IMG/VR virus record: IMGVR_UViG_3300010368_000009
Coordinates: 1-64,000 of that record
Source: a virus
Reading direction: 5' to 3' (one strand)
Length of the DNA stretch: 64,000 nt
In this document: positions 1 to 64,000 of the stretch, piece by piece
Position numbering within the stretch: position 1 is the first letter of the stretch
How the letters are laid out: each line of letters begins with the position of its first letter
Made by a program: the position numbers and the translations under genes
Notes under the pieces: generated by a model
What the model was told of the DNA's origin: nothing
Seen by the model: the letters and a program-made list of their open reading frames with translations, nothing else
The model's database searches: none

Positions 1-51
1 TCGCATAGATCGTGATAATTTGTTACTAGGAATGGTTTGCCATCTACTAGT

Positions 52-450
52 TTAACGTTCATCTACTTCTTGTCCATCAGGTGAATGTGATCTATTAATC
101 AACGAGTTTGTAATATTTTCAAGCGAGGGAACAGTTGGACTACTTGGAGCTGGTGGTAAATTCGCAAGTGTTGTGTCTCGTTGATATTCAATATGTCTAC
201 GATATGCGTAGTTCAACATAGTAGCAGCTGATGATGCAGATGCACCAATGACGGCTACCAGTTGGTCTGGATAATATCCTAACACAACTAGCATCACAAC
301 GATATTAATCCAGACCAATGCTTTTGATAGACTCAGAACGGCACGACCGGGTTCCAGAAGGTTGAAGAATCTCAACCACTTGAATGCAAAATTATTCTTC
401 CAATAAAGGTTTTTATCTTCTTCAAGGGGTGTTCCGTGGGATTTGGGCAT
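52..450 (-). CDS. Membrane protein with two TM segments, putative holin or lysis accessory
   Basis: Hydrophobic segments (LVWINIVVMLVVLGYY; LVAVIGASASSAATML); directly downstream of the amidase; start trimmed to ATG at 450. Confidence 0.5.
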   Translation of the reverse strand: MPKSHGTPLEEDKNLYWKNNFAFKWLRFFNLLEPGRAVLSLSKALVWINIVVMLVVLGYYPDQLVAVIGASASSAATMLNYAYRRHIEYQRDTTLANLPPAPSSPTVPSLENITNSLINRSHSPDGQEVDER

Positions 451-454
451 GCTT

Positions 455-1363
455 TCATCTCTTTGGTTTGAACCACCGTTGGAAAAAACCGCCGAGTGTT
501 CTACCACTATTTAGTGGTGGTAGTTCTCGGGGATGTAATATCGTGGAATTAGTCGGTTGATCAGCTGCACCCTGTGTATCGATATGGAACACACGTCTGA
601 TTGGTGCATCTTGAATAATCGTTACTTCTTCCTCTACATCAGCTTTGTCATCATCGCGGCTTGCTATAATGCCTCTGATGCGGTCTATCTGTGACAATGG
701 ACCCGGATCACGTTTTCGTGATGTTATTTCATCGTGGCCTACTAACTTAGAACCATACGTCGCATTGATGGTCTTGGTTAATCCTATCATCACGTTGATT
801 TGTTCTTTGGAATAAGGAATCCAACCCTTTATTGGTTCATTGGGATAAAGATTATGGGTTGATTCTACGATATCAACTCGTTCACGATATCCACGATCAC
901 GTAATGCTTTGGTGTTGATGATCAATGAGTTGAAATATACATCCCCGTACCAAGTTTTATAAACACCGGGAGAAATAATATCTAATGGACCGGGGTTAAT
1001 GACTTCTATGCCACACGAATAACTATTCAATCCAGTATAACCTTCATAGGCAGATCGCCCGGCATGCCAACATTTTTCGTTGAGGGGTGCTAGTTGAACC
1101 ACACGACCACCAGTATCTAATATCAAGTGAACATCGGCTTGGGTGTCTTTATCACGCAAGAAGGCTGTAACCCCATCGATACCGTAACGACCAGCTGTAT
1201 AATGGTATACAAAGTATTTTGGTTCAATGGTGGCTCGACCGGCACGTTTCTCGTGTGGTAGATATGGGATTTGAACCCCGTTCCGATAAACCATGTGATC
1301 AACGATAGTGAACACATCACCACCGTCTATATCTTTCATCTCTGGTAATTCACTAATTCCCAT
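455..1363 (-). CDS. N-acetylmuramoyl-L-alanine amidase (Amidase_2), endolysin
   Basis: HYTAG, CWHAG, N-x-YSCGIE, VGHDEI and RKRDPG zinc-amidase motifs. Confidence 0.9.
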   Translation of the reverse strand: MGISELPEMKDIDGGDVFTIVDHMVYRNGVQIPYLPHEKRAGRATIEPKYFVYHYTAGRYGIDGVTAFLRDKDTQADVHLILDTGGRVVQLAPLNEKCWHAGRSAYEGYTGLNSYSCGIEVINPGPLDIISPGVYKTWYGDVYFNSLIINTKALRDRGYRERVDIVESTHNLYPNEPIKGWIPYSKEQINVMIGLTKTINATYGSKLVGHDEITSRKRDPGPLSQIDRIRGIIASRDDDKADVEEEVTIIQDAPIRRVFHIDTQGAADQPTNSTILHPRELPPLNSGRTLGGFFQRWFKPKR

Positions 1364-1392
1364 AGTACTATTCCTTCAAAGAATAGTACTTA

Positions 1393-1704
1393 TCAACCAC
1401 CAGATAAAAATCTAACAAGTAGACCAACAATTAATGCTGTTGCAGCACCGGCGATTGCCCCAAAGATGGTATTCGTGATCTTACCCGTATTAGCGGTGAC
1501 CGCTAATGCTTTATTAATATCGATTATTTTTTTATCCATGGAATCGATCTTGCCCGAATTGGATGGTACTTGTTTTAGTCTTTCATCAATACGCGCAACC
1601 AGAACGGTCATGGAATTAACTTGTTCTTCCATTTTACTGATCTTGGTATCCATCTTTTCCATAACATATGCCTGTTGTTTGAAGAGTTCGATTTCTGTTG
1701 ACAT
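1393..1704 (-). CDS. Coiled-coil protein with C-terminal TM helix (holin- or XhlA-like)
   Basis: Heptad-rich N-terminus (LVARIDERLK), C-terminal hydrophobic helix, GGAGG RBS, upstream of the endolysin. Confidence 0.55.
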   Translation of the reverse strand: MSTEIELFKQQAYVMEKMDTKISKMEEQVNSMTVLVARIDERLKQVPSNSGKIDSMDKKIIDINKALAVTANTGKITNTIFGAIAGAATALIVGLLVRFLSGG

Positions 1705-1705
1705 G

Positions 1706-2281
1706 TTACCCTCCATTACTATCAGTCTCTTTTTTTGTAATTTTATTCTTTAAATTAGCCCGTTCATCTAATTCCTTTGTGGATTTTCGTATAAATTCGG
1801 CAGCACCTTCTGGTAAAGCTGAAATACACGGTATCAACATACCACATACAAAATCACGTCCGCTTGAAACAGGCCATTTGTAACTGAATATCTGTTTTGG
1901 TGGCGGCGTGTCTGTTCGGTTTTGTAATATGGCATCGATATCAGGTATTTCTTCGATGACGAGTTCTGGTTGTTTGGTTTGCCAAATTCGTTCATCTTTT
2001 GACAAGAAATCGGCAGCTACTTCTGGTCCCCATACTTCTTCGTCGGTTTTATTCAAATAGGTTGTGGCATCATTATTAAGAAACTGTCTAGCGTATTCTC
2101 TGTTAACGAACCACATCCGCCAATTACCATCACTCAGGCGTTCCTTTGCCCAAAATGGTAAGGGTGCGTTTTGAACAATGGAGAATAACTCATAATTGGT
2201 ATTGGTTTCATCCTCAACTTTCGCACGAGCAATTTCTGCTTGATCGATCATATAATGTAGTACTTTAAATTCGTCTTTCAT
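1706..2281 (-). CDS. PAS-domain protein
   Basis: IVQNAPLPFWAKE...FVNREY...LNKTDEEVWGPEVAADFLSKDERI matches the PAS_4 pattern; AGGA RBS before ATG 2281. Confidence 0.75.
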   Translation of the reverse strand: MKDEFKVLHYMIDQAEIARAKVEDETNTNYELFSIVQNAPLPFWAKERLSDGNWRMWFVNREYARQFLNNDATTYLNKTDEEVWGPEVAADFLSKDERIWQTKQPELVIEEIPDIDAILQNRTDTPPPKQIFSYKWPVSSGRDFVCGMLIPCISALPEGAAEFIRKSTKELDERANLKNKITKKETDSNGG

Positions 2282-2363
2282 AAACCGATTCCTAATAGCC
2301 AACAGGTATTTACTATAAATGCAAATACCCACTGCTAATATATACGAATCGTATTATATTTAT

Positions 2364-2594
2364 TTATTTATTTAAAGAATTTTGTAATTCCATATACCCA
2401 CCAATATAGGTATCGCCTTGGAATATTTGTGGTACTGTGCGTGGTTCTGGGTGTCCTGATCTAACAACTCGTTCGATTAAGATATCTCGGTTGGTTGAAG
2501 CTTCGACTTCTTCGAACAGAAGACCGTTGGTTTCCAATAATGATTTGGCTTTAGTGCAATAACCACAGTTGTCACGTGAATAGATGGTATACAT
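2364..2594 (-). CDS. Glutaredoxin
   Basis: CGYC active site, TVPQIF, YIGGY; follows nrdB. Confidence 0.92.
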   Translation of the reverse strand: MYTIYSRDNCGYCTKAKSLLETNGLLFEEVEASTNRDILIERVVRSGHPEPRTVPQIFQGDTYIGGYMELQNSLNK

Positions 2595-2604
2595 GTTTTT
2601 TCCT

Positions 2605-3765
2605 TTATAGTTCCATATCTGTAAATGAGTCTGAATCAACATCTTGGTCAACCTTACCAATAACGTATGACTCGACTTCGGTTTCTTGTGGCGCGACCTG
2701 ACGGCTACGCGATGAAATCCACGATTCGGTCCAAGGCAATGGATTTGCTGCCGGAAAATCGTGACGTGGTTTTAGTCCAACTGCTCGAATGCGCTGTGCA
2801 CCAATATAATCCACATAGTTTTTCAAAATAGGTTCATTCAAACCAAGGATCGACCCATCTTTGAAAAGATATTCGGCCCAATCTTTTTCTTGGTTCATGG
2901 CTGTCTCGTACATACCAAGACACTCTTCGGTAGTATCATCCTTGATTTGCTGAAAGATTGGATCATCCGCGATCATCAGGTTTCGTAATAGTTTTTGGGA
3001 AATGGACAAATGCAAATTCTCATCACGTGCGATGAATTTGATGATCTTAGCATTGCCTTCCATCCGTTTGTTTTCAGCGAAAGCCCATGAACAAGCAAAC
3101 GATACATAGAACCGAATACCTTCAAGGATATTAATAGCTGTCAGACAGAGCCATAATTTCTTCTTCAGCTCATACTCGGTGATGTTATGAGTGGTCGTGG
3201 TGTAAACGTTTGCAACCGATGAAGATTTAATCTCATGTATACCATATCCAAACGAACTCCATAGTTTCGCATATTCAATGAAGCTATCGTAATATTTGGT
3301 GATATCATCAGCGCAATCTAAAATCTCTTTAATATCAGTGACTTCATCAAATACAACAGAGGGGTCAGGGTAAACTCCACGAATGATATGTGTATACGAA
3401 TCACTGTGTAGGGTTTCAAAAGCACCCCACCACGAAATCAGTGGTTCCATTTCAGGAAGCGTCACATAGGGTAGCAAGGCAATACTGACTGCACGACCCT
3501 GAATACTATCCAACAGAATCTGGCGCTTGAGATTTGACGTGAAGATGTGTTTCTCGTGATCACTCAGTTGTAAGAAGTCTTTCTTATCGGTTGAGGTATC
3601 AACTTCGTCCGGTGTCCAAATGAAACTGCGCATCTTACGATACAACATATCCAAGTCTTTGTACTTCACGGTTTCATAACGAGCCACGTCAACACCACCA
3701 TTAGGGTCAAAGAACATCTTTGTATCTAAATGACTAATACTACGTGGTTTGAACATTGAATTCAT
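2605..3765 (-). CDS. nrdB: Ribonucleotide reductase class Ia beta subunit
   Basis: LLDSIQGR, FETLHSDSYTHII, LEGIRFYVSF, IARDENLH, QVAPQETE. Confidence 0.97.
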   Translation of the reverse strand: MNSMFKPRSISHLDTKMFFDPNGGVDVARYETVKYKDLDMLYRKMRSFIWTPDEVDTSTDKKDFLQLSDHEKHIFTSNLKRQILLDSIQGRAVSIALLPYVTLPEMEPLISWWGAFETLHSDSYTHIIRGVYPDPSVVFDEVTDIKEILDCADDITKYYDSFIEYAKLWSSFGYGIHEIKSSSVANVYTTTTHNITEYELKKKLWLCLTAINILEGIRFYVSFACSWAFAENKRMEGNAKIIKFIARDENLHLSISQKLLRNLMIADDPIFQQIKDDTTEECLGMYETAMNQEKDWAEYLFKDGSILGLNEPILKNYVDYIGAQRIRAVGLKPRHDFPAANPLPWTESWISSRSRQVAPQETEVESYVIGKVDQDVDSDSFTDMEL

Positions 3766-3783
3766 TGGTAAGTTCTTTCTATA

Positions 3784-6069
3784 TTAGAGGATACAAGATT
3801 CGCATTCTTCTTCATCTTCGATGACTTCTTGCGCATCCGCTTTGTTTTCTTCTTCGGCAGCATCATATGTATTTTGATAATACAAGGTTTTACCACCATA
3901 TTTGTAATGCTCAAGAATATCACCAATCATTTCAGTCATTGATAAAGAACCGTTTTCTCGCAGTTCTGGATTATAACTCACGTTGACCGAAATAGCTTGA
4001 TCGATGTATTTTTGTAGCACAGCTGTTATGTGCAAATATCCTTTTGGTGATACTTGATCCCATAACAGATCGTATTTGTTTTTGAGTTTGCCAATTTCAG
4101 GAACCACCTGCTTGAAAACACCATGCTTTGAAACCTTCTCAGACACAAGCGCCCTTGGTGGTTCAATGCCGTTGGTCGCATTAGCAATTTGAGCACTGGT
4201 TTCGCTAGGCATAAGTGCCATCACTGTAGCATTACGAATCCCATGCTCTTTCAACATGCCGCGAAGCCATTCCCAATCAACTCGCTCTTGGTGTGGAACT
4301 AATTGATCAACTGATTTTTTATAAGTGTCGATAGGTAGAATACCTTGAGCATATTTAGTGTGCTCAACCATAAGACAAGGACCGCGCTCAATAGCTAATT
4401 CCATTGACGCCTTGATCAGATGGAAGGACCATGCTTCTGCATATTCTTGTACGAGTTCCAAGGCATTGTCATCATAACGACAATCGTTCTTAGCCAAAAA
4501 GTATGCAAGATTGATCATACCAATACCAAGTGGGCGGTAATCCATAGTATGTTTCTTGGCCGCTAATACCGGGTAGTCTTGATAATCCAATAGGTTATCA
4601 AGTGCCCGAACCGTCAAACGCGCAATACGTTCAAATTGATCCGTTGATTTGATCTTTCCGAGATTGTGTGCAGATAGGGTACAAAGAGCGATCAACCCAT
4701 CAGGGTCTTCGATGCCTTGCATTGGTCTTGTTGGTTGCGTTATTTCAACACATAAATTGGTTTGTCTGATTGGTGCTACTTCTGGAATATATGAGCCATG
4801 TGAATTACAGTGATCGATGTTCTGAATATAGATACGACCAGTTTCTTTACGTTGGGTCATCAGGGTTGTAAAGAATTCAATCGCCGATATAGAATAACTA
4901 CGAATGGATGGATCGTTTTCGTATTTGGCATACAGGGACTCAAACAAATCATTATCACCAGCATGGAAAGCTTCGATCAATCCCGGTGCTTCGGATGGAG
5001 AGAAGAATGAAATATCACCACCCTTGATAAGACGGGTATACAGCAAGCGATTTGCTTGAACGCAATAATCCAACATACGGATACGATCTTTTTCAATACC
5101 CTTGGATGATTTGAGCATCACGAGAGATTCAAACTCAGCGTGCCAAAATGGATAAGTGATCGTTGCGGAGCCACCACGAATACCACCCTGTGAACAAGAC
5201 TTCACCGCACCCTGAAATGATCTAAGAAATGGCTGAAGTCCGGTAGATTCAGTTTCACCACCACGGATACCCGAGCCGACTGATCTAATAGGCCCAACAT
5301 CGATCCCTAAGCCTGCTCTACGTGAGATGTAACGGTAGATGGCTGACGTGGTAGCTTCGATGCTCATCATCGTGTCACCGGTCGCTATGAGGACACAGGA
5401 CGCAAATTGACGAGTAGGTGTTCTGACACCAGCCATCACCGGTGTTGGTAAAGAAATATCATGAAGGGAGATTGCATCATAATATTCCTTGATCCAAACC
5501 ATACGATCAATAGGTTCGTTAATAAACATGGTGGCGGCAATCATCAAATATGCGACCTGTGGTGTTTCGTGAAAAGTTTCATTCACCCGGTTCTTTACTA
5601 GATACTTTCCACGGAATTGTTCAACCGCTGCATACACCAACGAGAAATCACGATTATGTTTGATAATATTTTCAAACTCTTCAAACTCTTCGTCCGTGAA
5701 AGTCAAAAGACTCTTATCATAAACACCGAGCGTGACGTTACGTTCAACAATTTTACGAATAGGCCACGGTTCGTGTTCACCATAGAGTTCTTTCCGTAAT
5801 TGGTAGTTAACCAAGCGGGCCGCAACGTATTGATAATTAGGGGTATTTTCTGAAATCAAATCAGCCGCAGATCGGATCAGGGTGTTATGTATTTCAGATG
5901 TTTTGATACCGGTTGTAAATTGTAATTTGGCGCTTAGTTCAATTTTCGAAACAGATACACCGGTGATGTCTTCACACGCCCAGAATAATACTTTATGAAT
6001 TTTGTCTAGGTCTAGTGGTTCTTTAGAACCATTGCGCTTTGTTACGATTATATTAGAGGTAGTGGGCAT
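3784..6069 (-). CDS. nrdA: Ribonucleotide reductase class Ia alpha subunit
   Basis: ATP cone (VTKRNG), PTPVMAGVRT, SCVL, TNLCVEI, MPSETS, C-terminal CESC; GGAG RBS at ATG 6069. Confidence 0.97.
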   Translation of the reverse strand: MPTTSNIIVTKRNGSKEPLDLDKIHKVLFWACEDITGVSVSKIELSAKLQFTTGIKTSEIHNTLIRSAADLISENTPNYQYVAARLVNYQLRKELYGEHEPWPIRKIVERNVTLGVYDKSLLTFTDEEFEEFENIIKHNRDFSLVYAAVEQFRGKYLVKNRVNETFHETPQVAYLMIAATMFINEPIDRMVWIKEYYDAISLHDISLPTPVMAGVRTPTRQFASCVLIATGDTMMSIEATTSAIYRYISRRAGLGIDVGPIRSVGSGIRGGETESTGLQPFLRSFQGAVKSCSQGGIRGGSATITYPFWHAEFESLVMLKSSKGIEKDRIRMLDYCVQANRLLYTRLIKGGDISFFSPSEAPGLIEAFHAGDNDLFESLYAKYENDPSIRSYSISAIEFFTTLMTQRKETGRIYIQNIDHCNSHGSYIPEVAPIRQTNLCVEITQPTRPMQGIEDPDGLIALCTLSAHNLGKIKSTDQFERIARLTVRALDNLLDYQDYPVLAAKKHTMDYRPLGIGMINLAYFLAKNDCRYDDNALELVQEYAEAWSFHLIKASMELAIERGPCLMVEHTKYAQGILPIDTYKKSVDQLVPHQERVDWEWLRGMLKEHGIRNATVMALMPSETSAQIANATNGIEPPRALVSEKVSKHGVFKQVVPEIGKLKNKYDLLWDQVSPKGYLHITAVLQKYIDQAISVNVSYNPELRENGSLSMTEMIGDILEHYKYGGKTLYYQNTYDAAEEENKADAQEVIEDEEECESCIL

Positions 6070-6200
6070 ACTCGTTTTCTCCGGTATATGAACTAAGGTG
6101 TCATTACCAGAATATGATATTCTCGCGTCCATTAAATGCTCCGAGTGCTATAAATTATCTTAGGATGTGAATTTACTTACAGCAGAGCGGTATCCTTATT

Positions 6201-6644
6201 ATGAATGAATCGGCACCAGATTTAGTATTGGCTGACAATGATACACACAGTATAGTGGGTAAGATTATTGAGCACATGCCAGCATCACTTATGACACAAC
6301 TTGTTAAGAATCATTTAATAGAAACATCCGATGGAATCATTATTGGACGAAACTCAACTAGACTTAATATAGAATGCGCGCTTTATAATAACGAATTATC
6401 GCGCGCTGACTTTTTTGCAACGGGTGGTGTGTCAAATGGGTTTCATTTTAAAGCTGATGGAATATTTTGGTTTAAAAGAGATAATGAGTATGGCGGAATA
6501 CTATTACACGGCCAACGGGTAAAACCCATTGACCGTGTAAGAAAGACGGTAGCAGTTTTTTGTAAATCACCGTGGTCGGTTTTCGATGATCGAATTTGGT
6601 TTTCTACCGAGGAAGATACCAAAATTTGTTACTTGATGATTTGA
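6201..6644 (+). CDS. Hypothetical protein
   Basis: 147 aa ORF filling the gap between operons. Confidence 0.55.
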   Translation: MNESAPDLVLADNDTHSIVGKIIEHMPASLMTQLVKNHLIETSDGIIIGRNSTRLNIECALYNNELSRADFFATGGVSNGFHFKADGIFWFKRDNEYGGILLHGQRVKPIDRVRKTVAVFCKSPWSVFDDRIWFSTEEDTKICYLMI

Positions 6645-8042
6645 TTATTCGTACTCATCATAATTAATTGTGACGCCCCAAGACGGTACTGGGAGATTGC
6701 CACCCCAACTTTGAACAATCACCCAAATCATTTTAGTGATCCACGACTTGTGATCTTCACACCAACCTTCACCATATCCATCAGTGAAGAAAACAATGGC
6801 ATCATATGGATCACCAGCTTCTAGTGATTTGTCCTTCATCCATTGTACGGCTGGTTCGAAGATCGTGCCACCACCACCATGGAATGGGTATTGAAGAATT
6901 TCATCACCGTTATCCAAATCATAATGACGATGATTATAAACTTGAGTATCACACGAGATGACATCGATATCATAAGAGTCAAACTGACTGATGATACCAT
7001 ATAGTTCACCAAGCACTTTGCGCAGGTCTTCTTCACCGATTGATCCAGATGTATCAACGATAACACCGATACGAACCGATGTTTCATATTCCATGCCTTC
7101 TAGAGTAATGCCGCTAGAAAACATACGAGGATCAACCCGAAGTGGGGAATAATCAGAAACCCGAAGCGAATCCATTTCAGCGGTGATATAGCTAGCCCAC
7201 GGAACACGTGGTTTGATCCATTCGTCAATCAGTCGCAAAATACCGGCTGGAATGTCGCCACGACCTTGACCACGTTCCTTGGCCTCATTAGCTGCTTGAA
7301 GCGTGGTTGATCGAGCTTGACGCGCAATCTCTTTCTTATCTTCTTCGTCCAACTCATCCATGAGATGTGTATCAATGGTTTGTTTATCACGATGAAGACC
7401 AGAACCCGATCCACCCTTCTGTCCTTCGTCTTCTTCCAACAGAACTTCATATACTTGTTCAGCAGAAAGACCGGCGAAGCGAGTATCATACAATCCAATG
7501 TAATCAGTATCGCTTTTGCCGAACGCTTCGTTCATCTTCTCAACCATTTCCAGATGTTCTGGATCGATATACTTTTTGGTTTCTTCAATGGCAGCTTGCA
7601 TTACATCGAGACGAGGCATAGGCATACCGAATTCAACCAAGGTTTGATTGATTACATAATCGGTAGCAACATTCCATAACTGCGGATCACGAGAACCACG
7701 ACGACCCATGGAATCAAAAACGACATGCATGATTTCATGACAGAACACGAACTTCTGCTCATCGTTGGTAATTTTGCCAGACTTCGGATTCAACAGATGC
7801 ATAAACAGTGCATTGAAATAAAAGTTGAATCCATCAGTAGCAGCCGTCGAAATCAATGGATGACCCGGTGCACAAATAACCGTAGGATATGAGATAACGA
7901 AATTGGCAAAGAATGGCATATCGTTGCTGATCGAGATACGCAATCTGGTCAATTCGCTATACGGATCAAACCCTAACTTATCCACATCCAATTTTGGTTG
8001 GTTGGGGTTAAGAAAGTTTTTGATAATTGTTTTCGGGTCCAT
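6645..8042 (-). CDS. DUF2201-type metallopeptidase with VWA domain
   Basis: TAATDG, HEIMH, WNVATDYVIN, DTSGS MIDAS, GGGGT, FTDGY. Confidence 0.88.
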   Translation of the reverse strand: MDPKTIIKNFLNPNQPKLDVDKLGFDPYSELTRLRISISNDMPFFANFVISYPTVICAPGHPLISTAATDGFNFYFNALFMHLLNPKSGKITNDEQKFVFCHEIMHVVFDSMGRRGSRDPQLWNVATDYVINQTLVEFGMPMPRLDVMQAAIEETKKYIDPEHLEMVEKMNEAFGKSDTDYIGLYDTRFAGLSAEQVYEVLLEEDEGQKGGSGSGLHRDKQTIDTHLMDELDEEDKKEIARQARSTTLQAANEAKERGQGRGDIPAGILRLIDEWIKPRVPWASYITAEMDSLRVSDYSPLRVDPRMFSSGITLEGMEYETSVRIGVIVDTSGSIGEEDLRKVLGELYGIISQFDSYDIDVISCDTQVYNHRHYDLDNGDEILQYPFHGGGGTIFEPAVQWMKDKSLEAGDPYDAIVFFTDGYGEGWCEDHKSWITKMIWVIVQSWGGNLPVPSWGVTINYDEYE

Positions 8043-8044
8043 GA

Positions 8045-9433
8045 TTAACCTGCCTTTCGCAGATCAGAAGAGTTCATCACTTTTGAAAGCTCGTTCTGCA
8101 TCGTGATCCAGTGACCACCAGCATCACCAAGAACTTCAGTGTAAATTTGTGTGATCTTGGGATCATCGGTATCAATATAGAATGAAGTTGTCCGCTTGAT
8201 GAGCATCATAGCCCATTCAGCATCTTCAATTCCTTTTTTGTTGATGAAGGCGGCAACATTTTGTGCCGACTCAACCGTGAAGCTCTTAGTCATCGTGCTA
8301 ATCAACGAATTGATGAAGGCAAACTTCATAGAAAGCGCTTTAGATTTAATCTGGCGATCATTAGACACGTTGCCTGATTTCTTCACGACCGCTTCGAAGT
8401 CAATATCCTTGACCTTGCCGCTCAACACCGTTTCTGGCTTAGGAAGATGGACATAAATATCAACCCAAGCCATGAAGTCAGCAGCAACACCTTCACCAAG
8501 TGTGCCCGACAGAACTGCTTCTGTGATTGTACGAAGGTCTTTCTCGGAATCCGGTAACATCTTGATATCTTTATAAATATCAGAAGCCATTTCCCAAGTA
8601 CGAGGACAAGGGTACGAAGATGAACCGCCGCGACCAGCCATTGTGTTGGCATCGAATTCAAAAATCATTTCTGGTTTAAAGTTCAAGAAGCCAAGAACTT
8701 CTGGAACGACATCATTAGCAAAAGCCCAATGACGCCATTTGTTATATGTTGGTTCATCGATGTGGATGTGAGTCATACGAGAAACCAGAGCCGGTGACAT
8801 CGCTGTGGCACCAACCTTGTCTTCAACCCGATTACCAGCGGCAACCATGTCCACATTTTCCGGCAACATATATTCACCAACTGCACGATCCAGAACCAAT
8901 TGAAGTGCAGCACCTTGAACCAATTTCGGAGCAAGGGACAATTCGTCAAGGAAAACAACAGCATGTTGATCGTGTAGACCGGATAGAATACGCGGCATCA
9001 AACGGTTGATCATGTCGGCATCGGCCAACAGATTACCATGAGCGTCAACACGGGTGATACGTTCGATCAGTTCTTCCAAGCGCTTGGGTGACATCGGGAA
9101 GTTATTGGTAGCCAACCATTCGGCTTCTTCCTTTTGTGCATTGAATACAGGAAGACCCTTAATATCGGTAGGGTTCATCAATAGAAGACGATTATCAAAT
9201 ACCCGACGACCCTTGAATGTTTTACCACAAACGTCTTTGAACGTTTCATGAAAATGCTTAAGAAGCCGTTCGTCAATTTGTACGGTATAATATTGCTCTG
9301 AAGCAATTTCACGAATCATAACGGATTTACCAACACCCGGTGGACCCCAAATCATGGCCACTTTGTTGGACTTCCATAATACTGCCAGAATACCGGGTAC
9401 TTTATCAATTGATACGCGGGAAAGATTTTGCAT
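8045..9433 (-). CDS. MoxR-like AAA+ ATPase
   Basis: Walker A GPPGVGKS, Walker B VFLDE, AAGNR, PRTWE; paired with VWA gene. Confidence 0.9.
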   Translation of the reverse strand: MQNLSRVSIDKVPGILAVLWKSNKVAMIWGPPGVGKSVMIREIASEQYYTVQIDERLLKHFHETFKDVCGKTFKGRRVFDNRLLLMNPTDIKGLPVFNAQKEEAEWLATNNFPMSPKRLEELIERITRVDAHGNLLADADMINRLMPRILSGLHDQHAVVFLDELSLAPKLVQGAALQLVLDRAVGEYMLPENVDMVAAGNRVEDKVGATAMSPALVSRMTHIHIDEPTYNKWRHWAFANDVVPEVLGFLNFKPEMIFEFDANTMAGRGGSSSYPCPRTWEMASDIYKDIKMLPDSEKDLRTITEAVLSGTLGEGVAADFMAWVDIYVHLPKPETVLSGKVKDIDFEAVVKKSGNVSNDRQIKSKALSMKFAFINSLISTMTKSFTVESAQNVAAFINKKGIEDAEWAMMLIKRTTSFYIDTDDPKITQIYTEVLGDAGGHWITMQNELSKVMNSSDLRKAG

Positions 9434-9497
9434 AATTTGATGAACCTTGATTAATTGCCGTAATTCATCATAGCACGGCGGATATATAAGTCAACAA

Positions 9498-9836
9498 TCA
9501 ATCATCATCAGATAACAGTTTATCTAACATCACCGTGCGTGGAACTAAATCGACAGTCAGTATGCAATCAAGCCCTGATGCAATATCCTGAAGAGTCGTC
9601 AATGATAAACTTTTATTTTCATGATTTTCAATTCTACTAATAGCGGGCTGTTTCAAACCCACCGATTCTGCAAGATCAGATTGCTTCATCTTCATAGATT
9701 TGCGTTGACGCTTAATTTTATCTTTGAAGGAAAATAGAAAAGCTTGGTTTAAAATTTCCAATGCTTCTTCTTTTGATCGCTTTAACCGGTTCACATCTTC
9801 GGGAATATAATCTTTAACACTCATTATTGTATCCAA
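9498..9836 (-). CDS. XRE-family HTH regulator
   Basis: MKQSDLAESVGLKQPAISRIEN. Confidence 0.85.
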   Translation of the reverse strand: MDTIMSVKDYIPEDVNRLKRSKEEALEILNQAFLFSFKDKIKRQRKSMKMKQSDLAESVGLKQPAISRIENHENKSLSLTTLQDIASGLDCILTVDLVPRTVMLDKLLSDDD

Positions 9837-9866
9837 TATACTTATTAGGTATATTTAGGGACCAAA

Positions 9867-10241
9867 TCAGATAAACGCAATTGGAAGCACCGCACCGGGT
9901 CTTCGAACCATAATATTATCTTCACCCGTTACGAAACCGAAACTTTGAAGTTTACGTTTCATGGATGATTTGATTCCATCAATAACAACAGCGAGTGGTA
10001 AATTCTGCTCGTCTTGTCTTTTACAAATATATTGTAGCACTTCTAACATAGCATCACTTTTATTAGATGCTTCATCATCGAGTTCAATCTGGATGATGGT
10101 CGCATCACTGATGACAATCTTACATACCATATCAGTCTTCTCACCGCGAGAAATAGCAAGGACCACGATATTCTCGCCCTGTGCTTTTTCTTCGATGTCG
10201 AACTTGTTGGTGCTATTTTCTAATAAGTCTACAATACGCAT
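9867..10241 (-). CDS. Hypothetical late protein, possibly degenerate GNAT fold, MRIVDLLE N-terminus
   Basis: ATAAATA motif (10247-10253, minus strand) just upstream; LQSFGF near the C-terminus. Confidence 0.55.
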   Translation of the reverse strand: MRIVDLLENSTNKFDIEEKAQGENIVVLAISRGEKTDMVCKIVISDATIIQIELDDEASNKSDAMLEVLQYICKRQDEQNLPLAVVIDGIKSSMKRKLQSFGFVTGEDNIMVRRPGAVLPIAFI

Positions 10242-10249
10242 ATTCTTAT

Positions 10250-11659
10250 TTATCGAACTTTGAGGTTCTTTAGCTCTTTTAATTCTGAAGCGAACACATT
10301 GCGGCGTTTTGTATTAGACATCACCAATCCTTTATATTTGGAAATGTCATTTTTCAAACGAGTGATTTCAGAAATAATCTTTTGATATGCTTCCTGAGTC
10401 CATGAATATGATGCTCGTGCCGATATACGATCAGCAATATCATCACTAGCCATAAGACCATCACGACTCGCACAATTAATGATGTCAGATTTCATGTCAG
10501 CTCGATTTTTCTTTTTTGAAATTCGATCTGGCATCTTGTGATCAAAGCACGCCTTGATGCAAAGAAGATAAAGAAGTTCAGCTTCCGCCAGCTTGATCAG
10601 GTTTTCATATCGAACAAGATATTGACTGAACCGCCACTTGGTCCATTCGCGAAGATATCGTTCAACAGGATCAGCATATTTCTGTTTAGCATCATGAATA
10701 TATTGAACAATGCCCTTGCCATCAAACGTGGTAACGACAAACGTTTCACTCGCTTCTTTACGAAGTTTGAGAAAGGTGATCGCGTCTTCTTCTGTCCATG
10801 TGCGACAACGGCCACGACGAAGTTTGATTTCAATGTTGATGGTTCGGGATGAAAAATCTTTAACATCATTGATTTCACCAGCATCCATCATCTCGTTTAA
10901 TTGTTCTTTAAACGAATCAATGGTGAGATTCATCGCTGGCAATTCAGTAACCACCAGTGTGCTCGCGTCTTTCACTTCGACCTTACCAGTGAATACCCAA
11001 ACCATGCCACCGGATTTATTATATCCCTTGAATACACCGCGTTGATTGTTCATAAAATCAAACGATGGTGCCAACCGTGGAAACTCTTCGGATTTATCAT
11101 CACGAAGACAAACGGAGATAGCATCGATTAAGTCATTGAGATTGCGAGGGAAAACCCGATCACTGTAACCAACACCGATTCCTTCTGCACCGTTCAACAG
11201 GTGAGTTGGCACCATCGGGAAAAATGTTTCTGGCATCAATCGAGAACCATCATGATTCTCAACCATTGGAATAATATCGGCATCCATGTAAAGCAAACTG
11301 TTGGTATATTCGGGTTTCTTCACATAGGTATAACGTGCACTAGCGAACGCGGTTGGTTTCAGAAGTGATCCGAACGAACCCTTACCGAGAAGCAAGGGCA
11401 CATTGTTCTTGAACGGTCCAGCCAATTGTGAAATTGAATCCGCAGCAGCCGTATCACCATGAACATAAAGTTCTTCAGCGATCATTGTGCCTGCAAGAGC
11501 AATCGTTTTAATTTTGTCGCGCCGATTTCGCATAAGGTACAACGCAATACGTTGCCCTTGTTTCAAACCATCGCGAGCATCAGGGATTGCCCGATTCTTA
11601 TTAACGTAAACAGCGAACCCGTGATACGCTTCTTCCAAAAATATGGTATTGGCTGACAT
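10250..11659 (-). CDS. gp52: Type IIA topoisomerase, GyrA/ParC-like subunit (T4 gp52-like)
   Basis: RAIPDARDGLK, YVHGD, ASARY catalytic Tyr, NGAEGIGVGY; no CTD. Confidence 0.92.
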   Translation of the reverse strand: MSANTIFLEEAYHGFAVYVNKNRAIPDARDGLKQGQRIALYLMRNRRDKIKTIALAGTMIAEELYVHGDTAAADSISQLAGPFKNNVPLLLGKGSFGSLLKPTAFASARYTYVKKPEYTNSLLYMDADIIPMVENHDGSRLMPETFFPMVPTHLLNGAEGIGVGYSDRVFPRNLNDLIDAISVCLRDDKSEEFPRLAPSFDFMNNQRGVFKGYNKSGGMVWVFTGKVEVKDASTLVVTELPAMNLTIDSFKEQLNEMMDAGEINDVKDFSSRTINIEIKLRRGRCRTWTEEDAITFLKLRKEASETFVVTTFDGKGIVQYIHDAKQKYADPVERYLREWTKWRFSQYLVRYENLIKLAEAELLYLLCIKACFDHKMPDRISKKKNRADMKSDIINCASRDGLMASDDIADRISARASYSWTQEAYQKIISEITRLKNDISKYKGLVMSNTKRRNVFASELKELKNLKVR

Positions 11660-11737
11660 GTTCACTGAAATCCTTTGTTGACAATTCGACATAACTACTA
11701 TACCGTTCCCTTTCATAAGTCAAGCGGGAATTCACAC

Positions 11738-13603
11738 ATGGCACGTACCCCATCATCCCCAAAGCAACGCCAAAACAAAGAGTTGAGTGATTGGCAACAC
11801 GTGCGTCTTAAGACTGAGATGTATCTTGGATCACGTGATATCTCGACCGATACCATCGTTAACTATACCGGTAAGAAACTTGAACTCCAAGAAGTTCAAT
11901 ATGTTCCGGCACTTATGACCGCGTTTCGGGAATTGCTAGATAATGCCATGGATGAAATCGTTGGTCATGGTAATGGTAATATTATCAAAGTAACGTTTGA
12001 CCCGAATACTTTAACTATGTCGGTGCAAGATAACGGTGCTGGTATTCCTGTTGATCAGGTTGAAATGGTTTTTACTCGCCTTCGTGCCGGTTCGAATTTT
12101 AATGACCGTGAACAAGTAGTGGGTACAAATGGTATTGGTGCTTCTGCTGTCAACTTCGTATCTTCAAACTTTAAAGTTGATGTTTGGGCTAATAGTGTTC
12201 ATTACGAACAATCATATGAAGAAGATAATATTAACAACGAAGAAATTGTAATCAAACCACCACGTAAGAGTCCTGTTGGGCGCAAACGTGGTACGCGTGT
12301 ACAATTCACTCCATCGTCAACCGTCTTCAAACATATGGTGTTGCCAGAAGGATTGATTCGTGCCCGAATTCACGAATTGTCTTTCATCTATCCGAAAATC
12401 AAATTTTATTTTAATAATCAAATTATCAAAACGACTGATCTGTTCAAAGGACATGAATTCATTCGGGTTGATGTGAATTTGCCTGATAAGAAATTCTATA
12501 ACACCTTTTATATTGTTCCAAACTTCCACGATGGGAATGAGGAACATATGCATGCGGTTGTTAATGGTATCTGTGCATTCACTGGTGGCGAACACGTCAA
12601 GGCATTTCGTGCGAAGTTCTTTTCATCGATGCTTACCAACATCGCCAAGGAAGCCAAACAGCGTAAGGTCGTTCCTAACCGTTCTGATGTCGCTGCTGGA
12701 CTATTGGTGTTCGCGGTCACTCATATGGATGCACCAAACTTTAATTCACAGTCGAAACATTTTCTTGTGAACGCTGCTGCTGGTAAATGGATCACACAGG
12801 GCTTGGATGAAAAAGTCTTTGCCACCATTAAGCGCAAGCATCCTAAGTGGATCGAATCAATTATTGATCGTGCTGCTGTTCGTTCAAGCGCAAAAGATAT
12901 CAAGGACGCACAATCGTTCACCAAAAAAGCTGGTAAGACTAATGTTGTCAAATTGATTGATGCCACTGGTCGTGATCGGTCCAAATGTATTTTGATTATT
13001 GGTGAAGGCGATTCAGCTGTCAACCTTATCACCAGTGAACGGATCAATGCGATTCATGGTATCCTTCCATTGCGAGGGAAGATCATGAATGTTCACGGCG
13101 TCAAAGTTTCTGATGCTGTGAAATCGCCAGCGCTGGCCGATATTATTTCAGCTCTTGGTTTGGTATACGGTAAGACGGCAAAACGACATGAGTTGCGATA
13201 TGGTCAAATTCATATTGCGACAGACGAAGATCATGACGGTTATCATATCTTGTGTCTCTTTATCAACTTCCTGTATACGTATTGGCCTGAACTATTCGCC
13301 GATAAGAATAAACCATTCGCTTCGAAGATCATGACGCCCTTCATCATTTTGAAGAAAGGTGATCAGCGGAAATATGTTTATCAAACCGATTATCATAAAT
13401 TCGATCCATCAAAATATAAGGGATGGGAAATCACTCGTGCTAAGGGGCTTGGTACGCTTGAAAGCCCGGAGTGGAAAGATATTCTAGGTAACCCGAAACT
13501 GATTTCCTTCTGGGAAAATGGGAAAATGAAAGAAACATTAGATTTGATGTTTAATGGTAAACGTGCAGATGATCGTAAAGATTGGTTAGAGGTCGCTATC
13601 TGA
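11738..13603 (+). CDS. gp39: Type IIA topoisomerase, GyrB/ParE-like subunit (gp39+gp60 in one ORF)
   Basis: ELLDNAMD, DNGAGIP, GTNGIG GHKL motifs; EGDSA, PLRGK, DEDHDG, KGLG TOPRIM motifs. Confidence 0.93.
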   Translation: MARTPSSPKQRQNKELSDWQHVRLKTEMYLGSRDISTDTIVNYTGKKLELQEVQYVPALMTAFRELLDNAMDEIVGHGNGNIIKVTFDPNTLTMSVQDNGAGIPVDQVEMVFTRLRAGSNFNDREQVVGTNGIGASAVNFVSSNFKVDVWANSVHYEQSYEEDNINNEEIVIKPPRKSPVGRKRGTRVQFTPSSTVFKHMVLPEGLIRARIHELSFIYPKIKFYFNNQIIKTTDLFKGHEFIRVDVNLPDKKFYNTFYIVPNFHDGNEEHMHAVVNGICAFTGGEHVKAFRAKFFSSMLTNIAKEAKQRKVVPNRSDVAAGLLVFAVTHMDAPNFNSQSKHFLVNAAAGKWITQGLDEKVFATIKRKHPKWIESIIDRAAVRSSAKDIKDAQSFTKKAGKTNVVKLIDATGRDRSKCILIIGEGDSAVNLITSERINAIHGILPLRGKIMNVHGVKVSDAVKSPALADIISALGLVYGKTAKRHELRYGQIHIATDEDHDGYHILCLFINFLYTYWPELFADKNKPFASKIMTPFIILKKGDQRKYVYQTDYHKFDPSKYKGWEITRAKGLGTLESPEWKDILGNPKLISFWENGKMKETLDLMFNGKRADDRKDWLEVAI

Positions 13604-13842
13604 TGAATAAGATTTCCCAACGATACAAACGAATTCCGTATTCACCAAGAAGCAATATGGGTGAAGACCTTTGGAAACTTATTGATCAACAATTTACAAT
13701 CGAACTCATTCGTATGTTGGTCAAGGGCGAAACTACCATGCTATGGAACATGTATTCTGATTCCAAACTCATTGTTGAACTTCACACGTCTCTTAATAAT
13801 ACAAAATCAATAAACATCATGTTAATAAAACAAACTGCATAA
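13603..13842 (+). CDS. Hypothetical protein
   Basis: TGATG overlap with the topoisomerase stop. Confidence 0.5.
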   Translation: MNKISQRYKRIPYSPRSNMGEDLWKLIDQQFTIELIRMLVKGETTMLWNMYSDSKLIVELHTSLNNTKSINIMLIKQTA

Positions 13843-13904
13843 AAATGCATTTTGTTGAAAAAACCGTTTGACATTCTGATTTCAACCGGCTATACATATA
13901 AGCA

Positions 13905-14191
13905 TAGGAAGACGGGGTGACCTGTTAACTGAAAACAAGACGAAGAAAACGTTCATTTCTTCACGACTGAGATATGGTTAGGACTATTGGAAAGACATAT
14001 AAAGTTGTACTTTATATATTCAATGGTGCTGACACTCGATAACTTCTTTAATGAAGACCGACGAAAGACCGATGATAAGGGTGAATGCGGATTGAGTAGA
14101 ACACCATAGGTAAATGTCGAACAAACGGACGTGACTGGTAAGAGAGTTACTTGGGAGAGGTATAAGGGGCGTCACCCCTTGCCTCTCCCAA
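13905..14191 (+). ncRNA. Candidate ~290 nt structured ncRNA or leader
   Basis: TTGACA promoter at 13868; no credible ORF; GGGGTGAC (13914) complementary to GTCACCCC (14171); strong 3' hairpin at 14151-14191. Confidence 0.4.
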
Positions 14192-14214
14192 ACTTTATGT
14201 ATAAGTATATCATT

Positions 14215-14300
14215 GGAAGATAGGAAGGCTTGGTGCCTTAACGGGTTTCGAAAGCCCGCCCACCTTACGGTTGATGGTTCGAATCCATTATCTTCCGCCA
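14215..14300 (+). tRNA. tRNA-Ser(CGA), 8/4 cloverleaf
   Basis: Anticodon loop TTCGAAA, long V arm, GCCA end, 8-bp acceptor and 4-bp T stem. Confidence 0.85.
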
Positions 14301-14310
14301 CATTGGCTAT

Positions 14311-14401
14311 GGATAGGCAATCCGATTGGCGACGGAGCCGGTTTTGAACACCGTGTGAGCGTGAAAGCGCCTTGGGGGTTCGACTCCCTCCCTATCCGCC
14401 A
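14311..14401 (+). tRNA. tRNA-Ser(TGA)
   Basis: Loop TTTGAAC, long V arm, T loop TTCGACT, GCCA end. Confidence 0.88.
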
Positions 14402-14467
14402 AGTCTTTTTACTTGACAAATACTATTGAACCGTTTAAGTTAAACTTAACACGGGAGAGAATATATT

Positions 14468-15022
14468 ATGTCTGACACACGCACTCTGGATATTGATGAC
14501 TTCGGTATGCGCTTCCAAGTGTTTACTCGCAAGTATGCTGACTCTAAGTGGTCTGTTGCCATGTTCAATCTGTTTCAGTTGATCGATAATCGGATTTGGT
14601 CAGACTATATCAAGCACGTGCGGGCAAAGCTGCAATCTTCCGATATTCCTGAAAATAAGAGCTATCGATATTATCCATTTGATGCTGAAGCCGGTTGTAC
14701 ACAACGAAAGCTCACGGTTGGTGATCAGCGGGAAATGTTGAAACATATTTTGTATGAAGCCATGCAAACATATGAATTTAATCTTATGACACATCCCGAA
14801 TGGGGAATGGTGGGTGGCTATCCTATACCAGATAAATCATCAGACCATGTTGCTCTCACCGACACGGCCAAACATATCGCGTTGACTTTCTTTGCGACTA
14901 TCGCAACAATGCCGATGACAGAATTCGAAGGCTTTTTCAATTGTATGTTTGTCGATCCCGGCTGGGAAGGCGTGCGGGCACAACCATGGGCCAAGTTTAT
15001 CGAAAAGGAACTAGCAGCATGA
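14468..15022 (+). CDS. Hypothetical protein
   Basis: TTGACA promoter and GGGAG RBS upstream. Confidence 0.7.
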   Translation: MSDTRTLDIDDFGMRFQVFTRKYADSKWSVAMFNLFQLIDNRIWSDYIKHVRAKLQSSDIPENKSYRYYPFDAEAGCTQRKLTVGDQREMLKHILYEAMQTYEFNLMTHPEWGMVGGYPIPDKSSDHVALTDTAKHIALTFFATIATMPMTEFEGFFNCMFVDPGWEGVRAQPWAKFIEKELAA

Positions 15023-15474
15023 ACAGTTTCGCAATCGTCAATGGACAACGTGTTCAAATTCCCAATGGTAGTGAAGTCTCTATCGTTGGAAGTAAACTCT
15101 ACATTGATGGTAAAGAATATAAAGCGGATGGTTCAGAGCCACTGATTTCTATTACCATTGAAGGTGATGTCGGTTCTCTCAAGGTTGATAAGGGCGACGT
15201 TTCGGTTCTGGGTAGTGTGAACGGTAATGTTGAAGCCGGTGGTTCCGTTGGTTGTGGTCAGGTTGATGGTCATGTTGTAGCAGGTGGATCGATCACCTGT
15301 GGTAACATTGATGGTCCAGTTGATTCTGGTGGTTCTGTGAACTGTATGAATATTACCGGTAATGTTGATTCTGGTGGTTCTGTGAACTGTATGAATATTG
15401 AAGGATCAGTTGATGCTGGTGGTTCTGTGAGATATAGCAAGGAAACTGATGATGGCAACGGAACCCTGCGTTAA
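15019..15474 (+). CDS. Beta-helical repeat protein (bactofilin-like GGSVxC repeats)
   Basis: About five 15-aa repeats V(D/E)xGGSVxC; exact 36-nt DNA repeat at 15319-15354 and 15364-15399. Confidence 0.65.
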   Translation: MNSFAIVNGQRVQIPNGSEVSIVGSKLYIDGKEYKADGSEPLISITIEGDVGSLKVDKGDVSVLGSVNGNVEAGGSVGCGQVDGHVVAGGSITCGNIDGPVDSGGSVNCMNITGNVDSGGSVNCMNIEGSVDAGGSVRYSKETDDGNGTLR

Positions 15475-15814
15475 GAAGTGGCTTGTAATATACAAAGGTC
15501 ACAATCCGGCAAAAGCAGAAAATATAATTCGGGTTGTGGAAGCTACACATAAACCCGGTGGTAATACATATGATGTTTGGTATGTAGAGAACCATAAAGC
15601 GTATATCGGCGACGTGTTGTGGTATTTGCATGAATCTAGTCATGGTGCTGATCTTAGCTATGTTATGGAGGATGACTTTGACACTCCTGCGGATTTTATA
15701 AATTTGGTAAATCAATTTATCCGAAATGATCGTGCCAGACTTGAATTTCTGTTCAAAGAACACTGTATGGTTTGTGATAAAATCGCACACAATATGAAAA
15801 GAGCAAACCCATGA
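15449..15814 (+). CDS. Hypothetical protein
   Basis: Overlapping ORF in the operon. Confidence 0.55.
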   Translation: MMATEPCVKKWLVIYKGHNPAKAENIIRVVEATHKPGGNTYDVWYVENHKAYIGDVLWYLHESSHGADLSYVMEDDFDTPADFINLVNQFIRNDRARLEFLFKEHCMVCDKIAHNMKRANP

Positions 15815-16191
15815 CCAACCGTGCTCATATACAGATACATACCACTGGCACAAACATTTGCTTTGTGTCTGATTATCCATATGGAATCATGTCTGATTTC
15901 GGTGAGAAGATCAAAGCATATCTATCCGAAGTGGTCACAGCTGCTGAAGGATTGGAACCAGCACAATATCATAGTGTTGATGATGTCGTTAAATGGTTCA
16001 TGCAATTTGGTTTAACCTTTTCAGAAACATGCAATATGGGTAAAGTTTATTGGTACAAGATTGATATCAAACCAGAATGTCGTGGGATTGATCTTCGTTA
16101 TTGCTCTCGCTGGTTGGATAATTGGGATGAATCAGATTTTGCCCTAAGTAATAGACTATTGACATCCGATCCTATCCTTAGTACACCGTGA
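15811..16191 (+). CDS. Hypothetical protein
   Basis: ATGA overlap with the previous ORF. Confidence 0.6.
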   Translation: MTNRAHIQIHTTGTNICFVSDYPYGIMSDFGEKIKAYLSEVVTAAEGLEPAQYHSVDDVVKWFMQFGLTFSETCNMGKVYWYKIDIKPECRGIDLRYCSRWLDNWDESDFALSNRLLTSDPILSTP

Positions 16192-16197
16192 TTATAT

Positions 16198-16273
16198 GCC
16201 GTCATAGCTCAGTTGGCAGAGCGCCTGCCTTGTAAGCAGGATGTCCGGGGTTCGAATCCTCGTGGCGGCACCA
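16198..16273 (+). tRNA. tRNA-Thr(TGT)
   Basis: Canonical cloverleaf, loop CTTGTAA, ACCA end. Confidence 0.95.
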
Positions 16274-16295
16274 TTCCCCTCATGAAAGGTTTTTC

Positions 16296-16556
16296 ATGTC
16301 AGACCCGTATGTAGAATATCAAAACCTAAAAGCCCGCCACCAGAAAGAGTTGGTTGAGTGGATTCATTCGACGCCCGCAAATCTAGCTGCTTTTCAAGAA
16401 GATACGGGTTATGATACACCAGAAGAATATCTTGATGAATACGGATATAAGTTCTGCATCATAGCTCATATAGCACAAGATTTACGTCATCCTGATTATG
16501 AAACGTGGCGAGATGAATACATCCCGTATCATTTCTTGGAAGACCGATTCCATTAA
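16296..16556 (+). CDS. Hypothetical protein
   Basis: AAGG RBS, 86 aa. Confidence 0.6.
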   Translation: MSDPYVEYQNLKARHQKELVEWIHSTPANLAAFQEDTGYDTPEEYLDEYGYKFCIIAHIAQDLRHPDYETWRDEYIPYHFLEDRFH

Positions 16557-16568
16557 CCGATTGAGTAT

Positions 16569-16754
16569 ATGATGTTAAAACGACACAAAGACACAGCATT
16601 TACTATAACCTTCATGCCCTTAAGGTGGAAATGGGGTTGCACCGATGCCATGGGGTGTAAATCATTTACAATGGGTCCGTTTCGGTTTGGGTATTATAAT
16701 CCACATTCTGCGAACAAGTCATATAATTTCACAACCAAACTCTACGACAAATAG
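16569..16754 (+). CDS. Hypothetical protein
   Basis: 61 aa ORF ending in TAG right before a tRNA-like element. Confidence 0.45.
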   Translation: MMLKRHKDTAFTITFMPLRWKWGCTDAMGCKSFTMGPFRFGYYNPHSANKSYNFTTKLYDK

Positions 16755-16755
16755 C

Positions 16756-16838
16756 GGGCAGGACTCTGGTAGGGAAACCGCTGCGGCGTTAATGAACAAA
16801 TGCAAACCCCATGGGTTCAATTCCCATCCTGTCCACCA
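16756..16838 (+). ncRNA. tRNA-like RNA with alanine-type acceptor (G3:U70, A73, CCA), lacking normal D and anticodon arms
   Basis: GGGCAGG/CCTGTCC-ACCA acceptor; T arm ATGGG-TTCAATT-CCCAT. Confidence 0.7.
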
Positions 16839-16852
16839 TTAATGAGTATATT

Positions 16853-17164
16853 ATGCTTGATGATCATCCGTTAATTCCGCAATTAAAAGAATATATGAAG
16901 CAATCAGTATCTGCTGATGGTGAACAACGTATTGGTGAATATTTCTGGTCTTCTGAATTGCCATCATATGATTTCACAAAAGAAGTTCTTGAACCGGGTT
17001 GTAGTGAAACCTTACCCGAAGGTGCAACAGGATTGAGAGTCGATGATGACTTCTGGATCGTTGGCATTATTCCCTACGAGTATAAAGATGTTCCAACCCG
17101 TGAACTGGTCGATGTGTTGTATCCATGGATACCAGAAGGAAAAGTAATTATACTTTCCGAATGA
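16853..17164 (+). CDS. Hypothetical protein
   Basis: ORF start trimmed out of the RNA gene. Confidence 0.6.
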   Translation: MLDDHPLIPQLKEYMKQSVSADGEQRIGEYFWSSELPSYDFTKEVLEPGCSETLPEGATGLRVDDDFWIVGIIPYEYKDVPTRELVDVLYPWIPEGKVIILSE

Positions 17165-17520
17165 TGGTTATAAGTAAGTTCATGAAAGAACTTACTCTTG
17201 CAGTTCGACACGATAATAATCTAGCCTTTGCGGAATTTGATGAAGATGGTAACATCTTACATTGGAAGGTGAAGACTCAAGCAAAGTTCATAGAAGAATC
17301 ACTTGGTCGAGAATTACCGTACACATGGGTATTGGTCGTTGGCAAAGAAGAAAAAGATCAAACCATCATCTGTGAAGTTTTAGAGACTTTTCCAATGGAC
17401 GAGTATGGTGATACAATTAATATCCTAAACGAGCCGATGTTCCAGTTACAAGCAAGCGAGTTACTAATATCATATATGAAAGATCATAGATGTGATGTAT
17501 CAGCTGAAACTATTAATTGA
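17161..17520 (+). CDS. Hypothetical protein
   Basis: ATGA overlap. Confidence 0.6.
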   Translation: MMVISKFMKELTLAVRHDNNLAFAEFDEDGNILHWKVKTQAKFIEESLGRELPYTWVLVVGKEEKDQTIICEVLETFPMDEYGDTINILNEPMFQLQASELLISYMKDHRCDVSAETIN

Positions 17521-17556
17521 CATTGATGGTTCACCCTGTATATTGATGTCTTCAAC

Positions 17557-17633
17557 GGCTGGTTAGCTTAATTGGTCAAAGTCGGAGCCTCTAAAACTCC
17601 CAGATATGGGTTCAAGTCCCATACCAGCCACCA
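17557..17633 (+). tRNA. Amber suppressor tRNA (anticodon CTA)
   Basis: GGCTGGT/ACCAGCC acceptor with ACCA; anticodon loop CTCTAAA (CTA at 17591-17593); T arm ATGGG-TTCAAGT-CCCAT; own TTGACA promoter. Confidence 0.85.
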
Positions 17634-17647
17634 AATTTTACAGAGCG

Positions 17648-17947
17648 ATGAATATGTCAAAAGATAAAACAACTGACCGGGTTTACACTCTTGATGAGTG
17701 GAGAAACAGTGTCGCCAGAATGTGGTGGGCAATTATTCCATCTTCGAAGTCTGATCTTGAAAAAATCAAGGATTGGGTTCTGAAGAACAGCAAAACCCTT
17801 GGTGATAACGTTTTCTTCCTCACAGATGATAAAACGGTTAAGATCAGCTGTCCTGATGGATTTCGTAAACTTTGCGGAATCGTTAAAGATGAACTGAACA
17901 TCCAATTCAAGGTCAAGCCTTATGGCGACAACGATCTTGAACTTTAA
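17648..17947 (+). CDS. Hypothetical protein
   Basis: ORF downstream of the tRNA. Confidence 0.6.
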   Translation: MNMSKDKTTDRVYTLDEWRNSVARMWWAIIPSSKSDLEKIKDWVLKNSKTLGDNVFFLTDDKTVKISCPDGFRKLCGIVKDELNIQFKVKPYGDNDLEL

Positions 17948-18203
17948 AGTGTTTTTGGATTCATACGCAGCTTCATATAATTGGGCAGCAATTGTTTTCC
18001 CAATGAGTGATTTCGAATTAGCTATAGCATTCAAAGAGTTAGCAGAACCATACCTAACTGACCAAGTTGTTTTATTGGGATGTGAAGTTCGCTGCATTGA
18101 TAATCTATTAATGCTTAAAATTGTTGAGGCAGCGAAAGCCAAAGGAATTGATATCAAGTCGATTCAATTAAAATATGCAGGATGTGATATACTGATGGGT
18201 TGA
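17922..18203 (+). CDS. Hypothetical protein
   Basis: Overlapping ORF. Confidence 0.5.
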   Translation: MATTILNFKVFLDSYAASYNWAAIVFPMSDFELAIAFKELAEPYLTDQVVLLGCEVRCIDNLLMLKIVEAAKAKGIDIKSIQLKYAGCDILMG

Positions 18204-18256
18204 CAACCCTAATACATCTTGATAACTATATAATATGACAACCACAGGAGATAGTC

Positions 18257-18682
18257 ATGACGTAGATTACTAAACAAGAACTACTTAAGAATAACACGAA
18301 CGAAGTGTCGGATAATAATCTTTATCTTTACGCTATCATTCGCAAAGACCTTGAAATGCCTTCGGGCAAGCTTGCGTCCCAAGCTGGTCATGCTTTCACT
18401 GACAGTCTTTGTCAGGCTTTAGATCAATCACCTGAACGGTTTCATAATTACCGTACCGGCCATGGTGGATCGAAAGTCGTTCTGAAAGCCAAGGGCGAAA
18501 CCCAACTCATCAATACCTATAATCGAATTCGCGAATCTGGCATTCCTTGTGCCTTGATCGTGGATCAGAAACATATCATGCCGCCGCACTTTGATGGTAA
18601 TCCCATCATCACGGCGCTTGGTATTGGTCCGTGTCGCCGCGAAGAGATTTACCCGATCATTAAAAAGTTTGGGTGCGTGTGA
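18257..18682 (+). CDS. pth2: Peptidyl-tRNA hydrolase Pth2-family protein with in-frame TAG at codon 3 (alternative GTG start at 18305)
   Basis: IIRKDLEMPSGKLASQAGHAF, KVVLKA, TALGIGP; AGGAG RBS before ATG-ACG-TAG, in frame with the ORF. Confidence 0.82.
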
Positions 18683-19275
18683 TGGCCAAGGATTATACGA
18701 AAATCAAAAATATTGATGAACTTGGATGCATGATGATGAAATGCAAACAGTTCAAGGATCAAGATGTGTTGGAACACGGATATTCAATCTATGATTACTT
18801 CCGTGATCTTCAGGATCATATACTTTATGATTCACCTACAACATATGAATGGAAATTACCTAATTGGATTTATAATGAAAAGTTATGGGATCAACTATTA
18901 GATCACAAGACGATTCGTACATATCAAATCTATCACGATTGTGGTAAACCATTCTGTAGAACCATCGATACGGAAGGTCGTCACCATTTCCCAGATCATG
19001 CTAATATATCAGCTGATCTATGGATGCATCTAATGGGTGATCAACAGATTTCCGATTTGATGCGAATGGATATGGATATTCATTTGATGCGTGCAGATGG
19101 GATTGAAGAATTCGCATCTCGTAAAGAGGCAGCAACGTTGCTTATAACGGGTTTATGTGAACTTCACAGCAATGCGCGTATGTTTGGTGGAATCTCATCC
19201 ACGGGCTTCAAAATCAAGTGGAAGGCCATGAACAAGTATGGTGGTCGCATTGCCGAAATACTTTGTCAAAAATGA
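18682..19275 (+). CDS. HD-domain phosphohydrolase-like protein
   Basis: VLEHG...YHDCGKPF...HFPDHA...MDIH; TGATG-coupled to pth2. Confidence 0.75.
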   Translation: MAKDYTKIKNIDELGCMMMKCKQFKDQDVLEHGYSIYDYFRDLQDHILYDSPTTYEWKLPNWIYNEKLWDQLLDHKTIRTYQIYHDCGKPFCRTIDTEGRHHFPDHANISADLWMHLMGDQQISDLMRMDMDIHLMRADGIEEFASRKEAATLLITGLCELHSNARMFGGISSTGFKIKWKAMNKYGGRIAEILCQK

Positions 19276-19279
19276 TTGT

Positions 19280-19305
19280 TCGGGGAGTCTTAACCGGCTC
19301 CCCGA
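19280..19305 (+). terminator. Hairpin after the pth2-HD operon
   Basis: TCGGGGAG...CTCCCCGA inverted repeat. Confidence 0.5.
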
Positions 19306-19358
19306 TATCATATATAGACGTTGACATTGATACATAAGTACTGTAACATGTTAATAAT

Positions 19359-19433
19359 GCCGATTTCGTCCAATGGCTAAGATGTCTGTTTCGTACTCAG
19401 GAGATAACAGTTCGATTCTGTTAATCGGCTCCA
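19359..19433 (+). tRNA. tRNA-Thr(CGT)
   Basis: Loop TTCGTAC, acceptor GCCGATT/AATCGGC, TCCA end, promoter at 19321. Confidence 0.85.
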
Positions 19434-19447
19434 TTAATAGGTGATGC

Positions 19448-19948
19448 ATGTTCAAGATTAAACAAAAGCCCAAGTTCAAAGAGCTTCCTGATGAAGTTAT
19501 TGAAGTACATCTTAGTCGTGCTTATGGCAGTGATGAGTTCACTCTTGAAGAGATTGTTAAACAACTGCTTGATAAGATGCATGAGTTTAATAAACGTCAC
19601 GAAAATATTGTGATACCGGACCCGATTGATGTTTATAAATTAAAATTTGAAGCAGATAATGATGATTATGAATATGATTGTCATGCTTCCCCACATCTAG
19701 AAGTTCGATGCATGGTTCGCCCGTCTGATCGTTTATGTGAAGCCCATCTACTCGCATACGAAAAGAAACTCAAAGTGTTTGAGAAATGGGAAGAAGACAA
19801 CAAGGACAAGATCGCTGCTGAATTGGTGCGTCGAGTTGAACAGGAAAAGCTTGATAAGATTCGCGCCAAGGATCAGACACAGGTGAAATTGAACGAAGAA
19901 CGTGAGCGTTTGCAAAAACGATTGGCAGAAATAGAAAAGAAATTATAA
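19448..19948 (+). CDS. Hypothetical protein with coiled-coil C-terminus
   Basis: AGGTG RBS; charged helix. Confidence 0.65.
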   Translation: MFKIKQKPKFKELPDEVIEVHLSRAYGSDEFTLEEIVKQLLDKMHEFNKRHENIVIPDPIDVYKLKFEADNDDYEYDCHASPHLEVRCMVRPSDRLCEAHLLAYEKKLKVFEKWEEDNKDKIAAELVRRVEQEKLDKIRAKDQTQVKLNEERERLQKRLAEIEKKL

Positions 19949-19949
19949 A

Positions 19950-20345
19950 ATGTATTTTGCAAAAATATTATTGTCAGCCAACAGTACCGATTTAGCGTGC
20001 TTGTGTGATGCTTACTATCCAAATCAGGATGGTCAATGGTTTGACTGTGGTGATACCGATATGGCAACGCGCCTATATAATGCTTGTCTGGTGAACCGTT
20101 CGGCTGATCCTGATTCTAGTATGATCAAGCTAACGGAAAATGGTGAAGATTTCTTAGTGGAAGTCGCTCGACGTGCCTTGGCACAAGGTATGTTCTTATC
20201 CCCTGAATTGAGCCGCGACGAACTTGATTACATCAAAACTATGAAAGATGCACAGGCGGAAGGAATTGTATTAGCCGAAGCAGCAGCAAAGAAGAAAGAA
20301 GACCGTGCTGCTGGCCAACGTGCATTAGCCAAGGCAGGTCAATAG
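19950..20345 (+). CDS. Hypothetical protein
   Basis: 131 aa ORF, TAG stop abutting the next ATG in frame. Confidence 0.65.
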   Translation: MYFAKILLSANSTDLACLCDAYYPNQDGQWFDCGDTDMATRLYNACLVNRSADPDSSMIKLTENGEDFLVEVARRALAQGMFLSPELSRDELDYIKTMKDAQAEGIVLAEAAAKKKEDRAAGQRALAKAGQ

Positions 20346-20597
20346 ATGGTGGATTTCATACTCAGTATAGTAAGTGGCAGCATGGCCGTGTTGTTCTTTT
20401 ATATGAGTGTGGAATCCCTTTTCATGCCTAATCGTGCCAAACGAAGATATGAAAAGTATTTGAACCAACGAATTAATGTTTGTTATGTTGACAGAAATAA
20501 TAAAATAGTGTTTCTAAGAACAGTTGCCGAGAAGATGGAACACGACCGAATTCAAAACCGAGACTGGTGGCGAGCCATTATTAGACATTCGCTATAA
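20346..20597 (+). CDS. Hypothetical membrane protein
   Basis: N-terminal TM helix. Confidence 0.55.
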   Translation: MVDFILSIVSGSMAVLFFYMSVESLFMPNRAKRRYEKYLNQRINVCYVDRNNKIVFLRTVAEKMEHDRIQNRDWWRAIIRHSL

Positions 20598-20611
20598 GTA
20601 TTAACAAGATT

Positions 20612-20687
20612 GCCGTCTTAGCTCAGTTGGCAGAGCGTTACATTGGTATTGTAAAGGTCACTGGTTCGACTCCAGTAGACGGCACCA
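20612..20687 (+). tRNA. tRNA-Thr(GGT)
   Basis: Canonical cloverleaf, loop TTGGTAT, ACCA end. Confidence 0.93.
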
Positions 20688-20763
20688 AATTAATACTTGA
20701 CAAGAACAAGGTAAACGTATAATGTCATTTGTGTCGGTACTAAAGAAATTAAACGAGGATGCT

Positions 20764-20916
20764 ATGAGCGATATTGAACAACTCCTGATCGAAGCCAACG
20801 AACAACTCAATAATTCGAAGATCACCCGTATGTCCGGTGATGACCTCATCCGCGAGAACCTTCGCTTGATCGAGGAAATGGAAAACGAGTCCCAGAAGAA
20901 CGTTCTCACCGCCTAA
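20764..20916 (+). CDS. Small acidic hypothetical protein
   Basis: TTGACA-TATAAT promoter and GAGG RBS. Confidence 0.55.
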   Translation: MSDIEQLLIEANEQLNNSKITRMSGDDLIRENLRLIEEMENESQKNVLTA

Positions 20917-20948
20917 TCCGTTTTTAATCATCAACGATTGATCATACT

Positions 20949-21293
20949 ATGAGCAATAGGTATATTAAATCGAGGGAAGCCATCTCCAAGGCTGACCCTA
21001 TTTTCAGGAAAAACGTCAGCATATTCGAAAAGCTAATTATTAAGGGTCACAATAGGACGCCCGAAGAAGAAGACCTATTAAAACGATTCAATCCACATGT
21101 GATCAAACATGCCAATACCCGAAAGGGTAAAGCGTTATTCAAACAACATCAGCGTGGCAATTTTCGTATATGGCAAGCGCACATCCCATCATCGGGTAGC
21201 AATACTCAACACATCGTGGCTATGGCAATCGATGCTAAATCGAAGGTAGTCAGGTTTCTTCTAGTCGGGACACACGCCGATACATCTGGTTGA
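20949..21293 (+). CDS. RelE/YafQ-like fold protein, paralog 1
   Basis: FNPH...WQAHI...VRFLLVGTH C-terminal motif. Confidence 0.5.
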   Translation: MSNRYIKSREAISKADPIFRKNVSIFEKLIIKGHNRTPEEEDLLKRFNPHVIKHANTRKGKALFKQHQRGNFRIWQAHIPSSGSNTQHIVAMAIDAKSKVVRFLLVGTHADTSG

Positions 21294-21304
21294 TAAATAA
21301 CCAT

Positions 21305-21739
21305 ATGAGATTGGTAGATTTATTTGAAAAGAATAAAAAGAAACCGGTGCAACCACAGCAACCGGTTTCTTCTGTATTTGCGGTTGAGTTGACCAACAAG
21401 TATGAGAAAACCAAAGAGACGCTATCAAAAAGTGATCCTATTCTCAAAAAGAATATTCTCGTATTTGAAATGCTGGCTACCAAGGGACCAACGCGTTCAC
21501 CCGAGGAAGAAGAATTATATAAAAATCGGTTCAATGCTCATATTGTTAAATTTTCTAACTCTCGTAAGGGACAAGCATTATTCAATCGACATAATCAAGC
21601 CGGGTTTCGTATGTGGCAAGCCCATATTCCTTCTACTCAAACCAAGGGTAGATATGTTATGGCGTACTCGATTAACAATAAGAGCAAAATTATAAGATTT
21701 ATTTTAGTTGGAACTCACGATGATACGACCGGTGGATGA
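21305..21739 (+). CDS. RelE/YafQ-like fold protein, paralog 2, MRLVDLFE N-terminus
   Basis: Clear paralog of the previous ORF (IRFILVGTHDD); ATAAATA at 21293-21299. Confidence 0.5.
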   Translation: MRLVDLFEKNKKKPVQPQQPVSSVFAVELTNKYEKTKETLSKSDPILKKNILVFEMLATKGPTRSPEEEELYKNRFNAHIVKFSNSRKGQALFNRHNQAGFRMWQAHIPSTQTKGRYVMAYSINNKSKIIRFILVGTHDDTTGG

Positions 21740-21933
21740 TTTTTATTCTCGGTTGATTGTAATCGTTTGAAGGTCATCGCCTTGATGTCAGCTGTTCGCA
21801 CACGTTCATGCTTTCGGAAATATACATAATTTCCTTTCTTGCTTTCCCATTGATCGAGAAAGTTTGTTCCATCTTTCAACTTCACAAACACGTGTGCTGA
21901 TTTGGGAAAAGTGGTGTGTGGTGACTTAGCCAT
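21715..21933 (-). CDS. Small basic hypothetical protein
   Basis: 72 aa ORF. Confidence 0.5.
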   Translation of the reverse strand: MAKSPHTTFPKSAHVFVKLKDGTNFLDQWESKKGNYVYFRKHERVRTADIKAMTFKRLQSTENKNHPPVVSS

Positions 21934-21970
21934 AACATTAATTATAAATACTACTACGATTGGATGCGCA

Positions 21971-22336
21971 ATGAAAAAACTATTGAATTACATTTTGACA
22001 GAAAGCGAAAATGCAGAGTTTGATTTCAAACCATTTATTGCATTCGCTACCAAACACTTAAAGCTGGATGAAGAACCGAAGATCGACATCGTTGATGTTA
22101 TCGAAGGACTCACCGCGTTCGGGTGTCATAATCTAATGGATAGAAGCATCACCGTTGCCAAAGGTGGGCGTCACCAGATTGATGTGATGAGAACCATAGC
22201 ACATGAGATGGTTCACTACAAACAATCAGCGACGTACACACCGGATGGTCAAACTGGATCAGATGATGAAAACGAAGCGAATGCAGTTGCCGGAATCATT
22301 TTGAGAGATTACGCACAAACTGCATTCAACGATTAA
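21971..22336 (+). CDS. Zinc metallopeptidase-like protein (HEXXH)
   Basis: RTIAHEMVH...ENEANA; TATAAATA late promoter at 21943-21950. Confidence 0.7.
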   Translation: MKKLLNYILTESENAEFDFKPFIAFATKHLKLDEEPKIDIVDVIEGLTAFGCHNLMDRSITVAKGGRHQIDVMRTIAHEMVHYKQSATYTPDGQTGSDDENEANAVAGIILRDYAQTAFND

Positions 22337-22558
22337 ACCAATTTATTACTAATGATTAACGCAGATCGCGTTTCTCTGAATTCCGAATCGGTTTGTTCGG
22401 CTTGATATTCTTCCGCGACTTCGATGTCAGAATAAGACTGGCAAAGTTCTGGCATAAGACTGCTTCCGCGACCGGTCACAAACTTATATACCAAGACGGT
22501 GTGAATTCGCTGCATTGGATTCTCCGATTAATGTTTAACACATTAATACCATATGACA

Positions 22559-23080
22559 TTAATCGGAAAATACGAGGGACCAATCCCGTGACAAGATTTC
22601 AAGAACATCCATATAAAGGAAACGGTTACCTTCGGTGAGAACACCAAGCAGTAACACCTTCTCTTTAAAATAGACCCGTGCGAAATCACGATCATTCTTA
22701 ACAATATCTTTGAGATTTGATTTCAAATCTGCCAGTTTGATCGTCTTGACTTCGGGTGGTGCCGACGCGATGAACTCACGGTCACGCTTCTTGCGTTCGG
22801 CCCGGCTCAACTTCAACCCGTTACTGACATCGGTCAGATAGACCACATAATCAGAAACCGTTTTACCGAATTCTTGATACACCAGTGGATGTGACCAATG
22901 GGTGTCTTCCACAATATCGTGAAGATAAGCTGCTGCAACCTGTTCAGCAGTTCCACCATGGAACTCGACACTCTTAGCAACTTCTTCAACATGTGTGAAA
23001 TATGGAAGGCTCGTGTACTTTCGTACTTGTCCTTCGTGCGCTTCTAAGGCTGTAGCGCGTGCCTTTTCTACTATATTCAT
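22559..23080 (-). CDS. RelA/SpoT-type HD hydrolase (Mesh1-like small alarmone hydrolase)
   Basis: AHEGQVRK, PYFTH, AAYLHDIVEDT, IKLADLKSN. Confidence 0.88.
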   Translation of the reverse strand: MNIVEKARATALEAHEGQVRKYTSLPYFTHVEEVAKSVEFHGGTAEQVAAAYLHDIVEDTHWSHPLVYQEFGKTVSDYVVYLTDVSNGLKLSRAERKKRDREFIASAPPEVKTIKLADLKSNLKDIVKNDRDFARVYFKEKVLLLGVLTEGNRFLYMDVLEILSRDWSLVFSD

Positions 23081-23232
23081 TTTCTTTTCCTTTATAAGCC
23101 GAATTGCTTATCATTTCTAGATTTTCTCTATTGGTGTTATTTATCATGTCATTCCATATGAGTCAATAATAAAAAGTTCTTGCTATAGGACAAACACTCT
23201 GCTATAAGTAAGTTGTACGTAATTGATCGTAT

Positions 23233-23317
23233 GGGGATGTGGCGGAATTGGTAGACGCCCCAGATTTAGGTTCTGGTGTTGCAAGACGTGGGAGTTCGAG
23301 TCTCTCCATCCCTACCA
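23233..23317 (+). tRNA. tRNA-Leu(TAG)
   Basis: Leu-type D arm, loop TTTAGGT, V arm, ACCA end. Confidence 0.93.
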
Positions 23318-23340
23318 TCATTTAAGAAAGAATATTTCTA

Positions 23341-23829
23341 ATGTTGTGTAATGTTGAAATCAAAACGGTTGATGATTTTCTTGATCCAATGGATAAAGAA
23401 GGGGTTCAATCCTTGCTGGATTATATTCAAAAACATACTGACTTTACTGGTATCCAGACCTTTGTTGAAAATCATTTATGGAACGAAAACCCAACCGAGG
23501 GTGTCTACATCTGTGATCTGAATTATTCATACAACATCAAGACGAAGCTCATTAATTATCCCGAGGATGTTGATTTTCCATCCTATGGCGTTGCTGATAA
23601 TTATGAACAGATCATTGATAAATATCATGAACTAACCAGTTTGAGCCAACGTAAATTTTGCATCCTGTGCACACCAATGCGCAAATCTGAACAATATTCA
23701 GAAGGTGGATGGCGTTGGCATAAATGGGGTGAGTACATCGGTACAGAAGAGCCGACATGTGAATACCTTTATGACGAACCCGTCATCGAAGAAGTCTATG
23801 TTTTTCACATTTACGAAATCAATGAGTAG
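23341..23829 (+). CDS. Phage hypothetical protein (GWRWHKWGEYIG motif)
   Basis: 162 aa ORF with a distinctive Trp-rich motif. Confidence 0.7.
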   Translation: MLCNVEIKTVDDFLDPMDKEGVQSLLDYIQKHTDFTGIQTFVENHLWNENPTEGVYICDLNYSYNIKTKLINYPEDVDFPSYGVADNYEQIIDKYHELTSLSQRKFCILCTPMRKSEQYSEGGWRWHKWGEYIGTEEPTCEYLYDEPVIEEVYVFHIYEINE

Positions 23830-23837
23830 GAACACCG

Positions 23838-24236
23838 ATGCCCGAAGTCGATTTTGGACCCGAAGTAATAGTTAACCGACAGAAGAAACTTTTTTATAAG
23901 AAGTATCGCTATTCTGTAGTCGTTAGTTATGGATGGGGTCCAGATTACACCCATGGGTTTATCACTCAGGAAATGTCAGATTGGCGTGATGCTATTGCTG
24001 CACGTATCCGTGCAGCGTTGAAGGAAGGCCAACTACCAACCATTGTTGGTAATAATCATTCTCGCAATTTTGGAGAATACGGGCCGCATAAAAGAATATA
24101 CACAAACGATATCAACGAAGTTAACACTATCATCGGTTATATTCTTGACATGAATGTCAGACCAGAGATTGGTGTAGCAACAGAAGATACATCATGTCCA
24201 AAACAATCAAATTTACCCCACTGGAAGATAAAGTAG
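23838..24236 (+). CDS. Hypothetical protein
   Basis: AGGA RBS. Confidence 0.6.
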   Translation: MPEVDFGPEVIVNRQKKLFYKKYRYSVVVSYGWGPDYTHGFITQEMSDWRDAIAARIRAALKEGQLPTIVGNNHSRNFGEYGPHKRIYTNDINEVNTIIGYILDMNVRPEIGVATEDTSCPKQSNLPHWKIK

Positions 24237-24535
24237 TTCGAATAAAACTGAGAACTGGTAAATCCGGTTGGCCATTAGCACCATCCGGGTTAGTTATAAG
24301 TTATATTCCAACCGGGTTCGACCAGCTTCCAACCCAATGGTTTTATTCTGATTATCAGGGTGGTGTTACGGGTCCATTCATATCTTCGGGTCAAGCAATT
24401 TATGAATTCTACAATTATGTCATGGATAAACATCGTGATTATCATGATGATCCGGGCGAAGGGGGATGGGTTCATTATAAGGGCAATCGGATACCACCTG
24501 TATATAAAGGCAGACCATTGAAACTTTATGTTTGA
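24194..24535 (+). CDS. Hypothetical protein
   Basis: Overlapping ORF. Confidence 0.55.
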   Translation: MSKTIKFTPLEDKVVRIKLRTGKSGWPLAPSGLVISYIPTGFDQLPTQWFYSDYQGGVTGPFISSGQAIYEFYNYVMDKHRDYHDDPGEGGWVHYKGNRIPPVYKGRPLKLYV

Positions 24536-24567
24536 CGCATACGACTTTCATGATAAGTAAATCTACT

Positions 24568-24655
24568 GGAAGGTAGGAAGGCACGGTGCCTTAACGAGCT
24601 TGGAAAGCTTGCCCACCCTTACGGGTTGATGGTTCGAGTCCATTACCTTCCGCCA
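24568..24655 (+). tRNA. tRNA-Ser(GGA), 8/4 cloverleaf
   Basis: Loop TTGGAAA; body nearly identical to the tRNA at 14215; GCCA end. Confidence 0.85.
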
Positions 24656-24663
24656 CTACTTGT

Positions 24664-24738
24664 CGTCGTGTAGCTCAATGGCTAGAGCAGATACCTTATA
24701 AGTGTCAGATGCGAGTTCAATTCTCGTCGCGACAACCA
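24664..24738 (+). tRNA. tRNA-Ile(TAT)
   Basis: Loop CTTATAA; D and T arms canonical; C1xA72 mismatch; ACCA end. Confidence 0.82.
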
Positions 24739-24766
24739 TCCCATCAGCATATTCAGGAGTGTTCCA

Positions 24767-25339
24767 ATGACCGAAGTCGAAATTCTGGCAATGGAAACCG
24801 AATTAAATAGATTGAGTGATGCTTTTGATGAACGGGTTCGCATCGTGCGTGGTGAACATACTTGGCCTTGCCGCATTTGTGATGAGTCGTCAAAATTTAA
24901 AGACATCACCATCTATTCCACGCAATGGTACACTTCGCCTCATGGATGTACTGGTGGTGATTACTGGAACATCAATGATGAAGAAGTTGTGTGGCAATGT
25001 GGATTATGCGAATCAGTAAACCGGATGCTATTTCAATCATGGTATGATAATAAACCGGCTAGTCTCCCACGTAAAAAAATCAAAACATTAGAACCGTTCA
25101 TGCGTAGATTTGAAAGATCATTCAAAGACCGAAAGGTTTTGAACGGTCATTTCTGTAGTAACGGGTTTCGATCTTATAACAATTATTACATGTATGATCC
25201 GGCGATTTACAAAGAACTCATACCAGATTTCAAACATGATTTACCGAAAATTAATAAACACTCAATAAATCCTGTTGGTGGTGATCCATCAGTTATAAAG
25301 AAACCCAATCCTGTTCAACTATGTGACCATACAGAATAA
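24767..25339 (+). CDS. Hypothetical protein with CxxC...CxxC zinc ribbon
   Basis: CRIC, CGLC; AGGAG RBS. Confidence 0.65.
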   Translation: MTEVEILAMETELNRLSDAFDERVRIVRGEHTWPCRICDESSKFKDITIYSTQWYTSPHGCTGGDYWNINDEEVVWQCGLCESVNRMLFQSWYDNKPASLPRKKIKTLEPFMRRFERSFKDRKVLNGHFCSNGFRSYNNYYMYDPAIYKELIPDFKHDLPKINKHSINPVGGDPSVIKKPNPVQLCDHTE

Positions 25340-25765
25340 TTATTGATTGGATTCAATTTGGTGTTGAATACTATCATAATCAGATTGAGCACGTGCCAGT
25401 AAGGTTACGAGTATTTGGTGTTCTGGTGTATTATCCATATTTTGGTTAATATTTTTTTGAATTAAAGTGTTCAAATCTGCTATCTGTTCAATGGCGGCTC
25501 GACGACTTTCGTTCAAATCAACAAACTGAATGGTCCAATTACGAATATTGCCTTCTAACATTATACCGCGTTCGCGCAATGTGGTACTATCACGAAGGCG
25601 ATTGTTTTCTTCTAACCGGGCGTCAACCCAACCCTTTTGTGCCAATGCGAACGGCGAGGATTGAAATGCAATTACAGCTGAAACGATGACAACCACAGAA
25701 CCAACAATGCTGGCAATGATACCAAGCTTGGATTGTATCATTTGGATTATTGATTGTTCTTCCAT
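25340..25765 (-). CDS. Membrane-anchored coiled-coil late protein
   Basis: N-terminal TM helix; TATAAATA upstream on the minus strand (~25790). Confidence 0.6.
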   Translation of the reverse strand: MEEQSIIQMIQSKLGIIASIVGSVVVIVSAVIAFQSSPFALAQKGWVDARLEENNRLRDSTTLRERGIMLEGNIRNWTIQFVDLNESRRAAIEQIADLNTLIQKNINQNMDNTPEHQILVTLLARAQSDYDSIQHQIESNQ

Positions 25766-25819
25766 GATGAAATTCCCTTAGATGTAATATTTATATCTAG
25801 AAGGTTATACAGGTGCGCC

Positions 25820-26203
25820 ATGAGAGTTTTAGTTTGCGGTGGTAGAAAGTTTGATGACACTGATATGTTAGATCAAGCTTTACGAACCATACATGATAAT
25901 GTTGGCATCAGTTGCATAATCCATGGTGCCGCTAAAGGTGCAGACCTTATGGGTGCAGGATGGGGTTCAAAGAATCACATTGAATCTATCTCAGCGTTTG
26001 TAGCATTATGGAATGAACATGGTAAAAAGGCAGGCGTGTTACGAAACACTCAAATGATTAAAGAAGGTCATCCTGATATCATTGTCGCATTCCCCGGTGG
26101 AGTGGGTACTGAAAATATGAAAAGACAGGGTAGACAAAACAATATTATGGTGGTAGAAGTATCGAAAGATGATAACGGCACCGTTTGTTTCGGAGAGTTC
26201 TAA
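25820..26203 (+). CDS. SLOG-family (DUF2493/YspA-like) protein
   Basis: VLVCGGR, IIHGAAKGAD, AGVLRNTQM, AFPGGVGT. Confidence 0.85.
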   Translation: MRVLVCGGRKFDDTDMLDQALRTIHDNVGISCIIHGAAKGADLMGAGWGSKNHIESISAFVALWNEHGKKAGVLRNTQMIKEGHPDIIVAFPGGVGTENMKRQGRQNNIMVVEVSKDDNGTVCFGEF

Positions 26204-26641
26204 ATGAAGACCGAAGATTACCCAGTTCAGATTATTCTGATGCGATCCGATTTGGCTTCTATGACTCCGGGTCGTGGCATGGCCCAAGCTGCACATGCAT
26301 CAAGCGTTCTTGCAGCGGCCCTACCAAGTTTCACAGACGAAATGAGTAAGGCATACGATAAATGGGAAAACACCACCACTCAAGGTTTCGGCACCTGTCT
26401 GGTGTTTGATGCCCACAATGAAGAAACAATCAAGAATATCGTGGATGATGTTCAAAAAGAATTAACTAAAACCGTGTTCGCGGCAATGGTGAATGATCCA
26501 ACATATCCAATCCATGATGGCTCATTCATTCATCTGGCCAGCGTCAATACATGCGGTGTGCTCTTCGGAATGAAATCCCAAATTGATATTATTCTTCAAC
26601 AATGGACTATCGATCTTCATCGTACTGGGTATGGGATTTAA
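26204..26641 (+). CDS. Pth2-like protein, divergent
   Basis: ILMRSDLASMTPGRGMAQAAHAS, GFGTCLV, NDPTYP. Confidence 0.7.
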   Translation: MKTEDYPVQIILMRSDLASMTPGRGMAQAAHASSVLAAALPSFTDEMSKAYDKWENTTTQGFGTCLVFDAHNEETIKNIVDDVQKELTKTVFAAMVNDPTYPIHDGSFIHLASVNTCGVLFGMKSQIDIILQQWTIDLHRTGYGI

Positions 26642-26643
26642 TA

Positions 26644-26955
26644 ATGTTTGAGTTCTTTGCCGCACTACCAGTATATGCAAAACCAGCCGCATTGATGGGC
26701 TTTATATTATTCATATATTTTGGAAACATGTTTTTCTGGTGGTTGGTTTTTCAAGCTATGAAACAAATCATGATTGGTATGGAAATCAATCATCATGAAT
26801 TTTTCACCGGTAGTTCTCGTTCAGACAGTCCAAAGAAGGATGTGTTTCAGTGCTTCATGGTGATTCCGGGTTACTCGATATACTTCGCAATCAAATGGAT
26901 TGTCGCAAATTGGTTGATACTGATTGGTAAAACCATCAAACGAGTGGTTAAATAA
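26644..26955 (+). CDS. Membrane protein
   Basis: Two TM segments. Confidence 0.6.
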   Translation: MFEFFAALPVYAKPAALMGFILFIYFGNMFFWWLVFQAMKQIMIGMEINHHEFFTGSSRSDSPKKDVFQCFMVIPGYSIYFAIKWIVANWLILIGKTIKRVVK

Positions 26956-26958
26956 ATC

Positions 26959-27276
26959 ATGGAACCGGAACCACTCAACCTAATCCCATTTATTGTACTA
27001 GGTAGTTATGCCGGTATGATATTTGTTCATATGCTGTTTTGGAATATGCTGAAAGGTATTTTACGAGAAGTGACAGGATCAAACAGTGCATATATTGATC
27101 GTTACTGTGTGACAAAATGGGGGGAATCAGGATATAACCCTAGTCACTTCGTCGTGATATCGTGTTTTTTCCCACCTTTGTTATGGGGATGGATCATCAC
27201 TAAGATATTTTACTTCATTGGTAAGATCATTGGTGCTTGGTGTAGAATATTAATGAGCTGTCTTCCGAAACACTAA
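26959..27276 (+). CDS. Membrane protein
   Basis: Two TM segments; layout like the previous ORF. Confidence 0.6.
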   Translation: MEPEPLNLIPFIVLGSYAGMIFVHMLFWNMLKGILREVTGSNSAYIDRYCVTKWGESGYNPSHFVVISCFFPPLLWGWIITKIFYFIGKIIGAWCRILMSCLPKH

Positions 27277-27281
27277 CATAT

Positions 27282-27358
27282 CGGCACGTAGCATAGCGAT
27301 CTAATGCCGTCAGCTCATAACTGATTGATCGCAGGTTTGAATCCTGCCGTGCCGACCA
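27282..27358 (+). tRNA. tRNA-CAT (Met or Ile2), atypical D and T loops
   Basis: CGGCACG/CGTGCCG acceptor, loop CTCATAA, T loop TTTGAAT, ACCA end. Confidence 0.78.
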
Positions 27359-27375
27359 CTTTTTAGGAATGCCCG

Positions 27376-27759
27376 ATGTTTGAATGGCTTATCACTACCA
27401 ATAATGAAATAGTGACGCAATACATACGGGCGTTCATTGATAGTATAGGTGTATCTGAATTCTGGTTCGGTGTATGGGTTTTATGGACAGTGATAGTGGT
27501 CGTCTTTATAACGGTTATGTTCAAACTGTCACCACCAGAGAAACACGATTTCTCTCCCGATGTGGTTTGGGGCGGGTTCGTTTTATATCTTATTTTCGGT
27601 GGAATGTTTGGTGGGATTGTTGTTCTACTCACTAATATCCCGATGTTTATATTGGGATTGGCGATTATGGCCTTGTTTCTCTTCTATATTTCAAATGCCA
27701 CATCAATGATAGTAAACATCATGACTGATCCTGTAGACAGTTCAACCGATAACGAGTAG
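27376..27759 (+). CDS. Membrane protein, paralog A
   Basis: MFEWL start; about three TM segments. Confidence 0.65.
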   Translation: MFEWLITTNNEIVTQYIRAFIDSIGVSEFWFGVWVLWTVIVVVFITVMFKLSPPEKHDFSPDVVWGGFVLYLIFGGMFGGIVVLLTNIPMFILGLAIMALFLFYISNATSMIVNIMTDPVDSSTDNE

Positions 27760-27796
27760 TGTTCAAAACGGTTATCGTATATAAGGGAATACTGAA

Positions 27797-28165
27797 ATGT
27801 TTGAATGGTTGACTAGAATGAATGCCGAATGGGTTACCAAGGTAGCTAGACCGTTTATAACCACCGTTGGTGCTGCTGAATTGTTGGTGATATGGATAAT
27901 TGTGTGGACAATAATTATTGCATCTCTCATCAACTTACACAAAATACAAAATGGTAACCGACCAATTACAGATGATGGTGATGCCCTCATGGCTATTATA
28001 GTGGGTTATTTTGTTGGCGGTATAATAATGTTTATCATACTGACCGGCGTGTTGTACAGCTTTGTGTTTAGTGTGGCTGGTGTTGTTGGTATTCTATTAT
28101 TGATTTGTATTTTCATGGGTACTGATAGAATAGCTAAAACCTTTATTACTGATAATGATGCTTGA
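27797..28165 (+). CDS. Membrane protein, paralog B
   Basis: MFEWL start; tandem paralog of 27376. Confidence 0.65.
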   Translation: MFEWLTRMNAEWVTKVARPFITTVGAAELLVIWIIVWTIIIASLINLHKIQNGNRPITDDGDALMAIIVGYFVGGIIMFIILTGVLYSFVFSVAGVVGILLLICIFMGTDRIAKTFITDNDA

Positions 28166-28216
28166 CAAATAGTTCTCTCCCGTTTATAAGTTATATCAAC
28201 AACGGGAGAGATTATT

Positions 28217-28621
28217 ATGAAGTATTTTAATCGACTTGTTATTTTGATTGGTGCTATGCTGGTTTCTCTGATGATCGGAGGCGCGCTGGCCATCTTCTAT
28301 CCACTTGATATCACCGAATCCGAACCACTCCCAATGGCACGGATGATTGGTTATGGTTTTGTCGAGTATGGTGAATTCGGTGACCAACCGGAATACCAAA
28401 CACTTGGATCAGTGAATGATACTGATCGATACGGTCGTTTGGATGTTCGTATTGGTGGAACGACTCCAGTAGAATATGTCACCATGGCTCATTGTCGATA
28501 TACCCAAGAAGCGGTGATGATATTGGACCGCCGTCCTGAAGAATATCGTTCCTTTGTTATTTGTTTACGGGTAATACAAAACGAAGATGGTACTTTTCGC
28601 CAACCCCGTATCAATGAATAG
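28217..28621 (+). CDS. Secreted or membrane-anchored hypothetical protein
   Basis: Signal-like N-terminus; promoter and GGGAG RBS. Confidence 0.65.
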   Translation: MKYFNRLVILIGAMLVSLMIGGALAIFYPLDITESEPLPMARMIGYGFVEYGEFGDQPEYQTLGSVNDTDRYGRLDVRIGGTTPVEYVTMAHCRYTQEAVMILDRRPEEYRSFVICLRVIQNEDGTFRQPRINE

Positions 28622-28686
28622 TGTAATTACTACTTGACTAATATTACATCACGTATATAGTAATACAAGTTGAGGGAGAGATTATT

Positions 28687-29817
28687 ATGATGAAAACTTA
28701 TCTGGTTGGCGGCGCTGTCCGTGATAGCATGATGAACCGGAAATCAAAGGACAACGATTTCGTTGTTGTTGGTTCCACTCCTGAACAAATGCTTTCCAAT
28801 GGTTTCACCAAGGTTGGTGCAGACTTTCCAGTCTTCCTTCATCCTGAAACCAAGGACGAATACGCACTGGCACGTCGCGAGCGCAAGACTGGTACGGGCT
28901 ACAACGGGTTTGAAGTTGTCTTTGATCCTTCGGTAACCCTGATCGAAGATTTGGCTCGTCGTGACCTGACCATCAATGCAATCGCTATGGATGACGATGG
29001 CGTGGTTGTTGATCCGTTTAACGGGCAACGTGATATCTATGATCGTGTTCTTCGTCCGGTTAGCCGCGAAGCATTTGCTGAAGACCCGGTTCGTGCTCTT
29101 CGTGTTCTTCGGTTCCTTGCCCGGTTTGGTAACAACTGGAAGATGGCTGATGAACTGGTCGAGCTGCTGGTTGATATGCGTGATTCAGGTGAGTTTGAAC
29201 ATCTGGTCAAGGAACGTGTTCTTGCTGAAATGATGAAGGCGATGTCAGAACCACATTGGTATCTCTTCTTCACCACCAAGATCATGGGTCGGCCACTGTT
29301 TGAAGAAATCATCGAACAGATGGTTCCGGTGAATTTTAAAGTCAACATGGGCCATCTTGACCTGTCACGCGCTGAGTTGATTCAGGTTAAACGAATAAAA
29401 ACCAACAAACATCGTTTTTCGTGTGCCGTTGAAATGGTTCATGGTTTCGAAGACCTGTTGAAGTTCCTGAAGGCATCAACTGCTACACATAATCAAGTCA
29501 AAGCTGACATGGCCATCCAATGTGTACACAGGGTATACTGGGGTGATAAAGTATCCCCGGCGGAAATGGCCAAAATAGCGGTCGATAAACTCGAACTGTT
29601 TGATGATCAAAGTCCGATTTTTCGTTTTGTTCAAAATCATGCTGATAACCAATTGGTATCGATGATGTTGAAAGCACGTGAAAAAGCCATGATGGTCAAA
29701 TTTCATAATGCTATACTGCCGGGTGACACGAACCAAGAAGCGGCACAACGTCTTCATGATTTTAGACTGGCGGTAATGTGTCGGGAAATAGCGAACGCTA
29801 CTGATAATGAAGTGTAA
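28687..29817 (+). CDS. cca: tRNA nucleotidyltransferase (class II CCA-adding enzyme)
   Basis: YLVGGAVRD, DNDFVV, EYALARRERK, DLARRDLTINAIA, EDPVRALR. Confidence 0.92.
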   Translation: MMKTYLVGGAVRDSMMNRKSKDNDFVVVGSTPEQMLSNGFTKVGADFPVFLHPETKDEYALARRERKTGTGYNGFEVVFDPSVTLIEDLARRDLTINAIAMDDDGVVVDPFNGQRDIYDRVLRPVSREAFAEDPVRALRVLRFLARFGNNWKMADELVELLVDMRDSGEFEHLVKERVLAEMMKAMSEPHWYLFFTTKIMGRPLFEEIIEQMVPVNFKVNMGHLDLSRAELIQVKRIKTNKHRFSCAVEMVHGFEDLLKFLKASTATHNQVKADMAIQCVHRVYWGDKVSPAEMAKIAVDKLELFDDQSPIFRFVQNHADNQLVSMMLKAREKAMMVKFHNAILPGDTNQEAAQRLHDFRLAVMCREIANATDNEV

Positions 29818-29821
29818 TACG

Positions 29822-29850
29822 AAAGAGCCGGTGTAAAAACCGGCTCTTTT
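29822..29850. terminator. Bidirectional intrinsic terminator
   Basis: AAAGAGCCGG-tgtaaaaa-CCGGCTCTTT between convergent genes. Confidence 0.75.
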
Positions 29851-29855
29851 GCTTA

Positions 29856-30674
29856 TTATTTTATACCGCGTAATGCACGTGGCCGTCTATCAATGACATA
29901 GTAATCACTTTTTCTATTAAAAATCAACACGTTGTACTGCCAGTAATATTCTTTGGTATCGGTGTGTTTGTTACTAATACTAACATCTGGACGCTTGAGT
30001 CTAAGCTTGATCGCACTCAACATGGATTCTTTATCATAAAAATAATCAATCAAGTCTAATTTATTTTTATTGTTCTTTTTATAAAATCCCCATGACTTCA
30101 TGATATCATACATTTCGCTGATGGTTTCTTTATCAGTCTTGTTTTCAGAAACTTTTGCTTTCTTCTTTGAAACATTTCTCTTCGGTGGAAATTTACGAAG
30201 TTGAGCCTTTACGGTGCCAGTTTCGTTTTCATCATCCGAACCCCAATGTGCAACATCAATACGACCATGACGATCTAGTTTTGCGGATTCATTAACAACA
30301 TCTTCAAAAACATCATCAGTGTCTTCCGGCTTTGCTAACAATGAGGCAAAACCGCTGCGTCTCATATACATACCAATGATGCTATCTACTGCATCTTCAG
30401 CTCTATCATAACCCATGTTCTCATGATAAAATTCAGCGGTTTGTCTTGCTGCTTCTTCAATGTTCTCTGGATTAACTGCACCAAGATCACTCAACGCACC
30501 ATTCATGTAATCCATGGCAGCTGTCCAATCAGATGAACCCCAATCTTCAACCAATTCGTTTTCAACAATCCGATTCAGTTTCTTAGAAGTGACAGGGCCA
30601 GTATCACCACGTGATGTCGGTTTAATCGAACCATCTAGAATACCATTGAGATTTTTAGATGTAGGCTTACGCAT
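29856..30674 (-). CDS. Hypothetical protein, likely virion-associated
   Basis: Start overlaps the upstream stop; multiple (V/L)xE sites. Confidence 0.55.
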   Translation of the reverse strand: MRKPTSKNLNGILDGSIKPTSRGDTGPVTSKKLNRIVENELVEDWGSSDWTAAMDYMNGALSDLGAVNPENIEEAARQTAEFYHENMGYDRAEDAVDSIIGMYMRRSGFASLLAKPEDTDDVFEDVVNESAKLDRHGRIDVAHWGSDDENETGTVKAQLRKFPPKRNVSKKKAKVSENKTDKETISEMYDIMKSWGFYKKNNKNKLDLIDYFYDKESMLSAIKLRLKRPDVSISNKHTDTKEYYWQYNVLIFNRKSDYYVIDRRPRALRGIK

Positions 30675-31272
30675 TAAACTCTTCCTCGTCTTGTTCTTCT
30701 TTGCTAATAGGACCGGGTTTATTACCGGCTTCACGTTCACGGCGACGTTTCATTGTTCCGGGCACTGATTCACCAAGGGCGTCAGCAATATTAAAATCTT
30801 CATCATCGGTATCAACCGTGTGAGTATTACCGCCAGCCATCCCGTCATCATACGTTTTACCCTCAGTTTCTAGGAAACGTATAATTAATTCCATATACTG
30901 TTCGCGTGAAATTGTGCCGCGCATTTCTTCAACAAGCCGGTCGCCGCGCGCTTTGGCGTCATCTAGTGATGCATAACCGCGTGATGCACTCTTTGGTCCA
31001 ATCTGAACATACCATTCCTCATCGAACAACAATACGGCTAAATGTTCAATTTGTCTCACTGCCGATGGCATCGGTTTACCATCACTACCGATATCCAATG
31101 TCTGTTTCATTGCCTCACTCATGCTACTGAATGGCCCACGTATATCTTGTCCTTCGGGTTTGTCCGCGAAATAGATATAATAACCGGGTTGAGAATTAGC
31201 ACCACCATCGTGTTCTGGCCGTTCTTGTTCAAATAGGATTGAATTTAATTTACTGCGAAACATATCGGTCAT
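30667..31272 (-). CDS. Hypothetical late protein (...ILFE N-terminus)
   Basis: AAGGA RBS; ATAAATA upstream on the minus strand (~31302). Confidence 0.65.
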   Translation of the reverse strand: MTDMFRSKLNSILFEQERPEHDGGANSQPGYYIYFADKPEGQDIRGPFSSMSEAMKQTLDIGSDGKPMPSAVRQIEHLAVLLFDEEWYVQIGPKSASRGYASLDDAKARGDRLVEEMRGTISREQYMELIIRFLETEGKTYDDGMAGGNTHTVDTDDEDFNIADALGESVPGTMKRRREREAGNKPGPISKEEQDEEEFNA

Positions 31273-31331
31273 GAGTTATTCCTTGAGAAACGGGTTTGGT
31301 TTATTTATGCCTGTCATATGATAAGGGTGAT

Positions 31332-31796
31332 ATGAAACCATCCATTCAACAACATCTTCTTTCGCTCAACGATGATGAACCATCTCATATGGTTACATTA
31401 ACTCTTGAATCACCCGACAAGATAAATGATGTGGTCAAATGGAATCATACAATCTGTAACGAATACACCACCCATACTAATCATGTTGCCAATATCATAA
31501 AGAGAACTTCGGGACTGCGCAACCAAAATATAAAAATGTTGGTGACGCGCGAAACACATGATAAGTATGAAAACATCAAACCCGTCCACTACCATGGATT
31601 ACTGTTTCTTACTGAAGACCAAACCATCATATTCGATAGTAAAACACCCATCGTCAAACAACTGCTGTGTAACAAATTCAAAAATGATTTTCCAAATTGT
31701 CAGACCGATATCAGAAAACTCGTAAATTCAGATCGTGCAATATCGTATGTCCTTAAAGATGTGAACAATCACATCGAATGTGTCTTCCTCTCGTAA
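31332..31796 (+). CDS. HUH-superfamily endonuclease (Rep-like)
   Basis: Motif I MVTLTL, motif II HYHGLLF, motif III YVLKD, in the correct order. Confidence 0.65.
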   Translation: MKPSIQQHLLSLNDDEPSHMVTLTLESPDKINDVVKWNHTICNEYTTHTNHVANIIKRTSGLRNQNIKMLVTRETHDKYENIKPVHYHGLLFLTEDQTIIFDSKTPIVKQLLCNKFKNDFPNCQTDIRKLVNSDRAISYVLKDVNNHIECVFLS

Positions 31797-31968
31797 ATCC
31801 CCCATGTTCAAATTCCACCACTAGGCAATGTCGGGTGGAATTTACCCCGCAATATCAAATACTTAGTGTTATGTGGATCGCCCATAACAGATGATAGGGT
31901 AATGGTTAAACGCTATACATCCTTTAAGTGACCAGTTTTTGATAAATACTATAAAAGGTGATTATCAA

Positions 31969-33192
31969 ATGACTACAAAGGTTCCCGGTACATTAATAAT
32001 CGACGGTTCTATCACGAGTACTCAACTCGGAACGGCCAGTGTCACATCTACAAAGGTTGGCACAGGTGCTATCGTCGAAGCAGCGTATGCCGCTACCAGT
32101 ATTCCAACAGCGGCATATAAAGTCGGTTCGGTAAATGATGTTGCATTAGGAGCATCCGCTGTAACCAGTGCTAAGATAGCCGCAGCTGCAATTATTGAAA
32201 ACCATTATGGTGCAGTATCTATCCCATCGGGTGCATATAAGATTGGTTCTATTGGAACTACCGCTTTAGCAGATCGGGCTGTTACTCAAATCAAACATGC
32301 ATTATTATCTGTTGGCACCCCTGAATTGATAGACGGTAGTGTGACGCGTTTGAAACTGGCAGCAAGTGCGGTTGGCACGACTGAGATAGAAGATTTCTCA
32401 ATAACCCCTACCGATTATGTAAAGGGCACGAAGGGTGATATCTTTGTGGCTACAGAAACTGATGGAACATGGACACGTGTACCAGTTGGAACCGCTGATT
32501 CGGTATTAGCGGTAAAGAATGGTTTACCTACATGGTCTGGTAACATTTTACCGGCAGGTGTTATGATGGATTATTGTGGAATTGCTGCACCGAGTGGATG
32601 GGTATTAGCGAATGGTCGAACGATTGGTAATGCCGCCTCTGGTGCAACGGGACGAGCAAACGCTGATACGAGCGCATTGTTTACTGTGTTGTGGGATAAC
32701 TTTGCTGATGCTCAAGCTGCCGTTTCTGGTGGCCGTGGTGCTTCGGCTACAGCAGACTTTAGTGCGAATAAGACAATCGCCTTACCGGACCTTAGAGGGC
32801 GTATGAGTGCTGGTCGTGATAATATGGAAGCCACGTCTACTAATCGTCTAACAACGGCTACAGCGACCGCTGGTGGTAATGTGTTGGGTGCTTCTGGTGG
32901 TAGTGAAACTCATATTCTAACAGCTGCCCAATTACCGGCTCATAAGCATTACACGGTTACGGACAATGGTATTGACCAAGACCTAGCGAGTGGTGCAACA
33001 TCGGCTTTCCCTTCTACGACCTTATCAATCCATCGTCGTGGTTCGGGTAGTGATAGAAACTATGTATTGTTTGCTGATGGTGCACATCCAACCTTGACCC
33101 CAACCAAGTCACCAACATCCGTGATTGGTTCTGGTACAGCACATAGTAACATGTCGCCATTTCTGGTAGTTAGCAAGATTGTGAAATTATAA
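31969..33192 (+). CDS. Tail fibre protein with phage tail-collar domain
   Basis: Repeats of G(S/A)VTxxK; PAGVMMDY...APSGWVLANG...LPDLRGR; H-x-LT...QLPAHKH; AHSNMSPF. Confidence 0.85.
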   Translation: MTTKVPGTLIIDGSITSTQLGTASVTSTKVGTGAIVEAAYAATSIPTAAYKVGSVNDVALGASAVTSAKIAAAAIIENHYGAVSIPSGAYKIGSIGTTALADRAVTQIKHALLSVGTPELIDGSVTRLKLAASAVGTTEIEDFSITPTDYVKGTKGDIFVATETDGTWTRVPVGTADSVLAVKNGLPTWSGNILPAGVMMDYCGIAAPSGWVLANGRTIGNAASGATGRANADTSALFTVLWDNFADAQAAVSGGRGASATADFSANKTIALPDLRGRMSAGRDNMEATSTNRLTTATATAGGNVLGASGGSETHILTAAQLPAHKHYTVTDNGIDQDLASGATSAFPSTTLSIHRRGSGSDRNYVLFADGAHPTLTPTKSPTSVIGSGTAHSNMSPFLVVSKIVKL

Positions 33193-34115
33193 TGTATATT
33201 AAAGATTTATTTGAAGCGTATACTGCGACTGAAGGACAGGACATTATTCAGAATGTTTCTAATTTTCTAGAATGGCGTGAAGGTATCATTCCTGAAGTTC
33301 GGGAATTGCGTAATAGATATATGGCTGAGTTGAGTGCCCATCGTGAAACCGTCAAGGCAGACAATGATGCCAAGCGTGCACATAATGCGGATGCTAAGCA
33401 GACCAAGGCAGCAACCGGTGAGAAGCCTGACAAGTATGAAGGTTTAACTAAGGAAGAACGCCGAACGCCTAATTTTTATTCCCAACCATTGGAGAATCGG
33501 ATAGCCCGTTATGGTCGTGTTGGTATTGCATTTATTAGTAGTGCTGAAGGCGGTGAGTATTGTGGCCGTACTGAGTTACCGGGACTTGGATCATTCAATT
33601 GTTATAATGGAATGTATTCGGCTTTATCTTATTCTGGGTCACCGGGACAATTCACCTTATTGAATTCGAATGCGTTTAGTGTATTATTTCACGAATGGTG
33701 GCATTCGACACAATCGGTATTTGATGATCAGAAGATACCGCATGGTAAATTGATTCATGAAATTGAAGCGGTTGTTGCAACCTCGTTGGCCAAGTTTGTT
33801 GCCACGATGTTACAACAAGGGAATGGGAATGCGGCTGGATTTATGAAGAAGCGTGGGTTCAGAGATGATTATGGTCATTTCGTCAGAGAATTTTTACCGG
33901 ACAGGTTATCGTTTGTGAAGAACATATTATCCCATACGGGTGGTGGCAGTGATCCGGGTGCGTATATAACCCAAGACAAGGGTCGGGCGATGGCGATTCA
34001 TAAAATGTTCTTTGCATATTTCAGAGCATTTTATCGGGGTGAGTATCATGAGGGTATGAATTTCCCTGCGGATTATTGGAAAGATCGCGAGGGTCGAACC
34101 AGAGGGAAGCACTAA
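33192..34115 (+). CDS. HEXXH metallopeptidase-like protein, MYIKDLFE N-terminus
   Basis: LFHEWWH...HEIEA. Confidence 0.6.
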   Translation: MYIKDLFEAYTATEGQDIIQNVSNFLEWREGIIPEVRELRNRYMAELSAHRETVKADNDAKRAHNADAKQTKAATGEKPDKYEGLTKEERRTPNFYSQPLENRIARYGRVGIAFISSAEGGEYCGRTELPGLGSFNCYNGMYSALSYSGSPGQFTLLNSNAFSVLFHEWWHSTQSVFDDQKIPHGKLIHEIEAVVATSLAKFVATMLQQGNGNAAGFMKKRGFRDDYGHFVREFLPDRLSFVKNILSHTGGGSDPGAYITQDKGRAMAIHKMFFAYFRAFYRGEYHEGMNFPADYWKDREGRTRGKH

Positions 34116-34837
34116 TGGGTAATATCAAGCGGCGTGTGAACATCATTCTTACTGAAGACGTGAGTGATGGTATGACGGTAAGGATGACACATGATGAATG
34201 TGTTGTTTACCGTACTGTGTCATTGATTGGTAGTGGAATAATGGAATTCATTTCTGGTGTTGCGACAACAGTAAAAGATAATACTACATCGGTTAATGAC
34301 AAGGTAATCTTTATAAAGGAACCATTGTTTGTTAGTGGGGTTCGGCGTGAAGGATATGATGAAGCATTACAAGCTGATATTTCATCCATTCCTGAAGTCA
34401 AGTTGAGCAAGGGTTATGTTTATTTGTCATATGATGGTAATGGTGAACCTTATATGTTTGAAGCCATCATTGGTGAGAGGACAATGGATTTCACTATTAT
34501 TGATAATATCGAAACTCCACAAATATTATTAACGCTTGATAAAGGTATCAACCCGAAAGAGATTATCAAGCGTGTTGCCCATAGTCTCGATACTACAGCG
34601 GTTATACCGGGCAATGGTAGTGAACCAGATAAGCCTATTGGTATGTTGAGTGATAAGACCAAGATGATGGGTGCAAAGAAGACTGTGATATATCATGGTG
34701 TGCCCGTGAATATTGTTAGTACTATTTTTAAAGCTGGCGGTGAATATAAGTTACGCATTACGGCGACCTTAGCGTATTCGGCTGGCACCGCTGATGTGGT
34801 TCGTTCTGCTATTACTGCGATACGGTCAGTCATATGA
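34115..34837 (+). CDS. Hypothetical late protein
   Basis: TAATG coupling; IILTE near the N-terminus. Confidence 0.6.
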   Translation: MGNIKRRVNIILTEDVSDGMTVRMTHDECVVYRTVSLIGSGIMEFISGVATTVKDNTTSVNDKVIFIKEPLFVSGVRREGYDEALQADISSIPEVKLSKGYVYLSYDGNGEPYMFEAIIGERTMDFTIIDNIETPQILLTLDKGINPKEIIKRVAHSLDTTAVIPGNGSEPDKPIGMLSDKTKMMGAKKTVIYHGVPVNIVSTIFKAGGEYKLRITATLAYSAGTADVVRSAITAIRSVI

Positions 34838-35859
34838 TTACGCGTTCGGTTCTTCAGTCTATTTTATTAGAGGGTGATTTTGATTGGGATGCCATTGAGC
34901 GTGGTATCATTCAGGTTCATGATCTATCCGAGTTGTTACCATTGATACCAGAAAACAGATTCATGTCTGTCTGGTGGAATGTTAAAACGCGTGAGTGTTG
35001 GGCGCATACGATTGCTATACGTGTACACCATACGCAGATGGCACCATTCGTTGATAATACGATCAAGGACAAGTTGACGGTTGATTATGATATAGCGACC
35101 ATTAATAAGATGTTTGGTAATGGTTGGGTTCGGGTAAGTCTTGGATATAACAATGATCGCATAACAGATGATGCTGTATCGCTGTGCATCCATCATTCTG
35201 ACATGGGATACATCAAACGTACTGGTCGCGTCTTTGGTCCATTGTTCCGCGTTATCAATGATCTTGTTTTAGAGACATCCATGACTGGTTATACGGTGAT
35301 TGATGATCAGGATGATATTAGTGCATTTATTTCCAGTGGTAAGCTACCGCGTCGTATGCCTGCTCTTACAGAATCTGATGATGGTCAATATGATGGTCGT
35401 AGTGGTTGGGTTTCCATAGAGAAATTTCCAATTACTCGTGAGGGTAAGTTTTGGATGAATGCTACTACGGGCGTCATATATATGTGGCATGATTCTCGGA
35501 TTGAGCATTCGGGGATAGCGAGTGATTTAGATAATCGAGTTGATTCGACAACGAGTCCTTGGGATGATGCAGTTTTGGATGCGATGTTTGGTTTCAAGTG
35601 GGTTCGTGGACTTATGTGGCAGAATGATGATGGCACCACTATTGGTTTGCATGGTGATTCATTACCGATACGCAAATCAATGAAGGTGTTTGAAGATCAA
35701 TTCAGTAAGATGATTGATGTTTATACATTGGATTTACGTATTACTGGTAATGTGAAAGGTGTTCGTTTCTACAAGAACGAGAGCGTTGATGCTATTCCTC
35801 TCTTTATAAAACGAGGCATTATACCACGACCAGACATGATGCGTGAAGACATCAGCTAA
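34834..35859 (+). CDS. Hypothetical protein with duplicated H...GWVR domain
   Basis: Two internal repeats (HHTQ...MFGNGWVR; EHSG...MFGFKWVR) separated by LTE. Confidence 0.65.
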   Translation: MITRSVLQSILLEGDFDWDAIERGIIQVHDLSELLPLIPENRFMSVWWNVKTRECWAHTIAIRVHHTQMAPFVDNTIKDKLTVDYDIATINKMFGNGWVRVSLGYNNDRITDDAVSLCIHHSDMGYIKRTGRVFGPLFRVINDLVLETSMTGYTVIDDQDDISAFISSGKLPRRMPALTESDDGQYDGRSGWVSIEKFPITREGKFWMNATTGVIYMWHDSRIEHSGIASDLDNRVDSTTSPWDDAVLDAMFGFKWVRGLMWQNDDGTTIGLHGDSLPIRKSMKVFEDQFSKMIDVYTLDLRITGNVKGVRFYKNESVDAIPLFIKRGIIPRPDMMREDIS

Positions 35860-36310
35860 TTTTATCACCACCGGATATATAACCTTTTTCCAGAAATGCA
35901 TTCAGTGCTTTGTCTTCTAGTAGATAGACATCGATATCATCATGGTTAACGCCAAGCCGTTTCACAATAATCAAATGGATGATTGGGGATTTTGATTGAA
36001 TCCATTGTGCGGTGGAATGAATTACTTTTTTATCGGTGCCTTCGATACGTATTTTTTCATCACTTGCTATTGTATTGGTGAATATTTTTGTCCAGCCTTG
36101 ATTTAGAGCATTATAACATAATTCATTATCATCATCCGTGAAGTGTAAATCAAAGTGTTCTTGGTTGTTTCTAATTAGTTCTGCAAATGAGTCTTTGTGT
36201 GCTGATGGTATTATTATTCCTTTATCAATATTACATAATAGTTGTCTGTATGATAATATAGAATAGGTTTCCATATTGGGTAGATTGTCTTCGAAGAGAT
36301 TCATAATCAT
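35852..36310 (-). CDS. Hypothetical protein, H...GWxK family
   Basis: GGAGG RBS; paralogous to 36327-36830. Confidence 0.6.
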   Translation of the reverse strand: MIMNLFEDNLPNMETYSILSYRQLLCNIDKGIIIPSAHKDSFAELIRNNQEHFDLHFTDDDNELCYNALNQGWTKIFTNTIASDEKIRIEGTDKKVIHSTAQWIQSKSPIIHLIIVKRLGVNHDDIDVYLLEDKALNAFLEKGYISGGDKIS

Positions 36311-36326
36311 AATAATCCTCCGGTTC

Positions 36327-36830
36327 TTAGACCGGTGATGGCGCGGGGGTTTGGCCGCTATCACAAAAGGATTTTAATGATCCATCATGATGATGTAGAG
36401 TGTGTACTACTCTACTGCTATCATCTTTGCTTTGTCTGATTATAATAGACAGGGTTAATATGATAACTTTAGAATTGATCCATTGTGCGGTTTGTATTAG
36501 GTCATCTATGTTGACGCCTTCGATTGATGAATGAATGTGTGGTTTGTTGATATCGATTAAGACTCTGACTGCACCACGTTTCATCGCCGCATATAGGATT
36601 GGTCCGTAATATTCTGGTATTTCCGTTCTTCGGAATTTTTTTGTTATTTTGAAATATTTTTGATCAAGTAGTACCACCCGTGAATGGCTTAAGGTGGGTG
36701 GATATGCTGGCACGGTGCAGCATTCATTGGCTTTTGGAAGATGCCATATTCTAGACGTTTCGCGGCTCTTTCCGAGTGCGATTTTATCGTCTTTTATAAT
36801 CAATGGCTTATGTGACTTATCAAAAATCAT
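36327..36830 (-). CDS. Hypothetical protein, paralog of 35852-36310
   Basis: Shared IEG...TAQWI.SK motif; ATAAATA upstream. Confidence 0.6.
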   Translation of the reverse strand: MIFDKSHKPLIIKDDKIALGKSRETSRIWHLPKANECCTVPAYPPTLSHSRVVLLDQKYFKITKKFRRTEIPEYYGPILYAAMKRGAVRVLIDINKPHIHSSIEGVNIDDLIQTAQWINSKVIILTLSIIIRQSKDDSSRVVHTLHHHDGSLKSFCDSGQTPAPSPV

Positions 36831-37210
36831 AGTTATATATTTATTATTCCGGTGTATGTCTCTTACGAATGCCTGTAATTATCATATGATAATCATGTTG
36901 GCGACCTTTATGTAAGCCCAACGAGGCCATGAAGAAATCGAATTAGGCAGCGATTGAAATACCCTTGGTCTTCCCTTTGTTAGATTTGTGGTTGGTAGAC
37001 CCACATCGTGTTGTGCCTGCAACAAGCTCATGCAATAGACGGACTTCATTGTTAAGATGTGAGTATGAGTTCGATTGTGATATTGTGTTAGTATGTTAGT
37101 GTTGAACATCAGCCGTCAAGACCTTAGATAAGAAAACGGGTTTCATTTTTCTGATGTTCAAACACGCCTTGACTACTAGCATTTATTATGACTAAATATC
37201 CACTGGTTAT

Positions 37211-37295
37211 GGGGATATGGTGGAACTGGTAGACACGACAGATTCAAAATCTGTTGCCGCAAGGCGTGGGGGTTCGATTCCCTCTATCCCTACCA
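37211..37295 (+). tRNA. tRNA-Leu(CAA)
   Basis: Loop TTCAAAA, V arm, ACCA end. Confidence 0.93.
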
Positions 37296-37311
37296 ACAAA
37301 GGAAGAATGAT

Positions 37312-37509
37312 ATGAAACTTATTGCAACTGGTAATGTGTTTATGGGCCATGCCGACCACGTAAAAGACTGTGTTGTTATCTTACCTGCATCATTGGTCTT
37401 TACTGATATTATTGCTTATGGCGGTGCGGGTGATTCGGTAACAGATGATATTTTGGTAATTGGCGATGCTGGTATCTTATATCCCATTAAAGATGATATA
37501 AATTCATAA
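37312..37509 (+). CDS. Hypothetical protein
   Basis: AGGA RBS. Confidence 0.5.
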   Translation: MKLIATGNVFMGHADHVKDCVVILPASLVFTDIIAYGGAGDSVTDDILVIGDAGILYPIKDDINS

Positions 37510-37517
37510 ATAAACCC

Positions 37518-37904
37518 ATGAATGTTCAATCTTTACAATACCGATTTCTTAAAGTCGATGAATTCAAAAAGCGCGATTTACCATTGCCTCGATTTTATGA
37601 TGGTGTTCATGATCATCATAATAATGAAACCTTTGGTGAATTTATTTGTATTACCCCTGACTTTGATTGGGATCATAAGGTTTCAAAAGAGATATATGGT
37701 GTCATCACTTATGGAATATATAATAATGAAGAAACCATTATTAAGATGATAGAAACCAATGAGATATATCGTGGTCTTGGTATTGCTGCTGAGATGGTCA
37801 GTCAGCTTTCATTGAGACATAAGACTAAAATTGTAATGAGTCACACGACTGAAGATGGTGCCAAGTTGGTAGATTTTCTGAATGCAAATGGTTTTGAATT
37901 ATAA
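37518..37904 (+). CDS. GNAT-family acetyltransferase
   Basis: YRGLGIA acetyl-CoA motif, TEDG. Confidence 0.7.
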   Translation: MNVQSLQYRFLKVDEFKKRDLPLPRFYDGVHDHHNNETFGEFICITPDFDWDHKVSKEIYGVITYGIYNNEETIIKMIETNEIYRGLGIAAEMVSQLSLRHKTKIVMSHTTEDGAKLVDFLNANGFEL

Positions 37905-37942
37905 TTGACAAGCTTCAATTATTAATCTATAAGTACAGTATT

Positions 37943-38034
37943 GGATGGGTGACCGAGAGGCTTAAGGTGCTCGCCTGCTAAGTGAGTGAGCGATGAAAAT
38001 TGTTCCGAGGGTTCGAATCCCTCCCCATCCGCCA
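37943..38034 (+). tRNA. tRNA-Ser(GCT)
   Basis: Loop CTGCTAA, long V arm, GCCA end. Confidence 0.93.
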
Positions 38035-38053
38035 AGCTTCACGAGTTCCCTTC

Positions 38054-38239
38054 ATGAAAAAACCACAAAAAGATGAGCCGGGTAGATATAAAGTCTATTC
38101 GTGTCCTTGTTGTGAAACATGTCGCTTTGATTTGAAATTCAATAGATGTGTTCAAGGTGGTCCATACAAAGGTTATGTCAATGTCGGAGAAACCAGTGAT
38201 CATTTGGTGGAAACCGGGGATGCGGTCATCAACGATTGA
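38054..38239 (+). CDS. Small Cys-rich hypothetical protein
   Basis: CPCCETC...C. Confidence 0.45.
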   Translation: MKKPQKDEPGRYKVYSCPCCETCRFDLKFNRCVQGGPYKGYVNVGETSDHLVETGDAVIND

Positions 38240-38507
38240 TAATAAGGTAAAACACAGTCGTATATTTGATCGACCAATTCATCTTTATATTCATATTGAT
38301 GTCCATGCTGGTATAAGTCAGAGTCGTATATTTGATATTATCCCTAGTCGGTGTGGGTATACGTGTGACGTGATTTTAATATATCATGGTGGGTTCGACC
38401 TCGTATTAAAAAACCGCTATTCTCCCCCTGAAGGATTACAGATTTTCAAACGATCAATGGTTCGTGGTAATTTTATAAAGCTTCCTACCAGTTTCAAGAT
38501 AAAATAA
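38220..38507 (+). CDS. Hypothetical protein
   Basis: ORF ending at the terminator; start uncertain. Confidence 0.4.
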   Translation: MRSSTIDNKVKHSRIFDRPIHLYIHIDVHAGISQSRIFDIIPSRCGYTCDVILIYHGGFDLVLKNRYSPPEGLQIFKRSMVRGNFIKLPTSFKIK

Positions 38508-38537
38508 AACCCGCTGGATTGCTCCAACGGGTTTTAT
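38504..38537. terminator. Bidirectional intrinsic terminator ending the Ro60 operon
   Basis: ATAAAACCCG...CGGGTTTTAT. Confidence 0.75.
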
Positions 38538-38556
38538 CTTTGTGGTGGTTCAGTAG

Positions 38557-40188
38557 TTACCGAACGAATTCAGCCATTACCGATGGTGCGTTAGCATCAA
38601 ATCCAACGATGTCGAGCATGCCCGGATCGTCTGGGTTAGCAATAGTGAACTCCGTTGCAGTCATACCAACAACAACCAGCTTTGCGTTGATGCCGGTCTT
38701 CTTGCGATAGTCACGAAGTGCTTCATGTGGATGAATGCCACCAGCCCATGTTTCATTATCCGTGTAGATAACAAAGACATCAACTTCAATACCATTATCC
38801 ATTGCATAAAGCATTGGTGCTGCGCAATCGGTTCCACCGAATGGAAGACCACTGACCTTGCTAATCACGCCACTAAGCGTTGACGCCCGGCCAAAGTTTA
38901 GTGGCGTGACACCACGATCACCTACCGAAGACGATCCACGACCCCAACCACCACGTGAAGGACTCGTGAAAGAAACAGTATGAGTAACCGGTTCTGTCTT
39001 CATTGTGATGAGAGCCATTGCAGCTGAAGCATCACGTGCAGTCAGATTGGTATTCATAATGTTTTCCCAACCCATTGAGCCGGAAACATCAAGTGCAAGC
39101 AGATGACGCTTTCCAGTAGGAACAACATTCTTGAAGGCCAACATAAATGCTTCTTCAAGAGCGGACGTAATGTTTCCATTAACATTCCATGTGTTATTAC
39201 CACGGAAACCCTTACCACTTTCGTAAGTCTTCAGAGCAAGAAGCACCGCCATTGGGTGGATACGTGACTTATGGATCAAATTTTGGTCCGTAAGACGACG
39301 CACTGCTTCTTGTTCAAACTCGGACATTGGCTTGAATAGATTGATCTTATCCGAAGACATATTTCCGAGATTACGGATCATAGCGGTCATTGGCATCTTA
39401 TCAAAAAGAGCTTCCCAAACCTTTGGTTCGTTCAACATTTCCGTTGGAAGTGCTTCACGAGGCAGGTTAGCGTTCTTGATCAGATCAATCGTTTCCTTCA
39501 CTGTTGCTGTCTTCACCATTTCGTATGCAGTGATGATAGCAGGCAGGTTAGCGGCATCTACTGGACGCCCGGACAGCCAACGGAAGAGCGAGTTACGCTC
39601 TGTGTCGTCTGTCTTAGGGTGTGCCAGACGAAGCAGGTCAAGGTGTGTCCAACCTTCGCGTTGACGATACTTCGTTGTCTGATAGGCAAGATCATCAACC
39701 GTTTGGTTGATATACCAATTACCGACAGCACGACGAAGCGCTGGACCCCAACCACGGAACTGTTCTATGAATTCCGCGAACTGGAACAGGTGTGTACCGA
39801 TACGAGCAACACGAGGCAGAGCCGCAAGAGCGTATGCAGCAACCTTTGGGTTAGCTGGATCACAAGCCATTGCGAGTGCAAACAGAGCTGCATCGTTACG
39901 ATATGCACGACCGTTAACAGAAACGTCAACAATAAGATCGACTGCACGGAAACCATTTTCAGCGATTGCCGTCTTCATGGAGTCTGCATTGCTAAGCGTG
40001 AGTTCACGAGCGGATGCATAATATGATGGTGCATCCGATCCAAGAATCAGGAATCGTTCAAGACGACCGAAGCTATCCAGCGTGAACGAATATCCGCCCG
40101 CGTTGTTTTCCGCCTGCTTAGGGGAAGCTGCTTCTGTTTGTGGGGTTTGTCGGTTACGAGTTCCGACATTCTTATATGCAGTTGCCAT
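38557..40188 (-). CDS. rsr: Ro60/TROVE-domain RNA-binding protein (Rsr)
   Basis: NNAGGY, RFLILGS, KYRQREGWTHLDLLRLAHP, MPMTAMIRNLG, vWA DVSGSM, GGTDC, VIYTDNET, DPGMLDIVGFD; GAAGGA RBS. Confidence 0.95.
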   Translation of the reverse strand: MATAYKNVGTRNRQTPQTEAASPKQAENNAGGYSFTLDSFGRLERFLILGSDAPSYYASARELTLSNADSMKTAIAENGFRAVDLIVDVSVNGRAYRNDAALFALAMACDPANPKVAAYALAALPRVARIGTHLFQFAEFIEQFRGWGPALRRAVGNWYINQTVDDLAYQTTKYRQREGWTHLDLLRLAHPKTDDTERNSLFRWLSGRPVDAANLPAIITAYEMVKTATVKETIDLIKNANLPREALPTEMLNEPKVWEALFDKMPMTAMIRNLGNMSSDKINLFKPMSEFEQEAVRRLTDQNLIHKSRIHPMAVLLALKTYESGKGFRGNNTWNVNGNITSALEEAFMLAFKNVVPTGKRHLLALDVSGSMGWENIMNTNLTARDASAAMALITMKTEPVTHTVSFTSPSRGGWGRGSSSVGDRGVTPLNFGRASTLSGVISKVSGLPFGGTDCAAPMLYAMDNGIEVDVFVIYTDNETWAGGIHPHEALRDYRKKTGINAKLVVVGMTATEFTIANPDDPGMLDIVGFDANAPSVMAEFVR

Positions 40189-40252
40189 AATATTATTTCC
40201 TTCTCTCTTATACTTTCTCTTTAATAAGACAATATAAGACGAAGCGGATATC

Positions 40253-40335
40253 TTAACGAGCAAATGAGTTGCAGTGGATATGGTTTGTCAAAGTATGAGT
40301 CTGATTATGATAATCCATTACATCCGGCACGTTAA
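40253..40335 (-). ncRNA. Y RNA-like unit 1 (nearest Ro60)
   Basis: 5' CGUGCCGGAUG / 3' AUUUGCUCG bulged helix; UUAUC motif. Confidence 0.75.
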
Positions 40336-40353
40336 TATTACTATATTACTAAT

Positions 40354-40499
40354 ATGGCTTTGTGAGCAAATGTATAGAAAATAGGGTTTAAGCGCTCTAC
40401 CGCTGAGCTACCAAGCCGCGAACGACCTGAGTTGGATTCGAACCAACGACCTCTCCATTACAAGTGGATAACCTATTTTCATCCGGCTCACAAAGCCAT
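40354..40499 (-). ncRNA. Y RNA-like unit 2, YrlA-type with permuted tRNA domain
   Basis: 14-bp terminal stem, GCCGGAUG, UUAUC, T arm, UUCG-capped acceptor, D arm. Confidence 0.85.
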
Positions 40500-40504
40500 T
40501 TTAG

Positions 40505-40651
40505 TAAGACGAGTAAATGAAATGACAAAGGGATAATATACAGTTGCGTCTACCAATTCCGCCACTCCCCGTTAGATTGGTCGGGGAGACAGGACTTGAA
40601 CCTGTAATACTCACTGTTCCTTAGATAACCCTAAATCTCCGACACGTCTTA
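40505..40651 (-). ncRNA. Y RNA-like unit 3, YrlA-type with Leu-like permuted tRNA domain
   Basis: GUGUCGGAG/AUUUACUC stem, UUAUC, T arm ACAGG-UUCAAGU-CCUGU, acceptor CUCCCCG/CGGGGAG, D arm GGCGGAAUUGGUAGACGC. Confidence 0.82.
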
Positions 40652-40682
40652 AATCATTTCCTTCTTTGTTCAGTCGTTAGTA

Positions 40683-40751
40683 GTTACGAGCAAATTGTTG
40701 AAAATGGGGGTTCATCAACAAAAGATAACCCACTCTCATCCGGCACGTAAC
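40683..40751 (-). ncRNA. Y RNA-like unit 4 (short)
   Basis: GUUACGUGCCGGAUG...GGGUUAUC...AUUUGCUCGUAAC. Confidence 0.78.
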
Positions 40752-40760
40752 CGCTTTAGT

Positions 40761-40828
40761 ACTGCGAGCAAATTGTTTGAAATGGGGGTTCATCGTTGCA
40801 AGATAACCCACTTCATCCGGCCCGCAGT
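40761..40828 (-). ncRNA. Y RNA-like unit 5 (short, near-duplicate of unit 4)
   Basis: ACUGCGGGCCGGAUG...GGGUUAUC...AUUUGCUCGCAGU. Confidence 0.78.
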
Positions 40829-40844
40829 CTTATTGCGATGTGGA

Positions 40845-40875
40845 TATACTTAAGGGTAATAATTCGGGGTGTCAA
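40845..40875 (-). promoter_or_regulatory. Sigma70-type promoter of the Y RNA-Ro60 operon
   Basis: TTGACA (40875-40870), 17 nt, TAAGTA on the minus strand. Confidence 0.6.
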
Positions 40876-40948
40876 ACGGTTTTATGATTTTTCTGCATTT
40901 TTCTCTTTTTTGTTGCACATGGAGTGAAACGTGCTATAAGTATTATCT

Positions 40949-41025
40949 TGCGGGTTAGAGAAGTTGGTCATCTCGTTAGACTCATAATCTGAAAACCGGT
41001 GGTTCGAGTCCACCACCCGCTCCCA
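40949..41025 (+). tRNA. tRNA-Met(CAT), initiator-like
   Basis: Loop CTCATAA; 1:72 mismatch; GAG/CTC D stem; lacks the three G-C anticodon-stem pairs. Confidence 0.8.
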
Positions 41026-41044
41026 GTTTTACGTAGGAATAATT

Positions 41045-41209
41045 ATGAACAGAAAAGTAGAATTATTCCCAACGATTCATATCACCGAAGAAACTGTAGC
41101 TGACTTGAAAGAAATATATGATTTCGATGTCACGGCACCCATTGTTATTCCATGGGGTGATGGAGACACGATTACTATAACACTGAAAGTTGTCACTGAG
41201 AATACTTGA
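41045..41209 (+). CDS. Small hypothetical protein (54 aa, not in the ORF track)
   Basis: AGGA RBS, ATG...TGA. Confidence 0.5.
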   Translation: MNRKVELFPTIHITEETVADLKEIYDFDVTAPIVIPWGDGDTITITLKVVTENT

Positions 41210-41261
41210 CATATAGTTGTAGACCTATTAGAGTGATAGCATAATCACTTAGGGAACTACT

Positions 41262-41525
41262 ATGTCTAGCAATCCTTTTGAATTTGTGAAGTTTTCAACC
41301 AATTATATGGTGCCCCTGACAAATGAACAACGGCGGGTGCTGTTCCAACGGGGTGATCGGTTTCATAATAACAACTCGCCAGATGCAGACATTATGGCCA
41401 TCGAGGGCGTCGAAGAGTTCCGTCTTCAGTGTTTGGTCTATGTTGTGGAAATCAATGTCAATCATGATACACCCGAAACACATTTGGCCGTTTCTAACAT
41501 GATACGCAAACATCTGGCCGCTTGA
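41262..41525 (+). CDS. Hypothetical protein
   Basis: Promoter and AGGGA RBS. Confidence 0.6.
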   Translation: MSSNPFEFVKFSTNYMVPLTNEQRRVLFQRGDRFHNNNSPDADIMAIEGVEEFRLQCLVYVVEINVNHDTPETHLAVSNMIRKHLAA

Positions 41526-41536
41526 TAAATACCTTC

Positions 41537-41638
41537 ATGATATATGTAATAATTATTGGTTGTATTGTTGCCGTGATTGTGTTACCACTAGCACATTATG
41601 TGGTGTTCGGTAAAAATCCACTGGACAAATTTATATAA
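41537..41638 (+). CDS. 33-aa single-TM peptide
   Basis: ATAAATA upstream; MIYVIIIGCIVAVIVLPLAH. Confidence 0.35.
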   Translation: MIYVIIIGCIVAVIVLPLAHYVVFGKNPLDKFI

Positions 41639-41650
41639 AGAACCAGTACG

Positions 41651-42397
41651 ATGAAAATTGTTTCGAAATTCCAAGACTACTATGATTGTGGTCTGGCATA
41701 CGGTGTTGACGAAAATATCGTTTATACTCGTACCGAACATGTTGAACGTATCAAGATGGTGAATGGTTCGAACACACGCGAGGTCCGGCTTCGTGATAAT
41801 CGCCCAACTCGCTATGGTATTAATAGTCCCAGCTGGTATCGATTACAACCGAATTATCTTCACTTCTGTGGTATGGTGTATCCATTCTATCGTCTTTTCA
41901 AATCTGAAAAGATCGGTCGTGACCGTAAGACTGGCGAGGATGTGATACGAGAGTGGACTGAATATTATTGGGATAATGAATCAGTATCGAAGGAATATTC
42001 AGTTAGCCGTGAAAAAAGTCGGCATGCATACAATCCCGGTGAGCCATTCGATATGGCCAATGAATGGAATGTAATTATCGATGATGAATTGAATCAACGA
42101 TATCAGTCACCCATTGTTGTTGAAGTTTTTGGTACAATCGAACAACGCCAAGCTTTTAGACCAATATATCATGATGTTAGTGAAGTTAATCATATCATCA
42201 ACCCGTGTCTGAAAGATTATGGGTTCGGTAATCTAATCGATCCATATACCGCCTTCCAAGAAATCAGTATGTATCTTGGTATGTTGCAGAACCCGGAAGA
42301 TAAAGACTTGGACCCGACTGCAACCGATGTCGAAAAAATCAACCAACATGGAATGGACCCAGTTTATGGCTTCAGAAAACCACCAGTTTCAAAATGA
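41651..42397 (+). CDS. Phage hypothetical protein (MKIVSKFQDYYD...DPYTAFQEI)
   Basis: 248 aa ORF. Confidence 0.75.
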   Translation: MKIVSKFQDYYDCGLAYGVDENIVYTRTEHVERIKMVNGSNTREVRLRDNRPTRYGINSPSWYRLQPNYLHFCGMVYPFYRLFKSEKIGRDRKTGEDVIREWTEYYWDNESVSKEYSVSREKSRHAYNPGEPFDMANEWNVIIDDELNQRYQSPIVVEVFGTIEQRQAFRPIYHDVSEVNHIINPCLKDYGFGNLIDPYTAFQEISMYLGMLQNPEDKDLDPTATDVEKINQHGMDPVYGFRKPPVSK

Positions 42398-42600
42398 TAT
42401 TGGCACAGCCACTGAAGAATTTCGATCTATGGTCGAAAAGTGGTATCGAGATATTATCATTCCTGCTGTAGCAGCAGATCAACCGAGAAATAATTGTCGG
42501 ATCGTGGTCATGTTGATTCGCGATGATGAGAAAGATGCCGAACGAGGCGTTATTATGGATCGTATTAAAATCATGGAAAATATGGAAATAGGAGCTGGAC

Positions 42601-42801
42601 ATGAATAAATCGGATTATAATAAAACTGTCGTGTATAGTGTGGCGATTATCGGTGTCATTATTGTTCTATCGGGTTTTACTGTGTCCGATATAATGCGAA
42701 ATAAAGCTATGAGTGAAGTGGGAATTGCCGGTATGGAATTACAACAGGCGTGTGTGGAACATGATATTCCGCTGGCCGAATGTCGAGTGCGTATCAGATA
42801 A
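42601..42801 (+). CDS. Small membrane protein
   Basis: AGGAG RBS; TM helix. Confidence 0.55.
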   Translation: MNKSDYNKTVVYSVAIIGVIIVLSGFTVSDIMRNKAMSEVGIAGMELQQACVEHDIPLAECRVRIR

Positions 42802-42884
42802 CGTTGATTCGTTCCCGGTGTGCCATCCATAGTGTTCCCAAAACGTTGTATCCAACCCAACCAGTAGCCGGTTGGGATGGATAA

Positions 42885-43301
42885 TCAGTCAACATCGATT
42901 TGTTCCATTGCGTCAAAGATTTTATCTGTCCAGTATATATCATATTTCTTTAACGTTTTCAATAGATGAAAACATTTTGCTGCTAATAACTCTCGGTCTT
43001 TTAAATTATATGCTCTATAACAAGCACATGAAGCTGCAATGATTCTGGAAGTATAAAGATACGCATTACCATCGAAATTCCAATTGGTAAGACATTTCTT
43101 TAAGACGGTGAACTTATCATCATTGGTTTCGGCAAAATCAGTTTCACACGCGATTCGTAATCCACAATCCAATATAACGCTGCATAGAAATTCAATTCGA
43201 TACATTGGTGCACCGAGAATCACCCGTTTGATTTCTGTCTGCGGATCAAACATCTCCTTCAGATCATTATCTAATTCATCGGTATCCAAAAAATCTTCCA
43301 T
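42885..43301 (-). CDS. Hypothetical protein
   Basis: 138 aa ORF, hairpin downstream. Confidence 0.55.
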   Translation of the reverse strand: MEDFLDTDELDNDLKEMFDPQTEIKRVILGAPMYRIEFLCSVILDCGLRIACETDFAETNDDKFTVLKKCLTNWNFDGNAYLYTSRIIAASCACYRAYNLKDRELLAAKCFHLLKTLKKYDIYWTDKIFDAMEQIDVD

Positions 43302-43413
43302 GATTAATTTATAGCTGCAAAATTATAATTGACAAGGAAAATCATTCTGCCTATAAGTAATATTAACGAGACACTGCTGAAGGCGTCTTGGCTATAATAA
43401 CATGGAGTGTGTT

Positions 43414-44565
43414 ATGTCCAAACTAACAGGGGTTGATCCCCGTGCCGTATATAATGACGGAAAAATCCTAACCGATTCTCTCGGGCCGGATCAAAAGCAT
43501 GACCTGTTGGTATTCATTGGCCGTTTTCAGCCATTGCATTATGGACACATGCGAGTAATCGATATTGCTCTTACTCGCGCCAAGCAAACATTGATCTTGG
43601 TAGGTTCGGCAAATGTCGGACGAACTCTTTACAACACCTTTACATATCAAGAACGCTACGCGATGATTGCTTCCCAATATCAGGAAGCGATTGATGATGG
43701 CCGTCTTGTGCTTCGTCCACTGGATGATCACACCTACGCTGATGCCGATTGGCTCGAACAGGTTCAAGATATCGTTGAACACGATGTTCTCAAGAATAAA
43801 ACTGCAAAGACTATCAGTCTGATTGGTTGTGAGAAAGATCACACCAGTTATTACCTTGGTCTGTTTCCGCAGTGGGGCAACATTGGTGTTGAATTCAAGG
43901 TGCCGTTGAACAGTACTGATGTTCGCAAAGCTGTATTCCTTCAAAAGAATAGTTATAATCCCGGTCCCGGTTCTGGTCGCATCATTAATGAAGAATACGA
44001 GTTTATTCATAAAGCGTGTCCTCCTGAAATCGCACGGTTGCTGTATGCCTTTACGATGCGATCTGAGTATGAAGACATCAAAGAAGAATGGGGTTTTATC
44101 AACACGTATCGTAACAACCGCCAAAAAGGTAATGAATATCCCGTCATCGATCATACGGTTGATGCATGTGTTGTTCAGTCGGGTCACGTGTTGGTTGTTC
44201 AACGTCGCTGGCGTCCGGGTAAAGGACTGTTTGCTCTTCCGGGTGGCTTCCTTAATGAATTTGAACCGGTTGATCATGCCATCCTTCGGGAACTTCGTGA
44301 AGAAACTCAAATTGATGTGAGTGATACGGTTCTTCGTGCCGGTTTTGTGAAACGTGAACAGTTCAGTGATCCACGCCGGTCTGATCGTGGCCGCATCATT
44401 ACTGAGTGTGGTTTGTTCAAACTTCAAGATCGCGCCAAGCTTCCAACGGTTAAGGGTGCCGATGATGCCGCCTGTGCATTCTGGTTGCCATTGAATAAAG
44501 TTGATCCAAGTGCATTTTTTGAAGACCATGCATTCATCATTCGCAAACTGACAAAAGATTTGTGA
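43414..44565 (+). CDS. nadM: Bifunctional NMN adenylyltransferase / Nudix hydrolase
   Basis: IGRFQPLHYGH, NSTDVR, Nudix box LPGGF...RELREET, DPRRSDRGR, GADDA, FEDH. Confidence 0.93.
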   Translation: MSKLTGVDPRAVYNDGKILTDSLGPDQKHDLLVFIGRFQPLHYGHMRVIDIALTRAKQTLILVGSANVGRTLYNTFTYQERYAMIASQYQEAIDDGRLVLRPLDDHTYADADWLEQVQDIVEHDVLKNKTAKTISLIGCEKDHTSYYLGLFPQWGNIGVEFKVPLNSTDVRKAVFLQKNSYNPGPGSGRIINEEYEFIHKACPPEIARLLYAFTMRSEYEDIKEEWGFINTYRNNRQKGNEYPVIDHTVDACVVQSGHVLVVQRRWRPGKGLFALPGGFLNEFEPVDHAILRELREETQIDVSDTVLRAGFVKREQFSDPRRSDRGRIITECGLFKLQDRAKLPTVKGADDAACAFWLPLNKVDPSAFFEDHAFIIRKLTKDL

Positions 44566-44575
44566 GGAGAACACT

Positions 44576-44737
44576 ATGGAAGATGACACCTATCAAATCA
44601 TTCAAAAACTGAAAGATATGGTTGATGAAATCGATCTATATGAAATTGAAATCGCCGCTGCTCGCGAGCGTATCACACAGAACCGGCTGGTAATCAAAGC
44701 ATTGAAGGCCGAAACCGAAAAAGAAAAAGGAAATTAA
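44576..44737 (+). CDS. Small coiled-coil protein (53 aa, not in the ORF track)
   Basis: GAGGAG RBS; lies between nadM and nadV. Confidence 0.55.
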   Translation: MEDDTYQIIQKLKDMVDEIDLYEIEIAAARERITQNRLVIKALKAETEKEKGN

Positions 44738-44741
44738 TATC

Positions 44742-46205
44742 ATGACCATCATTGTAAACGTAAATGAAATCGAACGCATTCTTTCCAATCCGATTCTTAT
44801 GTCAGATTCGTATAAGTTTTCACATTGGAAGCAATACCCACAAAAATCTTTGTATGTGAATAGCTACATTGAATCTCGCGGCATGTGTACCGAATTGGTC
44901 AACAGTGGCCTCGACAACGAGTTGGTATTCTTTGGTATCCAAGGATTTATCAAGCGTTACCTGTCTCGCCAAATCACACCCCAACATATTGATGAAGCTG
45001 AAAAATTCTGCAAGAATCATGGTGAACCATTCAATCGTCGTGGCTTTGAAATAATCGTGAATGATTACAACGGCTATTACCCTGTCAGTATTCAGGCTAT
45101 TCCAGAAGGAACAGTCATCAGTGCACACAATGTTATGGTTCAAGTAATCAATACTGACTCTCGGTTGTACTGGTTGACCTCGTTTCTGGAAACTGCATTG
45201 CTTCGCGCCGTGTGGTATCCAGTTTCCGTGGCTACCAAGAGCCGGGAAATCAAAAAGGTTATTGCCAAATATATGGATGATACGGTTGGCAATCGTGATG
45301 GTTTGGAATTCAAACTTCATGATTTCGGTGCCCGTGGTGTTTCTTCTCAAGAATCGGCCATGATTGGTGGCGCTGCCCATCTGGTGAACTTCATGGGAAC
45401 TGATACCGTTGAAGCCGCTGTATGGCTCTCTGCACTGTATAGTGAGCCTATGGCCGGGTTCTCGGTGCCAGCCGCTGAGCATAGCACCACGACGACTTGG
45501 GGTGGACCGGAAGGCGAAGAAGCTAGTTTCTTGAATATGCTGGAACAATTCCAAGGCAACTACCCGATTATCTCGGTGGTATCTGATAGCTATGACATTT
45601 ACAATGCGATCACCAATCTTTGGGGTGGCACATTGAAGGAAGCTGTTATCGCTGCTTCAAAAATGGGTAGCAAGTTGGTCGTTCGTCCAGACAGTGGTGA
45701 TCCAACAACGGTTCCTATCGATTGTGTTAAACTACTGATGGAAGTCTTTGGATACACGACTAATGATCTTGGGTATAAGGTATTGCCACCATATATCGGT
45801 GTGCTTCAGGGTGATGGTATCAACATCAATTCCATTCGTGCCATTCTTGAAAACATGAAGCGTGCTGGACTGTCGGTGGAAAACATTGTGTTCGGTATGG
45901 GCGGTGAGTTGCTTCAGGGTCATATGCGTGATGATCACAAATTCGCCATGAAGGCTTCTGAGATTCGGGTTGGTGATGAAGTTCGGGATGTGTTCAAGCA
46001 GCCGGTTACGGATGCTATGAAAATTTCAAAGAAGGGTCGATTGGCACTTATTGAAACCAGCGGCGTTGGTTCTCGTGGCTACAACACATTGCGTGAATGT
46101 AATTTGGGCTACTTGGATAAAAACCTACTGCGGGAAATTTACCGTAATGGTGAAATTTTAATCGATGACACCTTTACAACCATTCGGAAGCGTGCCAGTA
46201 TCTGA
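44742..46205 (+). CDS. nadV: Nicotinamide phosphoribosyltransferase
   Basis: DSYKFSH, LHDFGARG, GTDT, PAAEHST, SVVSDSYD, RPDSGDP, QGDG, FGMGG. Confidence 0.95.
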   Translation: MTIIVNVNEIERILSNPILMSDSYKFSHWKQYPQKSLYVNSYIESRGMCTELVNSGLDNELVFFGIQGFIKRYLSRQITPQHIDEAEKFCKNHGEPFNRRGFEIIVNDYNGYYPVSIQAIPEGTVISAHNVMVQVINTDSRLYWLTSFLETALLRAVWYPVSVATKSREIKKVIAKYMDDTVGNRDGLEFKLHDFGARGVSSQESAMIGGAAHLVNFMGTDTVEAAVWLSALYSEPMAGFSVPAAEHSTTTTWGGPEGEEASFLNMLEQFQGNYPIISVVSDSYDIYNAITNLWGGTLKEAVIAASKMGSKLVVRPDSGDPTTVPIDCVKLLMEVFGYTTNDLGYKVLPPYIGVLQGDGININSIRAILENMKRAGLSVENIVFGMGGELLQGHMRDDHKFAMKASEIRVGDEVRDVFKQPVTDAMKISKKGRLALIETSGVGSRGYNTLRECNLGYLDKNLLREIYRNGEILIDDTFTTIRKRASI

Positions 46206-46285
46206 TTGTCATACTGGCGTGGTTAGCTGTATGACGGTACTTCATGTTCTGATTATCCTTTGCGTAGAAGGGTCAGCGAAAGAAT

Positions 46286-46762
46286 TTAAACACCTTTCGC
46301 TGACCCTGATATGTCTACACCATTAGATAATATTTGTTTGCATAAACGCTGTTGGGTTTCAGTTTTAAAACGATCCCAACCACTGTCCGATCCGGTATAA
46401 AACGCAAAATCCAAACCTTCGAATCGGTATCTACCTTGTAAGTTGGTGGATGAATACTTCCATTCGCTCGGGGTTGGTTCTTGGTTTTGCGGTGTTACGA
46501 AACCCATCGCATATGGGATACCCATATTAAAACTGTACCCTTCTTGTTTCTCAAGTACGTTTAATATGGTTAGATGAGTACCAAGACCAGCCGCAAACAG
46601 AAACATGGTATTATCATAAACTAGAAACCGGCCTTCGTTTAATCGGAAGCTAGGTAAAACGCTTTTGACCTTAAACCAAGACGGGTCAATATAAATTGTG
46701 ATATCAACCTGACCGTCCTTGGTTTTAATAAAACTGCGTTCTAAAAGTTTATTGAGCTTCAT
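46286..46762 (-). CDS. Hypothetical late protein, MKLNKLLE N-terminus
   Basis: Last gene of a late-promoter operon. Confidence 0.6.
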   Translation of the reverse strand: MKLNKLLERSFIKTKDGQVDITIYIDPSWFKVKSVLPSFRLNEGRFLVYDNTMFLFAAGLGTHLTILNVLEKQEGYSFNMGIPYAMGFVTPQNQEPTPSEWKYSSTNLQGRYRFEGLDFAFYTGSDSGWDRFKTETQQRLCKQILSNGVDISGSAKGV

Positions 46763-47522
46763 TACTCATATTGCTTTCTGGGCCGGGTTTGAGTTTTTTA
46801 TATTTTATTTTACTGATGAACATATCAACGGTTAGTTGTTGTTTTTGCTTCTCGTTACCATTGCCTTTCACTATAAGTGATGGTTCCATTTTAAATTTAT
46901 TAATATATTGTTTGAACAGTTCGGAGATAGCTTTTCTTGCGAGCGTCATTATTTTGTCTTTTTCTATAACGGTTGGTTCAGAATAAGCTTGAACGATGAT
47001 CATGCAATCGTTGTTTAACATAGTTGCGGCTAGGGCAGCAATCTCTGACGCAGCGGCATTCTTGTTGAGTGCTTTAGCAACACTCTGCATATTCCGCTGA
47101 TTCATTTTTTCTATTTCGGCATCGGTCCATTTTATTAAGGCTTGAACTCCCCTCTCTTTCGCGGCAGCTTCTCTTTCGTCATTCTTGGCAGAACGCTCTT
47201 TTTGTTCTAGATCGGCCACGTTCATATTATTACCATGGGCTAGTTTTTTCTTTTTCAAACTTTTAATGGCGGCTGAATTACCGGGGTATAGGTTTTCGGT
47301 TTTCTCGATAACTTCGCCGGTCGCATCAATTGTAAGAACGCGTTTTTCTTTAGTGATGCCCTTAATTACCCATCCGGCATCGGATGTCTGTACTTCGTAG
47401 ATCGCAATGATGTTGTAACCAACGTCTAATAGGCGGGTGAATAGTGGAGTGTCATACATCATTGTTATGTTATCAATGCCGAAGAATTCTAACATTTCTC
47501 TTTGAGTGCTAAAGGTTTTCAT
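46749..47522 (-). CDS. Hypothetical protein
   Basis: 257 aa ORF. Confidence 0.65.
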   Translation of the reverse strand: MKTFSTQREMLEFFGIDNITMMYDTPLFTRLLDVGYNIIAIYEVQTSDAGWVIKGITKEKRVLTIDATGEVIEKTENLYPGNSAAIKSLKKKKLAHGNNMNVADLEQKERSAKNDEREAAAKERGVQALIKWTDAEIEKMNQRNMQSVAKALNKNAAASEIAALAATMLNNDCMIIVQAYSEPTVIEKDKIMTLARKAISELFKQYINKFKMEPSLIVKGNGNEKQKQQLTVDMFISKIKYKKLKPGPESNMSNEAQ

Positions 47523-47890
47523 TATCTTCCACCTGCTTTGACTACAACGGAGCGTTTCTTATTGAAGTTCTTATCAATATTATAAACATTACGACTGACC
47601 GCAAAATAGCACCCAAGGTAAACACCTTTAGGATCACTATCTATAAAGATTTGATCTGGAAAGGTTTCACCTTCCCCCCATATTTCTTTATATTTTTCAC
47701 TTAATGGGATTGCCATCACGTTTTTAGCACCGAATGCTGCAACGAGTGATGCTTCGTCGGCAAATGGCTTTAGTTCCGCCCGTGATAAGAATTTTTTAAT
47801 TTTACGACCAGCGGTCTTTACCATTTCTGGCATCTCATCAAGTTGTTCAGACTCGATGATCAATTTGATTTTTTGTTTTATTTCATCCAT
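47522..47890 (-). CDS. Hypothetical late protein (...LIIESEQLDE)
   Basis: CTAAATA upstream within a hairpin loop. Confidence 0.6.
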   Translation of the reverse strand: MDEIKQKIKLIIESEQLDEMPEMVKTAGRKIKKFLSRAELKPFADEASLVAAFGAKNVMAIPLSEKYKEIWGEGETFPDQIFIDSDPKGVYLGCYFAVSRNVYNIDKNFNKKRSVVVKAGGR

Positions 47891-47895
47891 AAGAA

Positions 47896-47939
47896 AAACA
47901 CCCGTTGCTTTTACTATTTAGTAAGCAACGGGTGTTTCG
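47896..47939 (-). terminator. Terminator hairpin with a late-promoter-like CTAAATA in its loop
   Basis: AAACACCCGTTGCTT...AAGCAACGGGTGTTT. Confidence 0.6.
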
Positions 47940-47944
47940 TGGTT

Positions 47945-48652
47945 CTAATATCCGAGTGCTTCTACACCAACTGGTTCACACTCTGGACCGGATATTTGAA
48001 ATGTCGATCCATTACTATTACGAATGAACAATGGACCTTCCCAATTTAGATATTCTTCCCATCCAGATTTCTCAGGAATGATAAGCTTTCTCTTCTTCAT
48101 CTTGTTTGCAAGATCGAAGTAATCGGGCTTGTATGGCTTATGAATCGGACCCTTCTTCCCAGATGGACCAACCCATGTTTCGCTGTTGCCTTTTTTGCGA
48201 TTACAAACATCACAAGCCGACACAATGTTATACCAATCGGTTCCACCGCCCTTTGAGCGAGGGATAACGTGGTCAAACGTCAATTCGGAACCAGAGAAAT
48301 GCTTACTGCAATACTGGCAGGTATAATTGTCTCGCAGGAAGATATTCTTCTTGCTAAACGGAAGTGTTTGTTCCGGCTTCTGATATTTCTTGACGGCCAC
48401 GATGGATGGCAGCGGAACAGAAATTGATGGTGACCTGATAGCCACGTTCTGATATTCCGCAACTACATCATACTTTTCCGTGATGACGCCAACCACAGCT
48501 TCGCGCCAACCGATAGCAGATATCGGAATTACGCTAAATGGGTTGTAATCGGCATTCAGAACAAGAATTCTGAAATGGTCAAGGTGACCAAGTTGTCCAG
48601 CAGTAGCAGCAAGGACTTCTTGATACGTCATCTTGTCAAACGGCAAGCTCAT
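47945..48652 (-). CDS. HNH endonuclease (McrA-like)
   Basis: LVLNADY, IFLRDNYTCQYC, TFDHVIPRSKGG, NIVSACDVCNRKKG. Confidence 0.9.
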   Translation of the reverse strand: MSLPFDKMTYQEVLAATAGQLGHLDHFRILVLNADYNPFSVIPISAIGWREAVVGVITEKYDVVAEYQNVAIRSPSISVPLPSIVAVKKYQKPEQTLPFSKKNIFLRDNYTCQYCSKHFSGSELTFDHVIPRSKGGGTDWYNIVSACDVCNRKKGNSETWVGPSGKKGPIHKPYKPDYFDLANKMKKRKLIIPEKSGWEEYLNWEGPLFIRNSNGSTFQISGPECEPVGVEALGY

Positions 48653-48749
48653 GATAATCTCCTATGCTTAAATTATATTTACACGGTGAAACTCTTCTTG
48701 TCAACCCGGTTGGTTATATGTATGATAAATCTAAGATGAGGATAATATT

Positions 48750-49109
48750 ATGAAAATGTATGCCATCGTTCTTAACGAAGCACTTGCTGTCATGGGTGAT
48801 AATCGTGGAAAGATTGCCGCCCAATGCGGACACGCGTTTGTTACGGTTGCCATGAAATGCAAATCCAGTGATCCGAAACGCTGGAAAGAATATGATGAAT
48901 CAAGCTATCATGGCAAAGTTGTATTGAAGGCTGATATGGAAGAAGTTCAATCTTTGATGGATGAACTTAAAGGCAAAGTACCGATGCAACTTATTCGTGA
49001 TGCTGGTCTAACTGTGTTTGATGGTCCTACAAATACTGTATTAGGCATCGGTCCTATTCGAGATAGTGAACAGCCTAAGAGCTTGAAAGAATTGAAGTTA
49101 CTCAGATAA
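48750..49109 (+). CDS. pth2: Peptidyl-tRNA hydrolase Pth2
   Basis: GKIAAQCGHA, KVVLKA, DAGLT, TVLGIGP; catalytic residues intact. Confidence 0.88.
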   Translation: MKMYAIVLNEALAVMGDNRGKIAAQCGHAFVTVAMKCKSSDPKRWKEYDESSYHGKVVLKADMEEVQSLMDELKGKVPMQLIRDAGLTVFDGPTNTVLGIGPIRDSEQPKSLKELKLLR

Positions 49110-49111
49110 CA

Positions 49112-51568
49112 TTAATCCCAGACGGAACTCATTTCATCGTGGAGTCTATTTTCGAAACTTTCTTTAGCAGCGTCTTCATCATGACCTGACCAACCGTGAT
49201 ATGGTTCATCAATATTAATAACTTTTTCATCGCTTCCATTGAATTCTGACAAATCTTCAAATCCGTGTTCAATCCAATGATCAGAAAAATATGCATCATT
49301 GAATACTTTTAATATATCTTTCTTCGGGAAGATAACCCATACTGTTGAATCAATGGAGTATTCCTTGGATAATGTTTTCATTGATATATCTTTCTTTTTA
49401 CCGGCATCTTTGTCTTGATACGGTTGTTCGTGGAACATAACGGTAGCCGACAACCCGCCCGATACAGGATGTTCAACACCGCCATTTAGTGCTGATCGAA
49501 GTGTTTCATAAACTTCATTCTCGGCACCGACGCTAGCATCATCCATCGCCGCCATATGTGCTGCTGCCTTAAACTCTTCAATGAATTCCAATGCAAAATC
49601 AATAACTAATCGCTTGTTATCCAGATCAACGCCTTCTTCTTCAACTTCATCTTCCATATTGGTTTTAATGTAGTCTAGTAGCTTCGCGTAATCTGCGTCA
49701 GTTATCCAATTTTCCACTTCCCATGAATCTGGTTCTTCCGCATAGTCACCACTATTGTGGAAGTCTTCGTCGCCGGTCACGACATCAATACAAAAGTTAG
49801 CAGTTCGGTTGCCATATTTTCCAACATAATCTTTAACCGTGTCACCAGATTCATATTTAAGATAGTAATAATCTGCATCAAAGCTTTCGAGATTTTCCCA
49901 ACCGATACCTGTTTCGTCGGCCACTTTTTCAAAACGGGCCATTGCAACCTTTGAATCGGTTCCAAGCATGTCCACATATGTTTCAACTCTTATAGCTTCG
50001 GGTTTACGTTTCAATATAAGTGCCTTGGCTTCATCCGGTAATGCGTTTGCTTTGGAAATAGAAATTCGGCTTTCTTCTTCTTCCCATTCTTCCAGTGCGT
50101 CCAGTGATTTCTGAAAACCCTCAGACATTGGACCAAACAATCTAGCACTATCAGAAATATCGAGCAAATCTGGTCGCATCGTTTTGATGTAATCAATGTC
50201 ATTCTCGGTGTATATACGTGATGGTTTCTCGAAACCGCCCTTGCGTTGAAGGAACTGGATGAATCTTAGAAATTCGTCTTGTCTATTAAGACCAAGAACC
50301 CATTTCTTCATTTCTTCGGATTTCAATCCAAAGACTCGCTCGATGGTATACATGTCCAAGAATTCAGGCTTTAGTGCGTAAGCCTTCTTCACCGTATCTG
50401 GTTCAAGTTTGGGTACTAGTTTAAGGAATGATCCCTTATCGGTTAGCTTCTTGATATATTCCCAGAAGTCTTCCGTTCCTTCTTTGAAATAATCTAATAC
50501 ACGATCTGGTTCAATTAGATTAGGTTTCATCTTGGCTAAGGTTCGTGCCTGTGCTTCTGGTAGATCACTAAGGGTGAAGTTTGTCGCAGCACTATAACCA
50601 CCGCCTACGATGCCCTCGACATAATCAGATTCCAGAAGCTTTGCAATATATTTGTGATATTTGGAATCTGGTTTTGCGTTTCCGAAACCCTTCATTTCGT
50701 AGAGAACTTTATCTTTGGTCATGAAGGTGGCAACTGGTTTCAACCATTCTTTGCCTTTACGTTTGACCATTTCCCGCAATGAGTAAACAGTTCCGCCCGT
50801 TCCAGATGTTCTTGGATCAGTGCAACAATGTCGCATTGTTCGACCTTCATCACGACTGCTGCCAGTTTGAAGATCATACCAAGCAAAACCATCATTGAAA
50901 TCAATGAGTACTTTAATGTTGTCGGTCATTTGACTGATCAGGATGTACCGGTCATCGGCACCCATTTCCTGTGTCCACTTGGTTTCCAATGAGCGTAAAT
51001 CAATCAATGCGGTTTCCCATGATCGACCTGTGACGTTGTACTGGTCGATTGGTGGATATTCTAAACTAGCATAATGAATAAGCTGATCACGCAACGAGGT
51101 CCAATTTCCAATTCGATCACCCGGTGACCAATCGAAGTTACCAGATTTACCGCGTTTCAAACCAAGTACTCTTTGTATTTGTGCTTCGGTGTTCCCCAAT
51201 GCCATTACTTTAGCAACATACGTGTTGATAATTTTGAACACCGCTGAACCATGTGGCCATTCAATATGAAGATTGCTGATTATAGATTGAAATACTTCAG
51301 CCGCGATGAGTGGTCTATATATCAGTAACAACCATGATGCCCGATCACTGCGGTTGATACCTTGAATTATGGTGGTGATGCTTATTCGAACTAACTTTCC
51401 TACTTTTTTCTTTGTGGTCGCCCGGTCTTCTATTCTGAATACTTCATCCGGGTAACTGTCAAGTTCAGCATTGAACGTTTCAATGAATGCAGAGAACATG
51501 TTGACGTAGTTCTGCCTATTCTTTTCGAGAAGCAGTTCGTCTTCAAATAATTTCATCAATATGGACAT
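49112..51568 (-). CDS. Large acidic late protein, probably virion-internal (MSILMKLFE; PcfJ-like segment)
   Basis: EGRTMRHC...YSLR...EMKGFGNAKP; TAAATA motifs upstream. Confidence 0.6.
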   Translation of the reverse strand: MSILMKLFEDELLLEKNRQNYVNMFSAFIETFNAELDSYPDEVFRIEDRATTKKKVGKLVRISITTIIQGINRSDRASWLLLIYRPLIAAEVFQSIISNLHIEWPHGSAVFKIINTYVAKVMALGNTEAQIQRVLGLKRGKSGNFDWSPGDRIGNWTSLRDQLIHYASLEYPPIDQYNVTGRSWETALIDLRSLETKWTQEMGADDRYILISQMTDNIKVLIDFNDGFAWYDLQTGSSRDEGRTMRHCCTDPRTSGTGGTVYSLREMVKRKGKEWLKPVATFMTKDKVLYEMKGFGNAKPDSKYHKYIAKLLESDYVEGIVGGGYSAATNFTLSDLPEAQARTLAKMKPNLIEPDRVLDYFKEGTEDFWEYIKKLTDKGSFLKLVPKLEPDTVKKAYALKPEFLDMYTIERVFGLKSEEMKKWVLGLNRQDEFLRFIQFLQRKGGFEKPSRIYTENDIDYIKTMRPDLLDISDSARLFGPMSEGFQKSLDALEEWEEEESRISISKANALPDEAKALILKRKPEAIRVETYVDMLGTDSKVAMARFEKVADETGIGWENLESFDADYYYLKYESGDTVKDYVGKYGNRTANFCIDVVTGDEDFHNSGDYAEEPDSWEVENWITDADYAKLLDYIKTNMEDEVEEEGVDLDNKRLVIDFALEFIEEFKAAAHMAAMDDASVGAENEVYETLRSALNGGVEHPVSGGLSATVMFHEQPYQDKDAGKKKDISMKTLSKEYSIDSTVWVIFPKKDILKVFNDAYFSDHWIEHGFEDLSEFNGSDEKVINIDEPYHGWSGHDEDAAKESFENRLHDEMSSVWD

Positions 51569-51691
51569 GTTTCTATTTACCGGTATTTATTATTATATTG
51601 CTTTCTTGAAAGCTTCATGTGTTCAAACACGTTTTTGTTGAAATATTCTCTGGCGGCGTCCTCATCAAATCCATTTTTATCTAACGACATA

Positions 51692-52027
51692 TTATGCTGC
51701 CCAAGTCACCACTGAATCATTTGATGAACCAGCCGTTCGTTGAATTACCCAAATTGGAATCGGTGAAACTTCAACAATTGCGGTTGCAGTATAAGATGCC
51801 ATTTCAATCCATGCGTCAGCCGCAAGATATTTTCCGTATAGTTTTAATGTGTCACCACTACCAACGACGACCTGAAGTCTAATCTTTGATCCACTGTCCC
51901 GGCCACGCCAAACCCGGTATCCGTCACCAAATCCATCTGCGTGAGTGTCATCGCCAGTAACAACGGAACCATATCCGCTGCCGTCTTCGGTTGCTGTAGT
52001 GTATACATCATAAGCGGTAATAGCCAT
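51692..52027 (-). CDS. Small beta-rich late protein, putative virion component
   Basis: GAGG RBS; ATAAATA upstream. Confidence 0.55.
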   Translation of the reverse strand: MAITAYDVYTTATEDGSGYGSVVTGDDTHADGFGDGYRVWRGRDSGSKIRLQVVVGSGDTLKLYGKYLAADAWIEMASYTATAIVEVSPIPIWVIQRTAGSSNDSVVTWAA

Positions 52028-52143
52028 TAATTTAATCCTCGGTAATCTATAGTTATATTATTTATCCCCCTTCACCATAATGATTGACATAGGATGATGC
52101 GTGTGGTAGCTTAATGTTTGAATTTATCTTTTGGAGAATACCA

Positions 52144-52347
52144 ATGGCCAAACTTCCCTTCCGCACAAAGCGATATATTGTTCTAGCTCCTCATGGTGGT
52201 GGAATGATTAATGCTATCGGTGATACAATCTCTCGCGCACATGAAAATGCTATTCATGAACTTGGTAATCAATTTACAGTTGACAAACTGAATTCTTACG
52301 GTTATCGTACAATTGAAGTTGAGCTAGTCGAAGTGACTCGCAAATAA
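52144..52347 (+). CDS. Hypothetical protein
   Basis: TTGACA promoter, GGAG RBS. Confidence 0.55.
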   Translation: MAKLPFRTKRYIVLAPHGGGMINAIGDTISRAHENAIHELGNQFTVDKLNSYGYRTIEVELVEVTRK

Positions 52348-52370
52348 CAATATAACCGGGGTGATATATT

Positions 52371-54539
52371 ATGAGAGTTTCACAGGTTGAACGCAAAGTT
52401 GAAATTACTGGTGCGGTTTCGCAAGAGCAATTCACTATTGCGATGAATGCCAAGATGTTCGAAATGCTTTCTAAGAAAGTGTACGAGCGTCCAGCCGAAG
52501 CAGTTCTTCGCGAAATTTGTGCAAACGCATATGACTCCAATCGTGAAGCCGGTAATGGTGATGAGCCAATTACTGTTGTGATGCCAACCCTACTGGTTCC
52601 TGTTCTTCGGGTTCGTGATAATGGTCTTGGTATGTCGCATGATTTTGTTATGCGTAACTATACCAAGTATGGTGAATCCACTAAGGATGGTTCGGACGAA
52701 TCAATTGGTGGCTTCGGTCTTGGTTGTAAATCCCCCTTTGCTGTCACCGATACATTCACCGTAATCTCACGCCACGAAGGTGTTCAACGCACCTATACCG
52801 CAGTGATCGGCACCACTGGTTTCCCAACAATCAATTGTCTGGATGAACATCCTACAGATGAACGCAATGGTGTTGAAGTCATCGTTCCTTGTTCGGATGA
52901 TATGCTTCGTAAATTCACGGAAGCCGCCCCAAAGGTTTTCGAATATTATGATGTGATGCCGACCTTCAAGAATTATGATGCTCGTCAAATTAATCAACTT
53001 CGTGAACAACTGCTTCTCGATACCGATACACTCACGATGTATAAGAACAATAATTATTATCGCGAGAGTTCGCTTCGTATTCAGATGGGTATTGTGGGTT
53101 ATCCGGTTGAACTGGGTGAAATGGATATTTCACGTGATGTTAGAGACTTCATTTCGAACCTGCGTCTTACCCTGAAGCTGCCAATCGGTTCCGTTCCGTT
53201 GGCACCATCACGCGAACGTTTGAATTATGATAATGAAACTATCAAGTTGCTGGCCGACGCGCTTAACGATGCTCGCCAAGAAATTCTTGATTATTATTTG
53301 GAGCCGGTTCACTCGATCAGTGAATATTACGAAGCTTGTTGTGCATTTATCAAGGTTCGCGAAAACCTTCCGTTTTTGCCTTCTGAGTATACTCATGGTG
53401 ATCGCACTCTGAGAACAGCGACGACATTCACCTTTAATAAGAAACGTGGATTTTCGGTTATCAAAGCTGGCCGCAGTGAATTGTATAATGGTCGTATGCC
53501 TCGTGCTACCAATGATAATCGCGTGAATATCGCGTATGATCCTAAAACCATTTTCGTTATCGATGATGTTTATCGGTGTCATGCTCGTGCAGAACGAATC
53601 GAGCGTGCCTGTCGTGATCATACGACTGTTGTTATTCTATCCAGTTCGCGTCTGAACCACGATAATCACGATACTGTTTCTCATGCATTGGATGTTGAAC
53701 TTCAAGATATCTTCCGTCAAATCGGATATCCAAATGAAGATCAATTCTGTATTCTTTCAGAAACTGAAGAGGTTGAAAAACACCGAAACAATACTGGTGG
53801 ATGGCGTACATCTGTTGGTGGCATTCGTCTCGCCACTGAACGGTTCCGTGCTAAACCAAGAGCTGTTAGTAATAATGATGGTGTATTGAGCGCCACGACT
53901 GAACCAAAGGAAGATGATGAAGGCAATCTTCTTCTTCCAGCGGATGCTCTGTACGTTAATATGTCACGTGGTAAGCCAACCATTCAAGAATCGGTTATCT
54001 ACCAGTTCGTGATGAATGATCCGCGTCCACTTTATTTTATTCCGAAAACTCTGATTAAGAAGATTCCAGAATCTTGGAAGCCTTTGGAAAGCGTTGTTGA
54101 TGGGATTGTGGACAAGGTTCGTGTTTCATCATATATTAAGTTGAAGAAGTTGTATGATAATCAGAAATTATCACATGGTGCACTTTACAAATTGATGAAT
54201 AATAAAAACACACCAACGCGTAATCGAATTCTTGCGTTCGTTGAAAAATATCCAGAGAATCAACTTTCACAACTGATTAAAATGTATCAACGCGCTCATA
54301 CTCATAAGGCCAACGCGCATATTGATGCCGTCATCACTTATAAGCATGTGCCACTGGTTAACAGTATTGAATTTCGTACCACCAAAAAGGTTAACACCTT
54401 GTTCGCCGGGTTTGAGCATGCTCATTACCTGTTGTTCCGGGCGATCACATCTTTGGGTGAAAACACTTATAGTTCGTCGCACAAGCAACAAGCATATAAA
54501 ATGATTGACAACGTATTAGACACCGTATACGGTGTCTAA
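52371..54539 (+). CDS. rIIA: rIIA protein
   Basis: GHKL-like N-terminus (REICANAYDS, RDNGLGMS, YGESTK, IGGFGLGCKSPFA); adjacent to rIIB. Confidence 0.88.
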   Translation: MRVSQVERKVEITGAVSQEQFTIAMNAKMFEMLSKKVYERPAEAVLREICANAYDSNREAGNGDEPITVVMPTLLVPVLRVRDNGLGMSHDFVMRNYTKYGESTKDGSDESIGGFGLGCKSPFAVTDTFTVISRHEGVQRTYTAVIGTTGFPTINCLDEHPTDERNGVEVIVPCSDDMLRKFTEAAPKVFEYYDVMPTFKNYDARQINQLREQLLLDTDTLTMYKNNNYYRESSLRIQMGIVGYPVELGEMDISRDVRDFISNLRLTLKLPIGSVPLAPSRERLNYDNETIKLLADALNDARQEILDYYLEPVHSISEYYEACCAFIKVRENLPFLPSEYTHGDRTLRTATTFTFNKKRGFSVIKAGRSELYNGRMPRATNDNRVNIAYDPKTIFVIDDVYRCHARAERIERACRDHTTVVILSSSRLNHDNHDTVSHALDVELQDIFRQIGYPNEDQFCILSETEEVEKHRNNTGGWRTSVGGIRLATERFRAKPRAVSNNDGVLSATTEPKEDDEGNLLLPADALYVNMSRGKPTIQESVIYQFVMNDPRPLYFIPKTLIKKIPESWKPLESVVDGIVDKVRVSSYIKLKKLYDNQKLSHGALYKLMNNKNTPTRNRILAFVEKYPENQLSQLIKMYQRAHTHKANAHIDAVITYKHVPLVNSIEFRTTKKVNTLFAGFEHAHYLLFRAITSLGENTYSSSHKQQAYKMIDNVLDTVYGV

Positions 54540-54559
54540 TATACCTTGGGAGAATAAAA

Positions 54560-55888
54560 ATGATTATGCGTCCACCTATTGTTCAATCTGGCGAAACCAT
54601 TACCGTTTATGTTGATGGCTTGCCTGAAACGATCAACCGCGACCATTCCAATTGGGAACGCGTGAAGCAAGCCATTCGTGATGAACAATGGGATCAACTG
54701 GTTCCATTGATGAACATCCCGAAAGGACTGGTTCAATATAGTGAAGGCAACATCACGATTGTTGATGATGTGTTCCTTTTCCGTGGCATTGAAGTTGCGG
54801 ATTATCTCGTCACGAAGATCATGGAAATGTTTCATGATAAGATGCCTATCCAGCCAATGGTTCGGTATTTTGAAAACCTGATGACCAATCCGAACCCGGA
54901 AGCACGCAAAGACCAATTCAAATGGTTGGAAGCTGGCAACATGCCGATCACCGATGATGGTTATGTCATCGGGTACAAGTATGTTGATGAAAACTACAAG
55001 TCTTGTCACAACGGCGTTTGGGAACTGAAGGGTGGCAAGGATTGGATTCTCAATACTGGTCGGTATTATGATCACGTTATTGGTTCCATTGTTACCATGC
55101 CACGTGAAAAGTGTGATGAAAACAGCCGCGCTACCTGTTCGACTGGTCTTCACTTCTGTTCGTTCTCGTATCTGAACTCTGGATATACGAAGTCCAAACG
55201 AATTGTTCTGGTCAAGATCAATCCGCGTGACATTGTTGCGGTTCCAGCCGATTATTCATTCGCCAAGGCTCGGTGCTGTGAATATGAAGTTATTACTGAA
55301 ATCGATGTTCAAGAACACGGTGATATTCTGGCCGGGAAGCGTGTTGTTCGTGCTTCGCAAAAGATTACCACTCTTGATGATCTGATCTTCTCGCCAACAC
55401 CGGCAGCTGTCGAAACTGATGCAGAGCGTCATGATCGTATTCTTGAAGAAGAGGAAGATGAACTTTATGAGGATCAATACAGTCTTCATGAAGATCATGT
55501 TGATTTTGATCGTGACGATGACGATGAAGACGTTGATGATGGTGAAACTGAAACCTTCTACCATGAAGCAACGGATCAACGGTTCACTGCGGCTGAAGTA
55601 TTGAACCTGTTGAGCAAATATGGTTCACAAGGTGCGGTTGCCCGTGAAACTTGTATTCCTCGATCAACGTTTGGTGGATGGTTGAACAAGATTACGGAAG
55701 ATCGCGAATCATCTTCTGAAGTTCAACTTTCGTTTTTCCACGAAGGCACCAACCAAACCTTTACGGCACAAGGGGTTCTTGACCTGCTGTCCGCTCATGG
55801 TTCACAGGGTGCAGTTGAACGCAACATCGGTATTCCTCGATCCACTCTTCGTGGATGGTTGAACCGGATAGAAGCAGCCAACGGCTAA
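54560..55888 (+). CDS. rIIB: rIIB protein with C-terminal tandem HTH repeats
   Basis: NLMTNPN, ITDDGYVIGYK, MPREKCD, TCSTGLHFC, VKINPRDIVAVP, KARCCEY. Confidence 0.9.
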   Translation: MIMRPPIVQSGETITVYVDGLPETINRDHSNWERVKQAIRDEQWDQLVPLMNIPKGLVQYSEGNITIVDDVFLFRGIEVADYLVTKIMEMFHDKMPIQPMVRYFENLMTNPNPEARKDQFKWLEAGNMPITDDGYVIGYKYVDENYKSCHNGVWELKGGKDWILNTGRYYDHVIGSIVTMPREKCDENSRATCSTGLHFCSFSYLNSGYTKSKRIVLVKINPRDIVAVPADYSFAKARCCEYEVITEIDVQEHGDILAGKRVVRASQKITTLDDLIFSPTPAAVETDAERHDRILEEEEDELYEDQYSLHEDHVDFDRDDDDEDVDDGETETFYHEATDQRFTAAEVLNLLSKYGSQGAVARETCIPRSTFGGWLNKITEDRESSSEVQLSFFHEGTNQTFTAQGVLDLLSAHGSQGAVERNIGIPRSTLRGWLNRIEAANG

Positions 55889-55924
55889 CGTTCCCCCAGA
55901 CGTTATGTTGACGGTTGCATCGGA

Positions 55925-55958
55925 GAATGGCTCTTGGAAACAAGGGCCATTCTTTTTA
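55925..55958 (+). terminator. Intrinsic terminator
   Basis: GAATGGCTCTTG-gaaa-CAAGGGCCATTC followed by a T tract. Confidence 0.75.
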
Positions 55959-56017
55959 TGTAAACTTTGAAATATTTTTATTGACTCTATTGGTGATTTG
56001 CCTATAAGTAACATGAT

Positions 56018-56093
56018 GCGGATGTAGCTCAGTTGGCAGAGCGACAGATTTCCAATCTGTATGTCGTCGGTTCGAACCCGTCCATCCGCTCCA
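56018..56093 (+). tRNA. tRNA-Gly(TCC)
   Basis: Loop TTTCCAA, GCGGATG acceptor, TCCA end. Confidence 0.93.
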
Positions 56094-56099
56094 AGATTT

Positions 56100-56177
56100 G
56101 GTGCTGTAGCTCAGTTGGGAGAGCGCCACGCTCATAACGTGGGTCAGTCATCGGTTCGAGTCCGATCAGCACTACCA
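56100..56177 (+). tRNA. tRNA-CAT (elongator Met or Ile2)
   Basis: Loop CTCATAA, canonical arms, ACCA end. Confidence 0.9.
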
Positions 56178-56350
56178 ATTCCATCGAAAGATGGAAACAT
56201 TAACTTGCGGTTGCTACAGTTCCTCACCTGAAGAGATAGGCCGGTAGCATTAAATTAAATGGATGCGTTCAGCCGTATTTTATACTTGACTTATAGAAAT
56301 TCAACCTGTATACAGATAATACAGAAACAACATACAAGGTAATAAACATC

Positions 56351-56497
56351 ATGGCAAAGCACGCATCTGGTAATACTCATGTCGTTGGTGTACGTAAGCG
56401 CACCAGCATTGGTAACTCCTTCCGTTCGGGCGACAAGTCCAAGAATGCGAAAAGCCGTAATGGTTCTCGCTTCACACGTGGTCAAGGTCGTCCGTGA
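56351..56497 (+). CDS. 48-aa basic peptide ending RGQGRP (not in the ORF track)
   Basis: Own TTGACT promoter and AAGG RBS; MAKHASGNTHVVGVRKRTSIGNSFRSGDKSKNAKSRNGSRFTRGQGRP. Confidence 0.65.
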   Translation: MAKHASGNTHVVGVRKRTSIGNSFRSGDKSKNAKSRNGSRFTRGQGRP

Positions 56498-56516
56498 ATA
56501 AAATGCAGTAACGGGG

Positions 56517-56625
56517 TTGACTTTATATAGATCGCCCTGTATAGTATAAATCATCGGCGGGGAGTTACTTCCTAGTAACTCCCCGCCGAAAGAATTGAAT
56601 GCTCTTTGACATTGTTGTGTGAAGC
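56517..56625 (+). promoter_or_regulatory. Promoter followed by an rrn-like antitermination leader (boxB hairpin, boxA, GT-rich boxC-like)
   Basis: TTGACT-17-TATAGT; perfect 16-bp hairpin at 56554-56589; TGCTCTTTGACA at 56600-56611. Confidence 0.65.
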
Positions 56626-57195
56626 TTAGAACAGCTTCCGTTGGAGCATCGGGATAGATACTCCTTGTTTAACGAAAATAAACACTGTTGTGCTATTGGC
56701 ATGGTATGATGGGTTCCGGTGTTTCATCGCAAGTTGTTCTAAAAGTTTGTTGACACAGATGCATGTGTTGTATTGGTGACCATAACCGGAGTACGGGGCG
56801 GAACTTTTACTGATCATTGCGGAATGCCTAGTTTAAATGGCGTGTGTCAAAGCCGGTGTCCCGTTTAAATCTGGGGATGTGACCGGCCTCGTCATCTTAC
56901 AAAAGAGAGTCCAAACGTTTTCTAGAAACGACAAAAACTCAGCTCTGGTGGCCACAGAGAACCGGATATTCTCTTAATAGAGATAGCTTCGGGTGACGAG
57001 ATATAGTTTTCGTGTACTGACTAGAGTGCACACAAGTTCCCTTCGGGGAAGGCATCTTATGGTGTCTTAGTGAATGGACTGACAAAAGAGAATATGGGCG
57101 GTAACCTGTAGGATCACAAATCAGTCGCCTTTACCGAGGAAAATCGGTTATTGTCATTCTGTTGGCATCACCACCAGAGTGGCTTACAGTCGGGA
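56626..57195 (+). ncRNA. Large multi-domain structured ncRNA candidate
   Basis: No credible ORF; consecutive closed helical domains and a UUCG tetraloop. Confidence 0.6.
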
Positions 57196-57197
57196 AT

Positions 57198-57326
57198 TAG
57201 TTTAGAGATGGGACGTAGCTCAATATGGTAGAGCTTCTTAATCCCGGCCACTTTGGAAAACGAACTGGTCCGGTAATGTCAAACGTTGTATGCGGGTTCG
57301 ATTCCCGTCGCCTGTCATCTAAACTA
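57198..57326 (+). ncRNA. tRNA-like element with D and T arms, expanded centre, no CCA
   Basis: TAGCTCAATATGGTAGAGC; GCGGG-TTCGATT-CCCGT; closing TAGTTTAGA/TCTAAACTA. Confidence 0.6.
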
Positions 57327-57357
57327 GCTGTTTCGTCCAAATGGACAACAATAACTA

Positions 57358-57442
57358 TGCGTGCCGACTTAGACACATAGTCCGTAATACAAATGAGTGT
57401 CTGGATACGGTTGTAATGGGTTCGACTCCCGGTAGGCATGCA
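57358..57442 (+). ncRNA. T-loop RNA with possible H-type pseudoknot
   Basis: TGCGTGCC/GGCATGCA closure; AGACAC/GTGTCT crossing CCGTA/TACGG; GGG-TTCGACT-CCC. Confidence 0.45.
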
Positions 57443-57453
57443 AATGATCTTAT

Positions 57454-57575
57454 AGTCGTTGGCTGTATTATCAGAAACAACACAAGGCCGTTGAGAATCC
57501 AGCGTGTTGTTTCTGGTAGGTGTCTAGATGGATATAGCTACCATCTAAGGAGTTCAAGTCTCTTAACGACTGCCA
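57454..57575 (+). ncRNA. CCA-ended tRNA-like RNA with 8/4 acceptor-T and a long central helix
   Basis: AGTCGTTG/TAACGACT-GCCA; T loop TTCAAGT; TTATCAGAAACAACAC/GTGTTGTTTCTGGTAG helix. Confidence 0.6.
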
Positions 57576-57736
57576 ATAATATCGAGTGAAGCACTGTCAT
57601 AACATAGTTCGCGCAGAGGCTTATTATTTCGGGCTGGTATACTGATGTGGAGTAGCGTAAGCTGACACCGATTAGTAATCAGTCAGGAATATACTCGGTA
57701 TTTTGTCAAGACAAATATACCTTATGATTATGGGGT

Positions 57737-57813
57737 TGATCGATAATGCTCAGTCTGGTAGAGCTTTCTTACAAAAACTAGGAAGGTCGTTGGTTCAAAT
57801 CCAACTCGGTCGC
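57737..57813 (+). ncRNA. Pseudo-tRNA (loop CAAAAAC, no CCA)
   Basis: D arm GCTCAGTCTGGTAGAGC; T arm GTTGG-TTCAAAT-CCAAC. Confidence 0.55.
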
Positions 57814-57821
57814 ATAAATAC

Positions 57822-57992
57822 TATCTATCAGTGCACGGGGTATGTGCACGCCTATATGTGAATCGCCCGTCCATCATCTGGTTACTGAGTAACAAGTAGG
57901 TAACAAATGGAGCAACGGGGGCAGTGAAGCAAGCGTTGAAAGTCGTCGAGGTTATGTAGACGATGGTTGGTTCGAATCCAATCTGATAGATA
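57822..57992 (+). ncRNA. Structured RNA with a terminal T arm
   Basis: TATCTATCAG/CTGATAGATA closure; TTGG-TTCGAAT-CCAA. Confidence 0.5.
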
Positions 57993-58138
57993 TAATGGTG
58001 GCGTCATCTAGGAGCGGTGAAGTGTGCGTTCCGGGTGTTGCAGGCATGCAAACCTATGCGGCAGTCCTTTTCCGAGGGCGAGTCGATTCTAGTCGTTTAA
58101 CGAGCGACATGGCACCCCATCATTAAACGAGAAACATA

Positions 58139-58939
58139 ATGTTTTGGATAGTACAAGAAGATTTATATAACGAATACAATTATGATTCGTTTCTTGATTC
58201 GTTGAAAAGAATGAATATTGATCATGTATTGGTCAAGCCAATTCCATTTACCAATACACTGGTTGATGAAGATCAAATTCATATCGATGATACCAAACCG
58301 ATAATCGTATCAGGATCAATGGGATTAGTTCGTGTGGCTCGCCGTAGAGGTTGGAAGCCCGGATCATTCCTTGATGAAGATTTCGAATTCACTCAATGGC
58401 GTGATGGCTTCGGTAAAAAACATTGTATGAATGGATGGGGCAAGGTCAGTAAATTACGGGATGCATCTTTTTCCGGTAGCGATATATTCGTTCGTCCGAC
58501 AGCTGATAATAAATCTTTCAACGGAACTATTATGAACCGGGAAGAGTTTATTTGCTGGCGTGACCATTATGCGGACATCGAACCAACCGATGAATTTCAA
58601 TTACTCCATGCTGATACAGAAATTATGTTATGTCAGCCTAAAAACATTTCGGCTGAATACAGATTCTTTATCGCTGGTGGCCAAATTCTAACCGGAAGCC
58701 TGTATTCTAGAAATAGACGCGTCCTTTATCAAGAATGTGTTGATGCAGGGCCGATAGCATTCATCAATGCAATGATCGCCATATATCAACCAGCGGAAGC
58801 ATTCGTTCTAGATATAGCTTATATTCATGGTGAGTATAAAATAATTGAAGTTAATAATTTCAATTCATCTGGTTATTATGCTTGTGATGTTCAGAAAATC
58901 ATTGACGGGGTTGAACAATTAACTTACAAGTATGAATAA
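58139..58939 (+). CDS. ATP-grasp domain protein (DUF4343/R2K-like)
   Basis: FVRPTADNKSFNG, EYRFF, FVLDIA, KIIEVNNFNSSGYY. Confidence 0.82.
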   Translation: MFWIVQEDLYNEYNYDSFLDSLKRMNIDHVLVKPIPFTNTLVDEDQIHIDDTKPIIVSGSMGLVRVARRRGWKPGSFLDEDFEFTQWRDGFGKKHCMNGWGKVSKLRDASFSGSDIFVRPTADNKSFNGTIMNREEFICWRDHYADIEPTDEFQLLHADTEIMLCQPKNISAEYRFFIAGGQILTGSLYSRNRRVLYQECVDAGPIAFINAMIAIYQPAEAFVLDIAYIHGEYKIIEVNNFNSSGYYACDVQKIIDGVEQLTYKYE

Positions 58940-58950
58940 AGAGGATAACA

Positions 58951-59355
58951 TTGATGACAACAATGGTTTGGCTCGACGAAGAGAATAAAATAGCCTATAC
59001 GGATTATGACCGTAATGATAGTCGTGTCGAATCGCGTGCGCAAGATGTTCCAAGCGGAACCACACCGGGTGATAAACTTTATATTGTTTCGGTGGTTTAT
59101 GAGTGGTATGATTCTGAAAGTCGTGAAGGTCCGTATTCCAAAGTTATAGCGATGACGGTTGATGTTGTTGCTGTTGCAAAGTTGAAAATTGCTTTGAACG
59201 AATTATTGTTCGGTAGAAAACGGTATGACAATGATAAGGATCATACGGTTGAGTCTAAGATCGAATTCGAAGGCTATATGATCAATTATGGTGAATTCTT
59301 GGGATGGGGAACATCCGCAAAAGAATTAAAACTTGAAGTTTACAACGTGGTGTGA
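58951..59355 (+). CDS. Hypothetical protein
   Basis: GAGG RBS. Confidence 0.6.
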   Translation: MMTTMVWLDEENKIAYTDYDRNDSRVESRAQDVPSGTTPGDKLYIVSVVYEWYDSESREGPYSKVIAMTVDVVAVAKLKIALNELLFGRKRYDNDKDHTVESKIEFEGYMINYGEFLGWGTSAKELKLEVYNVV

Positions 59356-59657
59356 TTATGAAGCAAGAAATTTTAGATAAGTGGATTGCCAGACTTCGTG
59401 ATCCATCAGCGAAGAAGGCCCGTGGGCAACTGTGGAATAAAAGCGGCATGTGCTGCTTGGGTCATCTTGGTGATGTCTGCGGTTTGTCTAAGTCTGATAT
59501 GTCGAATGGAAACGGCGAGTCAATGCTACACCTTGATATGGCGTTTCTCCAAAAGGTTGAACTTCCGACTTCCCTATCAACGGAATTAGCTGATTTGAAT
59601 GATACAAAAGCTGGTTTCCCCATCGATGAGATAATTAAACTAGTACCGACCGATTGA
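59352..59657 (+). CDS. Phage hypothetical protein (KWIARLR...MCCLG...LND)
   Basis: 101 aa ORF. Confidence 0.6.
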   Translation: MIMKQEILDKWIARLRDPSAKKARGQLWNKSGMCCLGHLGDVCGLSKSDMSNGNGESMLHLDMAFLQKVELPTSLSTELADLNDTKAGFPIDEIIKLVPTD

Positions 59658-59665
59658 AAAATAGA

Positions 59666-60040
59666 ATTTGTACTAAACTGGACGCAGGTCCGATGAAACT
59701 GCGGCGGGAAGTAGCTACCTTAGCCGTATGGAGGATATGTACAAATACGGGTGCATTAGAGGAAGTTACTAATGCAGTAAAAAAGGAACGAAGCGTGATC
59801 CCTTGTTCCACCCACCATTATTAGTAGGCCGTCAGTCTAACCGTTTCTGAAGGTAAAAGCGAAGGTTATAAAGCATCCGCTGCCTACACGGTGGTTCTTG
59901 ATAACAGTTATCAAGAATATGATGTGCCTTATCAATGGCTCTGGGGTACATCATTAAAAACCCATTAGCTGGCCCTTTCGAGGCATGCCATAGACAAATA
60001 TCGAACGTTGTATAGTACACAGCGAAACCGCGATTGTCGG
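59666..60040 (+). ncRNA. Second cluster of structured non-coding elements
   Basis: Closed domains at 59666-59746, 59749-59817 (ends ACCA) and GTAGGC/GCCTAC; no credible ORF. Confidence 0.4.
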
Positions 60041-60043
60041 TCG

Positions 60044-60091
60044 GGGGAGAGATTGATTGGCGAATAGGTCAATAATCTCTCCCCTTTTTTT
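60044..60091 (+). terminator. Intrinsic terminator
   Basis: GGGGAGAGATT...AATCTCTCCCC followed by a T tract. Confidence 0.75.
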
Positions 60092-60722
60092 ATCTAGTTT
60101 TGAATGATACTGTGATATTGTTCGGATCAACCGGCCAATGACCGTCACTCTTGCATGAATAAGAGATATCTTCTGGCCAAGCACCGGGAATATTATCTAG
60201 TGCTTTGTTGATAAGTTCATCAGTTTGTCGTGCTGTATCACTTACAACTTTACGCTCGCCCAGTTTCTTCATGATTTCACTGAACTCGCTGCCTTTATTA
60301 AAGAGGTTTTCATTTAATGTGCGGAACCCCATTTGATTGAAATCACCACTCAATAACTCTTTTAATGTTTTGCGGTGCTTGCGCGCCATCTTCTTATCCA
60401 ACGATGATGTCACATCCATGAATCGCTGCATCTTATCATCTGGCAAATCATTGATATAATCGTAGGTGTGTTTCAGCATTTTATCAACTTTGAGATAAGG
60501 CGGAAGATCATTGAACTCTGGTCCTACATCGGCATCGGTTCTATATGTTTCTTCCATATGCTCTTCTTCGCATTCTGGATACTCGTCGGAATCGGGACAT
60601 TCGGGTGTAGCATCCACGAAGGAGTCATTATTAAATAGCGCGTTCACAATAGGACGCACTAATACTTCTGCCATGGTTTTGGCGATAGCTTCTCTTTCGT
60701 CTTCATTAAGATAAATTTGCAT
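60090..60722 (-). CDS. Hypothetical protein
   Basis: AAGG RBS, 210 aa. Confidence 0.65.
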   Translation of the reverse strand: MQIYLNEDEREAIAKTMAEVLVRPIVNALFNNDSFVDATPECPDSDEYPECEEEHMEETYRTDADVGPEFNDLPPYLKVDKMLKHTYDYINDLPDDKMQRFMDVTSSLDKKMARKHRKTLKELLSGDFNQMGFRTLNENLFNKGSEFSEIMKKLGERKVVSDTARQTDELINKALDNIPGAWPEDISYSCKSDGHWPVDPNNITVSFKTR

Positions 60723-60768
60723 GGGTGATTAACCTTTCGTTTGCTATAAGTATAATATGATAATTTAC

Positions 60769-60843
60769 GCAGTATTAGTTATAAGGGTAGAACAAGACCG
60801 TGCCATGGTCTAGGTGACGGTTCGAATCCGTCATACCGCTCCA
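60769..60843 (+). tRNA. tRNA-Gly(GCC)
   Basis: Loop GTGCCAT, T arm GACGG-TTCGAAT-CCGTC, TCCA end; one acceptor mismatch. Confidence 0.8.
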
Positions 60844-60844
60844 A

Positions 60845-61429
60845 TTATCTTAATATTTTCAATGTATTGATATAAGTCCTGACCTTGCTGCAAAGCAAAG
60901 TCACACCACCTTCGTTTCCGGGGATTGTTTCATATGTGTATTCGTGTCGATCAAGTAATGATTTGACGGTTGTGTCAATCTCTATTGATTGTTCTAATGT
61001 ATGTACTCGACCCTTTGGGTTAAATTGTTTTACTCTATTCAAGAAAAAGTTTTTATTGTCGTGCTGATCATATTGCCATTTGACCAAATCATCAAACGCT
61101 TGTGGATAATGTTCGCCTCTATAGATAGAACATAATAGTAATGGGCTATCGGTGATGATTGCATCAACCTTGCCTCTTAGCATTTCAATCCGGTTGGTTT
61201 GTTTGCCCAATAGATATATTTGATTAGCTAGCGTTTTGTTTCGTTCTTCCCATACTAGTTCTTTTGCATATTCAGTAACGAGTTCAACATTGTATCCATG
61301 TTGTTTGAGATGACCAAATAATAGGGCGGCAGATGTTGATTTACCACTTCCGGGTCCACCAAATAAATTAATCACCAAAGGCTTTAAAGGAATCATTTTT
61401 ATCTCCGTGTTCTTTTTATTATATGACAT
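60845..61429 (-). CDS. P-loop kinase (AAA_28, NadR/Ttd14-like)
   Basis: INLFGGPGSGKST, EYAKELVWE, ITDSPLL. Confidence 0.8.
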   Translation of the reverse strand: MSYNKKNTEIKMIPLKPLVINLFGGPGSGKSTSAALLFGHLKQHGYNVELVTEYAKELVWEERNKTLANQIYLLGKQTNRIEMLRGKVDAIITDSPLLLCSIYRGEHYPQAFDDLVKWQYDQHDNKNFFLNRVKQFNPKGRVHTLEQSIEIDTTVKSLLDRHEYTYETIPGNEGGVTLLCSKVRTYINTLKILR

Positions 61430-61505
61430 GTAAAACCCCATCCTATGCCTCTAAGTATATCACTGACAGAATAAATATGCCTGTCGATAATTTGGAGAGA
61501 CATAA

Positions 61506-61763
61506 ATGAGTGCTAATAAAAAAGACGATACAGCCGAACACAACCCCGGTGCAGAAGTCGCCGCGACGAACCCAAGTCAAGAAAAGGCTAATTTGCCACT
61601 TGAAGATTTGGTGGTTCAAGATGGAGTCATCATGCTTCAGCTGGTTGATCGACTCTTTAAAAATGGTGGCGTCCAAGGCCGTGAAGCCCTTCCGGTTGGT
61701 ATCTTACGTCAAAAGATCAGTGAGTCTTTGGCTAAGCAGGGTGTTACGGAACAACAAGGATAA
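61506..61763 (+). CDS. Hypothetical late protein
   Basis: ATAAATA and GGAG RBS. Confidence 0.65.
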   Translation: MSANKKDDTAEHNPGAEVAATNPSQEKANLPLEDLVVQDGVIMLQLVDRLFKNGGVQGREALPVGILRQKISESLAKQGVTEQQG

Positions 61764-61770
61764 TAATTAC

Positions 61771-62622
61771 ATGAGAAATTTTGGTGAACACGAAGGCGAA
61801 CCTTGTTTGCTTCTTGGATATAGAGCAAACAATGGTAATATGCTGTTGGTACATTTGAATGATATTAGTGGTACTGCTGAAGTAGATACCATGATTAATT
61901 TCTTACAACGGCACAGAATGGACAATCGTAATATTGCAGCAATTCTTGCAGCAGAACCATCCCCGTTTATGGGATATCCAAGCATGATTGCATATTACTC
62001 TGGTAAGGCGGGTCATGATGGAAGTTCATCTTCGCTTCGCCAAATTCCTGAATTTTATATTTCGATGTATGATCAGCAGCAATCCGAAAGCTGGATTGGA
62101 TCATCTGCTAGATATAAAGCTAAGCAGAAATCTCATCCGTTCTTGGATAGATTTAAAGCATCATTGGGTCAACCTATTACAAAGTCGGATGAGCCATTGA
62201 TTGAAAACAGACCAACCATCGCACCGGCACAATCTGAAAAGATTGAGGGTGATGCTGCACTTGCCTATCTCAAGCAACACAACCTACCGATCCCAGATCA
62301 ACTTAAGCCGATGGTGGAACCTGTTGCCGAACCAATGGAACTTGAAGAATTTGTTTCTGGTGGCGGTAGTGGTCGCGGAACCAAGGTGGAAACATTGGAT
62401 ACGGTAGCAGAACAGCAATTGGCAGCATTGATGCAAATTGTTACATTACAGAAGAACCTACTTGAGCAACAGGCCGAAGCATCTGGTCAAATCAAACGCG
62501 TTCTAGGACGTGTTGATGCTGTGGACAAATCTCTTCGCAGTGCCGCTAGAAATATGGAAAAGGCTGGTTTTGAAAAACCGGTTGTCCCTCCTACTAAGGC
62601 ATCTCGTGGAAAGTCCAGTTAA
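61771..62622 (+). CDS. Hypothetical protein with C-terminal coiled coil
   Basis: AAGGA RBS before ATG 61771. Confidence 0.65.
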   Translation: MRNFGEHEGEPCLLLGYRANNGNMLLVHLNDISGTAEVDTMINFLQRHRMDNRNIAAILAAEPSPFMGYPSMIAYYSGKAGHDGSSSSLRQIPEFYISMYDQQQSESWIGSSARYKAKQKSHPFLDRFKASLGQPITKSDEPLIENRPTIAPAQSEKIEGDAALAYLKQHNLPIPDQLKPMVEPVAEPMELEEFVSGGGSGRGTKVETLDTVAEQQLAALMQIVTLQKNLLEQQAEASGQIKRVLGRVDAVDKSLRSAARNMEKAGFEKPVVPPTKASRGKSS

Positions 62623-63016
62623 GAAACCCCTGTCGGTGGGTGTACCGAAGCTTCCTGTTAGATTCGAATACGATGATAACGGGAAGCTTCACATTCATTT
62701 TGATGGGGATACCGAATTACATTTCCATGGAACCAAATCTGAAGTCATTGAAGACTCTTCGGTGGAATTCATACATGGTGACAAAATCATTATTACTTCG
62801 GGAGTGCATCACGTGAATCCATGGGGTGCAGAATTTTATGATCAAATTCTAAATAATATTATAGAAAATGATACATTGAGAGAAGTAATGGAAGCTAAAC
62901 TGAAGCTTCATAAAGAACAAGAAGTAAATAGTATTAAAGCGAACCGTTCTTTAAGTCTTCGTGAAAAATTATTTAAACGTATTATGAAAAAAGGTAAAAA
63001 GTGTTCTTGTGGCTGA
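62607..63016 (+). CDS. Hypothetical protein, possibly related to gp5 C-terminal repeats
   Basis: xHGD beta-strand repeats; start uncertain. Confidence 0.45.
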
Positions 63017-63377
63017 ATTAGATAACCAGAAGCTAGATCAAATCATTGATCTATTACAACAACTCGTTACCGTGACGAAGAATCCATCGGGTATCACGGT
63101 TGAGGAACGTCCTTGGTCTTTCCGATTGCTACAAGAATTGGCTAGCGGTGAAGATGCTGATGGCAACAACATGGTGTACGGTCATGATTTCATTTTCAAT
63201 CAGGTGATCGATTGGCATCCACCAGCATTGCAATCATCTGCCGATAGTCTGACTCGGACATTCAAGGGCAATAAACGCATAACCTTTATTGAATACGCAC
63301 AAAGTTTACCAGTTGATGACGTAAAGATTGAAAAAATTCTTGATTTCGTTGATAGTAAGAAACAATTAAATGGCTAA
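63009..63377 (+). CDS. Hypothetical protein
   Basis: Overlapping ORF in the operon. Confidence 0.55.
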   Translation: MAELDNQKLDQIIDLLQQLVTVTKNPSGITVEERPWSFRLLQELASGEDADGNNMVYGHDFIFNQVIDWHPPALQSSADSLTRTFKGNKRITFIEYAQSLPVDDVKIEKILDFVDSKKQLNG

Positions 63378-63777
63378 TGTTGCCTTCGTCACATCACTGA
63401 GTACTGTATTTTTTGAATGCACACCGGATCAAGCTGTAACTGGATCACCTGATACGTTTGTTAATGGACTAGCTGTTCATCGGAAAAATGATAAGTGGTC
63501 AGTTCATGCGTGTGCTCATGGGAACAGTTATGATGCATATCTTCAAGAAGGCGCTCCAACTCATTTAACCAACGGTCTGAACACGGGTCGTGTCGGTGAT
63601 CCAATCACGCGCTGGCAGAAGGTCGCTGGATCGCAACCCTATCGCACTGGTACGGCTTTCGTTGCTACGGGTTCGCGCGATACCTTTATTGGTGGAACGG
63701 GTGCTGGTGGCACTACCACGGGATATTTTCGTGCTGGTAAAGCTCGTGCTGGTAGCAAGCTTTATACAATTGGTTAA
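63370..63777 (+). CDS. PAAR-like tail spike tip protein (T4 gp5.4-like)
   Basis: TGSPDTFVNGLAVHRKND...H.C, NG...GRVGDPI, VATGS..TFIG. Confidence 0.8.
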   Translation: MANVAFVTSLSTVFFECTPDQAVTGSPDTFVNGLAVHRKNDKWSVHACAHGNSYDAYLQEGAPTHLTNGLNTGRVGDPITRWQKVAGSQPYRTGTAFVATGSRDTFIGGTGAGGTTTGYFRAGKARAGSKLYTIG

Positions 63778-63986
63778 TTGAGAGAAGTCACAAACGGTCG
63801 CTGATCCATTGCGATGTTTCGGGCCAAATAGATTGGTCCACCGATCATAGACGATAGAAACAACACAACACGAGAAAAGATGGGAGAATTACCCAACTCG
63901 AATCTAAACCCTTCGGGAACATATTCAGTTGGGTAAAACCGGTACAGACCGAGATACCAGATGTATTCAATAAGACCAGCGATCAA
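63774..63986 (-). CDS. Membrane hypothetical protein, probably truncated by the window edge
   Basis: Hydrophobic ORF close to the end of the window. Confidence 0.4.
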   Translation of the reverse strand: MIAGLIEYIWYLGLYRFYPTEYVPEGFRFELGNSPIFSRVVLFLSSMIGGPIYLARNIAMDQRPFVTSLN

Positions 63987-64000
63987 CCATAGTGATAGAC

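Follow-up and report, generated by a model that had tools for sequence, protein, structure and literature searches.

A candidate rRNA-operon-type boxA leader ahead of a long untranslated, multi-module RNA in a large uncultured aquatic phage

The DNA analysed here (the window) comprises 64,000 nucleotides, positions 1 to 64,000 of IMG/VR virus record IMGVR_UViG_3300010368_000009, which is 101 kb in full. The source is a large uncultured aquatic phage of lytic type that carries rIIA/rIIB and many tRNAs; its rIIA is closest to that of Rhodobacteraceae phages (27-33% identity). The record has 19 canonical tRNAs, all located away from the unit described below, and the phage possesses a tRNA with a CTA anticodon. 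A blastn comparison of the region with 50,697 phage records gave no match, and a 32-nt query from the leader matched cultured phage records at chance level only. Searching IMG/VR with the R2K-clade protein encoded downstream returned a single relative, L004 (complete, 335 kb, R2K 69% identical), and the nearest further match among metagenome contigs was just 35% identical. The features of the locus are listed in Table 1.

Table 1. Features of the boxA-led unit (window coordinates).
Feature	Position	Strand	Remarks
Sigma70-type promoter TTGACT-17-TATAGT	56517-56545	+	10/12 match; predicted start near 56552
Perfect hairpin, 16 bp, 4-nt UCCU loop	56554-56589	+	Predicted 5' end of transcript
rrn-type boxA with 6 conserved bases, TGCTCTTTGACATTGTTG	56600-56617	+	Core TGCTCTTTGACA at 56600-56611
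Long irregular hairpin directly after boxA	56622-56748	+	Helices of 11 and 14 pairs, pairing probability 0.96-0.99
Conserved core of large RNA	56760-56975	+	Colinear blocks with L004:7017-7240
3' part of large-RNA stretch	56976-57195	+	Not conserved in L004
e1, tRNA-like: D-arm, T-arm, ~17-bp closing stem	57198-57326	+	z -3.7
e2: T-arm and closing stem, one long hairpin, no D-arm	57358-57442	+	z -0.8
e3: 7-bp acceptor stem, T-arm, G-CCA end	57454-57575	+	z -4.4 to -4.9
e4: closed 125-nt fold without T-arm	57578-57702	+	z -4.1
e5: near-canonical cloverleaf	57737-57813	+	Rfam tRNA 29.7 bits (cut-off 29)
e6: 171-nt module, T-arm, 10-bp closing stem	57822-57992	+	Fold and T-arm search
e7: 131-nt fold without canonical T-arm	57994-58124	+	z -1.9
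R2K-clade ATP-grasp gene and two small ORFs	58139-59657	+	ATP-grasp at 58139-58939
First strong intrinsic terminator downstream of promoter	60043-60091	+	18-pair stem, then U7

The promoter is the top-scoring plus-strand match between 55.5 and 59 kb, and the hairpin behind it has a predicted folding energy of -31.8 kcal/mol (z -9.4). Promoter, hairpin and the TGCTCTTTGACA core were all recovered at the positions at which an earlier note on this DNA had placed them. The name boxB, which that note gave to the hairpin, fits in part: the hairpin lies upstream of boxA, as in the rrn order, but it is separated from boxA by 10 nt (compared with 0-3 nt in 43 of 52 rrn leaders), is much longer than the hairpins at the rrn boxB position, and is not conserved, as no such 16-bp hairpin was found between promoter and boxA in L004 or in other phage leaders. 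The label thus appears weak, and the element may be a hairpin of the boxB position or, alternatively, one that stabilises the 5' end. Its length, its lack of conservation and the 10 nt to boxA could also be those of a terminator or insulator, rather than a boxB, closing the upstream unit (tRNA-Gly, tRNA-Met and a small ORF). We consider this unlikely: the hairpin sits downstream of the -10 element, and hence inside the new transcript, and no U-tract follows it on the plus strand.

In bacteria, assembly of the rrn antitermination complex (NusB, NusE/S10, NusA, NusG, SuhB and S4) is nucleated by boxA with NusB-NusE bound to it, and boxA-Nus antitermination is textbook knowledge for rRNA operons and lambda. 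There is one exact copy of TGCTCTTTGACA in the window, followed directly by TTGTTGTGTGA. Occurrences with up to two mismatches are at chance level (4 found, 6 expected), and the pattern GYTCTTTRANA occurs a single time in the entire 101-kb record. Compared with GYTCTTTAANA, the functional consensus of gammaproteobacteria (PMC5725501), the phage boxA has a single change, G for A, which is how the rrn copies of Alphaproteobacteria read. Exact copies of the 18-mer TGCTCTTTGACATTGTTG are present at 120 or more bacterial loci, almost all of them alphaproteobacterial. At 52 of the 120, the 5' end of 16S lies approximately 160-360 nt downstream; at 51, no more than 400 nt of contig remains, as is typical of collapsed rrn operons. 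The likeness to rrn boxA seen in the earlier note amounts to an 18/18 identity to many alphaproteobacterial 16S leaders.

The bacteria share only the 18-mer with the phage, and not the surrounding rrn leader. Soon after boxA, rrn leaders have a common block, GAAGRGA...GYGGGCGG, and the boxC of the rrn order to which the locus had been likened could not be found: no rrn-type GAAGRGA...GGCGG block follows the phage boxA, where only TTGTTG and TGTGA are present. A leader-trailer helix (RNase III stalk) was likewise not recovered, as duplexes of 56590-56660 with 56700-60200 were no better than those of shuffled leaders; in this search just a local hairpin (56607-56770) exceeded background.

The 18-mer is identical in the relative (L004:6538-6555), where it lies downstream of a TTGACT...TATAAA promoter and is followed by approximately 2.8-3.5 kb devoid of ORFs. 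No other leader sequence is common to the two phages; the leader flanks do not align. Each of four phage records contains one copy, always heading an untranslated block, and genomes that are otherwise densely packed with genes retain 1.5-3.5 kb of ORF-free sequence. Twelve other viral contigs contain the 18-mer: in six it is located just behind a promoter and ahead of an array of 3-24 tRNAs (with GOLLD in two of these arrays, L006 and L014, and a group I intron in one), in four it precedes ORF-free stretches, and two look like chance occurrences. TTGAC(T/A)...TATA-like promoters lie upstream of it in L004/L010, L006, L008, L009, L011 and L012. A boxA of gammaproteobacterial type is similarly found behind promoters and before tRNAs in viral contigs L163, L181/L194 and L138. 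In other phages the first tRNA begins 23-37 nt past boxA. Nothing except tRNA-like pieces is common to the cargo of the other boxA-led contigs and the cargo examined here. We found no description of boxA-led phage RNA arrays in the literature searched, and an rrn boxA identical to the host's seems not to have been reported there as the standard head of operons for tRNAs and large RNAs in big phages of lytic type.

These placements bear on two other roles for the phage boxA. In the first, it would belong to a lambda-type nut site, acting with a downstream boxB hairpin and a phage N-like protein instead of in the N-independent rrn mode. A 6-bp hairpin (56620-56637) does begin 8 nt past the boxA core, a very basic 48-aa ORF (56351-56497) that is conserved in both phages lies just upstream, and many of the gamma-type boxA matches in viral contigs resemble prophage early-operon sites. 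A nut site is nevertheless quite improbable: L004 lacks the downstream hairpin, the tRNAs of other phages begin 23-37 nt past boxA, it is rrn leaders rather than nut sites that are identical over the 18 nt, and 80 further viral loci encoding relatives of the basic protein include no tRNA and a single boxA core. The small basic ORF was rejected as an N-like protein, its family being unassociated with boxA or tRNAs elsewhere; an identical protein is encoded on a 317-kb contig.

In the second, the boxA RNA would be a decoy that titrates host NusB/NusE and lowers host rRNA synthesis, any antitermination of the phage's own RNA being incidental. A decoy would be well served by the promoter, which is strong and close to consensus, and by a boxA that is exactly of host type; however, a single copy per genome makes a poor sponge, and all of the phages examined place boxA ahead of long untranslated RNA, where antitermination is needed. 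We give this explanation very little credence.

The earlier note saw no credible ORF behind the leader, and this holds: 56555-58138 contains no table 11 ORF longer than 82 aa. Because the phage has a CTA-anticodon tRNA, reading TAG as Q was tested as well; neither this nor table 4 opened anything convincing in the cargo. The region consists of a large RNA, five modules with a T-arm and an acceptor-like stem (e1-e3, e5 and e6) and two other folds. Its description as back-to-back self-closing domains is borne out for some parts only: with the boundaries drawn in the earlier note, z-scores are -4.4 for the 570-nt stretch and -3.7, -4.9 and -4.1 for e1, e3 and e4, whereas e2, e5, e6 and e7 reach only -0.8 to -2.3. 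In sliding windows the region is not separable from its coding flanks by fold z-score, arbitrary 150-nt windows having a mean z of -1.13 in the region and -0.92 and -0.90 in the flanking genes.

The 570-nt stretch itself (56626-57195) is not one closed domain in its minimum free energy fold: the outer closing pairs have a probability of approximately 0.3, and the fold is composed of a 127-nt hairpin (56622-56748) and then a multibranch part. The core blocks common with L004 are TTGGTGACC, AAAGCCGGTG, GAGAG and AAAA..CAGC-stem-GGCCAC-stem-GAACCG, and pairing is kept in a core hairpin that reads CUCUG/CAGAG in one phage and CCCC/GGGG in the other; covariation is limited to these two sequences because a single relative was found. 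No Rfam family matches the large RNA: at E up to 10, GOLLD, ROOL and all other models were unmatched on 56590-57210, and at E up to 1 there was no large-RNA match on L004:5800-9700. The same search works, as it recovers the GOLLD of L006 and L014 with scores of 188-190 bits. The conserved blocks occur in this lineage only, two block patterns of the core having returned no genome other than L004.

The tRNA-like signature of the cargo is clearly non-random: four strict T-arms lie on the plus strand in a 0.93-kb span of the cargo, whereas both strands of the 101-kb record contain 17 in tRNAs and five elsewhere. Repeat arrays are lacking, and only a D-arm recurs, in e1 and e5. In e1 an expanded rod takes the place of the anticodon arm and there is no CCA; e3 has a 7-bp variable-arm-like hairpin and a 15-bp rod, and lacks both D-arm and anticodon loop. 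CCA is encoded by e3 alone among the modules, compared with 19/19 canonical tRNAs. The near-canonical e5 has a 9-nt anticodon loop, a gap of 4 nt between acceptor and D stems and no CCA, and is either a pseudo-tRNA or a tRNA-like RNA. ARAGORN called no tRNAs in the modules, e5 included, and gave no consistent calls when introns were allowed at default and relaxed settings. With none called and e5 alone over the Rfam cut-off, e1-e3, e5 and e6 do not qualify as canonical tRNAs.

Such modules raise the question of whether the leader is a mere passenger, that is, a recombined host rrn-leader fragment without function in front of decaying tRNA genes and junk. The modules do look like degenerate tRNAs (CCA is missing in four of five, and the e5 loop is 9 nt), cargo sequence turns over quickly between the phage and L004, and fold z-scores in arbitrary windows are ordinary. 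We consider a passenger improbable, however, as the 18-mer is shared by the bacteria and L004 without the surrounding rrn leader and recurs behind promoters in unrelated phages, an ORF-free block of 1.5-3.5 kb is maintained in densely coded genomes, the core of the large RNA is conserved, and the cargo is found in the RNA libraries of three studies.

In those libraries, metatranscriptome contigs with 97-100% identity match 56778-56950, 57047-57295 and 57834-58108; they give no strand, ends or level, and DNA contamination is possible. Two contigs lie on the large-RNA core (56778-56942 and 56795-56950), two run from the large RNA into e1 (57047-57265 and 57134-57295), contigs starting at 57834-57839 cover e6 in all three studies, and one (57839-58108) spans the e6-e7 junction. 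The recurrent starts at 57834-57839 and the two stops at 56942-56950 are a weak hint of processing sites. No RNA-library contig was placed on the leader (56552-56625) or the flanking genes, an absence that is not evidence. Strain differences at four positions (57147, 57183, 57188 and 57195) are uninformative on structure.

Contrary to the earlier note, which had proposed a non-coding RNA operon, the unit is probably not purely non-coding. No good terminator lies between the array and the ATP-grasp gene and two small ORFs, so these are probably co-transcribed with it. Judging from the sequence, transcription likely passes 58124, reads through the three ORFs and ends at the terminator near 60.09 kb (-28.1 kcal/mol, z -4.5).

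Taken together, we think it probable that a phage transcription unit begins here, its 5' leader carrying a working copy of the host rRNA-operon boxA. The exact alphaproteobacterial rrn copy suggests that the phage borrows host antitermination machinery for its RNAs. The earlier proposal of a co-opted rrn boxA heading a polycistronic RNA gains from the 18-nt identity, the conservation in L004, the single copy per phage record, the position of the 18-mer at the head of tRNA and GOLLD arrays elsewhere and the RNA-library contigs that bridge module junctions; all comparative tests run agree with, and support, a host rrn boxA copy that would drive a long untranslated multi-module RNA. Host RNA polymerase would start at the sigma70-type promoter, and the nascent RNA would fold the stable 5' hairpin and then expose boxA. 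Host NusB-NusE (S10) would bind boxA and, with NusA, NusG and SuhB, convert polymerase to a Rho-resistant, fast and RNA-chaperoning form, as on rRNA operons. This polymerase would transcribe the 1.5 kb of structured untranslated RNA, and probably the three ORFs, to approximately 60.09 kb. The precursor would then probably be cut into discrete stable RNAs, since five modules keep a T-arm and an acceptor-like stem, parts that tRNA-processing enzymes know: RNase P, 3' trimming enzymes and the CCA-adding enzyme all recognise them.

A bolder and tentative possibility, which we hold to be rather doubtful, is that this lineage has turned the host machinery for rRNA transcription and folding to a new functional RNA operon. 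An undescribed large RNA and tRNA-scaffolded RNAs with replaced anticodon arms would be excised by tRNA-processing enzymes and act during infection, with canonical tRNAs expressed separately. Among other roles, such RNAs might be decoys that occupy tRNA-targeting defences or aminoacyl-tRNA synthetases, or they might be components of an RNA assembly.

The phage leader resembles an rrn leader (boxB-boxA-boxC) in having an 18-nt identical boxA tens of nucleotides past a strong promoter, on the transcribed strand, with a hairpin upstream and a long untranslated structured RNA behind. It differs in that its cargo is not rRNA, its 16-bp hairpin is unconserved and 10 nt off, a boxC-like block and leader-trailer helix are absent, and the unit probably extends into protein genes. 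As at the nut sites of lambda and lambdoid phages, a phage boxA would recruit host Nus factors for processive antitermination; unlike at those sites, neither a conserved boxB downstream nor an N-like partner was found, the boxA has the full host rrn form instead of the weaker lambda variant, and it would serve the RNA operon of a large lytic-type phage rather than an early mRNA operon. Outside rrn operons, Stringer et al. are said to have described functional boxA elements at CRISPR arrays in eLife in 2020. A functional boxA is also present in the suhB 5' UTR (PMC5725501). In both cases, as here, boxA is placed before un- or poorly translated RNA to counter Rho, but those are cellular genes, whereas this copy is viral and matches the rrn copy of the presumed host.

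Among phage RNAs, GOLLD and ROOL in tRNA arrays are likewise structured RNAs of several hundred nucleotides beside tRNA-like genes, and the GOLLD of L006 and L014 sits in arrays headed by the identical 18-mer; unlike these, the large RNA described here has no Rfam match, and its conserved blocks are lineage-restricted. In the tRNA cluster of phage T4, small stable RNAs (species 1 and 2) are co-transcribed with tRNAs. The modules resemble these and engineered "tRNA scaffold" RNAs in being non-decoding RNAs with tRNA-like ends in a tRNA-type precursor, and by analogy it is plausible that the T-arm/acceptor module allows them to be processed and keeps them stable. Unlike T4 species 1 and 2, they form their own boxA-led unit, with the 19 canonical tRNAs elsewhere.

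If correct, this reading would explain how long untranslated phage RNAs (tRNA arrays, GOLLD-like RNAs and modules such as these) pass Rho. The boxA would also be a short tag for the host clade of uncultured phages, here Alphaproteobacteria, and ORF-free stretches behind boxA leaders would be worth searching for phage RNAs not yet described. The leader of this lineage appears to serve only non-canonical RNAs, and as these are present in metatranscriptomes, they are good candidates for a new class of phage RNA.

The boxA core (TGCTCTTTGACA; see table) occurs once in the whole 101-kb virus record. Its extended 18-nt form, TGCTCTTTGACATTGTTG, is found at 120 or more loci in bacterial genomes and, among the matches listed, nearly all are from Alphaproteobacteria, including Microvirga, Rhodobacteraceae, Sphingomonadales and Rhodospirillales. 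The conserved 5' end of the 16S rRNA lies approximately 160-360 nt downstream in 52 of these (at least 120) loci and a contig end lies within 400 nt in 51, as with collapsed rRNA operons; only 17 of the listed loci show neither. The phage sequence is therefore an exact alphaproteobacterial 16S-leader boxA, and the rrn-type boxA proposed in an earlier note is borne out over 18 nt.

The record (CheckV completeness approximately 30%; rIIA and rIIB at 52371-55888) has a single clear relative, retrieved via its R2K-clade ATP-grasp protein (69% identity): a 335-kb phage, complete and bearing terminal repeats (locus L004), from which the virus in the window is taken to be a jumbo phage. Contigs identical to the window's phage are present in an aquatic metagenome run. 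Nothing is alignable between the leaders of the two phages except exactly the 18 bases of TGCTCTTTGACATTGTTG, which in the relative again follow a promoter (TTGACT...TATAAA) and open approximately 2.8-3.5 kb of ORF-free DNA. Each phage record searched, four in all, has a single copy of the 18-mer, always at the head of an untranslated block. The phage boxA is thus real on four independent lines of sequence comparison: rrn identity, the relative, single copy and recurrence.

Coordinates of features in and around the boxA unit of the window
Feature	Position	Strand	Remarks
ORF for very basic 48-aa protein	56351-56497	+	Conserved in relative (L004:5868-6011); just upstream of boxA unit
Promoter, TTGACT-17-TATAGT	56517-56545	+	Top plus-strand match of neighbourhood
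Hairpin, 16 perfect pairs	56554-56589	+	-31.8 kcal/mol, z -9.4
boxA core, TGCTCTTTGACA	56600-56611	+	Sole exact copy in window
RNA-library contigs on conserved core	56778-56942; 56795-56950		
RNA-library contigs bridging large RNA and module e1	57047-57265; 57134-57295		
RNA-library contigs on module e6	57834-58003; 57837-58000		
RNA-library contig running from e6 into e7	57839-58108		
Strong terminator, 18-pair stem and U7 tail	60043-60091		

Promoter search, folding and motif search recovered the promoter, the perfect 16-bp hairpin and TGCTCTTTGACA where the earlier note had placed them. Its boxB label for the hairpin is weak: the position agrees, since rrn leaders also have a hairpin upstream of boxA, but of 52 distinct alphaproteobacterial leaders, 43 have a short one that ends within 0-3 nt of boxA. 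The phage hairpin is far longer, ends 10 nt before boxA and is missing from the leaders of the relative and the other phages examined. It begins 1-2 bases past the predicted start site, and its role may simply be to shield the transcript's 5' end. A terminator role, a rival reading that concerns this hairpin only, is less likely; no U-tract follows it on the plus strand. The phage leader also lacks the purine-rich block found behind boxA in rrn leaders, and a search for a leader-trailer helix around the array found none, the sole standout pairing being a local 127-nt hairpin (56622-56748).

A lambda-type nut site served by a phage N-like protein is unlikely: the small hairpin behind boxA is not conserved, and the family of the basic protein encoded upstream has no boxA or tRNA link in 80 other viral loci. 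This protein (47-48 aa across both phages, pattern MAK..V(K/R)KRTSIGNS.RS...RGQGRP) gave no Pfam match; it may bind nucleic acid in the manner of a protamine. Its family, of approximately 45 aa, is widespread, with 32 representatives at E<1e-3 and 119 loci in IMG/VR, of which many are on contigs of 4-9 kb.

No ORF longer than 82 aa is present in 56555-58138, and neither TAG read as a sense codon (the phage encodes a tRNA with a CTA anticodon) nor table 4 helps, so the stretch, first described as without a credible ORF, has none under any of the three readings. TAG=Q gives no meaningful ORF lengthening in this region, and its flanking genes read well with table 11. The CTA tRNA (17557-17633), an amber suppressor, is labelled tRNA-Pyl by ARAGORN. 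Of the self-closing domains reported earlier, the first 570 nt (the large RNA, 56626-57195) and modules e1, e3 and e4 fold well with their original boundaries (z -3.7 to -4.9), while e2, e5, e6 and e7 fold poorly. In arbitrary 150-nt windows, stability in the RNA region does not exceed that of the flanking genes; fold energy alone is therefore no proof of structure.

Contigs from three metatranscriptome studies map to parts of the cargo at 97-100% identity; they are uninformative on strand, ends and level, and the libraries may include DNA. The cargo is present in RNA libraries and physically continuous across two junctions, and nothing beyond this is claimed. The R2K ATP-grasp gene starts 14 nt past e7. 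Since the array is not separated from this gene by a good terminator, and none occurs anywhere before 60043, the unit probably includes three ORFs, and comprises promoter, hairpin, boxA, RNA array, these ORFs, a further ORF-free stretch and the terminator. That second stretch (59666-60040, plus strand, approximately 380 nt) separates the last ORF from the terminator. The non-coding operon as first proposed stands as a long ORF-free multi-module array, but probably not as a purely non-coding unit. An untranslated leader of 1.5 kb with translated genes behind it is just the kind of place at which Rho would otherwise act.

No Rfam family matches the cargo, even at E up to 10; the search itself works, because GOLLD was readily detected in other contigs. 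Within the large RNA, a core (approximately 56760-56975) has blocks colinear with L004:7017-7240, in the order TTGGTGACC, AAAGCCGGTG, GAGAG, a hairpin with loop GGCCAC, then GAACCG. The hairpin stem is CUCUG/CAGAG in one phage and CCCC/GGGG in the other with pairing maintained, a change only suggestive of structure (n=2 sequences). Searches beyond the window and L004 found no further members.

Five of the seven modules 3' of the large RNA (e1, e2, e3, e5 and e6) have a tRNA-type T-arm followed directly by the 3' strand of an acceptor-like closing stem. Strict T-arms number 26 on both strands of the 101-kb record: 17 in tRNAs, four in the 0.93-kb array and five elsewhere. Module e5 folds as a cloverleaf whose anticodon loop has 9 nt, and it barely reaches the Rfam cut-off; its D-arm is shared by e1, in which the rod is expanded. 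In e3 the acceptor stem is 7 bp long, the end is G-CCA, and a variable-arm-like hairpin is present together with a rod of 15 bp, but there is no D-arm. None is a decoding tRNA; the record's 19 canonical tRNA genes all encode CCA. The reading of the unit as a functionless passenger with decaying tRNA genes is less likely than a working rrn-type leader. In the relative, too, the block has T-arm modules, all on the same strand, and lacks canonical tRNAs, the approximately 41 tRNAs of that phage being scattered elsewhere; the boxA leader in this lineage therefore serves non-canonical RNAs alone. The relative's block has switched to the opposite side of the R2K gene; it thus behaves like a mobile cassette amid conserved synteny. 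Four tandem paralogous ORFs (L004:3694-5001, approximately 100-123 aa), between tRNA-Met and the R2K gene, occupy the place of the small ORF and RNA array in the window. A 1-kb ORF-free gap in the window (40264-41261) surrounds tRNA-Met (40949-41025) and has, on its minus strand, two strict T-arm motifs (at 40431 and 40589), with 40423-40452 similar to the e5 T-arm region (57785-57813); additional tRNA-like modules may lie there on the opposite strand.

Twelve other IMG/VR contigs carry the alphaproteobacterial-type 18-mer. In six it lies 15-30 nt past a consensus-like promoter, just 5' of arrays of 3-24 tRNA genes (with GOLLD RNA in two and a group I intron in one); in four it precedes ORF-free stretches, and in two it seems to occur by chance. 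The GOLLD RNAs (L006:1177-1643 and L014:12005-12474, minus strand of these loci) score 188-190 bits, and each has a tRNA embedded in it; they belong to arrays of 9 and 24 tRNAs, both starting with promoter and 18-mer. The gammaproteobacterial form, TGCTCTTTAACAATTTA, stands between promoter and tRNA (at +23 to +30) in a few viral contigs, and also at many viral sites resembling those of lambda-kind prophage early operons. In one large-phage family (L142, L144, L162, L165, L167 and L179; contigs up to 310 kb), it follows a TATAAT-like element with an ORF start approximately 140 nt downstream, and appears to be an mRNA-leader site, not one ahead of tRNAs.

BoxA-dependent antitermination is established for rrn operons and lambdoid phages, and CRISPR arrays are another known case. 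So is suhB (PMC5725501). In the literature searched, no paper was found that describes phage operons for tRNA or non-coding RNA headed by an rrn boxA of host type. We consider it probable that host NusB-NusE would bind the phage boxA and turn RNA polymerase into an rrn-type, Rho-resistant, RNA-chaperoning complex, and that the T-arm/acceptor modules would then let tRNA-processing enzymes cleave the precursor into stable RNAs; a boxA RNA acting as a Nus-factor decoy is less likely. The window offers an alphaproteobacterial-type case of a phage rrn boxA, exact over 18 nt, in a lineage that reserves this leader for non-canonical RNAs and with RNA-library support for the array it leads.

Follow-up and report, generated by a model that had tools for sequence, protein, structure and literature searches.

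What a phage encodes in a 1.55-kb gap that is free of open reading frames (ORFs) and adjoins its tRNA genes is the question raised by this locus. The window, i.e., the whole stretch of DNA that was analysed (64,000 nt), corresponds to the initial 64 kb of an IMG/VR virus record of 101 kb that is ~30% complete, and the stretch studied here (56626-57195) forms the opening third of the gap. An earlier note, made from the letters of this DNA, had proposed a ~570-nt ornate noncoding RNA (ncRNA) at this place and had pointed to GOLLD and ROOL, which are phage-encoded, many-helix structured RNAs that adjoin tRNA genes and whose function is a puzzle (PMC5737381; PMC12286853). GOLLD, ROOL, and OLE are ornate RNAs that self-associate (PMC12286853).

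Genomic setting

The window contains rIIA, rIIB, ribonucleotide reductase, and NAMPT/NadV-type genes along with 16 tRNA genes, and on this gene content we regard the phage as a T4-like jumbo phage. Downstream of rIIB the order is tRNA-Gly(UCC), tRNA-Met, a promoter, a 48-aa very basic ORF, and the ORF-free 1.55 kb, and the first gene past the gap is an ATP-grasp (R2K clade) ORF at 58139-58939. Whether read with code 11, TAG=Q, or code 4, 56555-58135 contained no ORF of at least 90 aa. A distant blastn search with 56500-58200 returned zero matches among 50,697 cultured phage records. When rIIB was used as a single query, a close relative was not found in IMG/VR; rIIB homologues at 63-66% identity (P0002, P0003) are present in the protein database, and, among cultured phages, the rIIB matches with the best coverage are those of Erythrobacter and Citromicrobium phages, at 35% identity or less.

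One usable relative was available, the complete 335-kb IMG/VR phage G001, whose rIIB is 49% identical to that of the window. Its gene order is rIIA, rIIB, tRNA-Gly(UCC), tRNA-Met, four small ORFs (which occupy the place after tRNA-Met), an ATP-grasp gene, a 47-aa basic ORF, promoters, and a boxA identical to that of the window. On the 3' side of this boxA are 3.6 kb without ORFs, followed by a 134-aa ORF and tRNA-Gly(GCC), both of which come after the ATP-grasp gene in the window. Relative to the RNA operon, the ATP-grasp gene itself lies 3' in the window and 5' in G001 (L002:8980-9780). The G001 operon (L161:1400-5033; G001:C1:296400-300032) comprises 3.6 kb with >15 stem-closed modules, only one of which is recognisably common to the window, suggesting a fast turnover of modules in these operons.

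The extremely basic ORF of the window (56351-56497) and its G001 homologue (L002:9847-9990) are 50% identical, share the conserved segments KRTSIGNS and TRGQGRP, and, in each phage, directly precede the RNA operon. This 47-48-aa ORF matched neither a Pfam nor a PHROG family. We considered it as a dedicated partner of the RNA and rejected this, as among its 137 IMG/VR relatives the 80 retained loci have neither a boxA nor adjacent tRNAs.

Search for known RNA families

Rfam 15 at gathering scores reported tRNAs only. At E<10, searches of the 2.4 kb at 55900-58300, of the conserved core alone (see below), and of the G001 copy returned within the stretch a single 16-bit chance match, so the comparison with GOLLD, ROOL, and introns that the earlier note had proposed matched no family in the stretch. 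Neither 55900-58300 nor the core by itself matched GOLLD (RF02032), whether at gathering (150 bits, conserved 3' domain) or at E<10, and no ROOL (RF03087) match at E<10 was obtained in the window copy or the G001 copy. As positive controls, the same Rfam library detected GOLLD at 188-190 bits in two other contigs (L070 and L078) and a group I intron in a third (L075). No Rfam match at E<10 was obtained for group I or II introns, known ribozymes, or riboswitches, nor was a T-loop or intron signature found inside 56618-57195.

The absence of RNase P and tmRNA signatures, remarked on from the letters, also stands: bacterial RNase P RNA (types A/B, CR-I to CR-V) has no Rfam match at E<10 in the stretch, and ARAGORN finds no tmRNA in the window. 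The tmRNA models of Rfam gave only sub-threshold scores of 13.6 and 14.8 bits (gathering 47), and these fall outside the stretch, on a T-arm at 57292-57425. As for RNase P, ACAGAGAACCGG is superficially like CR-V while the remainder is unlike, and GAGAGUCC is not kept in G001; this candidate was rejected.

Folding of the stretch

The local elements by which the candidate had first been recognised are all present (Table 1 gives the wider layout). They include helices 56626-56637/56731-56742 (12 bp, one G-U), 56750-56757/56843-56850 (8 bp, perfect), 56852-56857/56882-56887 (6 bp), and 56888-56895/56993-57000 (8 bp, one G-U); a TTCCC-UUCG-GGGAA hairpin at 57037-57050; the pairing GACTGA/TCAGTC (57077-82/57121-26), interleaved with CTGTA/TACAG (57106-10/57185-89); and a 10-nt repeat, ACAAAAGAGA, at 56900 and 57083. 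The comparison with shuffled sequence that had been asked for came out in favour of structure: on the + strand, 56618-57195 has a minimum free energy (MFE) of -193.6 kcal/mol vs. -164.1 +/- 6.7 kcal/mol for 100 dinucleotide shuffles (z -4.42), and 0/100 shuffles folded as well. The minus strand scored z -2.7, and 12 coding controls of 578 nt from the same window scored z -1.23 +/- 0.82 (minimum -2.58). With ORFs lacking and tRNAs adjoining, these values bear out the description of the stretch as non-coding, structured, and located beside phage tRNA genes.

The folding signal is uneven. It is carried by 56618-56752 (z -5.5), 56852-56888 (z -3.1), and 56886-57002 (z -3.2), and is weak in 56748-56852 (z -0.3), 57003-57130 (z -1.8), and 57070-57195 (z -1.7). 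The helices named in the earlier note correspond to stem-closed modules that follow one another, and a long-range helix closing them together is not supported. In the MFE structure, local hairpins compete with the pairings proposed as a pseudoknot, which also lack comparative support. RNAalifold did not give a usable consensus for the 5' part of the core.

Table 1. Features of the ORF-free gap and its leader (window coordinates)
Feature	Position	Strand	Details
sigma70-type promoter, TTGACT-17 nt-TATAGT	56517-56545	+	top promoter-like site of the region (10/12)
Perfect 16-bp G+C-rich hairpin in boxB-like position	56554-56589	+	between promoter and boxA; no U-run 3' on the + strand
boxA TGCTCTTTGACATTGTTG, then GT-rich boxC-like run	56600-56617	+	18-mer occurs once in the window
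5' module, long near-perfect stem with two capping hairpins; lineage-specific	56622-56751	+	-48.7 kcal/mol, z -5.5, 0/200 shuffles; pair probabilities 0.85-0.99
Conserved core, 5' part	56762-56851	+	hairpin 56770-74/56790-94 (5 bp) with loop GGUGACC, then AAAGCCGGUG (56849-58); MFE z -0.3
Conserved core, 3' part	56852-57002	+	hairpin 56852-56887 and multi-helix junction that holds four inner hairpins and closes with 56888-95/56993-57000
Most conserved block, CAGC-N6-GGCCAC-N3-GAACCG	56940-56964	+	hairpin loop with palindrome GGCC, then junction
3' series of six local hairpins; lineage-specific	57003-57195	+	includes C(UUCG)G at 57037-57050 and the GACUGA/UCAGUC stem; z -1.7 to -1.8
Remainder of operon, stem-closed modules	57198-58125	+	about five with a canonical T-arm beside an acceptor-like stem

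Promoter and boxA leader

Sites of the type TTGAC-N17-20-TATA occur 10 times in the window, all on the + strand, vs. 3.1 expected on both strands. They include 13868, 17517, 37905, 55981, 56286, and 56517, and several stand immediately 5' of single tRNA genes, suggesting that many of the phage tRNAs are separately promoted. The site at 17517 is the own promoter-like site of a tRNA with the anticodon CUA (amber-reading; labelled Pyl by ARAGORN) at 17557-17633, which may be a suppressor tRNA.

In the window, boxA is restricted to the RNA operon. The 18-mer starts 55 nt past the -10 hexamer, and the 1.5 kb after it are free of ORFs; we thus find a boxA consensus soon after a promoter and at the head of an untranslated transcript, the arrangement by which an rrn-type leader is recognised. 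G001 has the same promoter type ahead of its boxA. The identical 18-mer was found in 12 IMG/VR contigs, G001 included, mostly 10-40 nt past a promoter and 5' of tRNAs or structured RNA. It also occurs >120 times in species-representative bacterial genomes, nearly all of them Alphaproteobacteria and often at contig ends, and the complete chromosome of a Nisaea sp. carries it 163 nt upstream of the 16S rRNA (L375:6077-6094). Judged by this identity, the phage leader is a copy of the alphaproteobacterial rrn leader, which leads to a prediction of host class for both the window phage and G001: the host of the window phage is probably an alphaproteobacterium. The Erythrobacter and Citromicrobium phage rIIB matches, on sequence similarity, agree weakly with this host.

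The rrn antitermination complex provides the basis for an analogy in which a boxA leader makes a long untranslated transcript Rho-resistant (PMC10250234), and by this analogy we infer that the leader would confer Rho resistance on the phage operon transcript. The best leader-trailer duplex of the operon equals the shuffled mean, and a + strand terminator was not found between the RNA operon and the ATP-grasp ORF. Among the other contigs with the boxA 18-mer, two hold GOLLD (188-190 bits) in tRNA operons that open with the same boxA after a promoter (L078:12005-12474 and, on the minus strand, L070:1177-1643), and L075 has an operon with a tRNA that holds a group I intron. As the GOLLD operons are headed by the same boxA, the leader seems to be an expression device common to phage RNA-only operons.

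A conserved core shared with G001

When compared by blastn (word 7), nhmmer, Smith-Waterman, and shared k-mers with 160 loci and with the G001 operon, the sequence showed only boxA and T-loops in common. For structure-aware searches, single-sequence covariance models were built from the MFE folds of three consecutive ~140-nt sections, R1 (56852-57002), R2 (57003-57150), and R3 (56618-56752), and run with filters off against the G001 region and six other boxA contigs (78 kb). R1 gave one full-length + strand match, at L161:2511-2665 inside the syntenic G001 operon, with 38 bits (E ~6e-9), whereas the next best match had 10 bits and the background in ~1.8 Mb of other loci was 13 bits or less. 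R2 found no homologue in G001 (best 6.7 bits), and neither did R3, whose best match in the G001 operon had 14 bits on the minus strand, with generic hairpins reaching up to 17 bits. The R2 and R3 negatives double as controls for the single-sequence model method.

In the R1 alignment of the window and G001, both partners differ in 15/47 pairs, as compared to 0-3 in slid controls (partners shifted by 1-3 columns); 93% of cells pair, and only in the + sense are G-U pairs retained. The alignment was fitted to the model structure and holds two sequences, so the covariation is one pairwise comparison. Identity is 56% (66/118 aligned columns), with the invariant letters clustered in the junction strands GAGAG, AAAA, CAGC, and GAACCG and in one loop, GGCCAC. 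The block at 56940-56964 is identical in letters and spacing in G001, while its stem changes from U-A to C-G. A conserved peptide does not account for these letters and was rejected as a candidate: the 46-aa ORFs over the core in the window and in G001 share no similarity, and the conserved letters lie in different frames.

Collinear sequence blocks lie 5' of R1 and extend the conserved core to ~56762. A 28-mer around TTGGTGACC is 19/28 identical at L161:2396, a collinear place that is also the best in the entire G001 operon (p ~0.01 operon-wide, 0.0005 in the collinear 133 nt), and AAAGCCGGTG stands just 5' of both R1 copies (L161:2494 in G001; p ~0.03). By eye, the hairpin with the GGUGACC loop shows two compensatory pairs between the window and G001. 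The conserved unit therefore measures ~240 nt in the window (56762-57002) and ~270 nt in G001, and, as R2 and R3 find nothing in G001, its flanks are lineage-specific.

Overall, the proposed ~570-nt ornate ncRNA holds up as a structured, non-coding stretch but not as a single unit, since only its central ~240 nt has a homologue in G001. Likewise, the suggested search for homologues and covariation succeeded for 56852-57002 and failed for the 5' and 3' sections. For the core, the lack of an Rfam match combined with a part that covaries with the G001 homologue is the outcome that the earlier note said would point to a new class. A homologue in an independent genome with compensatory changes, as expected of a new family, is represented by one sequence, that of G001.

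It is conceivable, though we regard it as unlikely, that everything from boxA to the first tRNA-like module is one ornate RNA of ~570-600 nt that acts as a single molecule, with conserved and variable parts as in GOLLD. The whole 578 nt folds better than shuffled sequence, hairpins in G001, too, fill ~250 nt from the core copy to the next T-arm module, and GOLLD likewise has a variable half (PMC12286853). The MFE structure, moreover, proposes a long-range helix, 56858-65/57207-14; however, this helix overlaps the acceptor-like stem of the next module and is without comparative support, and the listed helices are local and sequential. Models of the 5' and 3' thirds have no counterpart in G001, and the 5' neighbour of the core differs, being a long hairpin in the window and, in G001, ~450 nt of other modules including one that is tRNA-like, between boxA and the core. 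On the 3' side, unrelated hairpins take up ~200-260 nt in both phages before a T-arm module is reached. We find a better fit in one antiterminated precursor that carries a chain of modules, each evolving on its own, than in a single 570-nt ornate RNA.

Further members and tRNA-like modules

The core family presently has two known members, in the window and in G001. Pattern scans of IMG/VR for the conserved block gave model-confirmed results only in G001, and in a metagenome motif scan 0/80 loci among the matches listed pass model R1. A pattern of TTGGTGACC followed by AAAGCCGGTG had 36 other matches, in near-identical clusters, which were rejected by inspection; their lengths are mostly multiples of three, suggesting coding genes.

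Downstream of the stretch, in the ~five modules with T-arms, the D and anticodon parts are aberrant or replaced. One of the downstream modules (57737-57813) scores 29.7 bits as a tRNA and has a CAAAAAC loop, and another (~57454-57575) ends in G-CCA. The layout of the T-arm modules is like that of YrlA-type tRNA mimics, although the YrlA model is not matched. The G001 operon also has T-arm modules, one of them ~260 nt 3' of the core copy.

Interpretation and alternatives

Taken together, we consider it probable, with moderate confidence, that the stretch is part of an untranslated, boxA-led operon whose conserved ~240-nt core is a new, rare structured RNA module and functions as a stable trans-acting RNA. 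Transcription would start at the sigma70-type promoter, and the nascent RNA would present the 5' hairpin and a boxA matching the host-type rRNA leader. Because of this identity, RNA polymerase would probably be turned by NusB/NusE and their partners into the Rho-resistant, folding-friendly antitermination form known from rrn operons. The transcript is predicted to fold as a chain of modules, namely the long 5' hairpin, the core, the six small hairpins, and the tRNA-like modules, which would probably be separated by the host RNases responsible for maturing rRNA and tRNA precursors, again by analogy with rrn. The core would fold independently into the hairpin with the GGUGACC loop, the second hairpin, and the multi-helix junction, and may act through its fold and conserved loops; the 5' and 3' hairpins may be lineage-specific accessories or processing elements. 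Most likely, the core is cut out of an antiterminated precursor as a stable RNA that acts in trans, and its partner would most likely be a protein or RNA of the translation/tRNA sphere, engaged together with the neighbouring tRNA-like RNAs.

A bolder version, to which we give little weight, is that the core is the founding member of a new class of phage RNAs and acts with the tRNA-like RNAs of the operon. It might self-associate by kissing of its GGCC loop, or the GGCC loop might pair with the GGUGACC loop (5/6 complementary), and the product might be a higher-order particle or decoy directed against host tRNA/translation or against anti-phage, tRNA-targeting defences in alphaproteobacteria.

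It is similarly doubtful that the stretch is a spacer or processing scaffold without a trans function, in which the stems are entry sites for RNase III/E/P and folding insulators for the downstream tRNA-like RNAs, as in rrn leaders and spacers. A boxA leader and stem-closed architecture are indeed like those of rrn precursors (PMC10250234), the long 5' hairpin is a plausible RNase III substrate, and the flanks evolve freely. By contrast, in the core the junction and loop nucleotides are invariant and the stems covary between phages whose rIIB proteins are 49% identical and whose sequences around the core have diverged beyond recognition; a cleavage stem would need less constraint than this. 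A leader-trailer helix, moreover, was not found.

That the locus has no RNA function, and consists of decayed tRNA or intron genes or of a DNA-level element whose fold signal stems from composition or palindromes, appears very unlikely: the neighbouring modules do resemble degenerate tRNAs and the family is tiny, but folding and G-U pairs are strand-asymmetric, a promoter and boxA are dedicated to the unit, the structure-aware match with compensatory changes is highly significant, and 56618-57195 is free of T-loop and intron signatures. The least probable reading is a riboswitch- or attenuator-like cis-regulatory leader of the ATP-grasp gene. Despite the missing + strand terminator, this gene is upstream of the operon in G001, where another ~2.4 kb of non-coding modules comes after the core; neither a boxA leader nor tRNA-like modules belong to mRNA leaders, and riboswitch families are unmatched.

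Judged by this locus, jumbo phages of Alphaproteobacteria appear to run dedicated rrn-style "RNA-only" operons, and the operon described here pairs a copy of the host rRNA antitermination leader with a set of tRNA-shaped RNAs. The ~240-nt covarying core is absent from RNA catalogues; with two members, the evidence for it is thin, and its comparative boundaries and invariant loops offer targets for mutagenesis.

Comparison with known systems

The tRNA cluster of phage T4 includes small stable RNAs of unknown function (species 1 and 2, or RNAs C and D) that are co-transcribed and processed with the tRNAs. The window core resembles them as a small RNA alongside tRNA genes in a T4-type phage, a likeness by description in which a sequence relation is not expected. 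To our knowledge, T4 has no boxA leader.

The leader is closest to the bacterial rrn leader (boxB-boxA-boxC, with NusA/B/E/G, SuhB, and S4), as the window has a promoter, hairpin, boxA, and GT-rich run in the same order. Its boxA is 18/18 identical to that of the alphaproteobacterial rrn leader, and both head long untranslated, highly structured transcripts. They differ in that the rrn leader heads rRNA, whereas the window leader heads phage RNAs and has no leader-trailer helix that we could find.

With GOLLD and ROOL, the core shares no match in sequence or structure. These RNAs are 580-800 nt long, in contrast to the ~240-nt core with its two members and no proven pseudoknots, and the ROOL model (~580 nt), which has six multistem junctions as well as three pseudoknots, is unmatched by the window RNA. 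The likeness to GOLLD is one of arrangement: GOLLD env-38 lies 3' of a tRNA-Met, as does the window RNA, and GOLLD has conserved and variable halves where the window stretch has a conserved core and variable flanks. The locus thus adds a small, tractable case to the puzzle of phage RNAs beside tRNA islands, and the boxA 18-mer that heads both the GOLLD operons of L070 and L078 and the window operon ties the window RNA to GOLLD-containing operons, suggesting a common expression logic for this enigmatic group of RNAs.
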